DNA from: Escherichia phage EcoDS1 | Sequence record: NC_011042.1 | Reading direction: 5' to 3' (one strand) | Length of the DNA stretch: 39,252 nt | Notes under the pieces: model-generated | What the model saw: the letters and a program-made list of their open reading frames with translations, nothing else | Told to the model about the DNA's origin: nothing | Databases searched by the model: none | Made by a program: the position numbers and the translations under genes | Shown: piece by piece, positions 1 to 39,252 of the stretch | Layout of the letters: every line of letters starts with the position of its first letter | How positions within the stretch are numbered: position 1 is the first letter of the stretch

Positions 1-178
1 TCTCACAGTTCAAGAACCTCAAGTCTCCCCATAGGCCCTCTTTCAGTCCAGACCAAAGGCCCTACCCCAGTCTATCATAAGGTTGGACCGATGGTCAAGA
101 CGTTAGGTCGACGATAGGTTGCGGCTATGGCTTAGGGAAGGACGATAGGTAGGGACTATGGGTCTTCTTTGAGTCTCT
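1..178. repeat. Left direct terminal repeat (DTR), 178 bp
   Basis: Bases 1..178 are identical to 39075..39252 by direct reading; T7-like genomes carry terminal redundancy of this size. Confidence 0.9.
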
Positions 179-184
179 ATCTGT

Positions 185-350
185 ATAACCATAAGTCACA
201 ACCTCCAATCTCACAACCATTAGCCTACAGCCTACAGTATCAATAACCATAAGTCAATAACCATAAGTCAATAACCATAAGTCAATAACCTACAGTCTCA
301 CTAACCTACAGTCACAACCATAAGACACCGACGCCTACAGTCATAGACCT
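185..350. repeat. Left-end short tandem/dispersed repeat region
   Basis: 14-bp unit TCAATAACCATAAG occurs three times perfectly in tandem from 240 with a fourth variant copy (to 295), flanked by CCTACAG/CCATAAG heptamers; position matches the T7 left-end short-repeat region next to the concatemer junction. Confidence 0.7.
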
Positions 351-468
351 ACGGTTAAATAGACACAGGGCTATAGACTTAAAGTCTAATACATGTTAGT
401 CAAAGACTATATTCCTCTTACACCATGGGGCCGACGATAGCTCAATCAATATTATTTCAAATTACCTA

Positions 469-498
469 TTGACTATGGGTCTAGACTATGGCTTAATA
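469..498 (+). promoter_or_regulatory. Candidate host sigma70 early promoter (A1-like)
   Basis: TTGACT -35 hexamer, about 18-nt spacer, TTAATA-like -10; the -10 is weak and the call is positional. Confidence 0.3.
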
Positions 499-608
499 GC
501 TTCCGTCAACACGACACGGCAACAGCCGGATAGTGAAGACGCCGGGTCATCCCGGTTGAGTAGACAGCCTGATAAGTCATACGAAAAACAGGCAGATGAC
601 AGAAGTAG

Positions 609-638
609 TTGACAAGAAGTACAGACTTAAAGTAGCAT
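609..638 (+). promoter_or_regulatory. Candidate host sigma70 early promoter (A2-like)
   Basis: TTGACA, 18-nt spacer, TAGCAT; same architecture as T7 A2 (TTGACA-18-TAAGAT), and the surrounding GTAGACAGCCTGATAAGTC..ACGAAAAACAGG context resembles the T7 early promoter region. Confidence 0.45.
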
Positions 639-763
639 GATTCACCAAGCAGGACAGCGAGCCGGAACTGATAAACTACATCGGCTATGCGGAGTGACTA
701 GAGCGAGTATCTGGTCTACTGAGTAAGACGTAGGTTACTACAGCAAGCGAGTTGAGAAAGTGA

Positions 764-792
764 TTGACAAGCTGGTTTGACTGTAGTAACTT
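764..792 (+). promoter_or_regulatory. Candidate host sigma70 early promoter (A3-like)
   Basis: TTGACA, 17-nt spacer, TAACTT; positional analogy to T7 A3. Confidence 0.35.
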
Positions 793-989
793 ATACGGCA
801 AGCAAGATTAGTGAGTCCCAACACTGAAACGGGATAGCACGGCGACGACAGCCAATGCGAATGCTCTTTAACAATCTGGATAAACTCTTAATGTGCGCCG
901 ATAGCGACTAACTACAGGGTCTTTGAGTCTACATCTGAAGGCCCTGACTGATAGTCACTAACACATACTTAACTTTGAGAGGAAACACT

Positions 990-1322
990 ATGGAACGTAA
1001 CGCTAACGCATACTATGACCTGCTGGCTGCAACTGTTGAAGCATTTAACGAGCGCATTCAGTACGACAAGATAGCTGAAGGTGATGACTACCACGATGCG
1101 CTGCATGAAGTTGTAGACGGTCAGGTTCCGCACTATTACCACGAGATCTTCACGGTGATGGCTGCTGATGGTATTGACCATGAGTTCGAAGACTCTGGGC
1201 TGATGCCTGATACCAAGGACGTAACGCGTATACTACAAGCTCGCATCTATGAGGCACTGTATAACGATGTGTCTAATAGCTCGGATGTGGTCTGGTTCGA
1301 ACCTGAGGAGGACTGCGAGTGA
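990..1322 (+). CDS. ocr: Ocr (gp0.3) DNA-mimic anti-restriction protein
   Basis: 110-aa acidic protein; VPHYYHEIFTVMAADGIDHEFEDSGLMPDTKDV..RILQARIYE aligns closely with T7 Ocr. ATG at 990 follows a GAGAGG RBS; the ORF-track start at 975 is an in-frame TTG. Confidence 0.9.
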   Translation: MERNANAYYDLLAATVEAFNERIQYDKIAEGDDYHDALHEVVDGQVPHYYHEIFTVMAADGIDHEFEDSGLMPDTKDVTRILQARIYEALYNDVSNSSDVVWFEPEEDCE

Positions 1323-1474
1323 TGGTAACTTACGGTCTCTGTCAGCATCATGTCACCAACGCCCGGATTATGGTCAAGACCGGGCAGTTAAACCACGATG
1401 CGACTATGCGTCACCTGAAGGCGGTCTATGAGGGACGCAAGCGTATCCACGACAGTTTGCACGCTGAGGTGTAA
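1322..1474 (+). CDS. Small early protein (50 aa), gene 0.4 position
   Basis: ATG overlaps the ocr stop (TGATG); GAGGAGG sits 10 nt upstream; open to TAA at 1472..1474. Below the 60-aa ORF-track cutoff. Confidence 0.4.
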   Translation: MVTYGLCQHHVTNARIMVKTGQLNHDATMRHLKAVYEGRKRIHDSLHAEV

Positions 1475-1562
1475 CTTACTGGCTGGTACTGAGTGATAGA
1501 CGAGAGGTCATCGACTGATAGGTGGCCTCAAAGATTACCACTTGCATTAATAGGAGTTAACT

Positions 1563-1652
1563 ATGAGTGTGGGATATTGGGTCTGCCTAGCGCCAGTTAT
1601 GTGGATGATAGGCTATGGGTTATACGACTGTATTAAACGGAAATCACTATGA
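1563..1652 (+). CDS. Small hydrophobic peptide (29 aa)
   Basis: AGGAG RBS upstream; MSVGYWVCLAPVMWMIGYGLY is hydrophobic; its stop overlaps the next ATG (ATGA). Confidence 0.3.
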   Translation: MSVGYWVCLAPVMWMIGYGLYDCIKRKSL

Positions 1653-1846
1653 GTCTTGCACTATTGATAGCCATAGGCTATGGACTTATCGCCTACGTGC
1701 TGGTGAGAGACCTCAACAAAGCGCGTAAAGTCTACAAATTCAACTATGTACGTCTGGGTCGCTGGACTGTACGTCAACCTAACGGAAGATTCATGCGCAA
1801 CTTAGCGAACGTCTGGGATATAGCAACACTTGGGAGCAAACTGTAA
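1649..1846 (+). CDS. Small early protein (65 aa) with N-terminal transmembrane helix
   Basis: ORF track; N-terminus LALLIAIGYGLIAYVLV is TM-like; coupled to flanking ORFs by overlapping start/stop codons. Confidence 0.5.
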   Translation: MSLALLIAIGYGLIAYVLVRDLNKARKVYKFNYVRLGRWTVRQPNGRFMRNLANVWDIATLGSKL

Positions 1847-2244
1847 TGAATATGTCAAATCTGGTACACGCAATGGACTCAATCATATCGCTTCGCACAT
1901 TCACTGATAAGAACGGCGTAGAGTGGAAGTACGTCGGCACGGACTCTCGCGGTCGCGACTACTGGGAGAAGACCGGGAACAAGACCGCTTATGTACATCG
2001 ACACTCGTCACACGCCGCACGTCAACAGCAGGAGCGTGACCGTGTACTACAGGCACGACTCCGGGCAGAGGGCCATAAGTCTGAGCTGCTGTGTCTGGCG
2101 TATGGTGGACGACCAATCACCGACGATGGTAAACTTCTGGTCTCAGGCTGGAAGGCGATAGACCAACGGTCAACCATCAAGCACACGACTCATGGTGACT
2201 TCAGTCATCTTCACGCTAACCCACTGATATGCAAGGTATTCTGA
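1846..2244 (+). CDS. Early protein of unknown function (132 aa)
   Basis: ORF track; TAATG coupling to the upstream ORF; occupies the position of T7 gene 0.7 but is far shorter and has no kinase motifs I recognise. Confidence 0.6.
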   Translation: MNMSNLVHAMDSIISLRTFTDKNGVEWKYVGTDSRGRDYWEKTGNKTAYVHRHSSHAARQQQERDRVLQARLRAEGHKSELLCLAYGGRPITDDGKLLVSGWKAIDQRSTIKHTTHGDFSHLHANPLICKVF

Positions 2245-2266
2245 CTTAACTATCACTATAGGACTC
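2244..2266 (+). promoter_or_regulatory. Phage-RNAP promoter upstream of gene 1
   Basis: ACTTAACTATCACTATAGGACTC matches the 11-copy consensus (-17..+6, +1 G at 2261). Confidence 0.7.
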
Positions 2267-2335
2267 AAGGTCTAAGACTCCAAGTGAAAGACCAAAGAGA
2301 CTTTAAGTGAAAGACTAATAACAAGGACTTTAAGT

Positions 2336-5017
2336 ATGAGCGTCATCTCTATTGACAAACACGACTTCTCTGATGTGTCGAACGCCATTGAGCCGTTTAA
2401 CCTGCTGGCTGACCACTACGGGCAAGATCTTGCAGTCAAACAGCTTCAGCTTGAGCATGAGGCATACACTGAAGGCGAGCGACGTTTCATCAAGAACCTT
2501 GAGCGCCAGACTGAGCGCGGGGAACTGGCAGACAATCAGGTCGCCAAGCCTCTTATGCAGACTCTGGTACCTAAGATTGCGCAAGCCGTCAGGGAGTGGC
2601 ATGAAGGTCCAGACGGGAAGCTGTCAACCTCTCGTCCTAGCGTAGCGTTCACCATGTTGAGCACTGAAGAGAAGGCCGTCAAGGATCGCTCTCTTCGTAT
2701 CTCTTGCGAGTCTGCTTCGGTCATCATACTGAAGGTCATACTCTCCAAGCTGGTCAAGCCTGAAGGGATACCGATTACACCGATGGCCTCCGCGATAGGT
2801 CGCACACTTGAGGATGAAATCCGCTTCGGGCGCATTCGTGACAAGGAGAAAGAGCACTTCAAGAAGGCGATAGCTGATAACCTGAACAAGCGAGCTGGGG
2901 CATCCTACAAGAAAGCCTACATGCAAGCGGTTGAGACATCCATGCTGGAGCAGGGTCAACTGGAAGATGCGTGGGGAACTTGGAGTCCTACAGAGGCTGT
3001 CCACGTTGGCATCAAGATGCTTGAGATTGTCATCCAGTCAACACAACTGGTCGAGCTTAAGCGGTACGGTGCTGGCAATGCAGCGGCTGACGTAGAGATG
3101 GTCCACCTGTCAGACTTCTGGGTCAAGAAGATGGCACAACGAGGATTCAGCCTAGCGGGTATCGCTCCAGTCTACCAGCCTTGCGTCGTTCCACCTAAGC
3201 CGTGGACTGGTGTAGTAGGCGGTGGGTACTGGGCCAAGGGTCGCAGACCACTACCACTGATTCGCTTAGGGTCTAAGTCTGCGGTGGCACGTTACGAAGA
3301 CGTGTACATGCCTGAAGTCTATGACGCTGTGAATATCATCCAGAATACACCTTGGAAAGTTAACAAGAAGGTGCTGGAAGTGGTGAACATGGTCGAGAAG
3401 CTGAACAACACGCCTATTGATGACATCCCTCAGATGGAACCGCTGAAGCCTGAAGACTATGCAGGTGAGACTGAAGAGGAACTCAAGGCATGGAAGAAGG
3501 CTGCTGCTGGTATCTACCGCCGAGAGAAGGCCCGGCAGTCACGTAGATTGTCACTAAGCTTTATCGTCAACCAAGCGAACAAGTTCTCTCAATTCAAGGC
3601 CATATGGTTTCCGTACAATATGGACTGGCGCGGCCGTGTCTACGCTGTTCCGATGTTCAACCCTCAAGGTAATGACATGCAGAAGGGCCTTCTGACTCTG
3701 GCAGTCGGTAAGCCTATTGGTGCCGATGGGTTTAAATGGCTGAAGGTCCACGGTGCAAACTGCGCGGGTATCGATAAAGTAACCTTCGAGGAGCGCATCA
3801 AGTGGGTGGAGGACAACCACGACAACATCATGGCTACTGCTAAGGCACCGATGGATAGCATTGAGTGGTGGGGCAAGTTAGACTCTCCGTTTTGCTTCCT
3901 TGCGTTCTGCTTCGAGTATGCTGGCGTGATGCATCACGGATTGTCTTACTCCTGCTCGCTGCCAATAGCTTTCGATGGGTCCTGCTCTGGGATTCAGCAC
4001 TTCAGCGCGATGCTTCGTGATCACATCGGTGGACATGCAGTAAACCTGACGCCTTCCGGTAAGGTCCAAGACATCTACCGCATCGTGTCTGACCGCATTG
4101 AGGAGGAGCTTAAAGTCCTGCTGGTTAACGGCACGGACAACGAGATGGTAACTCACGAGGACAAGAAAACTGGTGAGATTACCGAACGTCTCAAGCTGGG
4201 GACACGAGAGCTGGCCCGGCAGTGGCTTACTTACGGCATGTCACGTAAGGTCACTAAGCGTTCGGTCATGACTCTGGCCTACGGGTCGAAAGAGTATGGC
4301 TTCGCAGACCAAGTTTACGAGGACATCGTGATGCCAGCGATTGACTCAGGGTCTGGCGCTATGTTCACTGAACCAAGCCAAGCGTCTCGCTTCATGGCTA
4401 AGATGATTTGGGAAGCTGTGAGCGTGACCGTAGTTGCTGCGGTTGACGCGATGAAGTGGCTTCAAGGTGCTGCCAAGCTGCTGGCTGCTGAAGTGAAAGA
4501 CAAGAAGACTGGAGAAATCCTGAAGCCTTGCCTTCCGGTACACTGGGTCACACCTGATGGGTTCCCGGTCTGGCAGGAATACCGCAAGAAGGATACCACT
4601 CGTCTGAACCTGATGTTCTTAGGGTCATTCAACCTTCAACCTACGGTCAACAAAGGCACGAAGAAAGAGTTGGATAAGCACAAGCAGGAGTCGGGCATTA
4701 GCCCGAACTTCGTCCACTCACAAGATGGTAGCCACCTCCGCAAGACTGTAGTCCACACGCACCGCAAGTATGGCGTGATGTCATTCGCAGTGATTCACGA
4801 TAGCTTCGGGACCATCCCGGCTGACGCTGAGTATCTGTTCCGTGGTGTCCGTGAGACGATGGTCGAGACCTACCGCGACAACGATGTGCTGCTTGACTTC
4901 TACGAGCAGTTCGAATACCAGCTTCACGAGAGCCAGCGCGACAAGTTGCCTGAGCTTCCGAAGAAAGGTAAACTGAATATCGAAGACATCTTGTCTTCAG
5001 ACTTTGCATTCGCTTAA
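2336..5017 (+). CDS. T7-type single-subunit DNA-directed RNA polymerase (gp1)
   Basis: 893 aa; long stretches match T7 RNAP (CVVPPKPWTG, AIWFPYNMDWRGRVYAV, DSPFCFLAFCFEYAGV, LPIAFDGSCSGIQHFSAMLRD, HDSFGT, C-terminal FAFA). Confidence 0.98.
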   Translation: MSVISIDKHDFSDVSNAIEPFNLLADHYGQDLAVKQLQLEHEAYTEGERRFIKNLERQTERGELADNQVAKPLMQTLVPKIAQAVREWHEGPDGKLSTSRPSVAFTMLSTEEKAVKDRSLRISCESASVIILKVILSKLVKPEGIPITPMASAIGRTLEDEIRFGRIRDKEKEHFKKAIADNLNKRAGASYKKAYMQAVETSMLEQGQLEDAWGTWSPTEAVHVGIKMLEIVIQSTQLVELKRYGAGNAAADVEMVHLSDFWVKKMAQRGFSLAGIAPVYQPCVVPPKPWTGVVGGGYWAKGRRPLPLIRLGSKSAVARYEDVYMPEVYDAVNIIQNTPWKVNKKVLEVVNMVEKLNNTPIDDIPQMEPLKPEDYAGETEEELKAWKKAAAGIYRREKARQSRRLSLSFIVNQANKFSQFKAIWFPYNMDWRGRVYAVPMFNPQGNDMQKGLLTLAVGKPIGADGFKWLKVHGANCAGIDKVTFEERIKWVEDNHDNIMATAKAPMDSIEWWGKLDSPFCFLAFCFEYAGVMHHGLSYSCSLPIAFDGSCSGIQHFSAMLRDHIGGHAVNLTPSGKVQDIYRIVSDRIEEELKVLLVNGTDNEMVTHEDKKTGEITERLKLGTRELARQWLTYGMSRKVTKRSVMTLAYGSKEYGFADQVYEDIVMPAIDSGSGAMFTEPSQASRFMAKMIWEAVSVTVVAAVDAMKWLQGAAKLLAAEVKDKKTGEILKPCLPVHWVTPDGFPVWQEYRKKDTTRLNLMFLGSFNLQPTVNKGTKKELDKHKQESGISPNFVHSQDGSHLRKTVVHTHRKYGVMSFAVIHDSFGTIPADAEYLFRGVRETMVETYRDNDVLLDFYEQFEYQLHESQRDKLPELPKKGKLNIEDILSSDFAFA

Positions 5018-5032
5018 CAGCAGGAGAAGTAT

Positions 5033-5263
5033 ATGTCAATGAAACTTGTAGCACACAACAAGGCATTCAACGATGGGTCGGGACGTTGCCATGTAGAGCT
5101 GACTTATAAGGATTTAATCATTCTCCGAGACAGATTACAGTCGGGTGTGACTGGGTGGATTCAACCTAACGAGTACAACCTTATAGCTTCGATTGATGAA
5201 GTTCTTAACGCGTGGATGAAAGACGAGCGCACTCAGTATCCGTCATTCCCTACAATTAGATAA
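5033..5263 (+). CDS. Hypothetical early protein (76 aa)
   Basis: ORF track; GGAG RBS before ATG; no T7 counterpart at this position. Confidence 0.55.
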   Translation: MSMKLVAHNKAFNDGSGRCHVELTYKDLIILRDRLQSGVTGWIQPNEYNLIASIDEVLNAWMKDERTQYPSFPTIR

Positions 5264-5273
5264 GGAGAGAGTT

Positions 5274-5489
5274 ATGAAATTTGCACACAAGCAGACAGGC
5301 GTTAATGGTGGGACTCAAATCGTGACCGTAACAGAACACAACGGCAAGGGTCTGGTGAAGACCACGGTCATCCCAACCAAGATGTCCAAGCAGCTTAACA
5401 TCCAGTTCAAGACTCTTGTATATCTGGTCGAGTCCAGCCACGAGAAGTTCCTGAAGGACGCAGTGTCCAAACTGGAGCAGACCAAATGA
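5274..5489 (+). CDS. Hypothetical early protein (71 aa)
   Basis: ORF track; AGGAGAG RBS; no recognisable motif. Confidence 0.55.
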   Translation: MKFAHKQTGVNGGTQIVTVTEHNGKGLVKTTVIPTKMSKQLNIQFKTLVYLVESSHEKFLKDAVSKLEQTK

Positions 5490-5563
5490 CAGACCTGCAG
5501 TTACTGGCCCTGTGGCTGGGAGCACTTGCAGTATTCACTTTAATCCAACGCAGAAGAGGTTAA
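5486..5563 (+). CDS. Small hydrophobic peptide (25 aa)
   Basis: ATGA overlap with the upstream stop; MTDLQLLALWLGALAVFTLIQRRRG is a single TM-like helix with a basic tail. Confidence 0.35.
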   Translation: MTDLQLLALWLGALAVFTLIQRRRG

Positions 5564-5567
5564 CCCT

Positions 5568-6038
5568 ATGTTCGGTAAGTCAAAACTTAAAGCACAAATC
5601 AAAGAGTTGAGCATGAAGGTGGCATACTTGGCGCGAGAAGTAAAGGTCCTAGATAACAACAATGAGAGATTGAAGGGTAAACTTGCTGAATCAGAGCGTA
5701 AGCGCCTAACGCCACCAGCGTCCGTAACTGTCAAGCGTATGGTAGGCATCAAGTTCAAGGTACTGTTCAACGGGCTGTACCAACCGACTGAGTTCAAGAC
5801 TGGACCGGGTAACTGCGGTAAGAACGTTAAGCACTTCACTACATCGAAGACTGAACGCACCATTACCATCCACCAGCACCACATAGATGGGTCTCAGAAA
5901 GACTTCGAGTACCGACTGAGCGACATCGACGGTCGAATCCAGTATGACTATGAGCAAGTTAAAGTCTACGGAGAAGAGGCCGAACGTGAGCGAGAGCTTC
6001 AGGCATTCATGCGGGTAAGGCCGCGCATCATCTTCTAA
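5568..6038 (+). CDS. Hypothetical early protein (156 aa)
   Basis: ORF track; AGAGG RBS; N-terminal charged/coiled-coil-like region; its TAA stop lies inside the following phage promoter. Confidence 0.6.
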   Translation: MFGKSKLKAQIKELSMKVAYLAREVKVLDNNNERLKGKLAESERKRLTPPASVTVKRMVGIKFKVLFNGLYQPTEFKTGPGNCGKNVKHFTTSKTERTITIHQHHIDGSQKDFEYRLSDIDGRIQYDYEQVKVYGEEAERERELQAFMRVRPRIIF

Positions 6039-6056
6039 ACTATCACTATAGGATTA
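6034..6056 (+). promoter_or_regulatory. Phage-RNAP promoter (phi1.1-like)
   Basis: CTAAACTATCACTATAGGATTAG; +1 G at 6051. Confidence 0.8.
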
Positions 6057-6061
6057 GACTC

Positions 6062-6088
6062 AAGGTCATGACTCAGAGTCGTGGCCTT
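6062..6088 (+). other. RNase III-type processing hairpin (R1.1-like)
   Basis: AAGGUCAUGAC/GUCGUGGCCUU stem of 11 bp including G-U pairs, 5-nt loop; paralogous to the hairpins at 13055 and 35950. Confidence 0.5.
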
Positions 6089-6126
6089 CATGATTAACCC
6101 TAATAAACTACTGGAGATTTAACCGT

Positions 6127-6306
6127 ATGTATCAGAACACTATCAACTTCGAGCGCATCCGTGAACGTCAGCAGACTGAAGGTTACATTCCTAAGGGCCG
6201 CAAGCTGAACAAGACTAAGCGTGGCGGTGGTGTCAAAGGCGCTTTCCGAAACGCTGAAGGTAAAGACTCTATGGTCAACCAAGAGAAATACTTCGTAGGA
6301 GTGTAA
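6127..6306 (+). CDS. gp1.1-like small basic protein (59 aa)
   Basis: Contains GRKLNKTKR as in T7 gp1.1; GGAG RBS; sits between the RNase III-like hairpin and gene 1.2. Confidence 0.65.
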   Translation: MYQNTINFERIRERQQTEGYIPKGRKLNKTKRGGGVKGAFRNAEGKDSMVNQEKYFVGV

Positions 6307-6309
6307 GTA

Positions 6310-6561
6310 ATGAGTAAACGTTGGTTATTCGACGCATCACCTAGCCAGTGGTCAGCGTTAGGTAGGACCCACCGCGAGATGAGCGAGGCAGGACTTGAGG
6401 TCCGAATGGATGACCTGCCGTGCTTCGGAAAAACTCTGGTCAGAATAATTGAAGCAGATGGTGGGAGGCTTCTGGTCTCCAGAGAATTTACCGAAGATGA
6501 AATCTTTAGCTGTGAGCAATGGTGCTTACAACAATTGAACGCTTATAGGAGCTGGAAATAA
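6310..6561 (+). CDS. gp1.2-like protein (host dGTPase inhibitor family)
   Basis: 83 aa; position and C-terminal ..WK as in T7 gp1.2; AGGAGTG RBS. Confidence 0.7.
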   Translation: MSKRWLFDASPSQWSALGRTHREMSEAGLEVRMDDLPCFGKTLVRIIEADGGRLLVSREFTEDEIFSCEQWCLQQLNAYRSWK

Positions 6562-7658
6562 TGACAACTATCAAGACCAACCCGCACCGCGCTGTAGATT
6601 ACTCTGAGTCTGGCATTAAGAAGGCGCTGGAAGCAGCCGGGTCTCTGGAAGCTGAAGTGAAGTATGATGGTGTCCGGTTGAACCTCCCAGTCTTCCCGAC
6701 AGGCGAGACCCAGTGGTTGAGCCGAGAGTCCAAGCCTCTTCCAGCCCTTGAATGGCTATCGGTCCTGACCAGCCTCGATAATATCGTGGAAGACCAGCAG
6801 CGCGCTAGCGACTGGCGGTGGTTCCTGAAGCAAGCCGGCTATGAAGGGACTGGCCTGATGATTGATGGCGAGGTCATGGTGAAAGGGGTAGACTTCAACA
6901 CATCTTCGGGCCTCATTCGCACGAAGTATGTCAAGTCTAAAAACTACGACTTCCACGATGGCGATTGGGACCTCAAGTCCAAGACTACTCAGTTCCGGCT
7001 GGACCGAGACCATATCAAGGTGGTCGTCTATGGTATCATAGACCTTAACGTCATCCTCGACCCGAAAGCCGAAGGTCCTATCCATAGCGTCACACGCCTG
7101 AAGGCCGAAGCTATCGTCCCTCTCCTCCAGAAATACTTCCCGGAAATCGACTGGGTTCTGTCTGAGTCACACACGGTCTATGACCTTGAGTCGCTCAACT
7201 CCCTGTACGAAGAGAAGCGTCTGGAAGGACACGAGGGTCTGGTAGTCAAAGACCCGCTGGGTAAATACAAGCGTGGCAAGAAGTCAGGCATGTGGAAGAT
7301 GAAGCCTGAAGACACCATCGACGGGACCGTGTGTGGACTCGTGTGGGGGACTCCGGGTAAGGCTAACGAAGGCAGGATCATAGGCTTTGAGGTGCTGCTG
7401 GAGGACGGCATGGTGGTGAATGCATGCGGCCTGACTGAATCTCAGAAGGACGAGTTCACAGCTAAAGTCGCTGAATCTAGTGGTTATACCTTGGCTGGCG
7501 GCCCTGTGGTTATTCAGGATGGGACCGAGAAGACCAACCCGTACCACGGATGGCAGGTAGAAGTCCTATACATGGAGCGATTCCCTGACGGCTCACTGCG
7601 TCACCCTAGCTTCAAGTGCTGGCGCGGAACGGAAGATAACCCGACCATTAAGAGCTAA
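6561..7658 (+). CDS. ATP-dependent DNA ligase (gp1.3)
   Basis: 365 aa; EVKYDGVR adenylation motif, EGLVVKDP, GKKSGMWKMKPE, SLRHPSF all match T7 ligase. Confidence 0.95.
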   Translation: MTTIKTNPHRAVDYSESGIKKALEAAGSLEAEVKYDGVRLNLPVFPTGETQWLSRESKPLPALEWLSVLTSLDNIVEDQQRASDWRWFLKQAGYEGTGLMIDGEVMVKGVDFNTSSGLIRTKYVKSKNYDFHDGDWDLKSKTTQFRLDRDHIKVVVYGIIDLNVILDPKAEGPIHSVTRLKAEAIVPLLQKYFPEIDWVLSESHTVYDLESLNSLYEEKRLEGHEGLVVKDPLGKYKRGKKSGMWKMKPEDTIDGTVCGLVWGTPGKANEGRIIGFEVLLEDGMVVNACGLTESQKDEFTAKVAESSGYTLAGGPVVIQDGTEKTNPYHGWQVEVLYMERFPDGSLRHPSFKCWRGTEDNPTIKS

Positions 7659-7667
7659 CTAAATGTC

Positions 7668-7703
7668 AACCCAGTGGTCTTCACGGACTGCTGGGTTTCT
7701 TTG
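7668..7703 (+). terminator. Intrinsic terminator after the early region (TE-like)
   Basis: AACCCAG...CTGGGTT stem followed by TCTTTG U-tract immediately after ligase, the position of T7 TE. Confidence 0.6.
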
Positions 7704-7724
7704 CGTCTGGGCCACCAGCTAGAC

Positions 7725-7747
7725 CCTAAGCTATCACTATAGGACAA
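7725..7747 (+). promoter_or_regulatory. Phage-RNAP promoter
   Basis: CCTAAGCTATCACTATAGGACAA; +1 G at 7742. Confidence 0.75.
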
Positions 7748-7771
7748 CCATCAACAACCTAAGGAGACGCT

Positions 7772-8026
7772 ATGTCTAAGAACTTAATGTTCAACCGTTA
7801 TTCCAATACCTTCCACCTGTCCAACAACCCGTTAGCTTGCATTAAGCGCAACGAGAAGCTTGGCTACTTCGGGAAGGCCGTTAAGCTGTCACCTACAGTC
7901 TATGCTCTGATTACTCCGGGCAAAGCTGAAGAGGCTCGCCAGAAGAAAGAGACCAGCGTACCTGTGGTCTACACAAAGTGGCCTCGCGTTCGTCTGTTCA
8001 TTGAGTACATGAAGGAGGTGTTCTGA
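7772..8026 (+). CDS. Hypothetical protein (84 aa), gene 1.6 position
   Basis: ORF track; AGGAGA RBS; assignment is positional only. Confidence 0.6.
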   Translation: MSKNLMFNRYSNTFHLSNNPLACIKRNEKLGYFGKAVKLSPTVYALITPGKAEEARQKKETSVPVVYTKWPRVRLFIEYMKEVF

Positions 8027-8370
8027 TGAGTGATTATGACCACACCTGCGATGATTGTGGTAAATTATGGTGTAGGGGTGAGTGCCGTAAGGGGATAAAA
8101 GAGACCACACAAGAACCTGTTAACGAGATTGAAGGTGTTCGCACCCCAAGTCACTACATGCTGTTTGAGGACGTTGAGTCCATTCAGGTTATTGCTCGCA
8201 CTATGACAGTAGCTGAGTTCAAAGGCTTCTGCTTAGGGAACGTCCTGAAGTATCGACTCCGAGCTGGTAAGAAGTCTGAGCTTGCGACAATCGAGAAGGA
8301 CTTGGCTAAGGCTGACTTCTATAAGGAACTATTTGCTAAACATAAAGGAGAGTGTCGTGCAGCCGAGTAA
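8026..8370 (+). CDS. gp1.7-like protein (nucleotide kinase family), short form
   Basis: 114 aa; PSHYMLFEDVESIQVIARTMTVAEFKGFCLGNVLKYRLRAGKKSELA..DLAKADFYKELF matches the C-terminal half of T7 gp1.7; the N-terminus is a short Cys-rich segment. Confidence 0.8.
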   Translation: MSDYDHTCDDCGKLWCRGECRKGIKETTQEPVNEIEGVRTPSHYMLFEDVESIQVIARTMTVAEFKGFCLGNVLKYRLRAGKKSELATIEKDLAKADFYKELFAKHKGECRAAE

Positions 8371-8448
8371 GTGGTGTGAAATGATGTTCGAGAAGACGGG
8401 TAACACTGACTACCTTGAACTATATAACCAATGGAAAGGGAGAGGACT

Positions 8449-8568
8449 ATGAACCAAGACCAGATTAACTTTGTGTGTCAGCTTATTAAGGAGTTCGTTG
8501 ACTTCACTGATTTATCCGAAGATGAACTTGTTAAGCTGGAAGAGATTCTAGACAAGGAGATTTTATGA
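8449..8568 (+). CDS. Small acidic protein (39 aa), gene 1.8 position
   Basis: GGAGAGG RBS; stop overlaps the gene 2 start (ATGA). Confidence 0.4.
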
Positions 8569-8723
8569 GCGACGTCGAGAAGAAATACATCGTGGAGCTT
8601 GAGGGTCGAGTTAAGTCCTTCGAGGTTCCGGTGTACGCAAAGTCTCTTGAAGAGGCTACCCTGAAGTCCCAAGAGTATGAGGACGCTGGGTTTGTGGTCG
8701 GACGGATTCGTCCTGAGACCTAA
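8565..8723 (+). CDS. gp2-like inhibitor of host RNA polymerase
   Basis: 52 aa; SFEVPVYA and [10 protein letters not shown] resemble T7 Gp2; below the ORF-track cutoff. Confidence 0.7.
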
Positions 8724-8741
8724 ACTATCACTGTAGGACAG
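8719..8741 (+). promoter_or_regulatory. Phage-RNAP promoter (phi2.5-like), variant
   Basis: CCTAAACTATCACTGTAGGACAG: one substitution (A to G at -3) relative to the consensus. Confidence 0.6.
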
Positions 8742-8781
8742 ACGTCCAGTTCGTAACTTTTAAATTAGGAGATTTACACCG

Positions 8782-9480
8782 ATGGCTAAAGAGCAACTGA
8801 AGACTTTCACCACTCCGGTAGCTGGTATCGTTGAGCCCTACGCATGGCTGAACAAAGCAGACACCAAGTTTAACGAGCGTGGTGAGCATAAGGTTAACCT
8901 GACTTTCAGTCTGGATGACCCGAAAGTCCGTAAGATGATTGATGTCTTACAGAAGATTCACGACGATGCGTATGCGAAAGCACTCACAGACCACGAGAAG
9001 AACCCGCCTCAGGTTCAGCGTGGCAAGAAGCCTATTGAACCGCGTGAAGGCGACATGCCGTGGATTGAGAATGGTGATGGTACTGTTACCCTTAAGTTTA
9101 AATGCTTTGCGTCTTACCTTAAAGACGGCAAGTCCGAGCCTATCGTATTACGGTTCTACGACACCGATGCTAAACTCATCCGTGACGTACCGAATATTGG
9201 CGCTGGCTCCAAACTTAAGGTCAAGTTTAAAGTCCTGCCGTTTAAGTGGAACGCTGCGACTGGTGCAAGCGTTAAGCTACAGCTTGAGTCCTGCCTTCTG
9301 GTAGAACTGAAGGAGTGGAAAGGTGATGGTGCTGGTGGTGATGGTGGCTGGGGTGATGATGAAGACATCGGTACTGGCTACAAAGCGTCAACTGATGGTG
9401 ACTTCGGGTCTGACGACTTCGGTGACGATGGTTCCGAAGGTGGTGACGACTCCAGCTCTGGTGGCGATTACGATTTCTAA
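8782..9480 (+). CDS. Single-stranded DNA-binding protein (gp2.5)
   Basis: 232 aa; GASVKLQLES..LVEL and an acidic C-terminal tail ending in DF, as in T7 gp2.5. Confidence 0.95.
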   Translation: MAKEQLKTFTTPVAGIVEPYAWLNKADTKFNERGEHKVNLTFSLDDPKVRKMIDVLQKIHDDAYAKALTDHEKNPPQVQRGKKPIEPREGDMPWIENGDGTVTLKFKCFASYLKDGKSEPIVLRFYDTDAKLIRDVPNIGAGSKLKVKFKVLPFKWNAATGASVKLQLESCLLVELKEWKGDGAGGDGGWGDDEDIGTGYKASTDGDFGSDDFGDDGSEGGDDSSSGGDYDF

Positions 9481-9935
9481 TGGCCCAATGGTCTGCAAAA
9501 CGGGGGCACTCTGTGGGTGCCTACCGCTCTGGACTTGAAGCCAAGAACCAGCAGTGGCTGGAACAGAACGGCGTCAAAGCGGAGTACGAAAGCCATTATA
9601 TCAACTATGTGATTCCGGCTTCCGACCACAAGTATACACCAGACTTTATCCTTCCTAACGGTATCATCGTGGAGACAAAAGGTATCTTCGATAGTGATGA
9701 CCGTAAGAAGCACCTTCTGGTACGAGAACAGTACCCAGAGTTAGACATCCGGTTCGTGTTCTCAAGTTCCCGCTCCAAGCTATACAAAGGGTCTCCGACC
9801 ACGTATGGCGCATGGTGCGAAAAGAACGGCTATAAGTATGCCGATAAGTTCATCCCGGTTGAGTGGCTCCGAGAGGCGACTGTACGTCTGCCTTCAGGTA
9901 TACTCATTCCCAAGAAGAAAGGAGTTAAGAAATGA
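9480..9935 (+). CDS. Endonuclease I (gp3), Holliday-junction resolvase
   Basis: 151 aa; YVIPASDHKYTPDF, VETKG, DDRKKHLLVREQYPELDIRFVFSSSRSKLYKGSPTTYG match T7 gp3. Confidence 0.95.
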   Translation: MAQWSAKRGHSVGAYRSGLEAKNQQWLEQNGVKAEYESHYINYVIPASDHKYTPDFILPNGIIVETKGIFDSDDRKKHLLVREQYPELDIRFVFSSSRSKLYKGSPTTYGAWCEKNGYKYADKFIPVEWLREATVRLPSGILIPKKKGVKK

Positions 9936-10423
9936 GCAAGAAGTTTAAACTGTCAGTAGCTACGTGTGGCTGGCCTCGTGGGACTATCGTTACCAAGTGT
10001 GAGAAGGATCCTAGCCCCCGTCCGGGCATGACCCTAGTTGAGTGCCATACTCCAGGCATCTACAAACACGGGTCTAACGGCCACAATACTCAGCCTGATG
10101 GTATGTGGGGAGCATGGGTCTCTGCTTATGACCTTGAGGAAATCAAGCCGGAAGAGAAACTCACTGGTGTACAGACCACTCAAGTCCTACCAGCTTCGAG
10201 CGTACCTCCCGTGACAGTGAAACGCGAAGTCCTGACAATCGATAAGATTGGCGTTGGTCAGACGTTCATCGTCCACGGTAAGCCTGACGAAGTTTACGTT
10301 AAGATTAGCAACTCTCACGTCTTCAACCATAAGCGTCTCCAGATGCATACCACGGACGCACAACGCTTCACCCAGCACCTGAATCTGGTGGTCGTAGAAT
10401 TGGTGGTGTACAATGGTAAGTAA
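9932..10423 (+). CDS. Hypothetical protein (163 aa) between endonuclease I and lysozyme
   Basis: ORF track; start and stop both overlap neighbouring genes; no T7 counterpart at this position; several Cys in the N-terminal 40 aa. Confidence 0.65.
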   Translation: MSKKFKLSVATCGWPRGTIVTKCEKDPSPRPGMTLVECHTPGIYKHGSNGHNTQPDGMWGAWVSAYDLEEIKPEEKLTGVQTTQVLPASSVPPVTVKREVLTIDKIGVGQTFIVHGKPDEVYVKISNSHVFNHKRLQMHTTDAQRFTQHLNLVVVELVVYNGK

Positions 10424-10871
10424 GGTACAGTTCAACCCACGGTCCCGGACTGACGCTATCTTCGTTCACTGTTCGGCTACCAAGCCAGAGATGGACATCG
10501 GGGTAGAGACCATCCGTATGTGGCATAAGCAACAAGGCTGGCTGGACGTAGGCTACCACTTTATCATCAAGCGCGATGGTACTGTGGAAGAGGGGCGCCC
10601 GGTCAATGTCGTAGGGTCACACGTTAAGGACTGGAACTCCAAGTCCGTAGGCGTCTGCCTTGTAGGTGGAATTGACGCTAAGGGCAAGTTTGAAGCTAAC
10701 TTCACTCCGGCCCAGATGAACTCACTACGCAACAAGCTGGCTGACCTGAAGGCCATGTACCCTCAGGCAGAAATAAAAGCACACCATGACGTCGCACCAA
10801 AGGCGTGTCCAAGTTTCGACTTACAACGCTGGCTGGCTACCAATGAGCTGGTCACTTCCGACCACGGTTAA
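10413..10871 (+). CDS. Lysozyme / N-acetylmuramoyl-L-alanine amidase (gp3.5)
   Basis: 152 aa; DAIFVHCSATKP, GWLDVGYHFIIKRDGTVEEGR, VCLVGGID, HHDVAPKACPSFDL match T7 lysozyme. Confidence 0.95.
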   Translation: MVSKVQFNPRSRTDAIFVHCSATKPEMDIGVETIRMWHKQQGWLDVGYHFIIKRDGTVEEGRPVNVVGSHVKDWNSKSVGVCLVGGIDAKGKFEANFTPAQMNSLRNKLADLKAMYPQAEIKAHHDVAPKACPSFDLQRWLATNELVTSDHG

Positions 10872-10894
10872 TAAACTCCAAGGAGAGCAACTCA

Positions 10895-11111
10895 ATGATT
10901 AAATTTATCGAATTTCTTGGTCGTCTGGTGGTGCGTGGTTATCGTCGTGCTGCGACTATGGAACGAAAGGTAGCACGAGAAGACTGCTGACGGTGCAGCG
11001 GATGCTGCTGCTCTGGCTGACAAGCTGACCATCGCGTCACTGGAAGCTGGTATGAAGGCACGTCAGGCTGACACCAAAGCCGACCAGCTGTCTCAGTTCT
11101 TCAAAGCCTAA
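10895..11111 (+). pseudogene. Possible frameshifted remnant ORF
   Basis: ATG at 10895 with AGGAGAG RBS gives 31 aa to TGA at 10988; an overlapping open frame continues to TAA at 11109..11111 but contains no ATG until near its end. Confidence 0.25.
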
Positions 11112-11130
11112 ACTATCACCTTAGGGATGG
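11108..11130 (+). promoter_or_regulatory. Phage-promoter-like element upstream of gene 4, divergent
   Basis: CTAAACTATCACCTTAGGGATGG: two mismatches in the CACTATA core. Confidence 0.4.
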
Positions 11131-11176
11131 GACCGTGAGTCCTGTCCCTCTGTTCGCATTTGTGATTAAGGAGTGA

Positions 11177-12868
<1,692 letters not shown>

Positions 12869-12879
12869 GGAGGAGTACA

Positions 12880-13044
12880 TTGCTAAGAAAACTTAAAGCT
12901 CGATACCATCGGTTCATGTACAAATGGTGGAGCGATGAAGCAACCTGCCTGTCGAACATTCTGGGAGACCAGCGGTTCAACTCTAAGGCATGGAAGAAAG
13001 CTAACCGTAAGTTTATGTACCACTTCTTGCGTACAGACTTATAG
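12880..13044 (+). CDS. Small basic protein (gene 4.x position)
   Basis: Open frame from 12841 (GTG); AAGGAGG at 12867..12873 favours the in-frame TTG at 12880, with an ATG at 12916 as alternative; Lys/Arg-rich. Confidence 0.4.
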   Translation: MLRKLKARYHRFMYKWWSDEATCLSNILGDQRFNSKAWKKANRKFMYHFLRTDL

Positions 13045-13054
13045 GTCTAAACTC

Positions 13055-13079
13055 AAGGTCATTCACATAGAGTGGCCTT
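13055..13079 (+). other. RNase III-type processing hairpin (R4.7-like)
   Basis: AAGGUCAUUC/GAGUGGCCUU stem, 5-nt loop; paralogue of 6062 and 35950. Confidence 0.5.
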
Positions 13080-13107
13080 TATGATTAGACTAAACGGAGG
13101 ATTAACC

Positions 13108-15279
13108 ATGTTTGACCTTAAGAGTATCTGGGGTTCTGACATCGAGACCAACGGTCTCCTTGATACAGTCTCCCAGTTTCACTGTGGGGTCCTGATTAAC
13201 GCCGAGTCGAATGAGACCCTTAAGTATGGGGTAGCTCCGATGGTCGGTATCGTCGGTGGCTTCAAAGAGTATGTTCATAAAGTGGAAGAGATTGCCGCAT
13301 CGCCTGATGGTATGCTGGTATTCCACAACGGTATCAACTATGACGTCCCGGCTATAGACAAGCTGAAGCGTCTGTACTTTGGGAAACGTTTTAACTTCCC
13401 GAAACACAAGATGATTGATACCTTGGTGCTGGGACGCTTGATGTATCCAAACATTAAGTTCTCAGACATGGGCGCAGTGAAAGCTGGTCGTCTGCCACCT
13501 CAGATGATGGGACGACAGTCTCTTGAGGCTTGGGGCTATCGTCTCGGTGAGATGAAAGGTGAATACAAACACGATTACGTTGCCAAATGCAAGGCTGAAG
13601 GTATCGAATATAAGGCTGGGGACGAATGGTTGTTCCCGTCTCAGGAGATGCTGGACTATAACGTTCAGGACGTTGTGGTCACACTGGCGTTGTTCAAGAA
13701 GTTCCTGACTGACAAGTATTACTTCCAGTCTGAACAGTTCGCTTTCGAGCAGATTTATGCGTTGCGTCTGGAACATGATGCTGCGTGGACCTGTGCGAAG
13801 ATGGAGCGTAACGGCTATCCGATGAACACCGAGATGGTAGAAGGCTTATATCGTGAACTCACTGTCAAACGTGCGGAGTTGCTGGACAAGCTGCGCTCGA
13901 CTTTCGGTAGCTGGTACGCACCAAAGGGAGGCAAGGAGTTCTTCAGGCATCCACGGACAGGTAAGGACCTTCCGAAGTATCCGAGGGTCGTGTATCCTAA
14001 GGTTGGTGGCATCTTTAAGAAGCCTAAGAACAAAGCCCAACGCTTAGGTCTTGAACCTTGTGAACGCGATACGCGAGACACGATGGAAGGAGCACCATTC
14101 ACGCCAATCACTTACGTTGAGTTTAATCCGGGAAGCGGAGACCACTTAGCGAAAGTCCTGATGGAGCGTGGCTGGGAGCCTGTGGACTTCACTGACACTG
14201 GGAAACCTGTAGTCGATGACGAGACGTTAGAACACGTTAAGTTACCAGACGCAGAGGCTCAGGATTGCGTAGAGCTGGTCCGTGAGTATCTGGTAGTCCA
14301 GAAGCGCATCGGACAGGCTGCTGAAGGTAAGAACGCATGGTTGAAACTTGTAGGTCCAGACGGGCGTATGCACGGTTCAATCAACCCTTGTGGAGCAGTA
14401 ACCGGACGTGCGACCCATAGTTCACCAAACATGGCTCAGGTCCCGGCTAATGGTGCTCCGTATGGTGAGACTTGCCGTGGTGCTTTCGGTGCAGCATGGA
14501 ACAAGAAGGATGGTAAGCCAGACCCTTGGATTCAAGTAGGTGTGGATGCTTCAGGTCTTGAGCTTCGTTGTCTAGGGAACCGAGCGGCTCCGTTTGATGG
14601 TGGTGAATACGCCAAGACTGTGGTCGAAGGTGACATCCACTGGGCCAACGCTGTCAACGCTGGGTTAGCACCTAACGTCAAGCGCGATAAGTCGAACCAC
14701 GAGCATGAGGCTTTCCGTAACAACGCTAAGACGTTCATCTATGCGTTCCTGTATGGTGCAGGGGCAGCTAAGATTGGACTGATAGTCGGCGGTGGCAAGA
14801 AGGAAGGTGCGGCCTTGATGAAGAAATTCATTGAGGGTACACCAGCCATCAAGGACCTCAGGGAAGCTGTGAGTAATACGTTAATCTCAGACTCTAAGTG
14901 GGTGGACGGAGAGAACATCGTTAAATGGAAACGCCGTTGGTTGCGTGGACTCGATGGTCGACGTATACACATCCGGTCTCCACACTCAGCACTGAACGCG
15001 TTACTTCAGGGCGATGGTGCGGTAGTTTGTAAGCACTGGATTGTCGAGACAGAACGTATGCTAGAAGAGGCCGGGTATATCCACGGCTGGGAAGGAGACT
15101 TCGCGTACATGGCATGGGTTCACGACGAATTACAGATTGCGTGTCGTACTCAGGAGATTGCCGAAGAAGTCGTCAAGATTGCTCAACTTGCTATGCGTAA
15201 GGTGGGTGAGTTCTATAACTTTAAATGTGTCCTTGATACCGAAGGTAAGATTGGACCAACGTGGAAGGAGTGTCACTAA
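13108..15279 (+). CDS. DNA polymerase (gp5)
   Basis: About 723 aa from the ATG at 13108 (GGAGG RBS; the ORF-track start at 13072 is an in-frame GTG); DIE exonuclease motif, YNVQDVVVT, PKYPRVVYPKVGGIFKKPKNKAQR, AKTFIYAFLYGAG, VHDE match T7 gp5. Confidence 0.97.
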   Translation: MFDLKSIWGSDIETNGLLDTVSQFHCGVLINAESNETLKYGVAPMVGIVGGFKEYVHKVEEIAASPDGMLVFHNGINYDVPAIDKLKRLYFGKRFNFPKHKMIDTLVLGRLMYPNIKFSDMGAVKAGRLPPQMMGRQSLEAWGYRLGEMKGEYKHDYVAKCKAEGIEYKAGDEWLFPSQEMLDYNVQDVVVTLALFKKFLTDKYYFQSEQFAFEQIYALRLEHDAAWTCAKMERNGYPMNTEMVEGLYRELTVKRAELLDKLRSTFGSWYAPKGGKEFFRHPRTGKDLPKYPRVVYPKVGGIFKKPKNKAQRLGLEPCERDTRDTMEGAPFTPITYVEFNPGSGDHLAKVLMERGWEPVDFTDTGKPVVDDETLEHVKLPDAEAQDCVELVREYLVVQKRIGQAAEGKNAWLKLVGPDGRMHGSINPCGAVTGRATHSSPNMAQVPANGAPYGETCRGAFGAAWNKKDGKPDPWIQVGVDASGLELRCLGNRAAPFDGGEYAKTVVEGDIHWANAVNAGLAPNVKRDKSNHEHEAFRNNAKTFIYAFLYGAGAAKIGLIVGGGKKEGAALMKKFIEGTPAIKDLREAVSNTLISDSKWVDGENIVKWKRRWLRGLDGRRIHIRSPHSALNALLQGDGAVVCKHWIVETERMLEEAGYIHGWEGDFAYMAWVHDELQIACRTQEIAEEVVKIAQLAMRKVGEFYNFKCVLDTEGKIGPTWKECH

Positions 15280-15578
15280 TGGCTATGACCAAACGCGCTA
15301 TCGTAAGTTTCAACCTTAAGGCTGTACTTCCTACAGACCAAGAGGAAATCATCATTGAGGGCCTGCGAGAGTTGGCTAAGGGCGTCCACTCAGGTGAAAT
15401 CAAGCCTGACGGTAAGCAGCGCCATATGTTGACCCTGTGGCTGACAGAAGGTATGGACGCAGTGATTGAGTTTGTTCTTCGTGACAGCTTCCGTTCAATG
15501 GTTAAAGAGGCTGTACAGGAGTATTCAGACACAGAGTTCTTCAGTGTCTCACCAGCTACTGTGAGGTTCAAGCAATGA
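15279..15578 (+). CDS. gp5.5-like protein (H-NS-binding family in T7)
   Basis: 99 aa from the ATG overlapping the gene 5 stop; MAMTK..VSF N-terminus and SPATVR near the C-terminus as in T7 gp5.5. Confidence 0.75.
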   Translation: MAMTKRAIVSFNLKAVLPTDQEEIIIEGLRELAKGVHSGEIKPDGKQRHMLTLWLTEGMDAVIEFVLRDSFRSMVKEAVQEYSDTEFFSVSPATVRFKQ

Positions 15579-15784
15579 GTGAATACTTACGGGTCCTAGC
15601 GGCCCTTAAGTCCTGCCCGAAGACCTTTCAGTCAAACTATGTGCGCAACAACGCTGCACTTGTGGCTGAGGCTGCGAGTCGTGGACATCTAAGCTGCCTG
15701 TCTATGGATGGGCGTAACAACGGTGCGTGGGAGATTACCGCTGCTGGCACCAAGTTCCTGAACCAACACGGAGGCTGTCTATGA
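15575..15784 (+). CDS. gp5.7-like protein
   Basis: 69 aa; KSCPKTFQSNYVRNNAALVAEAASRGH matches T7 gp5.7 as I recall it; positional support. Confidence 0.75.
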   Translation: MSEYLRVLAALKSCPKTFQSNYVRNNAALVAEAASRGHLSCLSMDGRNNGAWEITAAGTKFLNQHGGCL

Positions 15785-15999
15785 GTCAAGACGTATCAGG
15801 TCGCGAACTTAAGGTAGGACAGAAGGTTGCTTTCTGTCTGGCTGGCAAATCATACGCAATGTGTATAGGCGAAGTCGTCCGGGTAATGCCTAAGACGGTA
15901 GCCATCAAGCATAAGACATTTATTCGCTGGAAGGGAGCTGCCGAGGAAGTCGAGACGGTACGTGCATTCTCTTCAGTGTGTATCGTTGAGGAGGCGTAA
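15781..15999 (+). CDS. Hypothetical protein (72 aa) at the gene 5.9 position
   Basis: ATGA coupling to gp5.7; no resemblance to the T7 gp5.9 RecBCD inhibitor; the ORF-track entry from 15727 is an upstream in-frame extension. Confidence 0.55.
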   Translation: MSQDVSGRELKVGQKVAFCLAGKSYAMCIGEVVRVMPKTVAIKHKTFIRWKGAAEEVETVRAFSSVCIVEEA

Positions 16000-16865
16000 T
16001 GTCTGACAAGAAGATAGCTCTGGTTCTGGATGGTGACTATCTGGTATTCTCTTCTATGGCTGCGGCTGAGGATGAGACCGATTGGGGCGATGATATTTAT
16101 ACTCTGATTTGTGACCACGCCAAGGCTCGTCGTATCCTTGAGAACACCATTGCTGAAATCGTTAAGAAGCGAAAGGCGTGGAAAGACGCTAAGATTGTTA
16201 TGTGCTTCACCGATGACGTGAACTGGCGCAAGTCAATACTACCGACCTATAAGGCCAACCGTAAAGGTTCTCGCAAGCCTGTAGGATACAAGAAGTTCGT
16301 AGCCGAAGTGATGGCTGACCCACGGTTCAACAGCTTCCTACGTCCTACGCTTGAGGGTGATGACTGTATGGGTATCATCGGGACCAGACCTCAGATTGTT
16401 GGCTGTGACCATGCGGTGCTGGTATCCTGCGATAAGGACTTCAAGACCATCCCGAACTGTGAGTTCTTCTGGTTAACCACTGGTGAAATCCTGAGCCATA
16501 CGACTGCTGAGGCAGACTACTGGCACATGGAGCAAACCATCAAGGGTGACAGTACAGATGGCTACGGTGGCATTCCGGGGATGGGTGAGGATACCACTCG
16601 TGCGTTCCTTGATGAGCCGTACTACTTCGTGCAGGAGAGCCGTGAGCTTAAGACTGGTAAGAACAAAGGCCAGATTAAGACTGAGTGGAAGAAGTATCCT
16701 AAGCGTGAAGACATGACGATTTGGGACTGTATGGTGACTCTGGCTGCTAAAGCTGGGATGACCGAGGAGGAACTTCTGGTCCAAGCTCAAGTCGCTCGTA
16801 TTTGTCGAGCCTCTGACTATGACCCTAAGTCCAAGGAGGTCATCCTGTGGACACCATCCATGTAA
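15999..16865 (+). CDS. 5'-3' exonuclease (gp6)
   Basis: 288 aa; CDHAKARRILE, FTDDVNWRK, YKANRK, KPVGY, SCDKDFKTIPNCEFFW, TIKGDSTDGYGGIPG, GKNKGQ, WDCMVTLAAKAGMTEEEL match T7 gp6. Confidence 0.95.
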   Translation: MSDKKIALVLDGDYLVFSSMAAAEDETDWGDDIYTLICDHAKARRILENTIAEIVKKRKAWKDAKIVMCFTDDVNWRKSILPTYKANRKGSRKPVGYKKFVAEVMADPRFNSFLRPTLEGDDCMGIIGTRPQIVGCDHAVLVSCDKDFKTIPNCEFFWLTTGEILSHTTAEADYWHMEQTIKGDSTDGYGGIPGMGEDTTRAFLDEPYYFVQESRELKTGKNKGQIKTEWKKYPKREDMTIWDCMVTLAAKAGMTEEELLVQAQVARICRASDYDPKSKEVILWTPSM

Positions 16866-16991
16866 TTTACTGGGCCGGACTTCTGGCCCTTTACTGCATG
16901 TACAAGTGGTTCGGGTCGAACAACCGCCCTAAACACTGAGTCTAACCGATAGTCATATCCTATCAATCCAACAGTCATCCATAGGTGAAAC

Positions 16992-17014
16992 ACTAAACTA
17001 TCACTATAGGGACT
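16992..17014 (+). promoter_or_regulatory. Phage-RNAP promoter (phi6.5-like)
   Basis: CACTAAACTATCACTATAGGGACT; +1 G at 17009. Confidence 0.8.
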
Positions 17015-17075
17015 TTAGGACCTAAGATATGACTATAAGATAGACTTTAGTCTTAACTTAAAGAGGAGATTCAAG

Positions 17076-17348
17076 ATGGCTATTAATGCTATTGAAAACG
17101 TTGTTAAGCAGTTACAGGAAGAAAGACTCGATGTCCCGAACATCTCACAGTCTGCCATCCAGTTCCTGCACGTACTGTTCAACGCCAGCTACGCTGAGAA
17201 GATGGGAGCTATCAGTCTCCTCAAGCAGCAAGGCTACAGCGATGCGTTCATTGCAGGGTTCATCAAGGGTCTCCAGTATTGTTCTGACACTCTCGACTCT
17301 GCGATTGCCATGCGTCGTGAGCTGAAAGATACCGTTCAGTTCGATTAA
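17076..17348 (+). CDS. Hypothetical protein (90 aa), gene 6.5 position
   Basis: ORF track; GAGGAG RBS; positional assignment only. Confidence 0.65.
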   Translation: MAINAIENVVKQLQEERLDVPNISQSAIQFLHVLFNASYAEKMGAISLLKQQGYSDAFIAGFIKGLQYCSDTLDSAIAMRRELKDTVQFD

Positions 17349-17362
17349 CTGTAGGAGGGACT

Positions 17363-17587
17363 ATGTGTTTCAGTCCAAAGATTAGCACTTCGAAGCCTTC
17401 GGTCCAAGCGCCTGAACCAGCACCTCTGAGTGAGGAAGTTGCGTCAGTTGACATCGGGGCTGAATCGGATGTGGACACAAACGAGACCAAAGGTATCAAA
17501 GACCTTAAGGTTAAGAAGGAGTCTGCACCTAAAGATAAATCGTCAGTGAGTCGCGCTATGCGAGCCTCTGGCGTAAACATGGGGTAA
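17363..17587 (+). CDS. gp6.7-like virion protein
   Basis: 74 aa; MCFSPKI N-terminus and EPAPL segment as in T7 gp6.7. Confidence 0.8.
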   Translation: MCFSPKISTSKPSVQAPEPAPLSEEVASVDIGAESDVDTNETKGIKDLKVKKESAPKDKSSVSRAMRASGVNMG

Positions 17588-17591
17588 GACA

Positions 17592-17996
17592 ATGCTACCA
17601 TATCTCAACTCACGCGAAGGTCGCCACATGTGCGCCTGCCGCCTCTGGGAAGACGGGCAGTCTAACTTCAAGTCATTCGAGGACTTCAAGGCTCATACTT
17701 ACCGTATGGCTGACGAGTTCGAGGGTGAAGAGTACACAATCTACGATGTCTCAGGTCAACCAGTAGCGTATCTCTACATGCTGGCTACCGCATCTTGGCA
17801 CCGACCGACTCCCGGTCTTGATCTTTCAATCGTCGCTATTCGTCGTGACTCGCAGTCCTCCCGCAAGGTTCTTGAGACTGTCAGGCACATCATAGACGAA
17901 GAGTGCAAGCGTTGGGGTCTTGGCTGGTATTCTCGTGTCAAGCATGTTTCCGGGTCGGTAGACATCGTAACAACTAAGGAGATTAACCGTGGGTAA
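17592..17996 (+). CDS. gp7-like protein (134 aa)
   Basis: ORF track; size and position match T7 gene 7. Confidence 0.7.
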   Translation: MLPYLNSREGRHMCACRLWEDGQSNFKSFEDFKAHTYRMADEFEGEEYTIYDVSGQPVAYLYMLATASWHRPTPGLDLSIVAIRRDSQSSRKVLETVRHIIDEECKRWGLGWYSRVKHVSGSVDIVTTKEINRG

Positions 17997-18237
17997 ATCA
18001 ATCAGTAAGGCTTTCAAGAAAGTGGTGAACAGTGCGTTAGGGACCGTTGGTCTTGGCTCTAACGACGCGCCTAAGGTTGTTGAGGCTCAGACCCCAGCAT
18101 CACCAGTGGAAGTACCGAACGACAAAGTGGAGGATGTGGATACTGAAGCAACCGCATCTGACGAGAAGAAAGTGAAGCGTTCCGGTAAGCGTAGCCTTCA
18201 GGTCTCTCGCACCTCTGGTGGCGGTATTTCTATTTAA
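17989..18237 (+). CDS. gp7.3-like tail-associated protein
   Basis: 82 aa; GTG start after an AAGGAG RBS; MGK N-terminus and SGKRSLQVSRTSGGGISI C-terminus resemble T7 gp7.3. Confidence 0.75.
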   Translation: MGKSISKAFKKVVNSALGTVGLGSNDAPKVVEAQTPASPVEVPNDKVEDVDTEATASDEKKVKRSGKRSLQVSRTSGGGISI

Positions 18238-18248
18238 GGAGGTGACTA

Positions 18249-19817
18249 ATGGCTGAACGTGAAGGGTTCGCTGCTGAAGGAGCCAAAGCGGTCTATGACC
18301 GACTGAAGAACGGTAGACAGCCATATGAGACACGCGCTCAGAATTGTGCTGCTGTCACTATCCCGTCACTGTTTCCTAAGGAGTCCGACAACTCGTCTAC
18401 TGAGTACACCACTCCGTGGCAGTCTGTAGGTGCTCGCTGCTTGAACAACTTGGCTGCAAAGCTGATGTTGGCGTTATTCCCTCAGTCACCGTGGATGCGA
18501 CTGACAGTCTCCGAATATGAGGCAAAGACCTTGAGTCAGGACTCAGAGGCTGCTGCTCGTGTTGACGAAGGGCTGGCTATGGTCGAGCGCGTGTTGATGG
18601 CCTACATGGAGACTAACAGTTTCCGTGTCCCATTGTTTGAGGCTCTTAAGCAGCTTATAGTCTCAGGTAACTGTCTGCTCTACATTCCAGAGCCTGAACA
18701 GGGAACCTACAGTCCCATGCGAATGTACCGCTTAGTGTCCTACGTTGTCCAACGTGATGCGTTCGGTAACATCTTGCAGATTGTGACTCTAGACAAGGTA
18801 GCGTTTAGTGCTCTACCGGAAGACGTGAAGTCTCAACTCAACACAGACGACTATGAGCCTGACACCGAGCTTGAAGTGTATACGCACATCTACCGTCAGG
18901 ACGACGAGTATCTGCGCTACGAGGAAGTGGAAGGCATTGAGGTGACAGGGACCGATGGTTCCTACCCGCTGACTGCATGTCCATACATCCCGGTACGAAT
19001 GGTTCGACTGGATGGTGAAGACTACGGTCGTTCTTACTGCGAGGAGTATCTGGGAGACCTCAACTCGCTGGAGACGATTACAGAAGCTATCACCAAAATG
19101 GCTAAGGTAGCCTCCAAGGTGGTTGGCCTCGTTAACCCGAACGGTATCACGCAACCTCGACGTCTGAACAAGGCGGCTACAGGCGAGTTCGTGGCTGGTC
19201 GCGTTGAGGACATCAACTTCCTGCAACTGACGAAAGGTCAGGACTTTACGATTGCTAAGTCGGTTGCTGACGCTATCGAGCAACGTTTAGGCTGGGCCTT
19301 CCTTCTTAATAGTGCTGTTCAGCGTAATGCCGAGCGTGTCACTGCTGAAGAGATTCGTTATGTTGCTGGCGAACTGGAGGCGACCTTAGGTGGCGTGTAC
19401 TCAGTTCAGTCACAAGAGCTTCAGTTACCTATAGTCCGTGTGCTGATGAACCAACTTCAGTCTGCGGGCATGATTCCTGACCTTCCGAAAGAAGCGGTAG
19501 AGCCTACTGTCTCCACAGGTCTGGAAGCTCTGGGCCGTGGTCAGGACTTAGAGAAGCTAACTCAGGCAGTAAACATGATGACCGGGCTACAGCCTCTGCA
19601 ACAGGACCCAGACATTAACTTGCCGACCCTGAAGCTGCGACTGCTGAATGCCTTAGGTATTGACACTGCTGGCTTGCTGCTGACCCAGGACGAGAAGTTG
19701 CAACGTATGGCTGAACAATCCGCTCAAGGAGCTGTGGTCAACGGTGCGTCTGCTGCTGGTGCTAACATGGGCGCTGCTGTAGGTCAGGGAGCTGGTGAGG
19801 ATATGGCTCAAGCCTAA
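18249..19817 (+). CDS. Head-tail connector / portal protein (gp8)
   Basis: 522 aa; size, position and long conserved blocks consistent with T7 gp8. Confidence 0.95.
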   Translation: MAEREGFAAEGAKAVYDRLKNGRQPYETRAQNCAAVTIPSLFPKESDNSSTEYTTPWQSVGARCLNNLAAKLMLALFPQSPWMRLTVSEYEAKTLSQDSEAAARVDEGLAMVERVLMAYMETNSFRVPLFEALKQLIVSGNCLLYIPEPEQGTYSPMRMYRLVSYVVQRDAFGNILQIVTLDKVAFSALPEDVKSQLNTDDYEPDTELEVYTHIYRQDDEYLRYEEVEGIEVTGTDGSYPLTACPYIPVRMVRLDGEDYGRSYCEEYLGDLNSLETITEAITKMAKVASKVVGLVNPNGITQPRRLNKAATGEFVAGRVEDINFLQLTKGQDFTIAKSVADAIEQRLGWAFLLNSAVQRNAERVTAEEIRYVAGELEATLGGVYSVQSQELQLPIVRVLMNQLQSAGMIPDLPKEAVEPTVSTGLEALGRGQDLEKLTQAVNMMTGLQPLQQDPDINLPTLKLRLLNALGIDTAGLLLTQDEKLQRMAEQSAQGAVVNGASAAGANMGAAVGQGAGEDMAQA

Positions 19818-19835
19818 ACTATCACTATAGGAACA
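19813..19835 (+). promoter_or_regulatory. Phage-RNAP promoter (phi9-like)
   Basis: CCTAAACTATCACTATAGGAACA; the gp8 TAA stop is embedded in the promoter. Confidence 0.8.
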
Positions 19836-19932
19836 CCGAAAGTAAGAGCGACTAAGCCGACCATAGGGTAGCCGTTAGTCCCACACTGCAAGTAGGTGTT
19901 TACCTATTAACGACTTAAAGGAGAACGACTCA

Positions 19933-20817
19933 ATGTCTCAATCAGTTTATGCCGAGTTTGGCGTTAGCTCTACTGCAATCACGGGTTCCGTTGAGGACCT
20001 GAACGAACACCAAAAGTCTATGCTTGAACAGGACGTAGCTGTTCGTGATGGCGACGACGCTATTACCTTCAAGCAACTGGAAGCCGAAAACGAAGAGGCG
20101 ACCGAAGAAGACGAGAACGTCGAAGAGACTGAAGGTGAAGAAGACCACGAGTCCGATGACGAAGAGTCTGAGACCGATGGTGAACAACCTGAGTTCGTCG
20201 AGCTGGGTGATGCACCTAAAGAGCTGACAGAAAGTGTAACCGCGCTGGATGAAAACGAAGCTGCATTCGACGACATGGTGTCTTCTGCTGTGGAAGCTGG
20301 CAAGGTCACTGCTGATGAAATTACCGCTATCAAGGCTGAATACGCCAAGGACGGTAAGCTGTCTGACGCATCCTACGCTAAGTTGCAGGAAGCAGGTTAC
20401 ACCAAGCGTTTCGTAGATTCGTTTGTCCGTGGTCAGGAAGCTCTGGCTGAACAGTATGCTGCTGGTGTGGTTCGCTACGCTGGTGGAGCTGAACAGTTTA
20501 ATCGCATCCTGTCCCACCTTGAGTCAACCGACCCGTCAACTCGTGAAGCACTGGAAGCTGCTATCGTTCGTAAGGACATTGCGACTACCAAAGCTCTGCT
20601 GAATCTTGCTGGAAAGACACTTGGTAAAGCTGTAGGCGTTAAACCGCAGCGTACCATCACCACTCAGGCTAAACCTGTGGTAGCACCTAAGGCTCCTAAG
20701 ACCGAAGCATTCAGCTCTAAGGCTGACATGATTAAGGCTATGAGTGACCCGCGATACCTGCGTGATGCTAAGTACACGATGGAAGTTCGCGCTAAGGTAG
20801 CTGCATCAAGCCTGTAG
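19933..20817 (+). CDS. Capsid assembly (scaffolding) protein (gp9)
   Basis: 294 aa, strongly acidic with Glu/Asp runs; position between portal and capsid genes. Confidence 0.9.
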   Translation: MSQSVYAEFGVSSTAITGSVEDLNEHQKSMLEQDVAVRDGDDAITFKQLEAENEEATEEDENVEETEGEEDHESDDEESETDGEQPEFVELGDAPKELTESVTALDENEAAFDDMVSSAVEAGKVTADEITAIKAEYAKDGKLSDASYAKLQEAGYTKRFVDSFVRGQEALAEQYAAGVVRYAGGAEQFNRILSHLESTDPSTREALEAAIVRKDIATTKALLNLAGKTLGKAVGVKPQRTITTQAKPVVAPKAPKTEAFSSKADMIKAMSDPRYLRDAKYTMEVRAKVAASSL

Positions 20818-20818
20818 G

Positions 20819-20841
20819 ACTAAACTATCACTATAGGGAGA
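20819..20841 (+). promoter_or_regulatory. Phage-RNAP promoter (phi10-like), best consensus match
   Basis: CTAAACTATCACTATAGGGAGAC; initiating GGGAGA and a leader with GGTTTCCCT as in the T7 phi10 leader; AGGAGA RBS before the capsid ATG. Confidence 0.85.
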
Positions 20842-20943
20842 CCAAGAGACAGACTCAAGGTTTCCCTATTACTTCAGTCCATACGTATTGGGCGTACAGT
20901 AAGTAATAAACTTTATCTTTCAATTGAATAGGAGAATTATCAT

Positions 20944-21987
20944 ATGGCAAACGTTCCGGGTCAGAAAATTGGTACAGACCAAGGTAAAGGCAAATCTAGT
21001 TCCGACGCTCTGGCGTTGTTCCTGAAGGTCTTTGCTGGTGAAGTACTGACCGCATTCACTCGCCGCTCTGTAACGGCTGACAAGCATATTGTCCGTACCA
21101 TTCAGAACGGTAAGTCTGCTCAGTTCCCGGTCATGGGTCGCACCTCTGGTGTGTATCTGGCTCCCGGTGAGCGACTGTCCGATAAGCGTAAAGGTATCAA
21201 ACATACCGAGAAAGTGATTACCATTGATGGTCTGCTGACTGCCGATGTGATGATTTTCGATATTGAAGACGCGATGAACCACTATGACGTGGCTGGTGAG
21301 TATTCCAACCAGCTAGGTGAAGCTCTGGCTATCGCTGCCGATGGTGCGGTTTTAGCTGAAATGGCTATCCTGTGTAACCTTCCGGTTGCATCCAACGAGA
21401 ACATTGCTGGTCTAGGCACCGCCTCCGTACTGGAAGTTGGTAAGAAAGCAGACCTCGACACTCCGGCTAAACTGGGTGAAGCAATCATCGGTCAATTGAC
21501 CATTGCTCGTGCGAAGCTTACCTCCAACTACGTTCCTGCTGGCGACCGCTATTTCTACACAACGCCTGATAACTACTCTGCAATCCTCGCTGCTCTGATG
21601 CCGAACGCTGCTAACTATGCTGCGCTGATTGACCCAGAGACTGGTAACATCCGTAACGTGATGGGCTTCGTTGTTGTTGAAGTTCCGCATCTGGTACAGG
21701 GTGGAGCTGGTGAGACTCGTGGTGAAGATGGTATCACTATCGCTTCCGGCCAGAAACACGCATTCCCGGCGACTGCTACTGGCGACGTTAAAGTTGCTAT
21801 GGACAACGTTGTGGGCCTGTTCTCTCACCGTTCTGCTGTTGGTACTGTGAAGCTGCGTGACTTGGCGCTGGAACGTGACCGTGACGTCGATGCTCAGGGC
21901 GACCTGATTGTTGGTAAGTACGCTATGGGTCATGGTGGTCTTCGTCCAGAAGCAGCAGGCGCACTGGTTTTCAGCCCAGCGGCGTAA
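20944..21987 (+). CDS. Major capsid protein (gp10A)
   Basis: 347 aa; KHTEKVITIDGLLTADV, EDAMNHYDV, LAALMPNAANYAALIDPE, GLFSHRSAVGTVKLRDLALER, KYAMGHGGLRPEAAGA match T7 gp10A. Confidence 0.97.
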   Translation: MANVPGQKIGTDQGKGKSSSDALALFLKVFAGEVLTAFTRRSVTADKHIVRTIQNGKSAQFPVMGRTSGVYLAPGERLSDKRKGIKHTEKVITIDGLLTADVMIFDIEDAMNHYDVAGEYSNQLGEALAIAADGAVLAEMAILCNLPVASNENIAGLGTASVLEVGKKADLDTPAKLGEAIIGQLTIARAKLTSNYVPAGDRYFYTTPDNYSAILAALMPNAANYAALIDPETGNIRNVMGFVVVEVPHLVQGGAGETRGEDGITIASGQKHAFPATATGDVKVAMDNVVGLFSHRSAVGTVKLRDLALERDRDVDAQGDLIVGKYAMGHGGLRPEAAGALVFSPAA

Positions 21988-22118
21988 GTACCTTTAGCCA
22001 ACCTAACGTCGCTACAGTAGCGGCTGCACCTGAAGAGGAGACTCTAACTCCTCAACAGAAAGCTGCGCGTACTCGTGCTGCGAACAGGGCCGCTAAACTG
22101 GCTGAGTCCAATAACTAA
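20944..22118 (+). CDS. Minor capsid protein gp10B by -1 ribosomal frameshift (predicted)
   Basis: G_GTT_TTC at 21966..21972, five codons before the 10A stop; the -1 frame stays open for about 49 codons to TAA at 22116..22118. T7 makes 10B the same way. Confidence 0.55.
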
Positions 22119-22123
22119 TTGAA

Positions 22124-22161
22124 ACCCCTTGGGTGCCTTCGGGTGCTTGAGGGGTTTTTTG
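22124..22161 (+). terminator. Intrinsic terminator after the capsid gene (Tphi-like)
   Basis: CCCCTTGGGTGCC-TTCG-GGTGCTTGAGGGG hairpin with a UUCG loop followed by TTTTTT; resembles T7 Tphi. Confidence 0.8.
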
Positions 22162-22181
22162 CTTAAAGTGAGAGGAGACTT

Positions 22182-22748
22182 ATGGCTCAATACATTCCAC
22201 TGAATGCTAACGATGACTTAGACGCCATCAACGATATGTTAGCAGCTATCGGTGAACCAGCAGTCCTACAGCTTGACGAGGGGAACGCTGACGTCTCGAA
22301 CGCTCAACGTATCCTACATCGTGTCAATCGTCAGGTCCAAGCTAAAGGCTGGAACTTTAACATCAACGAAGCTGCTGTCCTGACACCTGATATCCAAGAC
22401 AATAGGATTCGATTCTTGCCATCATACCTTCGTGTAATGACTGCTGGGGCCACCAGCTACTACAGCAACATGGGTGGATACCTGTACGACCTGTCCACTC
22501 AGTCAACCACTTTCACCGACCCTATCACGGTAGAGCTTGTGGAGATGAAGCCATTCTCCGAGATGCCTGTGGTCTTCAGGGACTACATCGTCACTAAAGC
22601 TAGCCGTGAGTTCAACGCTAAGTTCTTCGGTAGCCCAGAGTCTGAACTGTACCTTCGTGAGCAGGAAGCAGAACTCTATCAGCAGGTCATGGAATACGAG
22701 ATGGATACTGGTCGCTACAACATGATGTCCGACATCGGGAGGGACTAA
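22182..22748 (+). CDS. Tail tubular protein A (gp11)
   Basis: 188 aa; IGEP, GWNFNI, YIVTKASREFN, FFGSPE, MEYEMD match T7 gp11. Confidence 0.92.
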   Translation: MAQYIPLNANDDLDAINDMLAAIGEPAVLQLDEGNADVSNAQRILHRVNRQVQAKGWNFNINEAAVLTPDIQDNRIRFLPSYLRVMTAGATSYYSNMGGYLYDLSTQSTTFTDPITVELVEMKPFSEMPVVFRDYIVTKASREFNAKFFGSPESELYLREQEAELYQQVMEYEMDTGRYNMMSDIGRD

Positions 22749-22975
22749 TGGCTAGTCACAACCTGAAGATTCACCGCCAGCACTTTGGTCCTGTACAACT
22801 AGGTCTAAAGACAGCAGAGCTGAGACTTAACGACCGGGACTTTAAGGTTGGCGACTGGCTTATCCTGAACGAGTGGGACAACGGATATACTGGACAACAG
22901 GTAGCACGTAAGGTTGTCCACATTGCTGACGTTGGTGACATCGCTGAGGGATACGTCCTAATGAGTATGATTTAA
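22748..22975 (+). CDS. DUF3850 / ASCH-like small protein (75 aa)
   Basis: H.LKIH..HFGPV..GLKTAELRLNDRDFKVGDWLILNEWD..YTGQQV fits the DUF3850 pattern as I recall it (ASCH/PUA-like fold); TAATG coupling to gp11; T7 has no gene here. Confidence 0.65.
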   Translation: MASHNLKIHRQHFGPVQLGLKTAELRLNDRDFKVGDWLILNEWDNGYTGQQVARKVVHIADVGDIAEGYVLMSMI

Positions 22976-22984
22976 GGAGGTCCT

Positions 22985-25342
22985 ATGCCACTAATTACTC
23001 AATCAATCAAGAACCTTAAAGGCGGTATTAGCCAGCAGCCAGACATACTGAGGTTCTCAGACCAAGGCGAGGAGCAAGTTAACTGCTGGTCATCGGAGAG
23101 TGATGGCCTCCAGAAGCGTCCACCTACAGTCTTCAAGCGACGTCTTAACATCGACGTTGGGAGCAACCCTAAGTTCCACCTGATTAACCGTGATGAGCAG
23201 GAGCAGTATTACATCGTGTTCAACGGGTCAAACATTCAGGTAGTTGACTTGAGTGGTAATCAATACTCAGTTTCCGGTGAGGTAGACTACGTTAAGTCGT
23301 CCAACCCGCGAGATGACATCCGTGTTGTTACCGTTGCAGATTATACGTTCATCGTGAACCGTAAGGTTGTCGTTAAAGGGGGAAGCGAGAAGTCACACTC
23401 TGGTTACAATCGTAAAGCTCGTGCTTTAATTAACCTGCGTGGTGGACAGTATGGTCGCACCCTTAAGGTAGGAATCAATGGAGGCGTTAAGGTTTCGCAT
23501 AAGTTGCCAGCAGGTAATGATGCCGAGAATGACCCTCCTAAGGTTGATGCTCAGGCTATCGGTGCAGCTCTGAGAGACCTTCTTGTTGCTGCTTACCCTA
23601 CCTTCACGTTCGACCTTGGGTCTGGCTTCCTGTTAATCACTGCCCCTTCAGGGACTGACATTAACTCAGTGGAGACGGAGGATGGCTACGCTAACCAGCT
23701 AATCAGCCCAGTACTCGACACAGTGCAAACAATCTCTAAGTTGCCTCTTGCAGCTCCAAATGGGTACATCATTAAGATTCAAGGTGAGACCAACAGTAGC
23801 GCCGATGAATATTACGTGATGTATGACTCCAACACTAAGACGTGGAAGGAGACAGTAGAGCCGGGAGTGGTCACTGGGTTCGATAACACCACAATGCCAC
23901 ATGCTCTGGTGAGACAATCTGACGGCTCCTTTGAGTTCAAGACTCTGGACTGGTCTAAGCGTGGTTCTGGTAATGATGACACAAACCCTATGCCTAGCTT
24001 CGTGGATGCCACGATTAACGATGTGTTCTTCTACAGGAACAGGCTAGGGTTCTTGTCAGGCGAGAACGTAATCATGAGCCGTTCAGCAAGCTACTTTGCG
24101 TTCTTCCCTAAGAGTGCGGCTACATTGAGTGATGACGATCCTATTGACGTAGCCGTAAGTCACCCTAGAATCTCAATCCTTAAGTATGCCGTTCCGTTTA
24201 GCGAGCAGCTACTACTTTGGTCAGATGAGGTGCAGTTCGTTATGACAAGCTCTGGGGTCCTCACTGCGAAGTCTATCCAGCTTGATGTAGGCTCAGAGTT
24301 TTCCTTAGGCGATAATGCCAGACCGTTCGCTGTAGGACGCTCAGTCTTCTTCTCAGCGCCTCGTGGGTCATTCACCAGCATTAAGCGATACTTCGCTGTA
24401 GCAGATGTGTCTGACGTGAAGGATGCCGATGATACCACTGGCCACGTACTGTCCTATATCCCTAACGGGGTGTTTGACATTCAAGGTACAGGGACTGAGA
24501 ACTACATCTGCGTCAACTCTACAGGTGCATACAACCGAATCTACATCTACAAGTTCTTGTTTAAGGATGGCGTACAGCTTCAAGCCTCTTGGTCGCACTG
24601 GGAGTTCCCTAAAGCTGATAAGATTCTGGCGTCTGCGTCGATTGGCTCTACCATGTTCATTGTTCGTCAGCACCAAGGCGGCGTGGACCTTGAGCACCTT
24701 AAGTTCATCAAGGAGGCAACTGACTTTCCGTTAGAGCCATATAGACTCCACGTTGACTCCAAGGTGTCTATGGTAATACCAATTGGCTCATACAACGCTG
24801 ACACCTATAAGACTACGGTTGACATTGGTTCTGCTTATGGAGGAAACGCTCCGTCTCCCGGTCGGTACTATCTGATCGACAGTCAGGGTGCCTACGTGGA
24901 CCTTGGGGAATTTACCGACATCTCAACTGTGGCTATACTCAATGGCGATTGGTCAGGACGTACAGTGTTCATCGGACGGTCTTATCTGATGTCCTACAAG
25001 TTCTCACGGTTCCTGATTAAGATTGAAGACGAGAGTGGCACTCAGTCTGAAGACACTGGACGCCTACAACTTCGCCGGGCTTGGGTCAACTACAAGGACA
25101 CTGGCGCTCTTAGACTCATTGTCAGAAACGGTGAGCGGGAGTTCGTGAACACCTTTAATGGGTACACCCTTGGTCAGCAAACCATCGGGACTACCAACAT
25201 TGGGGATGGTCAGTATCGCTTCGCTATGAATGGTAACGCATTAACCACGAGCCTAACCTTAGAGTCAGACTATCCTACCCCAGTGTCCATCGTTGGGTGT
25301 GGCTGGGAGGCGTCATACGCTAAGAAAGCTCGTTCCGTCTAA
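22985..25342 (+). CDS. Tail tubular protein B (gp12)
   Basis: 785 aa; SQSIKNLKGGISQQPDILR, VADYTFIVNR, DPIDVAVSHPRISILKYAVPFSEQLLLWSDE, RLQLRRAWVNYKDTG, IVGCGWE match T7 gp12. Confidence 0.96.
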   Translation: MPLITQSIKNLKGGISQQPDILRFSDQGEEQVNCWSSESDGLQKRPPTVFKRRLNIDVGSNPKFHLINRDEQEQYYIVFNGSNIQVVDLSGNQYSVSGEVDYVKSSNPRDDIRVVTVADYTFIVNRKVVVKGGSEKSHSGYNRKARALINLRGGQYGRTLKVGINGGVKVSHKLPAGNDAENDPPKVDAQAIGAALRDLLVAAYPTFTFDLGSGFLLITAPSGTDINSVETEDGYANQLISPVLDTVQTISKLPLAAPNGYIIKIQGETNSSADEYYVMYDSNTKTWKETVEPGVVTGFDNTTMPHALVRQSDGSFEFKTLDWSKRGSGNDDTNPMPSFVDATINDVFFYRNRLGFLSGENVIMSRSASYFAFFPKSAATLSDDDPIDVAVSHPRISILKYAVPFSEQLLLWSDEVQFVMTSSGVLTAKSIQLDVGSEFSLGDNARPFAVGRSVFFSAPRGSFTSIKRYFAVADVSDVKDADDTTGHVLSYIPNGVFDIQGTGTENYICVNSTGAYNRIYIYKFLFKDGVQLQASWSHWEFPKADKILASASIGSTMFIVRQHQGGVDLEHLKFIKEATDFPLEPYRLHVDSKVSMVIPIGSYNADTYKTTVDIGSAYGGNAPSPGRYYLIDSQGAYVDLGEFTDISTVAILNGDWSGRTVFIGRSYLMSYKFSRFLIKIEDESGTQSEDTGRLQLRRAWVNYKDTGALRLIVRNGEREFVNTFNGYTLGQQTIGTTNIGDGQYRFAMNGNALTTSLTLESDYPTPVSIVGCGWEASYAKKARSV

Positions 25343-25349
25343 CTTATTG

Positions 25350-25399
25350 AAGGGCCTATAGATTTACCTTAACTATCACTATAGGGACTATAGGCCCTT
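25350..25399. repeat. 12-bp perfect inverted repeat enclosing the phi13-like promoter
   Basis: AAGGGCCTATAG (25350..25361) and CTATAGGCCCTT (25388..25399) are exact reverse complements. Confidence 0.6.
25367..25389 (+). promoter_or_regulatory. Phage-RNAP promoter (phi13-like)
   Basis: CCTTAACTATCACTATAGGGACT; +1 G at 25384. Confidence 0.8.
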
Positions 25400-25418
25400 A
25401 AGGTTATAAGGAGACTTT

Positions 25419-25874
25419 ATGTATATTCGCAAGGCTACAGATGTAGACGTTTGGTACGCTGCTGCACAACTTACAGATGACGACTTAGAGGAGTGTAAAG
25501 CCAACTACGGGACCACTGAAGGTCTCACTGAAAGGCTGCAAGCACACCTAACGTCTTCATCTGTGGTTTTGACTAACGCTACTGGGGATATTTACGCCTA
25601 TGGCGGCAACCAAGGTGACAACGTTTGGTTCCTGACAACCAGAATTACCGAGCGTCTCCCACCTAAAGGTAAGCGAGAGTTCCGTGAGAGAATCATGGAG
25701 TATCGTGACCAGATGCTGGAGGACTATCCGGTACTATGGAACTACGTCTGGGAAGGCAATGCGTCCCACATCCGGTTTCTCAAGTCAATAGGCGCTAAGT
25801 TCCACGACGATAAGTGGACCAGAAGTCCAGTGACTGGAGAAGTATTCATTCTATTCACAATCACCAAGGAGTAA
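25419..25874 (+). CDS. Internal virion protein A (gp13)
   Basis: 151 aa; positional; N-terminal MYI as in T7 gp13. Confidence 0.7.
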   Translation: MYIRKATDVDVWYAAAQLTDDDLEECKANYGTTEGLTERLQAHLTSSSVVLTNATGDIYAYGGNQGDNVWFLTTRITERLPPKGKREFRERIMEYRDQMLEDYPVLWNYVWEGNASHIRFLKSIGAKFHDDKWTRSPVTGEVFILFTITKE

Positions 25875-25876
25875 AG

Positions 25877-26278
25877 ATGACCAAGGTTTGTTTAACTTGT
25901 GGTCTGGAGAAACCAATCACTGAGTTTCACAAACAGGCCACCAAGAAAGACCCGAACAGGCGCAAGCCTCATTGCAGAAGCTGTTGGTCCAAGATACGGA
26001 AGGATAGAACCCCAGAGCACAACAGGAGGTATAACCTGAAGAAAGGATACGGAATAACACCTGAGGAGTATGATAAAATGCTTCGTGAGCAAGGTGGGAC
26101 ATGTGCTATTTGTCATGGTACAGAGTCTGTAGGAAGACTAGCGGTAGACCATTGCCATTCAACTGGAAAGGTTAGAGGGCTGCTATGTACCAACTGCAAT
26201 CAAGCTATAGGCAAGCTGAAGGATGACGTCCAGTTGCTTAGAAACGCTATCAACTATCTGGAGGTGAACCATGTGTGA
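25877..26278 (+). CDS. Endonuclease VII-type HNH nuclease (133 aa)
   Basis: CAICHG..(x)..AVDHCHSTGKVRGLLCTNCNQAIG is the endonuclease VII / HNH zinc-finger motif; a second CxxC pair lies at the N-terminus; absent from T7 at this position; the ORF-track start at 25814 is an upstream in-frame extension. Confidence 0.8.
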   Translation: MTKVCLTCGLEKPITEFHKQATKKDPNRRKPHCRSCWSKIRKDRTPEHNRRYNLKKGYGITPEEYDKMLREQGGTCAICHGTESVGRLAVDHCHSTGKVRGLLCTNCNQAIGKLKDDVQLLRNAINYLEVNHV

Positions 26279-26858
26279 ACCAGTATCCATCGGTTTAGGA
26301 ATCATGGCTGTAGCAGGGGCCACTATGTCAGCATCCCAACAGGCCAAAGCTGAGGGTGCTGCTATCGATGCTCAGAACCGGCAGGCTCAGGAGATGGTTA
26401 AGCAGATGAACTACTCTGACGCCAACCTGAAGATGCAGGAGCGAGACCTGAAGGAGCAGCAGATGGCCGAACTGACAGAGACCACGTTAAACGGTATCCG
26501 CAATCAGGGTATGGTCCGAGCTGCGGTAGCTGAGTCCGGTCTGGAAGGTAACTCTATGGACAGGATTGAACGTCAGGTCAAAGGAGATACAGTCAAGGAG
26601 AGAGCAGGGATTACCGAAAGTTACAACCGCGACTATGCGGCTATCTTCGGGAACCGTATCGCCAACATTGAGAACACCAAGTCTGCTATCCGTGGTCAAG
26701 GTAAAATCATCAAGACCAGCCCACTGGCTCATGCACTTAATGTTACTAACGCCGGGATGCAAGGGTACGCTGCTGGTAAGTCAATCTCTGGGGCATCAAG
26801 CTCTGATGGGGCTGCACCAATTAGTGCGGCTAAAGGCACACCTACAGGTCATAGCTAA
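26271..26858 (+). CDS. Internal virion protein B (gp14)
   Basis: 195 aa; MC N-terminus, ESGLEGNSMDRI, NRDYAAIF, AAKGT.TG match T7 gp14. Confidence 0.9.
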   Translation: MCEPVSIGLGIMAVAGATMSASQQAKAEGAAIDAQNRQAQEMVKQMNYSDANLKMQERDLKEQQMAELTETTLNGIRNQGMVRAAVAESGLEGNSMDRIERQVKGDTVKERAGITESYNRDYAAIFGNRIANIENTKSAIRGQGKIIKTSPLAHALNVTNAGMQGYAAGKSISGASSSDGAAPISAAKGTPTGHS

Positions 26859-26869
26859 GAGGAGGACTA

Positions 26870-29152
26870 ATGGCTAGTAATATTGAATCAGCTCTTGCTA
26901 ATCGGACTATGGGTCGGGGCAGAGCGCCGGGTAAAACTATCGCTGTCAACTATCAAGCAGCCAACGTACAAGCTCCTACTGGTGACTCCGGTCTGGCTCG
27001 TGCGTTAACCAACTTCGTTGAGTCTGGGACTGGATTGTACAAGCAGTTCAAAGACGAGGAGAAGACCAGAGCTGACGAGCGGTCTAACGAGATTATCCGT
27101 AAGCTGACACCTCAGCAGAGACGTGAGGCTATCCAGAACGGCACACTGCTGTATCAGGACGACCCTTACGCTATGGAAGCACTTCGAGTCAAGACGGGCC
27201 GTAACGCTGCCTTTGCGGTGGATGACGAGATTAACGTTAAGATTCAGAACGGTGAGTTCCGTACACGTCAGGACATGGAAGAGTATCGCCACCAGCGACT
27301 TCAGGACGCCGCTAAGTCCTATGCTGAAGAGGCGGGTATTAATCCTACAGACGAGTTCTTCCAGCGCGGGTTCAACGATAACATCACAGACCGCAACATC
27401 GCTATCTATGGGTCTTTCAATAAGTATTTCAGCAAGCAGTCTGAAGAGACAGCAATGTTGAACACTCGTATTGAGATGAACTCATTCCTGAACGATGGCG
27501 ACCTGATGCGTTCACCCGAGTCTGGCAAGACCTTCATGGCCTACCTTCGTGATGGACTGACTACTGCTGCTATCCCTTCGGACCAGCGAGCACGGGAGGT
27601 CATTACCCAGACGGTCCGTGACGCAATCCAGAAGTCCGGCGGCTCAAACTTCCTACAGCAAGTACGAGGCGAGCGAATCACCCTTAACGGTGTGGATGCT
27701 ACAGTCGAAGAGATTGTAGGACCTGATGTCTTCAACGCTGCTATTGTTGAGGCACAAGGAACTGAGTACAAGCTGGTGGCTAAGTATCAAGAGGAATTAG
27801 CGTTAGGCGTTCAGTCTGCTATTCTTCAGGACGACCCAACCATCGGTCTTGCCCAGATTCAGAAACTCAAGGAGCAGAACAACCTGCTTCAGCCGGGTGA
27901 AGAACTCACTCCTCAGCGTCAGATGCTTATTAATGCCGAAGCGAGCTTACTGGAAGCGGTCAAGCGTAAGTCTGCTGAACAGGCGAAGGAGAACACTAAG
28001 TTAATTCAGACTCAGAACAAGCAACTGGTCATTGACCAAGTGTATCAGCGACGTCTGGCTGGGGACAACGTGTCCACCAACTATGAGGACCTTCCAGTCT
28101 CAGATGCTACAGGCGAGTTCAAGCGTTCTGACATGAACAACTATGCATCTACCAAGCTACAGCAGATTGACCAGATGGACATCCCTGAGGCTGCTAAAGA
28201 CGCTCAGAAGGTGGCATTGTTAAGAGCTGACACTAACAACGGTCCGTTCCGTAATGCCTTCCAGACTCTAACTCAGGACGCTGCTGGCGAGTGGCAAGCT
28301 GCGGTCATCCGTGGACAGTACGACCCAGACAAGATGCAACGCTTCGAGTCTCTTCGTCGTGCCTACACTCAGGACCCTTCAAGTTTTGCTGCTCTGTATC
28401 CTGACCAAGCTCAGTTGTTCTCTACGTTCGACCAGATGGACAAGATGGGTCTGGACCCTCAGACGATGATTGAAGCTGATAAGCAAGCTGCAAGTCAAAG
28501 CCGTGAGATGCGCATGGAGTCAGACAAGGCGTGGCAGGAGTTGAAGAACGACTCCAAGAACACCCAGTTGTCTCGCCTCCCAACGTCTCTGGACTCAAGT
28601 GCTCGTAAGGTCTGGGACTCATGGTACTATCGTACAGGTAACGCTGACGCTGCAACGCAGCAGACTCAACGCTGGCTGAATGATAACACCGTAACGTTCC
28701 AGTCTGAAGGTTCTGACGGTAAGTCAATCGGCATGGTGTCGAAGCACCAGCTTATGGTCGGGGATAACCCAGAGTCGTGGCATGTGGGTCGAGACATTAT
28801 AGACACAGCTCGTCAGCAGCTCATTAAGGCCAACCCTTGGGTAGTGAACTCTCAGTTGTCCGTTGTTGAACAGAACGGCTCTATCTTCCTCCAAGACGCT
28901 ACGGGGACTATTCGTATTCGATACGATAAAGAACTTGTAGGTAAACTCTACCGCGAACAACAGCAGAAGGCACAAGATGCCGCATATGCTCAGGCAGAAC
29001 GTGACGCTAACAAGCGATCGCGTATCGTCGGGACTAAAGCTGCTGGTGACAAACGTCGAGCTGACCGAGAGGCCAACATCGAGAAGCGCGGTGGGATGTA
29101 CAATGACGTCTCACTGGAGGGTATCGCAAATGCACTAATCGGTAAGGAGTAA
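26870..29152 (+). CDS. Internal virion protein C (gp15)
   Basis: 760 aa; size and position match T7 gp15 (747 aa). Confidence 0.9.
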   Translation: MASNIESALANRTMGRGRAPGKTIAVNYQAANVQAPTGDSGLARALTNFVESGTGLYKQFKDEEKTRADERSNEIIRKLTPQQRREAIQNGTLLYQDDPYAMEALRVKTGRNAAFAVDDEINVKIQNGEFRTRQDMEEYRHQRLQDAAKSYAEEAGINPTDEFFQRGFNDNITDRNIAIYGSFNKYFSKQSEETAMLNTRIEMNSFLNDGDLMRSPESGKTFMAYLRDGLTTAAIPSDQRAREVITQTVRDAIQKSGGSNFLQQVRGERITLNGVDATVEEIVGPDVFNAAIVEAQGTEYKLVAKYQEELALGVQSAILQDDPTIGLAQIQKLKEQNNLLQPGEELTPQRQMLINAEASLLEAVKRKSAEQAKENTKLIQTQNKQLVIDQVYQRRLAGDNVSTNYEDLPVSDATGEFKRSDMNNYASTKLQQIDQMDIPEAAKDAQKVALLRADTNNGPFRNAFQTLTQDAAGEWQAAVIRGQYDPDKMQRFESLRRAYTQDPSSFAALYPDQAQLFSTFDQMDKMGLDPQTMIEADKQAASQSREMRMESDKAWQELKNDSKNTQLSRLPTSLDSSARKVWDSWYYRTGNADAATQQTQRWLNDNTVTFQSEGSDGKSIGMVSKHQLMVGDNPESWHVGRDIIDTARQQLIKANPWVVNSQLSVVEQNGSIFLQDATGTIRIRYDKELVGKLYREQQQKAQDAAYAQAERDANKRSRIVGTKAAGDKRRADREANIEKRGGMYNDVSLEGIANALIGKE

Positions 29153-29156
29153 CATA

Positions 29157-32100
29157 ATGGCGACTCGTGGTATTCGCAATAACAATCCGGGGAACATCCG
29201 GGTAAGTAAGGACCAATGGGAAGGAATGACTGGAGATGATGGAGCATTTGTCATTTTCGATAGTCCAGAGTCTGGCGTCCGAGCTTTAGGTAAAAACCTG
29301 CTGTCCTACGGTCGCCAAGGTTATGACTCCATCGAGAAGATCATCAACCGATGGGCGCCTCCTAATGAGAATGACACTCAGGCTTATATTGACTCAGTGG
29401 TGGCTGCGACTGGTATTCCAGCTACCCAGAGTCTAGACCTCTCGGACCCGGACACCCTGTCTTCTCTGGCACAAGCTATCAGCTTCCACGAGACAGGCTC
29501 CCGGTACAACCCTGAAGTCTATCAGCAGGGAGTCGCAAGAGCACTCAACGGTATCAGCCCAAAGACTCCACCAGTAAGCGCTAACGTATTTGACGCACTC
29601 ACGGAAGGACTCAAGGCTAAACCTAAAGTAGCTCTTGGTGAGAACCTTCCGACCGCTGCTGGTATGAACATTGAGGGTCAAGCACCTGAAGCTCCCAACG
29701 AATCGTTCGGTGAGATGTTCTATAAGGCTACTGGCGAGACCATGCAGGAACGAGAGGACCGCTCTACGTGGTTCGGTTTCGGTGCGGCTACAGAAGCTGA
29801 AGTGAAGAACTCTATGGTCGGCGTGGCTATCCGCGCTGGTCAGACTGAGGACTCACTGGATGTCATTGGCGATGTGTTCAACCCAACCAGATGGAACAAC
29901 CATAAGTGGTCTCGTGAGGAGCTGGACCAGATTCGTAACGCTGGGGTTCTGCCTCAGTATTACGGAGTCATTACTGGCGGCTCTCCTCAGAACCTGACCG
30001 AGCTTATTAACTTGGCGCTGGAGAACCAGAAGTTAGACGCTGAGAAGGCCAAGGCTGGTACTGGCGCTCAGTTAGCCGCTGGTTTTATTGGTGCTGGCGT
30101 GGACCCTCTGACATACGTTCCTATTGCTGGACAGGTAGGTAAAGGTGGTAAGCTGGTAAACAAGATGTTCACCGTGGCTGCGCAATCTGGAGCGTTGGCT
30201 GGTGTGTCTGAGATGTCCCGTACCTCAGTGGCTGGTGGCGATGCTCATGTGGCTGAAGCTATCCTTGGTGGTGCTCTCTTCGGTGGTGGTATGACTGCTA
30301 TTGCTGATGGTCTAGGCAGAGCCTTAGGCCGAAACACTAATGAGTTTGCTGGTCCAGCTACACGTCTGGAAGCTCGTGAGACTGCTCGTAACGTTGACGG
30401 TCAGGACCTGTCTCGTCTACCTATTCAGGAAGGTGAGCAAACCTTTAGTCACCAAGGAGTTAAGTTCGCTGACGTGCCGAATGAGCCGGGAAGTGTTCGA
30501 CTTGAGGATGGTTCAATCCTGATTGGTGAAAACCCTCTGAACCCTAAGACACGTCAAGTATTTGACGAAGTGATTGAGCCGGAACGTGCCGCTGCTGGTG
30601 TGACCCTTGGTGGACTTACCGAGATTGGTCTGAAGCTGCTTCGGTCTGAGAACCCTGAGATTCGTGGAGTAGCTGCTGACTTAGTACGTTCACCGACTGG
30701 TATGCAGTCTGGAGCCTCAGGTAAAATAGGGACAACTGCGTCAGACGTATTCGAGAGACTTCGTGCTGTGGACCATCGGTTCTACAACGACATCGACGAT
30801 GCGGTTACTGAGGCACTAAAGGACCCGTACTTCCAGACAGCATTCTGGCGAGACTCTGGCGCATTCCGTCAGGACATCTACCAGCGTGTGTCTATGGCTA
30901 TCGAAGACGGTAGCGGAAACCTGAAGGCTGAACTGACTCCGGGAGAACTGAAAGTCTATGACCTACTGAAGAACCAGTTTGACGCCAAGCGTGAGATGAT
31001 GGAGAACCCAGCTATGTTTGGTCGGCCAGACGCTCAGTCTATCTTTCCTGGTAGCCGCTTCAAGGGAACCTACGTCCCTCATGTGTATAGCAAACAGATG
31101 AAGGAGCTGTACATCAAGGAGCTTGGGAGTCCAGAGGCGTTGCAGGAGGCCATCAAGAAGTCATGGTTGACCAGCTATGCGTCTCGACCTGAAGTCAAGA
31201 AACGCGTGGACGAGGCACTCTTAGAGGCTGACCATACGTTGACTCCAGAGGGACTTGCTGCTGCGGTCGATAAGTACGCCAATGATAAGGCTTACGGTAT
31301 CTCTCACACAGAGCAGTTCGAACGCTCCTCCGTAATGGAAGAGAACATCAACGGTCTTGTGGGTCTGGAGAACAACAGCTTCCTTGAGGCTCGTAACCTT
31401 TTCGATAGCGATATGTCAATCGTTCTACCGAACGGTCAGACGTTCAGTGTTAACAATCTACGTGAGTGGGACATGGACAAGATTGTTCCGGCATACAACC
31501 GTCGAGTTAATGGGGACATCGCTATCATGGCTGGTACAGGAAAGACCACGAAGGACATGAAGGACTTGGTTGAGACCATGATGAACAAGGCTGGGGATGA
31601 CGGTAAGTTGAAAGGTGAGGTATCTACCTTACGTGACACCTTGAAGATTCTCACTGGTCGTGCTCGACGTGATGGTGCTGATGATGCAGCCTTCGCTACC
31701 GTGATGCGCACAATGACAGACCTATCGTTCTTCGCTAAGAATGCCTACATGGGTGTTCAGAACTTAACGGAGATTGGTGGTATGCTGGCTCGTGGCAACG
31801 TTCGTGCGCTGCTTCATGGAGTCCCGATGTTCCGTGACCTAGCCTTCCGTAACAAGAAGGTAGGGGCCTCAGAGATTAAGGACCTGCACAATGTTATCTT
31901 CGGTAAGGAACTGGATGACTCAATCCGTCCGTCTAAACAGGATGTCATTGACCGTCTGCGGTCTTACAGTGACCTCGGTCGTGGTATGGCTACAGCTCTG
32001 GGGACTGCCAAGTATTACACTGGTGAACTTGCAGTACGCTCCCCGTTCACTAAAGTCCTCAATGGTACGACCAACTACCTGTTAGATGCTGGTCGTCAAG

Positions 32101-33044
32101 GCTTCCTGTCTGACATCGTTGAGCATAGCCTGACTGGTAGCAAGCGTAAGTTCGATGACCGCTGGCTGAAGACAGCTGGTATCTCTGACGAGCAGTGGAA
32201 GGGCATTAAGTCACTAATCCGTGAGTCAGTGACTCGTGGTCCAGACGGGAAGTATACCATCAAGGATAAGAAGGCGTTCAGTCAGGACCCAAGGGCTATG
32301 GACCTGTGGCGTATGGGTGACACCATCGCTGACGAAACGTTACTCCGGCCCCACAAGCTGTCAAACATGGACGCCAAGGCTTATGGTCCTCTCGCTAAGA
32401 CTGTCCTTCAGTTTAAGAACTTCGTCATCAAGTCCATCAATGGACGTACCATGCGAACCTTCTATAACGCCACGAAGAACAACCGAGCGATGGACGCTGC
32501 TCTGTCCACTGTGATCTCTATGGGTCTTGCTGGTATCTACTACATGGCTCAGGCGCATGTCAAGGCTTACGCCATGCAGGATGGTCGAGACCGTGACTAC
32601 CTCAAGCAAGCTCTGGACCCGACGATGATTGGATATGCAGCTCTATCACGTAGTTCACATCTTGGTGGACCACTTGGGGTAGCTAACATTCTTGGGGGTA
32701 TCGCTGGGTATGAGGACACTAAGATGCTCCGTTCGTCTATCCTACCTCGTTCGCCTACAGAGAAGCCTGAACGTGCCATCGCGTATGGTGCAGCTACAAG
32801 TGACCCTGTGATGAATGTCGTTGGTAACTTCTTGGAGCAGGTTCCAGCTTTCGGATATGCTGCTAACGTTGGCGCTTCGGCTTACAACTTGGCTGGCTAC
32901 CTCAAGGCTGATACTCGTGTCAACGAGCGTGACTACATGACCGGGATGTATAATACGTTCCGTGAACTGGTTCCGAACGACCCAATTACCCAGAAGCTGT
33001 TGCTTGGAACGTTTGAGGAGCAAGGTATTCACATCAAGGACTAA
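29157..33044 (+). CDS. Internal virion protein D (gp16) with a divergent N-terminal module
   Basis: 1295 aa; from about residue 200 it matches T7 gp16 (SVAGGDA, MRLEARETARN, VRSPTGMQSGASGK, GTYVPHVY, ENNSFLEARNLFDSD, PAYNRRVNGDIAIM, ILTGRARR, LRPHK, NDPLTQ-type C-terminus); residues 1..130 do not match the T7 transglycosylase N-terminus. Confidence 0.93.
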   Translation: MATRGIRNNNPGNIRVSKDQWEGMTGDDGAFVIFDSPESGVRALGKNLLSYGRQGYDSIEKIINRWAPPNENDTQAYIDSVVAATGIPATQSLDLSDPDTLSSLAQAISFHETGSRYNPEVYQQGVARALNGISPKTPPVSANVFDALTEGLKAKPKVALGENLPTAAGMNIEGQAPEAPNESFGEMFYKATGETMQEREDRSTWFGFGAATEAEVKNSMVGVAIRAGQTEDSLDVIGDVFNPTRWNNHKWSREELDQIRNAGVLPQYYGVITGGSPQNLTELINLALENQKLDAEKAKAGTGAQLAAGFIGAGVDPLTYVPIAGQVGKGGKLVNKMFTVAAQSGALAGVSEMSRTSVAGGDAHVAEAILGGALFGGGMTAIADGLGRALGRNTNEFAGPATRLEARETARNVDGQDLSRLPIQEGEQTFSHQGVKFADVPNEPGSVRLEDGSILIGENPLNPKTRQVFDEVIEPERAAAGVTLGGLTEIGLKLLRSENPEIRGVAADLVRSPTGMQSGASGKIGTTASDVFERLRAVDHRFYNDIDDAVTEALKDPYFQTAFWRDSGAFRQDIYQRVSMAIEDGSGNLKAELTPGELKVYDLLKNQFDAKREMMENPAMFGRPDAQSIFPGSRFKGTYVPHVYSKQMKELYIKELGSPEALQEAIKKSWLTSYASRPEVKKRVDEALLEADHTLTPEGLAAAVDKYANDKAYGISHTEQFERSSVMEENINGLVGLENNSFLEARNLFDSDMSIVLPNGQTFSVNNLREWDMDKIVPAYNRRVNGDIAIMAGTGKTTKDMKDLVETMMNKAGDDGKLKGEVSTLRDTLKILTGRARRDGADDAAFATVMRTMTDLSFFAKNAYMGVQNLTEIGGMLARGNVRALLHGVPMFRDLAFRNKKVGASEIKDLHNVIFGKELDDSIRPSKQDVIDRLRSYSDLGRGMATALGTAKYYTGELAVRSPFTKVLNGTTNYLLDAGRQGFLSDIVEHSLTGSKRKFDDRWLKTAGISDEQWKGIKSLIRESVTRGPDGKYTIKDKKAFSQDPRAMDLWRMGDTIADETLLRPHKLSNMDAKAYGPLAKTVLQFKNFVIKSINGRTMRTFYNATKNNRAMDAALSTVISMGLAGIYYMAQAHVKAYAMQDGRDRDYLKQALDPTMIGYAALSRSSHLGGPLGVANILGGIAGYEDTKMLRSSILPRSPTEKPERAIAYGAATSDPVMNVVGNFLEQVPAFGYAANVGASAYNLAGYLKADTRVNERDYMTGMYNTFRELVPNDPITQKLLLGTFEEQGIHIKD

Positions 33045-33062
33045 ACTATCACTATAGGAAAC
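33040..33062 (+). promoter_or_regulatory. Phage-RNAP promoter (phi17-like)
   Basis: CTAAACTATCACTATAGGAAACT; +1 G at 33057; the gp16 stop is embedded. Confidence 0.8.
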
Positions 33063-33108
33063 TGGAGGCGCTACCATAGGTCTCCATTTAAATCACAAAG
33101 GAGGCATA

Positions 33109-35412
33109 ATGTCCACGATTACACAATTCCCTTCAGGAAACACTCAGTACAGGATTGAGTTCGACTACCTAGCCAGAACGTTTGTTGTTGTTACGCTGGT
33201 GAATAGCTCTAACCCTACCCTGAACCGTGTACTGGAAGTTGGTAGAGATTACCGATTCCTTAATCCAACGATGATTGAGATGTTGGTTGACCAATCAGGT
33301 TTCGACATCGTTCGTATTCACCGTCAGACTGGAACTGGCTTAGTGGTAGACTTCAGGAATGGCTCAGTGTTGACAGCTAGTGACCTGACCAATGCAGAGC
33401 TTCAGGCTATCCATATTGCAGAAGAAGGTCGAGACCAAACTGTTGACTTAGCGAAGGAATATGCCGATGCTGCTGGTAGCTCTGCTGGCAACGCTAAGGA
33501 TAGCGAGGACGAAGCACGACGACTAGCTGCGAGTATCAAGGCAGCTGGTCTAATTGGCTATATTACCCGTCGCTCCTTCGAGGAAGGCTTCAACGTTACA
33601 ACATGGAACGAGGTCCTGCTATGGGAAGAGGATGGTGGTTATTACCGCTGGGATGGTACGCTACCTAAAGAAGTTCCTGCTGGTTCAACCCCTTCGACAA
33701 CTGGTGGCGTTGGTCTTGGTGCATGGGTGAGTGTTGGTGACGCCTCTTTGCGTTCAAATCTTATTAGTGACAATTCAATTAATGGAGATGCACTGATAGC
33801 CGTCAAGCAGCCATTTGCTAATTCCACGACAAGAACGCAGCATGATAAAAACTCGGACATCATAAATATCCGTGATTTTGGTGCTGTTGGCGACTGGGAC
33901 CCAGTCACAGACACCGGAACTGACAGCACACAAGCGCTTATTAACGCGGTTAATGCCGCCGTTGCGTTAGGAGGGGCTGAAATTGTCGTCCCTGAAGGGG
34001 TGTTCTGTACTACAAAGCCGTGGTATATACCGAGCAACATCACTGTCAGGGGTAGCGGGTATAATTCTGTAATTTACAACTATCAGGTTTCTGGTTCAGT
34101 TTTCCCGCAAACTAACTGCATTCACGTTGGGTATAGCTCCGAGTGGGGAAACAACGGCGCGCCAATGCCAACAGCCCCTGATGCAAAAATGGCTGAAATT
34201 CTGGCAAATAATTTCAGTAACATTACAGCGAGGAATTCTCGTGTAACTAATATCCGCGTAATGAATAAGGGTTTCGGTCTTGGTATTTGGTTCATGAATG
34301 CTATGGATTGCTCTTGCGACAACATATGGGCGACTAACACTACCACACCAATTAACATAGCCAATGACAACCCCACGGCGGAAATGGCGTGCAAAAATAT
34401 ATCCGTTGATAATATATTTCAAGATGACGGCACGTTAGGCGAATGGTACGACTTGGCTTTCTTAGGCTCTGCGCTGGACTGTTCTTTATCTCGTCTATAC
34501 AACAACCCGAGCACTAAAAGTAAATTGGCAGAAATGATAGCTATCAACGGCGCACGACGTTGTAAACTATCAAAACTATCCCTCTGCGGCAATGAGGACG
34601 GGACTAGCCTACAAATCGCCACCGGGGTGCTTATTTCTGGTTCATCTACAGGGAACTCTGTAACTAACTCAACATTCTCTAAGATGTCCAATGGGGTGAG
34701 TATCACCGGCACTGGCGGCAACACAGTAAAAGATTGTCGAGGAGAAAACATTTACACAACTGTCTATATAAACTCGCCGAAAAACAAAATTTCCGGATTG
34801 TCTGGTGTTGATGTTATTAATGACATTCGCGGCAACTCCGATGCAACAAGAAACGATATCACCGACTGCTCCATAAATAGCGTCAACATCTTCGATGTTA
34901 ACCCCCCAGCTATGTATAATAGATTCAGAGGTAACTGCAAAAACGATTCTATTCTTTTTAATAACTACAATAGCTATGCTGGGCTTCGTGCGAGAAAGAT
35001 AGCAATGTTCCCCGCCGACGCTGCTATGCTCGCGGCTGATAGAGAAGTAACGACAAATAACCTTGCGCACATAACCAGAAATTCTAACGGAATATTTTCG
35101 TTATATTACAAAATACCTAATAACGTTAAGCAATTAACTAAAGTTACAGTTTACGGGTATGGCGCACAATCCGGTGAAGCTGTAGACACAAGCATTGTTG
35201 GCATTGACTCCGATAACAACACAAATGGATTCCCAACATTTCAGTCACTAGGCACAAAAACTACAACTTCCACCGCCGATTTTGCTTTTGTATTCGGCCC
35301 AACTAACCCTTTTTATGCTGCGGGTAGTTATTATGTGAAAGTAACGGTGACAATAGGTAATACTGCGACACAAATAAGGAGTGTTATGCTTGAATGCCTT
35401 TGTGATGACTAA
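33109..35412 (+). CDS. Tail fibre / tailspike (gp17) with beta-helix C-terminal domain
   Basis: 767 aa; N-terminal about 150 aa match the T7 gp17 anchor (EFDYLAR.FVVVTL, DFRNGSVL.A.DL, AEEGRD); from about residue 250 the protein shows DFGAVGDW..TD.T.A.......A...GGAEIVVPEGVF and many N/I/V-rich repeats typical of right-handed beta-helix glycanases; this portion is AT-rich with distinct codon usage. Confidence 0.9.
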   Translation: MSTITQFPSGNTQYRIEFDYLARTFVVVTLVNSSNPTLNRVLEVGRDYRFLNPTMIEMLVDQSGFDIVRIHRQTGTGLVVDFRNGSVLTASDLTNAELQAIHIAEEGRDQTVDLAKEYADAAGSSAGNAKDSEDEARRLAASIKAAGLIGYITRRSFEEGFNVTTWNEVLLWEEDGGYYRWDGTLPKEVPAGSTPSTTGGVGLGAWVSVGDASLRSNLISDNSINGDALIAVKQPFANSTTRTQHDKNSDIINIRDFGAVGDWDPVTDTGTDSTQALINAVNAAVALGGAEIVVPEGVFCTTKPWYIPSNITVRGSGYNSVIYNYQVSGSVFPQTNCIHVGYSSEWGNNGAPMPTAPDAKMAEILANNFSNITARNSRVTNIRVMNKGFGLGIWFMNAMDCSCDNIWATNTTTPINIANDNPTAEMACKNISVDNIFQDDGTLGEWYDLAFLGSALDCSLSRLYNNPSTKSKLAEMIAINGARRCKLSKLSLCGNEDGTSLQIATGVLISGSSTGNSVTNSTFSKMSNGVSITGTGGNTVKDCRGENIYTTVYINSPKNKISGLSGVDVINDIRGNSDATRNDITDCSINSVNIFDVNPPAMYNRFRGNCKNDSILFNNYNSYAGLRARKIAMFPADAAMLAADREVTTNNLAHITRNSNGIFSLYYKIPNNVKQLTKVTVYGYGAQSGEAVDTSIVGIDSDNNTNGFPTFQSLGTKTTTSTADFAFVFGPTNPFYAAGSYYVKVTVTIGNTATQIRSVMLECLCDD

Positions 35413-35474
35413 AGCAGACTAACGTATGGTAACAACTTTGGGTCACGGACGACCCGCTTTAAACTGGAGGTTTT

Positions 35475-35669
35475 ATGATTGAGTTAGACTTCAAGAATGA
35501 GGTCCTTAAAGCCTCTCCTATCGTCGGGACCGCTGCGGCTGATGGTGCCAGTCGGTTCTTCTTCGGACTTACACTGAACGAATGGTTCTACGTTGCAGCT
35601 ATCGCGTACACCGTTGTCCAGATTGGTGTGCTAGTCTACAAAACGATTAAAGGAGGTGGTAAAACATGA
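35475..35669 (+). CDS. Holin (gp17.5)
   Basis: 64 aa; APIVGT, FFGLTLNEWFYVAAIAYTVVQIG match T7 gp17.5; one TM helix. Confidence 0.9.
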   Translation: MIELDFKNEVLKASPIVGTAAADGASRFFFGLTLNEWFYVAAIAYTVVQIGVLVYKTIKGGGKT

Positions 35670-35929
35670 CGCAGATGGACTTAGAGAAGTTCCTCTTAAT
35701 GCTAGATACTGAACGTGCTCGACTCATGCTGCAAGACCTGCGGGATGACTCTAAGCGTTCACCTCAGCTTTACAACGCCATTGAGAAGCTACTGGCTCGT
35801 CACAACTTCGTGCTAAGCAAGGTGTCTGTTGACGAGAAGACGCTCGCTGATATGGAGGCCCTGAACGCAGAGTACGATAAGGTGCTCTCCGCTACGGAAG
35901 ATAATGACACTGGATATGGAGTGCAGTAA
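35666..35929 (+). CDS. Terminase small subunit (gp18)
   Basis: 87 aa; RSPQLYNAIEKLLARH matches T7 gp18; ATGA coupling to the holin gene. Confidence 0.9.
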   Translation: MTQMDLEKFLLMLDTERARLMLQDLRDDSKRSPQLYNAIEKLLARHNFVLSKVSVDEKTLADMEALNAEYDKVLSATEDNDTGYGVQ

Positions 35930-35949
35930 ATCTCTTAAGTGTTAGACTC

Positions 35950-35976
35950 AAGGTCATTACTGTATGTAGTGGCCTT
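35950..35976 (+). other. RNase III-type processing hairpin (R18.5-like)
   Basis: AAGGUCAUUAC/GUAGUGGCCUU 11-bp stem with G-U pairs, 5-nt loop; third paralogue. Confidence 0.5.
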
Positions 35977-36039
35977 TATGGTTAACACTAACTAGTGGAG
36001 GAGACTCTACGTGAAATCTGATAAACCGGGAGGGCACCC

Positions 36040-36486
36040 ATGCTCGAATTTTTAAAGAGAGCGGCTCCGTGGTTACTCGCAGCAGTGATGTTTGCTGGGG
36101 GCTACCACACCGCTAACAATAAGTGGGAGGCTAAGATCAATGCAGAATACACCTCGAATCTTAAGGCATCGGAGGATACAAGGCTTGCTGTCCAAGCTGA
36201 AGTCAACAAAGTGTCCAAACGGTTTCAGGACGAAATGTCATCGCTGGAAGGTAGCACTGATAGGATTATTGCTGACCTTCAGTCTGACAATAAGCGGCTG
36301 CGCATCCGAGTCAAAACTACGAGTGGAACCACGCAAAGTGACGGTCGATGCGTCATTGATGGTTACGCCGAACTTGACGAACGAGATGCTAAACGTCTTA
36401 TCGCCATCGGAGTGAAAGGAGACAAATGGATTAAGGCACTTCAGGACACTGTGAGAGCCTTACAGCAAGATAAGGAGACCCCATGA
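36040..36486 (+). CDS. i-spanin (Rz-like, gp18.5)
   Basis: 148 aa; N-terminal TM helix (WLLAAVMFAGGY) followed by charged coiled-coil-like periplasmic region; position as T7 gene 18.5. Confidence 0.85.
   Translation: MLEFLKRAAPWLLAAVMFAGGYHTANNKWEAKINAEYTSNLKASEDTRLAVQAEVNKVSKRFQDEMSSLEGSTDRIIADLQSDNKRLRIRVKTTSGTTQSDGRCVIDGYAELDERDAKRLIAIGVKGDKWIKALQDTVRALQQDKETP
36140..36415 (+). CDS. o-spanin (Rz1-like, gp18.7) embedded in the +1 frame of gp18.5
   Basis: Embedded ORF with hydrophobic stretch VALIGLLLTFSLTISGC and lipobox-like ISGC (Cys codon 36299..36301); start uncertain (ATG at 36140 after GGGAGG, but the pre-Cys region would be unusually long). Confidence 0.45.
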   Translation: MQNTPRILRHRRIQGLLSKLKSTKCPNGFRTKCHRWKVALIGLLLTFSLTISGCASESKLRVEPRKVTVDASLMVTPNLTNEMLNVLSPSE

Positions 36487-36644
36487 TGTGGAAGACTACC
36501 TACATGTTCTTAGATGGCTCTGAGATGCTTGGGTGGCGCTATACAAGCATTGAGTCTGCCTACATGGTGGCTACTGAGGCCCTGACTTCCGGTAAGAACC
36601 AGACGATGTTTGGGTTTAAGGTAACTAAGGAGGTGAAGCATTGA
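36483..36644 (+). CDS. Small ORF (53 aa) between spanin and terminase genes
   Basis: ATG overlaps the gp18.5 stop and its TGA overlaps the gene 19 start; below the ORF-track cutoff; no T7 equivalent known to me. Confidence 0.3.
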
Positions 36645-38404
36645 GTAAAGACTTAGTGGCGCGTCATGCGCTAATGACTGCACGTATGAAGGCAGACTTC
36701 GTGTTCTTCCTGTTCGTCCTGTGGAAAGCTCTGTCACTCCCGGTCCCGACTCGCTGTCAGATTGACATGGCGAAGAAACTATCGGCTGGGGACAACAGGC
36801 GCTTCATCCTACAGGCGTTCCGTGGTATAGGGAAGTCCTTCATTACGTGTGCCTTCGTTGTCTGGAAGTTATGGAACAACCCAGACTTGAAGTTCATGAT
36901 TGTGTCGGCCTCAAAGGAACGAGCCGATGCTAACTCCATCTTCATCAAGAGAATCATCGACCTCATGCCTCAGCTTCAGGAACTCAAACCTAAGCAGGGG
37001 CAGCGAGATGCGGTTATCAGCTTCGACGTTGGACCGGCCAAGCCAGACCACTCACCTTCGGTTAAGTCCGTTGGTATCACTGGTCAGTTGACTGGTAGTC
37101 GTGCTGACATCCTGATTGCCGATGACGTGGAGGTTCCTAACAACTCAGCGACTCAGGCTGCACGAGACCGTCTGTCAGAGCTTGTGAAAGAGTTCGACGC
37201 TATCCTGAAGCCGGGAGGTACAATCATCTATCTGGGTACTCCTCAGAACGAGATGACCTTGTATCGTGAGCTGGAAGGCCGTGGATACACCACTACTATC
37301 TGGCCTGCTCGTTATCCACGTGATAAGAAGGACTGGCAGTCTTACGGCGACCGTCTGGCACCGATGCTTCAGGCAGAGCTGGAAGAGGACCCTGAGTCCT
37401 TCTACTGGCGTCCGACTGATGAAGTACGCTTCGATGATACGGACCTGAAGGAACGCGAGTTGTCATATGGTAAAGCTGGCTTCGCTCTACAGTTCATGCT
37501 TAACCCGAACCTGAGTGATGCAGAGAAGTACCCTCTGAAGCTCCGTGACCTTATCGTAGCAGACTTGGACCCATCGTCCAGCCCAATGGTCTACCAATGG
37601 TTGCCTAACCCTCAGAACAAGCGTGAGGACGTTCCTAACGTTGGACTCATGGGTGACTCATACCACACATATCAGACTGTAGGTTCTGCCTTCAGTTCGT
37701 ACACCCAGAAGATTCTGGTCATTGACCCCAGTGGTCGTGGTAAGGATGAAACTGGCTATGCGGTACTATACCAGCTCAACGGCTACATCTTCGCTATGGA
37801 AGTTGGTGGTATGCGTGGTGGTTATGAAGACTCTACTCTTGAAGCTCTGGCTAAGATTGGTCGTAAGTGGAAGGTCAACGAATACGTCATTGAGGGTAAC
37901 TTCGGTGATGGTATGTACCTTGAGCTATTCAAGCCTGTAGCGGCCCGTATTCATCCTGCTGCTGTAACTGAAGTGAAGAGTAAGGGTCAGAAGGAACTCC
38001 GCATCTGTGACGTTCTGGAGCCTATCATGGGGTCTCACCGACTTATCGTTAACGCTGCTGCTATCGTCCAAGATTACCAGTCGGCCTCTGATAAGGATGG
38101 TGTTCGTAACCCTATCTACTCTCTCTTCTACCAGATGACACGTATCTCTCGTGAACGTGGAGCCTTGGCACACGATGACCGACTTGATGCTCTGGCTATC
38201 GGTGTACAGTTCTTCGTTGAGTCTATGGCTAAGGATGCCAACAAAGGAGAACGTGAAGTCACTGAGGAGTGGCTGGAGGAACAGATGGAGAACCCACGGA
38301 AAGGCTTCGAGTCCATCCACACTGAGTTCTGGGACAATGGGGTACGGGTAACTCACGATACGGACGACGAGCTAGGGCTAGGGTCCTACGTTACGTTCCA
38401 CTAG
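36641..38404 (+). CDS. Terminase large subunit (gp19)
   Basis: 587 aa; [158 protein letters not shown] match T7 gp19; apparent TTG start preceded by AAGGAGGT. Confidence 0.97.
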
Positions 38405-38499
38405 CTGAATGAATAACTATGGGTGAAAGCTGCATGAATACGCAGTTAGTAACCTATAGTTACTACCAGTCCTAACCTACTGTTTTACAAGGAGTTTGG

Positions 38500-38522
38500 A
38501 CTTAACTATCACTATAGGGAAG
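38500..38522 (+). promoter_or_regulatory. Phage-RNAP promoter near the right end (phiOR-like)
   Basis: GACTTAACTATCACTATAGGGAAG; +1 G at 38517. Confidence 0.8.
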
Positions 38523-38701
38523 ACCCCCGGTTACTTATAGTATTACTGTAGTGAATATACATATGCAGACTTTATGCAAGACCTTAGGAGGCAGACTCCG
38601 AGTTCTTACCTAAGGCTTGCACCGATGGAAGGAGGTGATATTAATCATAATACCTCCAATACAGATAGTCACCGACCATAGATACAGGAGGTATGTAGCA
38701 T

Positions 38702-38860
38702 ATGGCAAAGACCAAAGCTGTACTTAAAGCTCTGGCGACCAATCGAGCTACATACAGGTTTCTTGCTGCTGTTCTACTTGCTGCTGGCGTTACTGCTGGA
38801 AGTCAGTGGGTCGGGTGGGTCGAGACTCTCGTATGCTCTCTGGTCTCTCAGTGTAATTAA
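38702..38860 (+). CDS. Small hydrophobic protein (52 aa), gene 19.5 position
   Basis: CAGGAGG RBS then ATG; FLAAVLLAAGVTAG hydrophobic core; below the ORF-track cutoff. Confidence 0.45.
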   Translation: MAKTKAVLKALATNRATYRFLAAVLLAAGVTAGSQWVGWVETLVCSLVSQCN

Positions 38861-38893
38861 CGCAATCATGGTAACGATTCATGAGCGGAAGAC

Positions 38894-38936
38894 CTAAGGT
38901 CAGTACGTGAATAAAGACTCACTGTACTGACCTTAG
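38894..38936. other. 13-bp perfect inverted repeat (stem-loop) near the right end
   Basis: CTAAGGTCAGTAC (38894..38906) and GTACTGACCTTAG (38924..38936) are exact reverse complements with a 17-nt spacer. Confidence 0.6.
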
Positions 38937-39074
38937 CTACTGTAGTCAAGGACCTAAAGTAACACTATAGCAGTCCATGGTCTATCCCAAGGTCTCTGAC
39001 ATACGGTATTACCTACAGTAGCAGGGACTCCTAAGGAGGGACGATGAGTTTTGGACCAAAAGTTTGAGACCACA

Positions 39075-39252
39075 TCTCACAGTTCAAGAACCTCAAGTCT
39101 CCCCATAGGCCCTCTTTCAGTCCAGACCAAAGGCCCTACCCCAGTCTATCATAAGGTTGGACCGATGGTCAAGACGTTAGGTCGACGATAGGTTGCGGCT
39201 ATGGCTTAGGGAAGGACGATAGGTAGGGACTATGGGTCTTCTTTGAGTCTCT
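39075..39252. repeat. Right direct terminal repeat (DTR), 178 bp
   Basis: Identical to 1..178. Confidence 0.9.

Follow-up and report, generated by a model that had tools for sequence, protein, structure and literature searches.

Between the two tail-tube genes of Escherichia phage EcoDS1, whose 39,252-bp sequence (the window, analyzed here in full) is a complete T7-like Kayfunavirus genome with 178-nt direct terminal repeats, lies a 75-aa open reading frame (ORF) that comparison with related junctions marks as a real gene of the DUF3850 family, and one that is very probably translated. We consider it on balance probable that this gene is a nonessential accessory, that its product is a cytoplasmic protein with a pocket for modified nucleobases, and that it occupies a junction permissive for insertion.

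The junctions show that the gene was installed precisely between gp11 and gp12 in an ancestral phage from which part of the Kayfunavirus clade descends, the last gp11 codons being synonymously recoded to a Shine-Dalgarno sequence and the start codon fused to the gp11 stop (TAATG), so that ribosomes finishing gp11 very probably translate the ORF. Transcribed with the tail genes through read-through of a Tphi-like terminator, it has since codiverged with gp12 and undergone shuffling by recombination, and at least two losses have occurred. A conserved polar pocket (K21, E24, R26, N28-D29-R30, and E42) may bind a flipped-out or free modified nucleobase, and the position of the gene in a late operon would reflect where a tightly packed T7-like genome tolerates insertion, not a structural role.

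Layout, transcription, and translation of the ORF

The ORF (22748-22975, + strand) runs from an ATG start to a TAA stop and encodes a protein of 8.5 kDa with a pI of 6.4. Upstream is gp11, tail tubular protein A (gatekeeper/adaptor; 188 aa; 22182-22748, + strand; PF17212 Tube, E = 5e-46; phrog_446 tail protein), and downstream is gp12, tail tubular protein B (nozzle; 785 aa; 22985-25342, + strand; PF25675 Phage_nozzle, E = 0, 1095 bits). The ORF listing and these flanking matches bear out the placement between two tail-tube genes given in a preliminary description of this DNA, which had also held that genes 11 and 12 are adjacent in T7; there, gene 11 (24229-24819) and gene 12 (24843-27227) are indeed 23 nt apart with nothing between them. 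The coupling to gp11 claimed in the same description can be read directly in the sequence: gp11 ends in GGG AGG GAC TAA, the last A of which is the A of the ORF's ATG (GGG AGG GAC TAATG GCT). A Shine-Dalgarno sequence for the ORF, GGGAGGGA (22737-22744, + strand), lies within the last gp11 codons (Gly-Arg-Asp), with its GGAGG core (22738-22742) 5 nt upstream of the ATG. At the other end, 9 nt separate the ORF's stop from the gp12 start at 22985, and the gp12 Shine-Dalgarno sequence AAGGAGG (22974-22980, + strand) overlaps the stop codon. As delimited by alignment to phage K1F and by gap measurements, the ORF and its 9-nt spacer form a 237-bp insert (22748-22984, + strand) bounded by ATG...ATG.

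The arrangement of the window follows the T7 order of phi10, gene 10, Tphi, gene 11, gene 12, and phi13. The nearest upstream promoters feeding the locus are two copies of the phage RNA polymerase promoter (consensus CTAAACTATCACTATAGGGA), the phi10 equivalent (20815-20839, + strand; a member of the nine-copy direct-repeat family D2/D3 in the T7 phi10 position) and a copy upstream of it (19809-19833). The next copy, the phi13 equivalent (25363-25387, + strand; repeat family D2/D4; T7 phi13 position), closes the read-through transcription unit on its downstream side, and there are no further copies between 20839 and 25363. A terminator scan places a Tphi-like intrinsic terminator in the gap between genes 10 and 11 (22121-22164, + strand; 17-bp stem, UUCG loop, and U-run); its hairpin (22121-22158) folds at -25.2 kcal/mol (z = -4.66), and Tphi of T7 occupies the same position. 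Because the ORF lies downstream of this terminator and upstream of the next promoter, transcription can get to it only by reading through the terminator. By this arrangement of signals, the ORF is a late gene predicted to be coexpressed with the tail-tube genes but not at gene 10 levels, such that of its presumed transcription "late at high level" the timing stands and the level was overstated, the gene sitting behind a Tphi-like terminator as genes 11 and 12 do in T7. No sigma-70-like or terminator-like site occurs within 22748-22984, and the ORF, having no promoter or terminator of its own flanking it, is not a classical phage moron.

Two lines of comparison indicate that the ORF is a real gene. 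First, orthologs in the gp11/gp12 slot are intact ORFs of 72 to 75 codons, with pairwise dN/dS values of 0.10 to 0.14 at dS values running from 0.18 to more than 2 (saturation); in the most divergent of those compared by identity (L024, 45%), N28-D29-R30 are lost and constraint is relaxed (omega of 0.35). Second, we compared the junction across 31 loci from GenBank, IMG/VR, and metagenomes. All 19 DUF3850-positive loci have a gp11 tail of GGGAG(G/A)GAC followed by TAA, and none of the 10 loci with a T7-like spacer of 12 to 14 nt has this recoded tail: gp11 ends in GGTCGAGAC (GGT CGA GAC TAA) in 9 of them and in AGCCGAGAG (AGC CGA GAG) in the most distant, L025. The change of GGT CGA to GGG AGG is synonymous, keeping Gly-Arg-Asp while gaining a Shine-Dalgarno sequence, and the presence of the recoded site in every DUF3850-positive locus makes translation of the ORF very probable.

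Two other interpretations of the ORF were considered and set aside. A gp11-DUF3850 frameshift fusion is unsupported: the 29 codons preceding the ATG contain no stop in the ORF frame, but we reject such a fusion because that stretch shows no slippery heptamer of the form X-XXY-YYZ and because the ORF has its own Shine-Dalgarno sequence and ATG. As for an RNA element in place of a protein, there are no Rfam matches across the whole window, and constraint acts at the amino acid level.

Gain, shuffling, and loss at the gp11/gp12 junction

The junction occurs in three states. In the first, which is T7-like, there is no ORF, gp11 has the unrecoded end described above, and a 12- to 14-nt spacer carries the gp12 Shine-Dalgarno sequence. 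In the second, exemplified by the window, the ORF is present, gp11 has the recoded tail, and the two genes overlap at TAATG. In the third, found in K1F and locus L002, the ORF is absent but the recoded gp11 tail is kept, and gp12 starts at the TAATG. K1F reads ...GGGAGGGACTAATG|CC..., with gp12 starting at that ATG, and its gene 11 (ending at 22939) and gene 12 (starting at 22939) overlap by TAATG; aligned with it, the window has exactly 237 extra bases. Because the third state is nested inside the second in neighbor-joining trees of both gp11 and the gp12 5' region, it is a secondary, exact deletion, and at least 22 distinct GenBank phages besides K1F have this exact-deletion junction with the recoded Shine-Dalgarno sequence retained. 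A different loss is recorded in the Kayfunavirus LI10P1, in which codons 1 to 5 of the ORF are fused to residues 100 to 146 of an endonuclease VII, the product of a CACAAC microhomology deletion in a yong1-like order of gp11, DUF3850, endonuclease, and gp12. Judging from these junctions, the gene has been lost at least twice independently, by the K1F-type 237-bp deletion and by the LI10P1 deletion, and the existence of phages of both kinds without it indicates that it is dispensable.

The insertion itself is old, in that orthologs at 45 to 87% identity lie in this slot too and likewise overlap gp11 by one base, among them those of metagenomic contigs (68 to 75% identity), Pectobacterium phage LET1 (61%), and L024. 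Recombination has also left a mark on the locus. Between the window and locus L030, gp11 is 99% identical (dS of 0.19), whereas DUF3850 and gp12 are 68% and 74% identical (dS of about 2), which indicates that recombination has joined the two parts, with the breakpoint precisely where gp11 meets the ORF. The spacer and ORF-bearing states are interleaved in neighbor-joining trees, a pattern consistent with shuffling of the cassette by recombination. The composition of the ORF (GC, 0.482; GC3, 0.513) is indistinguishable from that of the neighboring genes and gives no compositional signal of a recent foreign origin.

The same gp11/gp12 junction holds homing endonuclease genes in phages yong1 and B1, which argues for its being a permissive insertion site. 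In the window, a further endonuclease VII gene is wedged between gp13 and gp14. The ORF contains no nuclease domain of the HNH, GIY-YIG, LAGLIDADG, or EndoVII type, Pfam and PHROGs giving DUF3850/ASCH only.

The best matches to the window are approximately 93 to 95% identical over 25 kb and identify it as a Kayfunavirus. The 1-kb block of gp11, ORF, and gp12 is found at full length in 156 GenBank phage records. The protein itself is detected by tblastn at ≥80% identity in 153 records, compared with 216 records having a Kayfunavirus-type gp11 at ≥80%, and the gene is therefore present in roughly three-quarters of Kayfunavirus-type records, although K1F, the type phage, is without it. Phages bearing the gene include, besides EcoDS1, PE3-1, LM33_P1, and CLB_P1, and those without it include K1F, ZG49, and YZ1. 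The DUF3850 insertion is a presence/absence polymorphism of the genus Kayfunavirus and is not peculiar to EcoDS1.

Nor is the gene new to public databases. The identical 75-aa protein occurs on 378 public contigs, and labels applied to it include "DUF3850 domain-containing protein n=18 Tax=Kayfunavirus," "RNA-binding protein," and "hypothetical protein"; in the GenBank record of phage JSS1, the features under the match to the DUF3850 gene include "activating signal cointegrator." The gene is already cataloged and annotated in public genomes and is ordinary in kind. In our literature searches, no paper was found on DUF3850 in T7-like phages or on its solved relative (see below), and nothing relevant was found under the names gp11.5 or gene 11.5. 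Outside the clade, the nearest relatives (about 58 to 65% identity) are in enterobacterial siphophages and prophages, and the DUF3850 profile as a whole matches 16,175 clusters at 50% identity, which are mostly phage- and prophage-borne.

Fold, conserved residues, and candidate chemistry

The family assignment, first suggested from the pattern of the sequence, holds far beyond chance in an HMM search, with both Pfam gathering thresholds passed: DUF3850 (PF12961) matches over profile positions 2 to 76 of 77 (E = 1.9e-19; 70.1 bits versus a gathering score of 22.9), and ASCH (PF04266) matches with 26.2 bits versus a threshold of 21.2 (E = 1.4e-5). The protein also matches PHROG 986 ("RNA-binding protein"; E = 2.8e-35), whereas NCBIfam profiles give no match and PADLOC profiles only a single 14-bit match at chance level. 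The sole solved relative by sequence is PDB accession number 3IUW (E = 1e-10 with the single sequence and 5e-23 with the profile), the 83-aa "activating signal cointegrator" NP_814290.1 of Enterococcus faecalis V583, a structural genomics deposit made by the JCSG in 2009. Prediction with AlphaFold2 from 59 diverse homologs gives a model (mean pLDDT of 95.9) with the element order strand, helix, and four strands, beginning with a strand at residues 3 to 9, a helix at 10 to 17, and a strand at 23 to 27. As had been anticipated from the ASCH/PUA-like pattern, the model is a beta-barrel, and it superposes on 3IUW with a TM score of 0.92, the next best matches being ASCH enzymes such as YqfB. By this model, the protein is a stand-alone, minimal ASCH superfamily beta-barrel of the DUF3850 family, with nothing essential to distinguish it from 3IUW and other DUF3850 members.

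Conserved residues were placed by secondary structure and sequence alignment. The ASCH octapeptide GxKxxExR is represented by G19-L-K21-T-A-E24-L-R26, on strand 2 after helix 1. Across the 59 homologs, K21, E24, R26, D29, L40, and E42 are invariant, and H4, K7, G19, N28, R30, G35, D36, Y47, T48, G49, V70, and S73 are nearly so; of these, N28-D29-R30, E42, and S73 are conserved residues specific to DUF3850 beyond the octapeptide. The near-neutral pI does not suggest strong polynucleotide binding.

Two groups of characterized ASCH proteins offer points of comparison. In YqfB, the Escherichia coli ac4C/N4-acylcytosine amidohydrolase (PDB accession numbers 1TE7 and 9KYF to 9KYH), K21 serves as base, T24 as nucleophile (T24A is inactive), R26 as oxyanion hole, and E74 as acid. 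Its K21/T24/R26 align opposite K21/E24/R26 of the phage protein, in a profile alignment that stops at about residue 57. Lys21 and Arg26 are thus common to the two, but the nucleophile Thr24 is Glu24 in the phage protein, which is 28 residues shorter, ends at residue 75, and lacks the segment with His70, Glu74, and Tyr89. The Glu at position 24 and the missing E74 segment indicate that the phage protein is not of the YqfB type. It resembles instead the GKER-type ASCH proteins (TthASCH [PDB accession number 2DP9], human EOLA1, and the ASCH domain of TRIP4), with which it shares the beta-barrel and G-x-K-x-x-E-x-R with its Lys and Glu, a dyad that a February 2026 preprint reports as essential for removal of ac4C from tRNA in TthASCH, EOLA1, and TRIP4 (bioRxiv 10.64898/2026.02.27.708502). 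GKER proteins, however, are 120 to 160 aa long with extra helices, whereas the phage protein is a stripped-down core, and its invariant N28-D29-R30 and E42 are features of DUF3850, not of GKER ASCH proteins. For Tyr14 and Tyr81 of TthASCH, F12 and Y69 are candidate counterparts by spacing only; position 12 is F or Y in nearly all orthologs and F in the consensus of the wider family, and Y69 is nearly invariant.

The match to the GKER subgroup leads to the best guess that the phage protein, as a minimal ASCH barrel, hydrolyzes or at least binds an N4-acylated or otherwise modified base. The likeliest single chemistry, which we put forward tentatively and by analogy, would be Lys/Glu-dyad hydrolysis of the N4-acyl group from cytosine (ac4C in tRNA or RNA or as the free nucleoside). 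All 19 ASCH proteins assayed in vitro were active, in a set with no DUF3850 or phage member (bioRxiv 10.64898/2026.02.27.708502), and the chemistry given here is therefore an extrapolation. Being shorter than YqfB, without His70, Glu74, and Tyr89, and with invariants of its own, the phage protein may have a different substrate. What benefit a lytic phage would derive from ac4C removal is not obvious.

Domain fusions were uninformative about function: clustering of the 79 extensions of more than 70 aa present among 260 homologs placed 57 of the 68 at the C terminus in one family that matches only phrog_60, phrog_343, phrog_12449, and phrog_5117, PHROGs of unknown function, and no Pfam domain.

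Alternative roles and comparison with other insertions

The main rival to the favored account, distinctly less probable but to be taken seriously, is that the barrel is a noncatalytic reader or sponge, binding a modified base or mononucleotide (m6-dAMP, 5mC or 4mC nucleotides, or ac4C) without hydrolyzing it. The ligand could come from degradation of host nucleic acid or be a modified site in DNA or RNA, and binding would hide it from host sensors or restriction enzymes as a form of counter-defense. Encouragement for such a role comes from readers of the PUA clan, from the ASCH partners of GNAT-EVE and type I restriction-modification loci, and from PUA-Cal-HAD defense, which senses m6-dAMP. 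Yet the Lys/Glu/Arg triad, which is strictly invariant here, is what ASCH hydrolases use for catalysis. A sponge, moreover, would need a high copy number, and the gene sits behind a terminator; its dN/dS of about 0.1 is unlike the arms-race signature common in anti-defense binders, and no link to defense was found in PADLOC or the literature. The structural similarity of the phage protein to PUA clan readers (YTH, EVE/THYN1, SRA, and McrB-N), which use aromatic cages where it has a Lys/Glu/Arg/Asp-rich motif, is much weaker than that to ASCH proteins.

A counter-defense role could also take the form of an eraser or decoy, with a minimal ASCH hydrolase or binder removing or sequestering a modified nucleotide that host immunity installs or reads, which we think rather unlikely. 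The nucleotide might be a toxin product, such as tRNA or bases N-acetylated by GNAT-EVE or PIN-GNAT toxins, or a danger signal, such as the modified dNMPs that PUA-Cal-HAD detects when a phage breaks down the chromosome. GNAT-EVE and PIN-GNAT toxin operons almost always include an ASCH partner. If an eraser or decoy were at work, the patchy presence of the gene among near-identical Kayfunavirus genomes would reflect hosts with the matching defense.

The surroundings of the gene invite an association with the virion, in which the protein would bind the tail as a decoration or chaperone, or be packaged and ejected for early action in the next infection. We regard this as improbable. In seven unrelated phage contexts examined, homologs sit in early, replication, or accessory modules and never among structural genes: adjoining P2 gpA with a DNA methyltransferase nearby (in two genera), beside helicase/primase genes in two Drexlerviridae-type phages, in the early region of a T1-like phage not far from a polynucleotide kinase gene, close to SSB/resolvase in a Listeria phage, and within the nin region of a lambdoid contig. 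Some phages with gp11 and gp12 about 97% identical lack the gene, namely K1F and at least 22 others, and T7 likewise does without it; the gene is not present in all relatives building the same tail, as would be expected of a virion or tail protein. These nonstructural contexts and the viability of phages with near-identical tails that lack the gene argue against a structural role and for a permissive site. The literature searches turned up neither proteomic nor transcriptomic data for a DUF3850-positive Kayfunavirus; published virion mass spectrometry concerns excised bands in the case of B1 and, for SH3 and SH4, phages without the gene. We infer that the DUF3850 protein is a cytoplasmic accessory protein and not part of the virion. 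The preliminary description had called the presence of the gene inside a structural operon unexplained; the location is as described, but there is little mystery in it, given that the junction hosts endonucleases and that homologs reside in early and replication modules.

Least likely of all is that the gene is a near-neutral passenger, persisting mainly by linkage to a gp12 allele or a homing endonuclease cassette and having its main effect on gp11/gp12 translational coupling and not through its product: recurrent loss without obvious penalty, the selfish endonuclease genes at the same junction, and the breakpoint exactly at the gp11/DUF3850 boundary between the window and L030 would fit, but strong purifying selection over saturating synonymous divergence (omega of about 0.1), the invariant catalytic-type residues, and the maintenance of the family in more than 16,000 largely phage-borne clusters speak against it, as does the strong Shine-Dalgarno sequence of gp12, by which gp12 initiation is independent of the ORF.

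Under the favored account of an accessory gene at a permissive junction, the locus reveals no new kind of element. What is added here is the three-state history of the junction, the recoded ribosome-binding site, the evidence of dispensability, and an assignment of the protein among ASCH subtypes residue by residue. The junction also illustrates neatly how a T7-type operon with little spare room can take in a gene, by means of a recoded ribosome-binding site and a stop/start overlap. Natural near-isogenic phages with and without the gene, an exact 237-bp indel apart, provide a clean handle on DUF3850, and such plus/minus pairs make the function of this very large family directly testable. K1F is a genetically tractable therapy-model phage.

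The closest parallels in genome organization are the accessory and homing endonuclease insertions of T7-like phages, such as the endonuclease VII gene in the gp13-gp14 gap of the window and the HNH genes of the T7 gene 3.8 type. Like the DUF3850 ORF, these are small, dispensable, and placed between conserved late genes, and both kinds of insertion are variably present among close relatives and rely on the transcription of the flanking operon. Unlike them, the DUF3850 ORF carries neither a domain for nuclease activity or mobility nor its own promoter or terminator, and it is set apart further by its translational coupling through a recoded upstream codon pair and by strong purifying selection.

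Recombination and insertion at the gp11/gp12 junction

The gp11/gp12 junction, occupied in the window by the 75-aa DUF3850 gene (22748-22975, + strand), is an insertion site that has been used repeatedly. Some Kayfunavirus genomes carry, between DUF3850 and gp12, an additional endonuclease gene of 146 to 158 aa that overlaps the gp12 start, as in Hafnia phage yong1 (2388-2828 of locus L035) and phage B1 (ORF41; PMC12785254). When window positions 22182-25342 are compared with the related phage loci L030 and L031, the mosaic boundary is sharp: gp11 is 99% identical (dS of 0.19), whereas identity falls to 68% in DUF3850 and 74% in gp12 (dS of about 2), which locates a recombination breakpoint where gp11 meets DUF3850.

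The insertion can also be lost. Kayfunavirus LI10P1 (OZ035801.1; locus L036) retains, at about 450-580, a remnant ORF (MASHN followed by HETGEVRGLLCRHCNKSLGG...) in which DUF3850 codons 1 to 5 run directly into the C-terminal 47 residues of the yong1-type endonuclease. This ORF arose when roughly 520 bp were deleted at a CACAAC microhomology, a single event through which LI10P1 lost both the DUF3850 and endonuclease genes.

Divergent and extended DUF3850 homologs

An ortholog occupying the same slot in L024 (IMGVR_UViG_2700988881, 4567-4791) is only 45% identical to the window DUF3850, with which it has its first four codons (MASH) in common. Among the conserved residues, it retains K21 and R26, carries E24D, and has lost N28-D29-R30; constraint is relaxed (omega of about 0.35 versus about 0.1), and the divergence could reflect either decay or altered specificity.

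Longer homologs (P0147-P0257, 150 to 410 aa) bear C-terminal extensions, 57 of 68 of which fall into a single unannotated family. This family has no Pfam match and matches only phrog_60, phrog_343, phrog_12449, and phrog_5117, all of unknown function. DUF3850 joined to this family is a recurrent two-domain architecture, one that seems not to have been described before.

Genome ends, repeated elements, and other late-operon ORFs

Exact direct terminal repeats of 178 nt (1-178 and 39075-39252) show the linear genome to be complete in the window. Positions 185-300, next to the left repeat on its inner side, contain a degenerate tandem array of a ATAACCATAAGTCA-rich unit of roughly 58 nt. A separate element of roughly 45 to 60 nt (TTAGACTCAAGGTCAT...GTGGCCTTTATGATTA) is present in three copies (6042-6103, 13040-13087, and 35930-35991), the first directly 3' of a phage promoter; these may be RNase III processing sites resembling the T7 R sites.

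In several related phages, the interval separating gp11 from the major capsid gene contains an ORF of 64 to 68 aa that lacks a Pfam match (about 2668-2874 and 3168-3374 in loci L028, L029, and L033; ORF38 in phage B1). In the equivalent window interval (21988-22181), no ORF of at least 40 aa was called on the + strand.

Farther downstream, an endonuclease VII/HNH-type ORF (25814-26278, + strand; PF02945, E = 3e-28; phrog_2633) is sited between gp13 (25419-25874) and gp14 (26271-26858) and overlaps both. This ORF, probably encoding a free-standing homing endonuclease, is likely another insertion in the late operon besides DUF3850; in K1F, the Kayfunavirus type phage, this ORF is missing, and genes 13 and 14 overlap each other directly.

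Follow-up and report, generated by a model that had tools for sequence, protein, structure and literature searches.

The window analysed here is the whole 39,252-nt stretch of Escherichia phage EcoDS1 (NC_011042.1). The genome is T7-like with all assigned genes on the plus strand, and megablast places it in the genus Kayfunavirus (K1F-like), with Escherichia virus TH20 as the best match over 24800-27400 (96.9%). Downstream of the nozzle gene gp12 (PF25675), a 133-aa ORF is located between gp13 and gp14; gp14 is followed by a 760-aa ORF at the position where relatives have gp15 annotated. The ORF list and the Pfam matches of the flanks bear out the first-pass annotation, which had placed a small free-standing nuclease gene at 25877-26278 between these two virion genes. 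Its statement that T7 has no gene here is likewise correct: in the T7 record, there is no gene between the end of gene 13 (27723) and the start of gene 14 (27728), and the phi13 promoter lies upstream. K1F also has a gp13/gp14 junction without an endonuclease gene. The features of the EcoDS1 locus, and two distant genes that bear on its interpretation, are:

25375-25388, plus strand: phage RNA polymerase promoter upstream of gp13, the equivalent of T7 phi13 (consensus ATCACTATAGGGAC)
25419-25874, plus strand: gp13, internal virion/scaffold protein, 'A' allele, left flank of the insertion site (PF11090, E=2e-35)
25868-25879, plus strand: left junction, AAGGAG-TAA-AG-ATG (37-locus junction comparison)
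25877-26278, plus strand: endonuclease ORF, ATG at 25877, TGA at 26276-26278, 133 aa (ORF list)
26260-26278, plus strand: right junction, with a replacement SD for gp14, GGAGGTGAACC, from the 3' end of the cassette
26271-26858, plus strand: gp14, internal virion protein B, right flank, which keeps an ATG start (PF24072, E=5e-45)
26271-26305, plus strand: first ~35 nt of gp14, with the 5' haplotype TGTGTGAACCAGTATCCATCGGTyTAGG (alignment of 13 close relatives and the junction table)
9480-9935, plus strand: gp3 endonuclease I, the canonical T7-type Holliday-junction resolvase (PF05367, E=4e-81)
36641-38404: terminase large subunit

Three minus-strand ORFs overlapping the endonuclease gene (25892-26116, 25917-26102 and 26183-26347) were taken as spurious because every assigned gene is on the plus strand. 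Among the small ORFs tested in the EcoDS1 genome, there were no further nuclease or HNH genes. Elsewhere in the window, a 163-aa ORF (9932-10423, plus strand), flanked by the endonuclease I gene gp3 and the amidase/lysozyme gene gp3.5, matches no Pfam family and hits PHROGs of unknown function alone (phrog_16385, E=1e-96), and the early region contains an Ocr-like anti-restriction gene (975-1322, plus strand; phrog_2568, E=1e-53) that has a TTG start in the ORF list.

The boundaries of the inserted gene are exact at both ends. On the left, the SD AAGGAG (25868-25873) lies within the last codons of gp13, 5' of the endonuclease ATG. In the 37-locus junction comparison, this gp13-end SD is the SD of gp14 in empty alleles, where the gp14 ATG follows it as AAGGAGGACGT-ATG or AAAGGAGGCTGAT-ATG, while in carriers it is used by the endonuclease ORF, which is therefore probably translated from it. 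On the right, the endonuclease stop TGA overlaps the gp14 start (ATGTGTGA). Salmonella phage ST66, an empty allele, reads gp13-TGA-T-ATG-gp14 (junction sequence ...AAAGGAGGCTGATATGTGCGAACCAGTG...), and when it is aligned with EcoDS1 the cassette falls exactly between the two genes; in 101136BS1, the endonuclease ATG is literally at the former gp14 ATG position. The TAAAG-ATGACC junction is seen with either gp13 allele type and thus travels with the cassette. Perfect matches to the promoter consensus are found at 17000 and 25375 alone (with 11 near-matches against 3.2 expected), and no match was found in or beside the endonuclease gene. Since the nearest promoter is that at 25375 and there is none at the gene itself, the endonuclease is presumably co-transcribed with the late genes gp13-gp14. 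The promoter region, 25300-25400, is 97-100% conserved.

The encoded protein matches Pfam Endonuclease_7 (PF02945) with E=2.2e-28 (98.4 bits against a cut-off of 23.6) over 78 of the 82 profile positions, and PHROG 2633, 'endonuclease VII', with E=4e-45; both matches are far beyond chance. The Pfam result is the HMM search that the first-pass annotation had proposed as a check on its 'endonuclease VII/HNH' assignment. The endonuclease VII part of that name holds; the HNH part needs a qualification, in that Fang et al. (2018, PMC6083498) distinguish proteins with the EndoVII motif, as the DHHRN family, from canonical HNH proteins, both belonging to one beta-beta-alpha-metal superfamily. In their scheme, the DHHRN motif defines the EndoVII-motif homing endonuclease family, and the motif is complete in the EcoDS1 protein. 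The signature read earlier from the sequence, CAICHG..DHCH..GLLCTNCN, is present in the translation as C76-A-I-C79-H-G, D91-H-C-H94 and G-L-L-C104-T-N-C107-N108. Three sets of functional residues are predicted:

C5, C8, C33, C36: predicted N-terminal Cys4 zinc ribbon, common to Hpy99I, with none in T4 EndoVII
C76, C79, C104, C107: predicted core zinc site, CxxC...CxxC around the active site, equivalent to T4 EndoVII C23, C26, C58, C61
D91, H92, H94, R100, N108: predicted catalytic/active site, equivalent to T4 EndoVII D40, H41, H43, R54, N62

N108 was assigned via the N62D mutant chain of T4 EndoVII (1e7l) in the PDB sequence alignment. We aligned the endonuclease with 60 full-length metagenome homologs of 38-95% identity. 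Across these 61 sequences, C5, C8, C33, C76, C79, D91, H92, H94, R100, C107 and N108 are invariant, and C36 and C104 are kept in at least 90%. The first-pass annotation had tied its reading to the survival of the catalytic His/Cys residues in a careful alignment, and they do survive.

Structure comparison points to the same family and indicates which of its members the protein is closest to. A phmmer search of PDB sequences aligned query residues 3-129 to Hpy99I 76-196 (E=9e-8) and 62-118 to T4 endonuclease VII 9-72 (E=1e-4). An AlphaFold2 model built from the homolog alignment (mean pLDDT 92.9) contains strands at 89-92 and 99-103 and then a helix at 105-113, the beta-beta-alpha-metal fold. 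Foldseek with this model against the PDB returned Hpy99I (3fc3) and T4 EndoVII (1en7) as the sole significant matches. Hpy99I is the best solved-structure match by both sequence and fold, including the CxxC...CxxC ribbon and the beta-beta-alpha-metal core; the match spans the full length (E=4e-6, 137 columns) with an overall rmsd of 12.4 Å, so that the domain orientation differs or is uncertain. Hpy99I differs in having an extra N-terminal domain (1-75) and a methyltransferase partner in a bacterial restriction-modification system, while the EcoDS1 gene has no methylase and a phage setting. T4 endonuclease VII (gp49; PDB 1EN7, 2QNC) shares the core and its zinc site and superposes over the core alone (rmsd 2.4-3.6 Å over 86-89 columns, 2.4 Å over 89 columns at best), but it is a 157-aa junction resolvase without the N-terminal zinc ribbon, and its C-terminal half is missing in the EcoDS1 protein. 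The domain layout of an N-terminal Cys4 ribbon followed by a nuclease core resembles the sequence-specific Hpy99I more closely than T4 endonuclease VII.

The gene is optional at one precise site among close relatives. We searched phage records by megablast with 24800-27400 and examined the best 40: six carry the same gene (type I), four have in its place a diverged gene of equal length (type II), one has a remnant, and 29 are empty, with the empty alleles ~392 bp shorter. An independent IMG/VR sample anchored on gp14 was similar, with 21 of 24 loci empty, one type-II remnant and one third lineage (type III). When the endonuclease gene alone was used as a blastn query, the full gene was present in only 6 of 50,697 phage records. 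Flanks of the closest empties are 94-97% identical to those of carriers, and no near-isogenic (>99%) empty/occupied pair was found. As the first-pass annotation had pointed out, mobility would be hard to maintain if all relatives carried the gene with no insert-free allele; the empty loci in both samples, K1F and T7 are such alleles.

Several lineages have occupied this junction. Protein identity among types I, II and III is ~40-43%, and all three match PF02945. The EcoDS1 and TH20 type-I proteins are 100% identical, and the five remaining type-I copies of the phage collection have 82-97% DNA identity to EcoDS1. An EndoVII gene also occupies the gp13/gp14 junction of Berlinvirus PP74 and of Przondovirus P510, and a Ralstonia phage has one between its scaffold and capsid genes. 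Two type-II copies are decayed: in KM02 the catalytic core is deleted, and in locus L018 (IMGVR_UViG_2974604219_000001, ZG49-like; 1476-1994) the N-terminal half is deleted. At L018, one deletion apparently took the 3' third of gp13 (108 aa align) along with the N-terminal half of the endonuclease, which suggests that a truncated gp13 is tolerated there. In Klebsiella phage P510 (L038, MT966872; 1090-1878), the EndoVII-type domain is in frame with gp13 within a 262-aa ORF annotated 'internal (core) protein', which could be a true gp13-nuclease fusion or could reflect an internal start missed by the annotators.

The lineages also differ at the start of gp14. This start is ATG in all empty alleles except L036 (GTG), and also in EcoDS1 (26271-26273) and TH20. 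Of the seven type-I carriers, the remaining five (L001, L006-L009) have GTG, and the position reads ATT in type II and III carriers (L002, L003, L010, L018, L032), in which the annotated start is a downstream Met at codon 12 or 19. Carriage of the cassette may alter the initiation or the N-terminus of gp14.

The history of the insert is decoupled from that of its flanks. Between type I and type II carriers, gp12, gp13 and gp14 are 90-98% identical, whereas the insert is only 51-56% identical in DNA. Conversely, in five of the six other type-I carriers, type-I DNA is 93-100% identical to that of EcoDS1 across both gp13 backgrounds, with a sharp identity breakpoint at the left junction by sliding identity, and all four combinations of gp13 A or B with or without the insert exist. 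The gp13 alleles themselves are 62-72% identical in DNA by sliding identity. Compared between EcoDS1 (25419-25874) and L001, L007-L009 and L013-L035, they are ~65% identical in both DNA and protein inside gp12 and gp14 flanks of ~95% identity, a case of a virion-protein module exchanged with sharp boundaries. Together with the independent lineages and degenerate copies, the decoupling is what a mobile gene would produce, but the gp13 mosaicism makes it non-specific for nuclease-driven transfer: because gp13 is similarly mosaic, general phage recombination could give the discordance without nuclease-driven homing. The flank discordance is proof that recombination has taken place at the junction, but not that a homing nuclease drove it. 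A dN/dS of 0.06-0.20 across the seven type-I copies indicates purifying selection, and dS is ~1 between the EcoDS1 and VIPECLMC06 copies. A gene useful to the phage could show selection of this strength as well.

We also looked for traces of a target site at the junction. The gp14 5' haplotype is common to six of the seven type-I carriers and is unlike most empty alleles; it is present in the empties L013 and L023 and absent in the carrier VIPECLMC06. These first ~35 nt of gp14 are a candidate co-conversion tract and/or may form part of a target region. No polymorphism or haplotype cleanly separates carriers from empties in the junction comparison (37 loci). Codons 1-45 of gp14 show dense synonymous changes among the 13 close relatives, with a cluster visible at codons 1-30. 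This silent-site cluster was rejected as a target-site footprint: in a sample of 36 sequences, 11 of the 145 sliding blocks score above the first 45 codons (rank 12), and comparable numbers of synonymous changes are found in other 15-codon blocks. The junction alignment that the first-pass annotation had proposed thus delivered insert-free relatives and the exact insert boundaries, but a homing site is not definable from it.

Taken together, the endonuclease is probably a free-standing homing endonuclease gene of the EndoVII-motif (DHHRN) family, carried as a ~0.4-kb cassette in the late virion operon. The first-pass annotation had proposed a homing endonuclease and mobile selfish element, and this proposal gains support from the exact boundaries, the three lineages, the two remnants, the two gp13 backgrounds and the presence of a separate gp3. 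We infer the mechanism from the family, and nuclease activity, sequence specificity, the location of a target and a homing event are all parts of that inference. The cassette, having no promoter of its own, would take over the SD that serves gp14 in empty genomes; its 3' end would bring a new SD for gp14, and therefore the operon would still work. In a mixed infection with a related cassette-free phage, the protein would recognise a particular sequence located at, or close to, either the empty junction or the 5' end of gp14, with both its N-terminal Cys4 zinc ribbon and its nuclease domain taking part in binding. The empty genome would then be cut by the beta-beta-alpha-metal active site (D91, H92, H94, R100, N108), and repair from the cassette-bearing genome would copy the gene and a short flanking tract into the cut genome. 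The literature searched contains no cleavage or homing experiment on the EcoDS1 endonuclease or any close relative, and no study of the gp13/gp14 junction as a homing site.

A different role for the same mobile-looking gene would be that of an accessory nuclease, kept because it benefits the phage by cutting competing co-infecting phage or host DNA and spread by ordinary recombination. The strong purifying selection fits such a role, and the type-I lineage is old, with the VIPECLMC06 copy having diverged along with its genome to dS ~1. In addition, gp13 is a module swapped at this very locus without a nuclease, and the authors describing Hafnia phage Ca speculate that such nucleases attack the host (PMC8861465). 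However, most close relatives, including the type phage K1F, lack the gene, so any benefit is dispensable; deletion remnants exist; and three diverged lineages at one intergenic point form a pattern of site-specific invasion. We consider this role unlikely as the explanation of the locus. In known phage homing endonucleases, such as those of the T-even seg and mob genes, homing does not preclude competitor exclusion.

The best Pfam name, 'Recombination endonuclease VII', suggests instead a structure-specific enzyme that, as T4 endonuclease VII does, cleaves junctions or mismatches, and that would back up gp3 during recombination or DNA packaging. The core does superpose on T4 EndoVII over ~87 columns, and late expression, as judged from the promoter position, would coincide with concatemer processing. 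Yet the match covers only query 62-118 and residues 9-72 of the 157 aa of the T4 enzyme, whose C-terminal half is absent and replaced by the N-terminal Cys4 ribbon shared with Hpy99I. With gp3, the phage already has a T7-type resolvase, which makes a second one unnecessary, and the endonuclease is missing in most relatives, which makes it neither the sole nor a conserved resolvase. In addition, the podovirus members found alongside endonuclease I are assigned by Fang et al. (PMC6083498) not to the resolvase clade but to a clade of putative homing/restriction endonucleases, and these authors regard them as probably not resolvases. A T4-like role is therefore highly improbable. We give still less credence to an ancestral resident of the gp13-gp14 interval that diverged in place and was repeatedly lost without being mobile. 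EndoVII genes do occur at this junction in three genera, but divergence in place cannot give the contrast between flanks of 90-98% identity and type I and II endonucleases of 51-56% DNA and ~43% protein identity, and type I sits beside both gp13 allele types. A terminase-associated HNH protein of the HK97 gp74 type was rejected: the gene lies ~10 kb upstream of the terminase large subunit, between gp13 and gp14, and is optional.

The gene is an ordinary member of a known family and is already annotated, as gp13.5 in EcoDS1 or as 'endonuclease VII' in several Kayfunavirus records. The ORF described here and EcoDS1 gp13.5 (ACF15821 / YP_002003777) are the same gene at the same junction with no substantive difference, and the 'endonuclease VII' genes of Kayfunavirus yong1/Ca, vB_EcoP-101136BS1 and vB_VIPECLMC06 are this same gene at this same junction. 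In Hafnia phage Ca/yong1, the 133-aa ORF40, 'Endonuclease VII', is reported to be 95% identical to EcoDS1 gp13.5 (PMC8861465). EcoDS1 gp13.5 (ACF15821) is also in the EndoVII-motif homolog table of Fang et al. (PMC6083498), with motif position 'C' (C-terminal part). The founding DHHRN homing endonuclease is F-CphI of cyanophage S-PM2, for which homing activity has been shown experimentally (PMC6083498). By motif and description, F-CphI is similar in being a free-standing phage gene with a C-terminal EndoVII motif, with D, H, H, R, N and both CxxC pairs. In contrast, F-CphI targets psbA beside a group I intron site and its cleavage has been shown, whereas the EcoDS1 gene lies between virion genes and encodes a predicted nuclease. 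Hafnia phage Ca, a close relative, is reported to carry two further optional nuclease genes: a 143-aa HNH gene between the lysis gene and the terminase large subunit, within a 397-bp fragment that is deleted within the population, and a 146-aa endonuclease gene upstream of gp12 (PMC8861465). Both of these sites look empty in EcoDS1, at 36486-36641 (gap of 154 bp) and 22748-22985 (gap of 236 bp).

The finding has little importance beyond annotation. The proper label for gp13.5 is putative DHHRN/EndoVII-type homing endonuclease, rather than 'recombination endonuclease VII' or resolvase. For phage engineering and therapy, the gene is dispensable; where related Kayfunavirus phages co-infect, it could skew the inheritance of markers. 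The empty, occupied and decayed alleles collected here offer substrates for biochemical work that would be the first on a free-standing DHHRN enzyme in a T7-like phage. More broadly, it is possible, and we suggest it only tentatively, that the Studiervirinae gp13/gp14 junction is a landing site for which several unrelated-looking EndoVII-type lineages compete, each seizing the gp14 RBS and bringing a replacement. Were this so, re-tuned gp14 translation (ATG versus GTG versus ATT/downstream Met) would be a side effect. Intron-encoded homing enzymes are known for insertions that destroy their own target. If the recognition sequence is the conserved SD-ATG-gp14 junction, the EcoDS1 gene would be a compact free-standing DHHRN case of the same kind, in which insertion destroys the enzyme's own target.

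Follow-up and report, generated by a model that had tools for sequence, protein, structure and literature searches.

Gene 17 of Escherichia phage EcoDS1 (NC_011042) raises the question of what its product carries behind an anchor of the T7 type, and where that part came from. A reading made from the letters of the DNA (hereafter the sequence-only reading) had proposed an AT-rich, beta-helix depolymerase-like domain, recently acquired from a lower-GC donor and most likely to determine host range. We analyzed the gene within a stretch of 39,252 nucleotides, which we refer to as the window. The open reading frame (ORF) occupies 33109..35412 on the plus strand, as do all of the features described below, and it encodes 767 amino acids (aa) plus a stop; its product matches the EcoDS1 tailspike gp17 (YP_002003781.1) exactly. 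The gene is preceded by one for a gp16-like internal virion protein and followed by holin and terminase genes, a synteny that is the same in the annotation of phage TM1 and in six other Kayfunaviruses. No second spike ORF was seen in the EcoDS1 ORF list, which has a T7-like gene order, and a scan for promoters and terminators around gene 17 returned nothing above shuffled expectation. We found gene 17 to be an ordinary modular tailspike, in which a genus-conserved anchor is joined to an AT-rich, exchangeable beta-helix domain, a design that is already known. The Kayfunavirus tailspikes with which we compared it (the K1F gp17 archetype, 9vvr_A, and the receptor-binding protein set of PMC10408124) occupy the same genome position and share this plan of an anchor plus a swappable domain.

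The conserved anchor and its joint

The anchor begins with an N-terminal adaptor domain of the T7 tail-fibre type (aa 10-115, 33136..33453), which matched PF03906 (Phage_T7_tail; E 3.9e-15; 56.3 bits, where the cutoff is 25.2) and the N-terminal structures of T7 gp17 (7boz, 8dsp, and 8e4g; E 1e-15 to 1e-17). It is followed by a linker rich in Ala, Gly, Asp, and Glu (aa 116-150, 33454..33558), which is probably helical and whose sole Pfam match was a sub-threshold one to LEA_4 over aa 104-132. Behind the linker lies a Tail_spike_N domain (aa 155-211, 33571..33741; PF18668, E 5.4e-20), and the N-terminal regions of TSP1, TSP3, and TSP4 of the Kuttervirus CBA120 matched this part of the protein with E values of 1e-17 to 1e-19 (aa 151-225, E ~1e-19). 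CBA120 shares the beta-helix fold as well, but it is a myovirus whose four spikes form a branched complex, whereas in EcoDS1 one spike is mounted on an adaptor of the T7 type. Given the extents of these two Pfam domains, we place the conserved anchor at aa 1 to ~216. The sequence-only reading, which gave the first 150 residues to a T7 anchor, stopped short of Tail_spike_N.

This anchor tracks phage taxonomy. The same N-terminal 215 aa recur among Kayfunavirus tailspikes, and the anchor was found in 162 phage records at ~94% nucleotide identity; the whole gene was found elsewhere only in TM1. Residues 1-215 are nearly identical to those of a solved Kayfunavirus-type spike, 9vvr_A (full match over aa 1-317, E 1.9e-130), an entry deposited with 18 chains. 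That number is suggestive only, and by analogy the EcoDS1 spike may be a homotrimer present in six copies per tail.

When we compared gene 17 with the six other Kayfunaviruses in 30-nt bins, identity dropped from 76-93% to 16-50% past nt ~645 of the gene, and nucleotide conservation ended after the conserved recombination joint GAWVSVGDASLR (aa 204-215, 33718..33753), with a breakpoint at aa ~215. Because conservation collapses there, the start of the domain at 33760, as first read from the sequence, is correct. At the DNA level, the alignment showed a joint, GGTGC(A/G)TGGGT(G/T/C)AGTGTTGGTGA(C/T)GC, that is common to EcoDS1, TM1, two other Kayfunaviruses, and the siphovirus contig L003; the position of the joint agrees with "motif one" of PMC10408124, the two having been compared by position and not by logo.

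Fold, candidate active site, and probable receptor

Past the joint, the protein consists of a neck (aa 216-250, GDALIAVKQPF..RTQHDKN, 33754..33858), a right-handed parallel beta-helix that includes an N-terminal cap motif (aa ~251-607, 33859..34929), and a C-terminal jelly-roll or beta-sandwich resembling a carbohydrate-binding module (aa 627-767, 34987..35409). The cap motif is the DFGAVGDW...GGAEIVVPEGVF signature (aa 256-299, 33874..34005) that had been picked out beforehand, and it is present in the translation. A monomer structure prediction showed a beta-helix over aa ~251-607, as had been anticipated, and the Foldseek matches included phage beta-helix tailspikes, with those of the P22 family at the top at TM-scores of only ~0.4. 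The overall fold is shared with the tailspikes of Sf6, HK620, P22, and Det7, at ~15-16% identity in the helix body. Sequence similarity to solved tailspikes did not extend beyond aa 220-322, the neck and the initial rungs of the helix, where phmmer identified homology to the Sf6 endorhamnosidase (2vbe/4urr, E 1.6e-11); other stretches gave E > 1000, and the module as a whole does not classify as an Sf6-type endorhamnosidase. Pfam returned no family at E <= 1 for aa 216-767 of EcoDS1 gp17, PF12708 and PF13229 included. PF12708 was, however, matched by 23 of the 33 domain homologues, and the family profile matched beta-helix proteins of the PDB (E 3.5e-22), so the assignment of the EcoDS1 domain to a beta-helix family rests on this transitive evidence.

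The module most likely binds a polysaccharide on the surface of certain E. coli strains, and we regard an O-antigen as a more likely target than a capsule. Among relatives with a solved structure, the nearest in sequence is the Sf6 spike, which is specific for O-antigen, and the module is also found on P22/Sf6-type prophages, which according to the survey in PMC10408124 mostly target O-antigens. If the receptor were instead a capsular (K) polysaccharide, the spike would be a capsule depolymerase, as the genus archetype K1F with its capsule-specific spike might suggest (PMC10408124); K5 lyase and Klebsiella capsule depolymerases are among the structural neighbours, and E. coli genomes rarely contain the module. 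We nevertheless consider a capsular receptor unlikely. The EcoDS1 module bears no relation to the endosialidase of K1F, and K1F-type domains (End_N_terminal, beta-propeller, and Peptidase_S74) gave no Pfam match in EcoDS1 gp17; the endosialidase and Peptidase_S74 families appeared only in a few remote members of the domain family. The Klebsiella enzymes (KP32gp38, 9qrm) are 10-15% identical, with no sequence-level homology detected, and differ in host genus and in their capsule substrate.

Binding of the polysaccharide would probably be accompanied by its cleavage. In an alignment of 33 sequences, E345, D420 (within an AND motif), and D448 (within a WYDL motif) were at least 80% conserved or near-invariant, and the near-invariant acidic and aromatic residues (E345, N419-D420, and W446-Y447-D448) fall on consecutive rungs. 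From this family conservation, the span bounded by E345 and D448 (aa 345-448, 34141..34452) is a candidate active site in which E345, D420, and D448 may be catalytic. These conserved acidic residues appear to lie elsewhere than the site of Sf6; a mapping of the Sf6 catalytic residues through a weak HMMER alignment was abandoned because the alignments of the body were not significant, and we claim no equivalence. It is improbable that the beta-helix binds a glycan or protein receptor and leaves it intact, since such an arrangement of residues on consecutive rungs is typical of an active-site groove, and the nearest phage structural matches (Sf6, HK620, Det7, CBA120, and the Klebsiella depolymerases) are all enzymes. 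The literature that we searched contained no report of depolymerase activity for the EcoDS1 or TM1 spike and no papers on phage TM1 or on PDB 9VVR or 9LNA, and those papers found to mention EcoDS1 cite it only as a genome reference. We use "depolymerase" and "host-range determinant" as putative labels.

Sharing and composition of the module

The C-terminal domain is common to unrelated phage genera. Relatives on P22-type and siphovirus-type anchors had 81-87% aa identity, a siphovirus-like contig carried the domain, and a further P22-like copy was 93.0% identical in nucleotides over the domain. The P22-like and siphovirus copies also possess the Sf6-like neck. In E. coli prophages, the same module is borne on head-binding anchors of the P22/Sf6 type, unlike the T7-type anchor of EcoDS1; one such copy, on a Head_binding anchor, belongs to a prophage integrated beside argW, whose chromosomal flank matches E. 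coli chromosomes at 100% identity. The domain is encoded in many E. coli entries at NCBI, those with P22-type copies including WP_225381645.1, HAH7723206.1, EPF6089559.1, MDF8859954.1, EOK2688410.1, and HFT0902092.1, and a blastn search of 5,426 complete E. coli genomes gave no match to the domain DNA. The prophage-bearing entries are draft genomes, and their O-antigen loci lie beyond the 10-kb flanks. More remote homologues occurred in two contigs, one siphovirus-like and encoding a DNA polymerase of family A, the other encoding SU10-type adaptor proteins. In the phage collection, the EcoDS1 module was common only to TM1. An earlier survey (Pas et al. 2023, PMC10408124) described the horizontal exchange of such modules among Kayfuna-, Lederberg-, Kaguna-, and Kutterviruses, and in that work the EcoDS1 receptor-binding protein forms subtype X24, an orphan with neither a serogroup nor an exchange partner.

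The module is itself a mosaic. A 957-nt block (aa 322-640, 34072..35028) was 98.0% identical, with 19 mismatches, to the tailspike of a second P22-like contig, L015, whereas the same block was 90.6% and 92.3% identical to the sibling Kayfunaviruses TM1 and L016, a pattern in keeping with recent exchange. The centre of the TM1 domain, in turn, matched copies from a prophage and a siphovirus at 99-100% identity. It could be supposed that the module was long inherited vertically in the EcoDS1/TM1 lineage and that receptor-binding domains of tailspikes are AT-rich as a rule, which would then be no sign of recent import. Between EcoDS1 and TM1, the domain has diverged by 7.1%, which resembles the 4-7% in the flanking backbone genes; at its two ends (aa 228-317 and 633-767), the domain has its nearest relatives among the sibling Kayfunaviruses; the C-terminal domains of five of the six other Kayfunaviruses sampled are also low in GC (0.418-0.457); and GC3 is low in the EcoDS1 anchor as well (0.433, z = -2.4). 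However, the identities of the two centres to P22-like, prophage, and siphovirus copies indicate that exchange of parts of the module, if not of all of it, took place once the Kayfunavirus lineages had diverged, and we find unbroken vertical descent rather unlikely.

With respect to composition, we found that the domain (33760..35412) had a GC content of 0.435, compared to 0.499 for the whole window (z = -3.4, within the lowest 0.24% of 1653-bp windows), so the AT-richness noticed at the outset is real. GC1, GC2, and GC3 were 0.426, 0.451, and 0.428 in the domain versus 0.581, 0.402, and 0.556 in other genes. The codons ATA (29.0 per 1000 versus 4.4), AAT (50.7 versus 8.6), and AAA (27.2 versus 16.0) were all raised, as had been claimed, and AAG was depleted (10.9 versus 50.8). 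The mean log P(codon|aa) of the domain under the genome's own usage was below that of all 552-codon background windows (z = -6.2). Since the anchor also has a low GC3, the shift in synonymous codons is not limited to the graft, and the contrast drawn with the rest of the genome needs that qualification. The domain is rich in Asn (11.2% versus 4.2%) and Ile (7.8% versus 5.0%), with Thr and Ser enriched too, but the proposed enrichment in Val did not hold (6.5% versus 6.8%).

Part of the GC deficit follows from these residues. From the amino acids and the genome's codon usage, the expected GC is 0.483 for the domain versus 0.513 for other genes, and amino-acid composition alone explains ~38% of the deficit; the drop in GC1 is in line with this effect, which also accounts for most of the step from anchor (0.493) to domain (0.435), where 0.532 and 0.483, respectively, are expected. 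As the sole cause, however, it is contradicted, and that the low GC is a mere by-product of an Asn/Ile/Ser/Thr-rich beta-helix rather than of foreign origin is very improbable, since the observed value lies a further 0.048 under expectation, synonymous codon choice deviates strongly, and the module is 98% identical in nucleotides in a P22-like phage.

The GC of the domain was below that of the backbone in every carrier sampled (~0.45 in the other carriers), so none is shown as the source of its composition; and a GC dip that is partly due to amino-acid composition and common to such domains cannot alone date or source a transfer. Of the proposed recent acquisition from a lower-GC donor, the foreign origin is supported by the sharing, the 98.0% block, and the lower backbone GC of the other carriers. 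We also considered amelioration, a slow drift toward the 50% GC of the backbone. Relative to TM1, one prophage, and one siphovirus, EcoDS1 seemed to have 70 derived changes (39 AT>GC versus 19, p = 0.012), but L015 shares most of these "derived" states; after it was added, 11 sites were unique to EcoDS1 (8 AT>GC and 2 GC>AT, not significant), and the idea was dropped.

A modular spike and its possible target

Taken as a whole, it is very probable that gp17 is the only receptor-binding protein of EcoDS1, a modular spike that couples an anchor to an exchangeable, polysaccharide-targeting module from a pool of AT-rich cassettes. The spike would be of the type that T7-like phages bear as six trimers, with the adaptor, linker, and Tail_spike_N (residues 1 to ~216) plugging it into the tail and the neck, beta-helix, and jelly-roll (residues ~216-767) serving as the exchangeable receptor-binding module. 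Cleavage of the polysaccharide would give the virion access to the outer membrane, and the module may set host range. Homologous recombination would pass the cassettes between Kayfunaviruses, siphoviruses, and temperate phages that resemble P22, both at the conserved joint and at sites inside the module.

EcoDS1 would thus be a textbook case of host-range change in tailed phages, in which the receptor-binding cassette is swapped and the anchor stays conserved, with little that is new in principle. What is new is the link between the X24 domain and P22-like E. coli prophages (e.g., WP_225381645.1), together with a siphovirus contig. Because the domain is tied to E. coli prophages, its target serogroup could be predicted from the serotypes of the prophage hosts, and phage typing or spike engineering would benefit, although the practical gain is small. 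More tentatively, the X24 module could represent a biochemically uncharacterised glycanase family, with a putative E345/D420/D448 site unlike those of Sf6, HK620, and P22 and with specificity for an O- or K-antigen that is uncommon in E. coli. If this is true, the serotypes of the E. coli genomes in which P22-like prophages bear the module could identify the antigen.

The anchor of gp17 and its junction

EcoDS1 (NC_011042) is a K1F-like member of Kayfunavirus, and over its first 24.9 kb it shares ~93% identity with many Kayfunaviruses from E. coli, Klebsiella, Hafnia, and Providencia. The open reading frame at 33109..35412 (plus strand), which an earlier sequence-only reading had delimited correctly, encodes 767 aa and exactly matches EcoDS1 gp17 (ACF15825.1 / YP_002003781.1; "Probable tail spike protein" in UniProt). 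Two Pfam domains were recognised, Phage_T7_tail over aa 10-115 and Tail_spike_N (PF18668) over aa 155-211, and aa 216-767 matched no Pfam family. The solved spike 9vvr_A is near-identical to gp17 across the N-terminal 215 aa, and this region also matched T7 gp17 N-terminal structures. By megablast, nucleotides 1 to ~645 of gene 17 were ~94% conserved across 162 phage records, and the whole gene was matched by phage TM1 only (94.8%). Binned identities and DNA alignment put a breakpoint directly after GAWVSVGDASLR (aa 204-215; window 33718..33753). Because conservation ends and the breakpoint falls just after these residues, the anchor spans aa 1 to ~216. The T7-type anchor proposed from sequence is therefore present but longer than the 150 residues assigned to it, and the start proposed for the grafted domain, 33760, agrees with the breakpoint.

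Klebsiella Kayfunavirus SAKp10309 (contig positions 3650-3760) has an otherwise different beta-helix, yet it keeps the same neck motif past the joint (GDALITIKQP..ARTQHSKN), so the neck looks like a separately shared sub-module. In Escherichia virus LS3, the tailspike gene (3001-5634) is annotated "peptidoglycan lytic exotransglycosylase," probably a mislabel, and its translation diverges from that of Salmonella phage ST0223 just past the anchor in what looks like a frameshift.

Fold and candidate groove of the C-terminal domain

The beta-helix signature read in the domain, DFGAVGDW...GGAEIVVPEGVF, is present at aa 256-299, and the proposed fold was borne out by structure prediction and family profiles. 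The AlphaFold model of aa 216-767 (pLDDT 89.9, pTM 0.84) has two parts: a long succession of short strands runs from aa ~251 to ~607, and a distinct sheet domain occupies the C-terminus (aa ~627-767). Foldseek against the PDB ranked the Sf6, HK620, Det7, and CBA120 tailspikes and Klebsiella depolymerases at the top (E 2e-11 to 1e-8, probability 1.00, TM only ~0.4). In a family alignment of 33 homologues drawn from two database searches, 23 members matched PF12708 and nine matched NosD, and the family profile matched beta-helix proteins in the PDB with E down to 3.5e-22. This evidence excludes a T7-like fibre tip on aa 216-767.

The neck and first rungs of the Sf6 tailspike resemble gp17 aa 220-322 by sequence alone (E 1.6e-11). 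The best-conserved polar residues across the family were E345 (HIGYxxE), N419-D420 (AND), and W446-Y447-D448 (WYDL), with which the known Sf6 site does not align; from conservation, we infer only that they are candidates for a catalytic groove. O-antigen is favoured as the putative substrate, with capsule a possible alternative, and its cleavage by the EcoDS1 domain is putative.

Composition and codon choice

The AT-richness noted for 33760..35412 was confirmed: its GC was 0.435 versus 0.499 for the window, placing it in the bottom 0.24% of 1653-bp windows (z = -3.4). GC1/GC2/GC3 for aa 216-767 were 0.426/0.451/0.428, versus 0.581/0.402/0.556 in the other 26 ORFs. The codons named as frequent were indeed enriched (ATA 29.0 versus 4.4 per 1000, AAT 50.7 versus 8.6), with the AAA:AAG ratio inverted relative to other genes. 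Given the amino acids and the genome's own usage, mean codon log-probability lay under all same-length background windows (z = -6.2). N and I were enriched as claimed, along with T and S, although V was not. Recoding the domain with genome codon usage gave an expected GC of 0.483, against 0.435 observed and 0.513 in other genes; ~38% of the deficit is thus amino-acid composition and ~62% synonymous choice.

The conserved anchor (aa 1-215; window 33109-33753) also had low GC3, 0.433 versus 0.556 in other genes (z = -2.4), so the visible GC step at the junction is mostly a GC1, or amino-acid, effect. Low anchor GC3 is common to six other Kayfunaviruses too (0.43-0.46). Five of six sampled C-terminal domains of other Kayfunaviruses were low in GC (0.418-0.457), the remaining one having 0.498. 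A second local GC minimum (0.407, 300-bp window) lies at 38400-38699, close to the genome's right end and immediately past the large terminase gene.

Exchange of the domain among phages

Within gene 17, the EcoDS1 anchor was 99.2% and the domain 92.9% identical to TM1; gp16 was 94.5% identical and the sequence downstream 93-96%. Averaged over its length, the domain is no younger than the EcoDS1-TM1 split. TM1 also has an annotated homing endonuclease gene (4384-4785), flanked by the small terminase and Rz genes, where EcoDS1 has only a gap of ~110 nt (window 35929-36040).

The domain is nonetheless a patchwork. Its aa 228-317 and 633-767 were nearest to sibling Kayfunaviruses (96-98% in most bins), whereas a block of 957 nt covering aa 322-640 (window 34072..35028) was 98.0% identical to the copy on a P22-like contig, versus 90.6% to TM1 and 92.3% to another sibling Kayfunavirus (L016). 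The centre of the TM1 domain was 99-100% identical to argW prophage and siphovirus copies. Together, the P22-like block and the TM1 centre support recent recombination between this module and a temperate-phage pool. Within the beta-helix, a ~270-nt stretch (codons for aa 363-452) is 99-100% identical in TM1, a lytic podovirus, the P22-like argW prophage, and the siphovirus-like contig; EcoDS1 is 95-96% identical to all three alike.

Homologues with 81-87% aa identity to the domain bear other anchors. P0003 has a P22-type Head_binding domain, adjoins Arc and integrase beside yfdC-mlaA-fadL, and occurs in at least 10 NCBI E. coli entries; its yfdC-mlaA-fadL flank matches E. coli chromosomes at 100% identity, so the carrier is a P22/Sf6-like prophage at argW. 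P0002 lies in a 47-kb siphovirus-like contig, and P0194, which has gp16, Arc, Ant, and integrase as neighbours, comes from a second P22-like phage. Remoter relatives (37-48% identity) were found in a siphovirus-like contig with a family-A DNA polymerase and a contig with SU10-type adaptor proteins. In every carrier, domain GC (0.36-0.47) was under that of its own backbone (0.42-0.55). Of the proposal of recent acquisition from a lower-GC donor, what is supported is recent exchange, in one direction or the other, with a temperate pool whose backbone GC (~0.45) is lower than that of EcoDS1, but none of the sampled carriers accounts for the still lower GC of the domain.

The sequence-only observation is confirmed and, with these corrections, its interpretation is supported. 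Pas et al. 2023 (PMC10408124) described exactly this design of a modular tailspike with an exchanged domain. In Table S1 of that paper, EcoDS1_RBP (YP_002003781.1) appears as subtype X24, a singleton without serogroup. As a modular tailspike, gp17 is thus ordinary and has been catalogued before; its C-terminal module is mobile, and for subtype X24 these exchange partners are new, the phenomenon itself being already known.

Follow-up and report, generated by a model that had tools for sequence, protein, structure and literature searches.

Gene 19 (terminase large subunit) and gene 7.3 of Escherichia phage EcoDS1 very probably start at UUG and GUG, respectively, which are common alternatives to AUG in bacteria, and both sites appear to be ordinary starts directed by Shine-Dalgarno (SD) sequences. 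The window analyzed is the whole 39,252-nucleotide stretch of sequence record NC_011042.1, read 5' to 3' on one strand. By DNA similarity, the phage belongs to the genus Kayfunavirus (K1F-like T7-group phages), with 96–98% identity to many isolates. In gene 19, initiation would take place at UUG 36641, positioned by a near-perfect SD sequence (AAGGAGGU) 6 nt upstream. In gene 7.3, initiation would take place at GUG 17989, 7 nt after AAGGAG. Both codons would be decoded by the initiator tRNA as fMet to give proteins of 587 and 82 amino acids. Both starts are correct, ordinary, and already known, being present in the deposited annotations of EcoDS1 and K1F.

Start region and product of gene 19

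The + strand around the start of gene 19 reads ...ACTAAGGAGGTGAAGCATTGAGTAAAGAC... in the window. The SD sequence AAGGAGGT (36627–36634, + strand) is located within the 3'-terminal codons of the preceding ORF and is separated by a 6-nt spacer, GAAGCA, from the TTG (36641–36643, + strand). This TTG opens an ORF of 587 codons (36641–38404, + strand), in agreement with the initial annotation, which had placed the terminase start at a TTG at ideal spacing after an SD sequence. The assignment of the TTG as the initiation codon is based on direct reading, conservation, and homology to the ATG and GTG starts of orthologues. The reading frame is open for merely four codons upstream of the TTG, and no other start-type codon is found in those four.

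The positions of the other in-frame start-type codons should be noted, since they are candidates for rival starts. They are GTG at codon 6 (36656), ATG at codon 12 (36674–36676, + strand), and ATG at codon 16 (36686), hereafter GTG-6, ATG-12, and ATG-16. ATG-12 is the first in-frame ATG and is used by some public annotations. The initial annotation had described it as 12 codons downstream of the TTG; it is indeed codon 12 but really lies 11 codons downstream, a trivial slip. The same annotation had placed this ATG within sequence that aligns with T7 gp19, and a BLASTP alignment bears this out (window residues 8–100 versus T7 residues 7–99, 78% identity). Because the alignment begins at window residue 8 and T7 residue 7, ATG-12 is situated inside the aligned block, opposite Val11 of T7. 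GTG-6, ATG-16, and the overlap of the TTG with the upstream stop codon were not mentioned there. In this overlap, the TGA of the upstream ORF (36642–36644, + strand, from ORF reading) shares two nucleotides with the TTG to form TTGA.

The identity of the 587-residue product as the terminase large subunit is based on the ORF, Pfam and PDB matches, and the deposited EcoDS1 gp19. The protein matches PF22530 (T7 terminase RNase H-like nuclease domain; E = 6.2e-38, 129.8 bits against a cutoff of 27) and PF03237 (terminase ATPase N-terminal domain; 24.1 bits against a cutoff of 22). The match to PDB 8dgc_E, a terminase of 586 amino acids, covers residues 1–579 of both proteins (E = 2.6e-247), and residue 1 pairs with residue 1. 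PDB 4bij_A (T7 DNA maturase B, gp19) is also matched (E = 2.2e-216). A Walker A-type ATPase motif, FRGIGKSF, is found at residues 60–67 and is identical in T7. Genes 18 and 18.5 precede gene 19 close to the right genome end, a gene order shared with K1F and T7.

The upstream ORF (36483–36644, + strand) encodes 53 amino acids and is located between gene 18.5 and gene 19; an exact-sequence look-up matches it to an "unknown product" of EcoDS1. It belongs to a 21-member cluster in the protein collection and is intact in one related IMG/VR contig. No Pfam or PHROG match was found for it, nor any tblastn match in the phage collection. Ribosomes completing this ORF would terminate at the start codon of gene 19 itself.

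Start region and product of gene 7.3

The SD sequence of gene 7.3 is AAGGAG (17976–17981, + strand), as read directly, and is conserved in all Kayfunavirus loci examined. A 7-nt spacer, ATTAACC, separates it from the GTG initiation codon (17989–17991, + strand), which is matched by an ATG in the alignment to T7 gene 7.3. The frame opens six codons upstream of the GTG, and a search for ATG within the ORF found none anywhere in it. The GTG start after AAGGAG claimed for gp7.3 in the initial annotation is thus confirmed, with an ORF of 82 codons. The upstream gene (17592–17996, + strand), which is T7 gene 7-like and is called "6.8" in K1F, encodes 134 amino acids (PHROG 2746, E = 5.9e-48). Because this gene ends at 17996, it overlaps gene 7.3 by 8 nt, GTGGGTAA (17989–17996).

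Gene 7.3 (17989–18237, + strand) is directly upstream of the portal gene 8, which starts at 18249. Its product of 82 amino acids is assigned to the T7 virion-assembly/host-range protein family by PF11653 (T7 virion assembly protein; 38.1 bits against a cutoff of 25), by PHROG 1320 (E = 6.9e-24, full length over residues 1–82), and by the deposited EcoDS1 gp7.3. The N-terminal M-G-K is common to T7 gp7.3, which starts at ATG. In other genera, ATG-GGN is found at the homologous site, so that all homologues of gene 7.3 begin with M-G.

Among 23 IMG/VR Kayfunavirus contigs, the start codon of gene 7.3 is GTG in 21, ATG in 1, and TTG in 1, and the flanks are otherwise identical. The single TTG belongs to the contig that, like the window, carries the 53-residue insertion. 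C never occurs at the first base of this codon in the contigs examined. The occurrence of start-competent codons alone at this position fits an initiation codon, a test that is weak by itself with just two substitutions seen.

Shine-Dalgarno strength, conservation, and rival starts

For each candidate start, we calculated the duplex energy of the preceding 20 nt with the 3' end of 16S rRNA (ACCUCCUUA). The value for the TTG of gene 19 is −13.3 kcal/mol, and the background of the window has a minimum of −13.4, a mean of −3.1, and a 1st percentile of −10.4 kcal/mol. The value for the GTG of gene 7.3 is −9.1 kcal/mol, beyond the 5th percentile of the window. The + strand of the window contains 49 copies of AAGGAG and the − strand 3; for AAGGAGGT, the counts are 7 and 0. 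Most of the + strand copies of these motifs are located 4–10 nt before a long ORF. SD placement at both starts exceeds chance, and both take the canonical form of SD-directed non-AUG initiation, that is, a GUG or UUG with a 16S-complementary SD sequence 4–9 nt upstream. At least three further SD-backed non-ATG starts are found in the window.

RNA folding around the two starts is no more stable than that of shuffled sequences (z = −0.14 and +1.70). A hairpin pairing 36604–36611 with 36636–36643 is predicted, though it is not significant. A promoter and terminator scan of 35900–37000 gave nothing above the shuffle expectation.

To compare the terminase start among relatives, 80 related loci from IMG/VR, more loci found by pattern search, and annotated GenBank records were used. 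The TTG is found behind AAGGAGG in all 18 distinct Kayfunavirus start contexts and in two metagenome contigs, and the spacing between the SD sequence and the TTG is invariant. Among the 18 distinct Kayfunavirus sequences, one of the eight positions of AAGGAGGT is variable, and the same set differs at three of the six positions in the spacer while the TTG is unchanged. The invariance of the TTG has little statistical power, since only one nucleotide can change with a start codon being kept and the sequences are closely related. A metagenome-wide pattern scan gave 86 matches, 84 of which are chance and 2 of which are Kayfunavirus terminase starts, both TTG; with only these 2 of 86 being relevant, the scan adds little power on replacement of the TTG. 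The TTG is preceded by different genes in different phages: by 18.5 in K1F, SH3, and phages like them, by the 53-residue ORF in the window and one IMG/VR contig, and by an unrelated ORF of 56 amino acids in Baskent_phicoli_1 and Bas105.

T7-group lineages outside Kayfunavirus have an ATG or GTG with an SD sequence 13–19 codons ahead of the conserved DFVxF motif; in the window, the distance is 18 codons. Many of these orthologues begin with M-S-K or M-S-x, like the terminase of the window. In two contigs, L008 and L009, the terminases are 97% identical overall, the N-terminal segment is replaced, and an ATG is found at the homologous place. For gene 19 as for gene 7.3, orthologues have their start codons at the homologous position, and every codon seen at that position is start-competent. 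The orthologous gene 19 of T7 (NP_042010.1; 78% identity over residues 8–100) also has a non-ATG start behind AAGGAGG, and the lengths of the N-termini agree within one residue. Unlike the window, T7 uses GTG rather than TTG with a 4-nt spacer, and the stop codon of its gene 18.5 is 21 nt upstream without overlap. The GTG start of T7 gene 19 has been in annotations for a long time, and terminase starts other than ATG are thus familiar in the group. In the case of gene 7.3, T7 differs from the window in having ATG as the start.

It is very unlikely that the terminase starts instead at ATG-12 to give 576 amino acids, with the TTG being coincidental and the strong SD sequence reflecting only coding sequence at the 3' end of the preceding gene. 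In favor of this reading, no start codon is more efficient than ATG, three public annotations adopt the downstream ATG (see below), and codons 2–11 show no clear coding-type substitution bias. The variable sites at the three codon positions number 6/4/7 in codons 2–11, where the divergent sequence L026 dominates the count, versus 15/5/47 in codons 12–80. Translation of codons 2–11 thus rests on homology and the start-site signals, as a clear third-position bias is not seen; the short N-terminal tail of the terminase appears to be weakly constrained, judging from these sequences. Against a start at ATG-12, this codon lacks an SD sequence, its duplex energy (−1.7 kcal/mol) being weaker than the mean of the window. 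It is also not conserved, as codon 12 is a Val codon in the ZG49-like contig L159 (GTG) and in T7 (GTA). A start there truncates residues that align with the T7 and PhiV-1-type terminases and leaves 7 residues before DFVxF, whereas the SD-backed starts in relatives with at least 60% identity leave 13–22. Furthermore, the 576-residue product is absent from a collection of 15 billion proteins, in which the 587-residue product is present.

Initiation at the TTG together with one of GTG-6, ATG-12, or ATG-16, giving two terminase isoforms in the manner of gp4A/4B, is less likely still. The three in-frame start-type codons within 16 codons would allow it, and internal starts do exist in the T7 group, as K1F annotates 4A/4B, 3/3B, and 3.5/3.5B. 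However, the internal candidates all lack an SD sequence (−2.2 kcal/mol for GTG-6 and +0.7 kcal/mol for ATG-16, in addition to the value for ATG-12 above), none is conserved outside the genus, and terminase isoforms are unmentioned in the literature searched. Least probable is that gene 7.3 does not start at GTG 17989, either because an internal GTG (codons 12/13) is used or because the gene is unexpressed. This idea draws on the absence of ATG from the ORF, the low complexity of the protein, and its label of "hypothetical protein" in some genomes. Against it, the internal GTGs lack an SD sequence (−3.7 kcal/mol), and no codons but ATG, GTG, and TTG were found at the start position. The family matches described above span the full-length protein, and the N-terminal M-G-K is shared with T7 gp7.3, which is ATG-initiated. 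Dual initiation and an internal start of gene 7.3 are without support.

Implications for annotation and expression

The deposited EcoDS1 gp19 (ACF15831.1/YP_002003787.1) is identical from the first to the last residue to the TTG-initiated product of 587 amino acids, and the deposited gp7.3 (ACF15813.1/YP_002003769.1) is likewise identical to the GTG-initiated product of 82 amino acids. The K1F record AM084414 resembles the window in having the TTG of gene 19 behind AAGGAGGT with a 6-nt spacer and a TTGA overlap, and the GTG of gene 7.3 behind AAGGAG with a 7-nt spacer. The difference is that 18.5 (Rz-like spanin) ends on the TTG in K1F, whereas the 53-residue ORF is inserted between 18.5 and 19 in the window.

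An effect of the non-ATG starts on annotation had been claimed initially, and the public records of close relatives do disagree on the terminase start. The TTG is annotated in EcoDS1, K1F AM084414, Peacock (together with the RBS), and Bas105. The downstream ATG is annotated in K1F DQ111067/NC_007456, SH3 (KU687349/NC_031123), and Baskent_phicoli_1. The SH3 terminase is listed as 577 amino acids with "TCAGGCGCTtATG", the authors having chosen ATG (PMC4925675). Choice of the downstream ATG has left the terminase models in K1F NC_007456, SH3, and Baskent_phicoli_1 11 residues short. Since the comparative evidence favors the TTG, these truncated models should be extended. In the literature searched, neither discussion of these particular starts nor experimental N-termini, N-terminal peptides, or ribosome profiling for EcoDS1, K1F, or relatives was found.

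In compact operons of phages and bacteria, overlapping stop and start codons of the ATGA, GTGA, or TTGA type provide translational coupling. As in such systems, the upstream stop codon in the window overlaps the start, and the SD sequence is situated inside the upstream coding sequence. Given that the preceding gene runs into the start codon at both sites (TTGA and the 8-nt overlap described above), coupling by termination and reinitiation is likely, and ribosomes finishing the upstream ORF would probably re-initiate at the overlapping start as well. Unlike strictly coupled systems, the strong SD sequences in the window could also support independent initiation.

In E. coli reporters, GUG and UUG initiate at 10–100% of the level of AUG with an N-terminal Met, and UUG starts account for approximately 3% and GUG starts for approximately 14% of E. 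coli genes (bioRxiv 10.1101/063800). We infer that the two codons are used in vivo, that coupling probably operates at them, and that they may have a role in tuning expression. The combination of a weaker start codon with a very strong SD sequence would plausibly lead to moderate output. An effect of the non-ATG starts on expression level, also claimed initially, may be expected. Moderate output would suit both gene products, one being a catalytic packaging enzyme and the other a minor virion protein.

Non-AUG starts of the terminase recur in the T7 group, with UUG invariant in Kayfunavirus and GUG in T7 and several other lineages, and in the T7-group lineages compared they are always paired with a near-perfect SD sequence. 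A broader reading, which we regard as possible but rather doubtful, is that the non-AUG start of the terminase is a selected throttle on expression and that the conserved AAGGAGGTGAnnCnTTGA module of Kayfunavirus could also be a fixed docking point for small ORFs. Different accessory ORFs could have been inserted at AAGGAGGTGAnnCnTTGA by recombination at SD microhomology, each taking over the stop codon of gene 18.5 together with the codons just before it. If this is true, docking would keep translation of the terminase coupled to whatever lies upstream. The main value of the two starts is in annotation hygiene, with no new biology revealed, and the choice of start is relevant to expressing these terminases or using them as phylogenetic markers.

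Annotation of the terminase start in relatives

The start of the terminase gene (gene 19, 36641–38404, plus strand) is annotated inconsistently across public records of relatives (loci L001, L164, L165, L002, L166, and L003). The TTG corresponding to position 36641 is annotated in K1F (AM084414), Peacock, and Bas105, and the Peacock record also carries an RBS feature for it. The downstream ATG (codon 12 in the window) is annotated in K1F (DQ111067/NC_007456), SH3, and Baskent_phicoli_1; the two records of K1F thus conflict with each other. The terminases of two IMG/VR Kayfunavirus contigs, L008 and L009, should also be noted. These are 97% identical overall to that of the window, with about the first 17 residues replaced (MSKKTPVERQAEMTRRM..., around position 1201), and start at an ATG preceded by GGAGG. 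The arrangement resembles a mosaic junction lying just within the terminase gene.

Other non-ATG starts in the window

Besides those of the terminase and gene 7.3 (GTG, 17989), non-ATG starts backed by Shine-Dalgarno (SD) sequences are found at 8357, 12880, 16847, and 9323. GTG 8357 opens a 31-residue homologue of gene 1.8, whereas K1F gene 1.8 has an ATG one codon upstream of the matching position. TTG 12880 opens a 54-residue homologue of gene 4.3, and is replaced by GTG in K1F. GTG 16847, preceded by AAGGAGGT, opens a 30-residue hydrophobic peptide after gene 6; K1F conserves this peptide, although AM084414 has no annotation for it. GTG 9323 or ATG 9326 is the counterpart of K1F "2.55". In the internal start region (4B) of the primase/helicase gene (11322–11338), ATG 11330 (codon 51), the 4B start as annotated in K1F, is separated from AAGGAG by just 2 nt, and the in-frame TTG 11336, two codons further, lies at a more usual spacing of 8 nt.

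The start codon of gene 7.3 is TTG instead of GTG in IMGVR_UViG_3300045988_000139 (L088/L179) and ATG in L093/L172. The 90%-identity protein cluster containing gp7.3 also includes proteins of 122–140 residues, which are encoded by the upstream gene 7-like gene and are not gp7.3. This mixing seems to be an artefact of how the protein collection was clustered.

Insertion and predicted hairpin upstream of the terminase gene

Compared with K1F and SH3, the window has a 155-bp insertion at about 36478–36632, which brings in a 53-residue ORF (36483–36644) of no known family. Direct repeats of TAAGGAG (36471–36477 and 36626–36632), themselves ribosome-binding sites, flank the insertion. The C-terminus of gene 18.5 is thereby changed to ...QQDKETP*, and its former last codons (KEVKH*), the SD sequence, and the TTGA junction now belong to the inserted ORF. 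Among the IMG/VR sequences examined, only IMGVR_UViG_3300045988_000139 shares this insertion. Baskent_phicoli_1 and Bas105 have an unrelated 56-residue ORF at the identical site, with the 3′ module in common. The repeats and the unrelated ORFs at one site beside a common 3′ module suggest that these insertions arose by recombination at SD microhomology.

A hairpin is predicted at 36604–36643, where 36604–36611 within the inserted ORF pairs with the spacer and the TTG (36636–36643). This hairpin is probably meaningless, since its predicted stability is not above that of shuffled sequence (z = −0.14). If it were real, initiation of the terminase would require translation of the upstream ORF.

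Follow-up and report, generated by a model that had tools for sequence, protein, structure and literature searches.

Concatemers of phage T7 that end in a hairpin were reportedly seen in 1990 by Chung, Nardone and Hinkle, who are said to have proposed them as processing intermediates and to have mapped the hairpin end to a point some 190 bp left of the terminal repeat. This intermediate has apparently been followed up only rarely. T7 carries an imperfect palindrome, AGGGATTCAGCGGTATGAT/ATCACACCACTTCATCCCT, at 39568-39608, and its centre (39588) lies exactly 190 bp before the start of the T7 terminal repeat (DTR) at 39778. We take this palindrome to be the site of the T7 hairpin end, and we draw the connection mainly because the two 190-bp positions match, one of them reported and the other taken from the T7 sequence. 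The step by which the single repeat at each concatemer junction becomes two in T7-like phages is still described as not fully understood (PMC3350473, PMC4281155). Another known signal of the junction is CJ, a class II pause/termination signal, which together with Tphi makes up the only two natural terminators of T7 RNA polymerase (bioRxiv 10.64898/2026.02.12.705533). Terminase is thought to be recruited at the CJ pause (PMC3276506).

The whole stretch of DNA analysed here, called the window (39,252 bp), is a complete T7-like genome belonging to Kayfunavirus. Its right end matches 220 records, the best of them being Escherichia phage PH1061 (96%). The terminase large subunit gene ends at 38404 and is followed by a consensus phage RNA polymerase promoter at 38504-38520 (+), an analog of phiOR located in the same place as the annotated phiOR of T7 and T3. 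Matches to the phage promoter number 11 in the genome, all on the + strand, with 0.09 expected by chance. The last gene is a 52-aa ORF resembling gene 19.5 (38702-38860, +; compare the 19.5 annotation in T7, T3 and YeO3-12), and 214 bp of non-coding DNA separate it from the right DTR copy (39075-39252), which is 178 bp long and identical to 1-178. Transcripts from the 38504-38520 promoter run through gene 19.5, through the hairpin described below and through the DTR. Directly after the left DTR copy there is a CJ-type ATCTGT (179-184, +), which in a concatemer lies 178 bp downstream of the DTR start; the CJ of T7, ATCTGTT (T7 161-167), occupies the same position, directly after the 160-bp T7 repeat. 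A previous sequence-only reading had located the inverted repeat studied here in the region where T7 has signals for packaging and concatemer processing, and the phiOR-type promoter and the CJ-type motif bear this out.

The inverted repeat is composed of a left arm, CTAAGGTCAGTAC (38894-38906), and a right arm, GTACTGACCTTAG (38924-38936), which are complementary at 13/13 positions and separated by 17 nt, just as the sequence-only reading had proposed. It starts 33 nt past the stop of the gene 19.5-like ORF (38860), close to the 35 bp given before. The former estimate of about 140 bp to the DTR also stands, with 138 nt in between, although the repeat begins at 39075 instead of 39076 and measures 178 bp. 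Folding of the apical part (38907-38923) adds a GTGA/TCAC stem of 4 bp with an 8-nt loop and one bulged T, giving 17 bp in total. The predicted RNA fold has a dG of -29.6 (z -5.2) and the DNA fold a dG of -15.2 (z -5.1), and none of 200 shuffled sequences folded as well. As DNA both strands fold, at -15.1 and -16.4 kcal/mol (z about -7.5). This is the longest perfect inverted repeat with a spacer of up to 40 nt in the 39,252 bp, and only 3 of 100 dinucleotide shuffles of the genome gave any inverted repeat of at least 13 bp. It is also the most stable 60-nt fold of the genome (-28.8, for a genome mean of -12.4 and sd of 4.0), more stable than the Tphi-like terminator at 22120-22158.

Comparison with relatives, suggested as a check in the sequence-only reading, gave a positive answer: the element is conserved, it covaries and it has positional orthologs in T7 and T3. 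The Kayfunavirus sample contained 25 IMG/VR loci, obtained via the terminase C-terminus, and eight named phages from other hosts (Monomax, LET1, EPr2, GW1, Dev2, phi1_146013, MopsHU1 and SEA1f), plus K1F. The basal stem CTAAGGTCAGT(A)/(T)ACTGACCTTAG is identical in every Kayfunavirus examined (about 35 genomes), their hosts being Escherichia, Salmonella, Cronobacter, Klebsiella, Pectobacterium, Providencia and Morganella. The first 11-12 nt of the left arm are invariant, and these relatives retain a basal stem of 11-12 bp together with an apical stem of 3-5 bp. The thirteenth pair (C38906-G38924) is formed in this genome alone and is a C.C mismatch in 11 of the 12 distinct sequences, so the perfect 13 bp represent a local variant of a conserved 11-12 bp stem. 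Three apical forms are found in the relatives (GTGGATAAAGACTCAC, TCATAGCTGACGCTACTC and CGTGGGATAAACCCTCCACTC), each with a small stem of its own, and depending on the form the conserved 11-bp arms are 19, 21 or 23 nt apart. At each of these loci, no other 46-nt window within the final 1 kb ahead of the DTR matches the hairpin in stability.

Among relatives, the DNA flanking the hairpin on either side diverges and contains indels. Immediately upstream, relatives have 0-2 extra small ORFs, and since these are inserted up to the hairpin, the hairpin appears as a boundary for gene gain and loss. Downstream, the spacer shows 70-80% identity in 198 of the 220 records and is 25-35 bp longer there than in the window. 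The extra ORFs between gene 19.5 and the hairpin (e.g. MDEESYGSFSEEDYQTEWEYAH) were observed in loci L006, L009, L011, L016, L019 and L020, at about 2250-2790, where the stop codon of the extra ORF adjoins AAGACCTAAGG; the corresponding part of the window is 38861-38893. The spacer at 38950-39040 is mosaic: it has 93-94% identity to Morganella phage MopsHU1 and some Salmonella phages, and just 70-80% to most Kayfunavirus, including PH1061, the best match overall. Coding sequence running through the hairpin (ORFs 38763-38897 on the + strand and 38866-38949 on the - strand) was considered and rejected: there are 2- and 4-nt indels, the upstream ORFs come and go, and arm spacings of 19, 21 and 23 nt break the reading frame. 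Scans with short patterns returned chance matches only, both for ACCAAAAGTTYGAGA in viral contigs and for AAGGTCNGTN{15,27}ACNGACCTT in metagenomes, AGTCAA with the DTR context being found in 0 of 120 loci of the latter.

Covariation was analysed in 12 distinct sequences from Kayfunavirus and Citrobacter phage CR8. In this set pairing holds in 92% of the cells, and four pairs have changed both partners, two of them in CR8. The observed pairing and covariation values were reached by 0 of 500 shuffles, and in a control with the partners slid by 1-3 columns pairing fell to 22-43%. CR8 (L023), with a terminase identity of 74%, has the arms TTAAGGTCTGTA/TACAGACCTTAA. In its basal stem C-G is replaced by T-A and A-T by T-A, while in its apical stem G-C is replaced by A-T, with GTAGG/CCTAC in place of GTGG(G)/CCAC. 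One apical pair takes the states G-C, G.U and A-U, with G.U in 5 of the 12 sequences. RNAalifold, run with no structure supplied, predicted the same helix of 11+4 bp with an internal loop; its prediction contained no conserved outer extension of the kind present in the window's own fold. The inverted repeat exists, is exceptional within its genome, is non-coding and is conserved by structure.

When the right ends of T7, T3, phiYeO3-12, K1F, Yersinia phage Berlin and 80 loci from a terminase profile were scanned with a sliding fold, inverted repeats of unrelated sequence emerged at a similar place in other genera. Those of T3 and phiYeO3-12 are homologous to the T7 version, the L048-L057 group has a further variant, and Berlin-type phages have a different pair. 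When the window, CR8, T7, T3, Berlin and L053 were aligned, the inverted repeats fell directly 5' of a common AGTCAA block, Berlin excepted; Berlin-type loci have their own inverted repeat 5' of AGTCAA. The hairpin stands immediately 5' of AGTCAA in 32/32 distinct sequences. In the window this motif is the core of a conserved block, CTACTGTAGTCAAGGA (38937-38952), directly 3' of the hairpin. According to the alignment, a second conserved block, GACGATGAGTTTTGGACCAAAAGTTTGAGACCACA (39040-39074), abuts the DTR, and the pre-DTR block AAAAgTtTGAG...A|TCTCAyAGT is common to the window, T7 and T3. The distance from the hairpin centre to the DTR varies between 145 and 212 bp across genera and is 160 bp in the window. 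The T7/T3/L048 family covaries too, with four pairs changing on both sides (e.g. TGAT/ATCA in T7 versus TAGT/ACTA in T3), which indicates a positional ortholog kept by structure and not by sequence. The inverted repeat is therefore the Kayfunavirus ortholog of the T7 39568-39608 palindrome, and other genera have orthologs in the same position. In T7 and in the T7-like loci L043 and L044 one more hairpin, ATGGTCTATC...GATAGGCCAT, is centred about 112 bp ahead of the DTR (T7 nt 39638-39685; L001 739-786); the window does not have it, because only its left arm is conserved here.

Several other features were observed around the element and elsewhere in the genome. A conserved hairpin at 38414-38462, right after the gene 19 stop and present also in K1F, is built from a basal stem of 11 bp and an apical stem of 6 bp with an internal loop between them (RNA dG -21.2, z -4.2), a shape resembling that of T7 RNase III sites. 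Another hairpin, at 38575-38621, between the phiOR-like promoter and gene 19.5, has arms with CCTTAGG/CCTAAGG, the motif of the studied inverted repeat in the opposite order, and its left arm (38580-38588) is complementary at 9/9 positions to the left arm (38893-38901) of the repeat studied here. A second perfect inverted repeat, of 10 bp (GCTACTGTAG/CTACAGTAGC, 38936-38945/39013-39022, arms 67 nt apart), begins on the final base of the studied hairpin; each of its arms is part of a conserved Kayfunavirus block, with G.T at one position in some relatives. CTACAGT is also the unit of left-end repeats. At 185-345 the left end has arrays of short direct repeats, four copies each of AACCATAAGTCA and (A/G)CCTACAGT, in a position analogous to that of the CCTAAAG repeats of T7 (T7 170-300). 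A sigma-70-like promoter match, TTGACT-17-TACAGT (38949-38921, -; 9/12, by consensus match only), has as its -35 the reverse complement of the AGTCAA block and would start leftward transcription inside the hairpin. A second phage promoter at 38954-38970 (CTAAAGTAACACTATAG) was rejected, as it has more than 3 mismatches to the 17-mer core and is unconserved in relatives. The second-longest perfect inverted repeat of the genome, AAGGGCCTATAG/CTATAGGCCCTT (12 bp, 25350-25361/25388-25399), has a 26-nt spacer that encloses a consensus phage promoter (25371-25387), its right arm beginning at about +5 of the transcript. The Tphi-like class I terminator at 22120-22158, which served as a contrast, has a GC-rich 17-bp stem followed by TTTT.

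Having weighed the evidence for and against each reading, we favour, with moderate confidence, the interpretation that the inverted repeat works in cis as a DNA palindrome belonging to the concatemer-junction (pac) region. It shows several of the features expected of a concatemer-junction palindrome: a non-coding position, orthology with T7, and the potential to form a hairpin in ssDNA, with pairing under selection. We infer its action as DNA, the strand that folds and its role in repeat duplication. In 32/32 sequences the fold of the minus strand, which in these phages is never RNA, is no less stable than that of the plus strand, versus 33% of genome windows. Moreover, where the inverted repeats of T7, T3 and L048 have mismatches, the RNA-sense strand shows A.C and the opposite strand G.T. 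As a discriminator between DNA and RNA this strand asymmetry is suggestive only, the lineages being related and the differences in Kayfunavirus amounting to 1-2 kcal/mol; the commonest Kayfunavirus apical form runs counter to it, with G.T on the plus strand. It also speaks against a DNA element that the distance to the DTR is not fixed, that T7 has its second hairpin 112 bp before the DTR, that T7 mostly tolerates insertions at its genome ends (PMC11482910, described below), and that the region is transcribed from the phiOR-like promoter, with the hairpin 0-35 nt past the last stop, like an mRNA 3' stem-loop. Such a location would suit an RNA-level element, either a 3' stabiliser or a processing site for RNase III or another RNase, in late transcripts after gene 19.5, an element that could fix or shield the 3' terminus of the last mRNA upstream of the repeat and the CJ pause. 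Consistent with this, all 11 promoter matches are on the strand that would be transcribed through the hairpin, which follows the 19.5 stop by 33 nt and, in relatives, comes directly past the stops of the inserted small ORFs. In addition, the element folds very stably as RNA, 5 of the 12 sequences accommodate G.U at one apical pair, and two hairpins of similar shape are located after gene 19 and before 19.5. However, there is no U-run, and a class I terminator was rejected: the 3' flank, GCTACTGTAGTCAAGG, has no T-run in the window or its relatives, and a terminator scan of 38400-39252 found 0 terminator-like sites. The sequence-only reading had likewise noted that, having no U-tract, the repeat is not a typical intrinsic terminator. 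The class II ATCTGTT-type motif is absent from the hairpin, ATCTGT being separate, at 179-184, and T7 RNA polymerase has just Tphi and CJ as natural terminators. RNase III substrates usually have roughly 20 bp, about two helical turns, and although the element is transcribed, its conserved helix is shorter: 11+4 bp, interrupted by an internal loop, or 13+4 bp in the case of the window, whose outer extension is unconserved. Dunn and Studier (1983) are not known to have mapped an RNase III site after gene 19.5 in T7. A search of Rfam with the inverted repeat, even at E<=10, gave no family, and the mismatches of the T7/T3 ortholog read A.C in the RNA sense but G.T on the opposite strand. The inverted repeat is probably not an RNase III site, and we regard an RNA-level role as possible but rather unlikely. 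The sequence-only reading had offered the alternative of a DNA-level signal or an RNA processing site; the T7 orthology, the helix that is short for RNase III and the absence of an Rfam family lean towards DNA, without deciding between the two.

Two further explanations were considered. The arms could be inverted copies of the CCTAAGG-type short repeats that abound at the genome ends, bound as duplex DNA by a symmetric protein, for which no hairpin is needed, the terminase small subunit or another pac-binding factor being candidate binders. This would fit arms that are invariant within Kayfunavirus instead of covarying freely, the enrichment of CCTWWRG at the right end (6 in 850 bp, versus about 1 per kb) and the symmetric double changes in CR8, which would also suit a dimer of changed specificity. 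However, a dimer operator has fixed half-site spacing and a free spacer, and here, with arm spacings of 19, 21 and 23 nt, the half-sites would be turned by 70-140 degrees relative to each other; a hairpin loop would be unaffected by this, but a rigid dimeric operator is hard to reconcile with it. The apical region, moreover, keeps its own covarying stem, unneeded by a duplex site, and other genera keep a hairpin in this place with unrelated arms, so that we find a duplex protein site unlikely. Even less probable, in our opinion, is that the repeat has no dedicated function, being, for instance, an inverted end-repeat duplication or a recombination scar at a boundary of small-ORF exchange, carried by linkage. 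The mosaic boundary, with ORF insertions upstream and a divergent and shorter spacer downstream, agrees with this reading. So does the general tolerance of T7 genome ends to insertions: in a T7 insertion screen, for which the positions covered are not given, most genome-end intergenic loci were non-essential (PMC11482910). This tolerance suggests that the element may aid efficiency rather than be essential. Against this reading, compensatory changes occur in two independent sequence families, and the stem is invariant beside DNA of 70-80% identity. Palindromes are also targeted by SbcCD- and Lamassu-type defence (PMC11707656); being costly, useless ones should decay.

Returning to the DNA palindrome that we favour, it is tempting to propose, from the orthology with T7, how it might act. 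Transcription from phiOR would proceed through 19.5, the palindrome and the single repeat, and pause at CJ just past the repeat. Nicking with strand displacement, or the passage of a fork, could then leave the palindrome single-stranded or torsionally stressed late in replication or during packaging; we propose this state of the region on the basis of strand displacement or a fork near the junction together with the pausing of phiOR transcription at CJ. The palindrome might snap back or extrude, providing the turn-around of a hairpin-ended intermediate, and DNA synthesis from there would copy the junction's single terminal repeat along with the spacer of roughly 140 bp. Phage nucleases might finally open and trim the hairpin, leaving a full repeat on both neighbouring genomes. 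The distance between the inverted repeat and the DTR, which varies (145-212 bp), would fit a role in priming or as a turn-around. More tentatively, and with the chances rather against it, we hypothesize that throughout Studiervirinae a structure-conserved, sequence-divergent palindrome 145-212 bp to the left of the DTR serves as the obligatory fold-back point for repeat duplication, maybe on the bottom strand, with a lineage-specific stem that would be read by the cognate terminase or nuclease and thereby add to the packaging specificity among phages. If fold-back does take place, the near-perfect Kayfunavirus version would be the best handle on the regeneration of the second repeat.

A hairpin kept at the orthologous spot by compensatory evolution, in spite of unrelated sequences, supports a structural cis-acting role. 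The Kayfunavirus palindrome is much cleaner than that of T7 for mutational or long-read study of repeat duplication, and it belongs in any minimal packaging signal designed for Kayfunavirus transducing particles or synthetic genomes. Host systems that sense palindromes, such as SbcCD and Lamassu/DdmABC, are likely to target it as well (PMC11707656).

Among known systems, the intergenic RNase III sites of T7 (R0.3 ... R18.5) share with the element a transcribed stem-loop in which an internal loop or bulge separates the basal stem from the apical one. They differ from it in that its conserved helix, of 15-17 bp, is short and pairing is at least as good on the non-transcribed strand. A Tphi-type class I terminator is likewise a stable hairpin downstream of a gene, but no U-run follows the inverted repeat in any relative and the genome's own Tphi-like element (22120-22158) looks quite different. 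The rolling hairpin of parvoviruses and the concatemer junction of poxviruses also place a palindrome by the junction, as a possible turn-around or nuclease substrate, and T7-like phages encode endonuclease I, a possible junction resolver. In contrast to those viruses, the mature ends of the window are blunt direct repeats, and its palindrome, besides being much shorter, lies inside the genome at 138 nt from the repeat. The T7 palindrome at 39568-39608 has the same setting, after gene 19.5, 5' of AGTCAA, with phiOR upstream and the CJ ATCTGT just past the repeat. Like the window's inverted repeat, it forms a hairpin on both strands, and compensatory changes maintain both. Their stem sequences are unrelated (CTAAGGTCAGT... 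in the window versus AGGGATTC... in T7), and the inverted repeat of the window is by far the more perfect and stable of the two (DNA dG of -15 to -16 versus -7 to -11 kcal/mol). A hairpin-ended intermediate is reported for T7 alone. The inverted repeat of the window represents Kayfunavirus in the palindrome class already implicated in T7 concatemer processing, and its stem is new and far more perfect.
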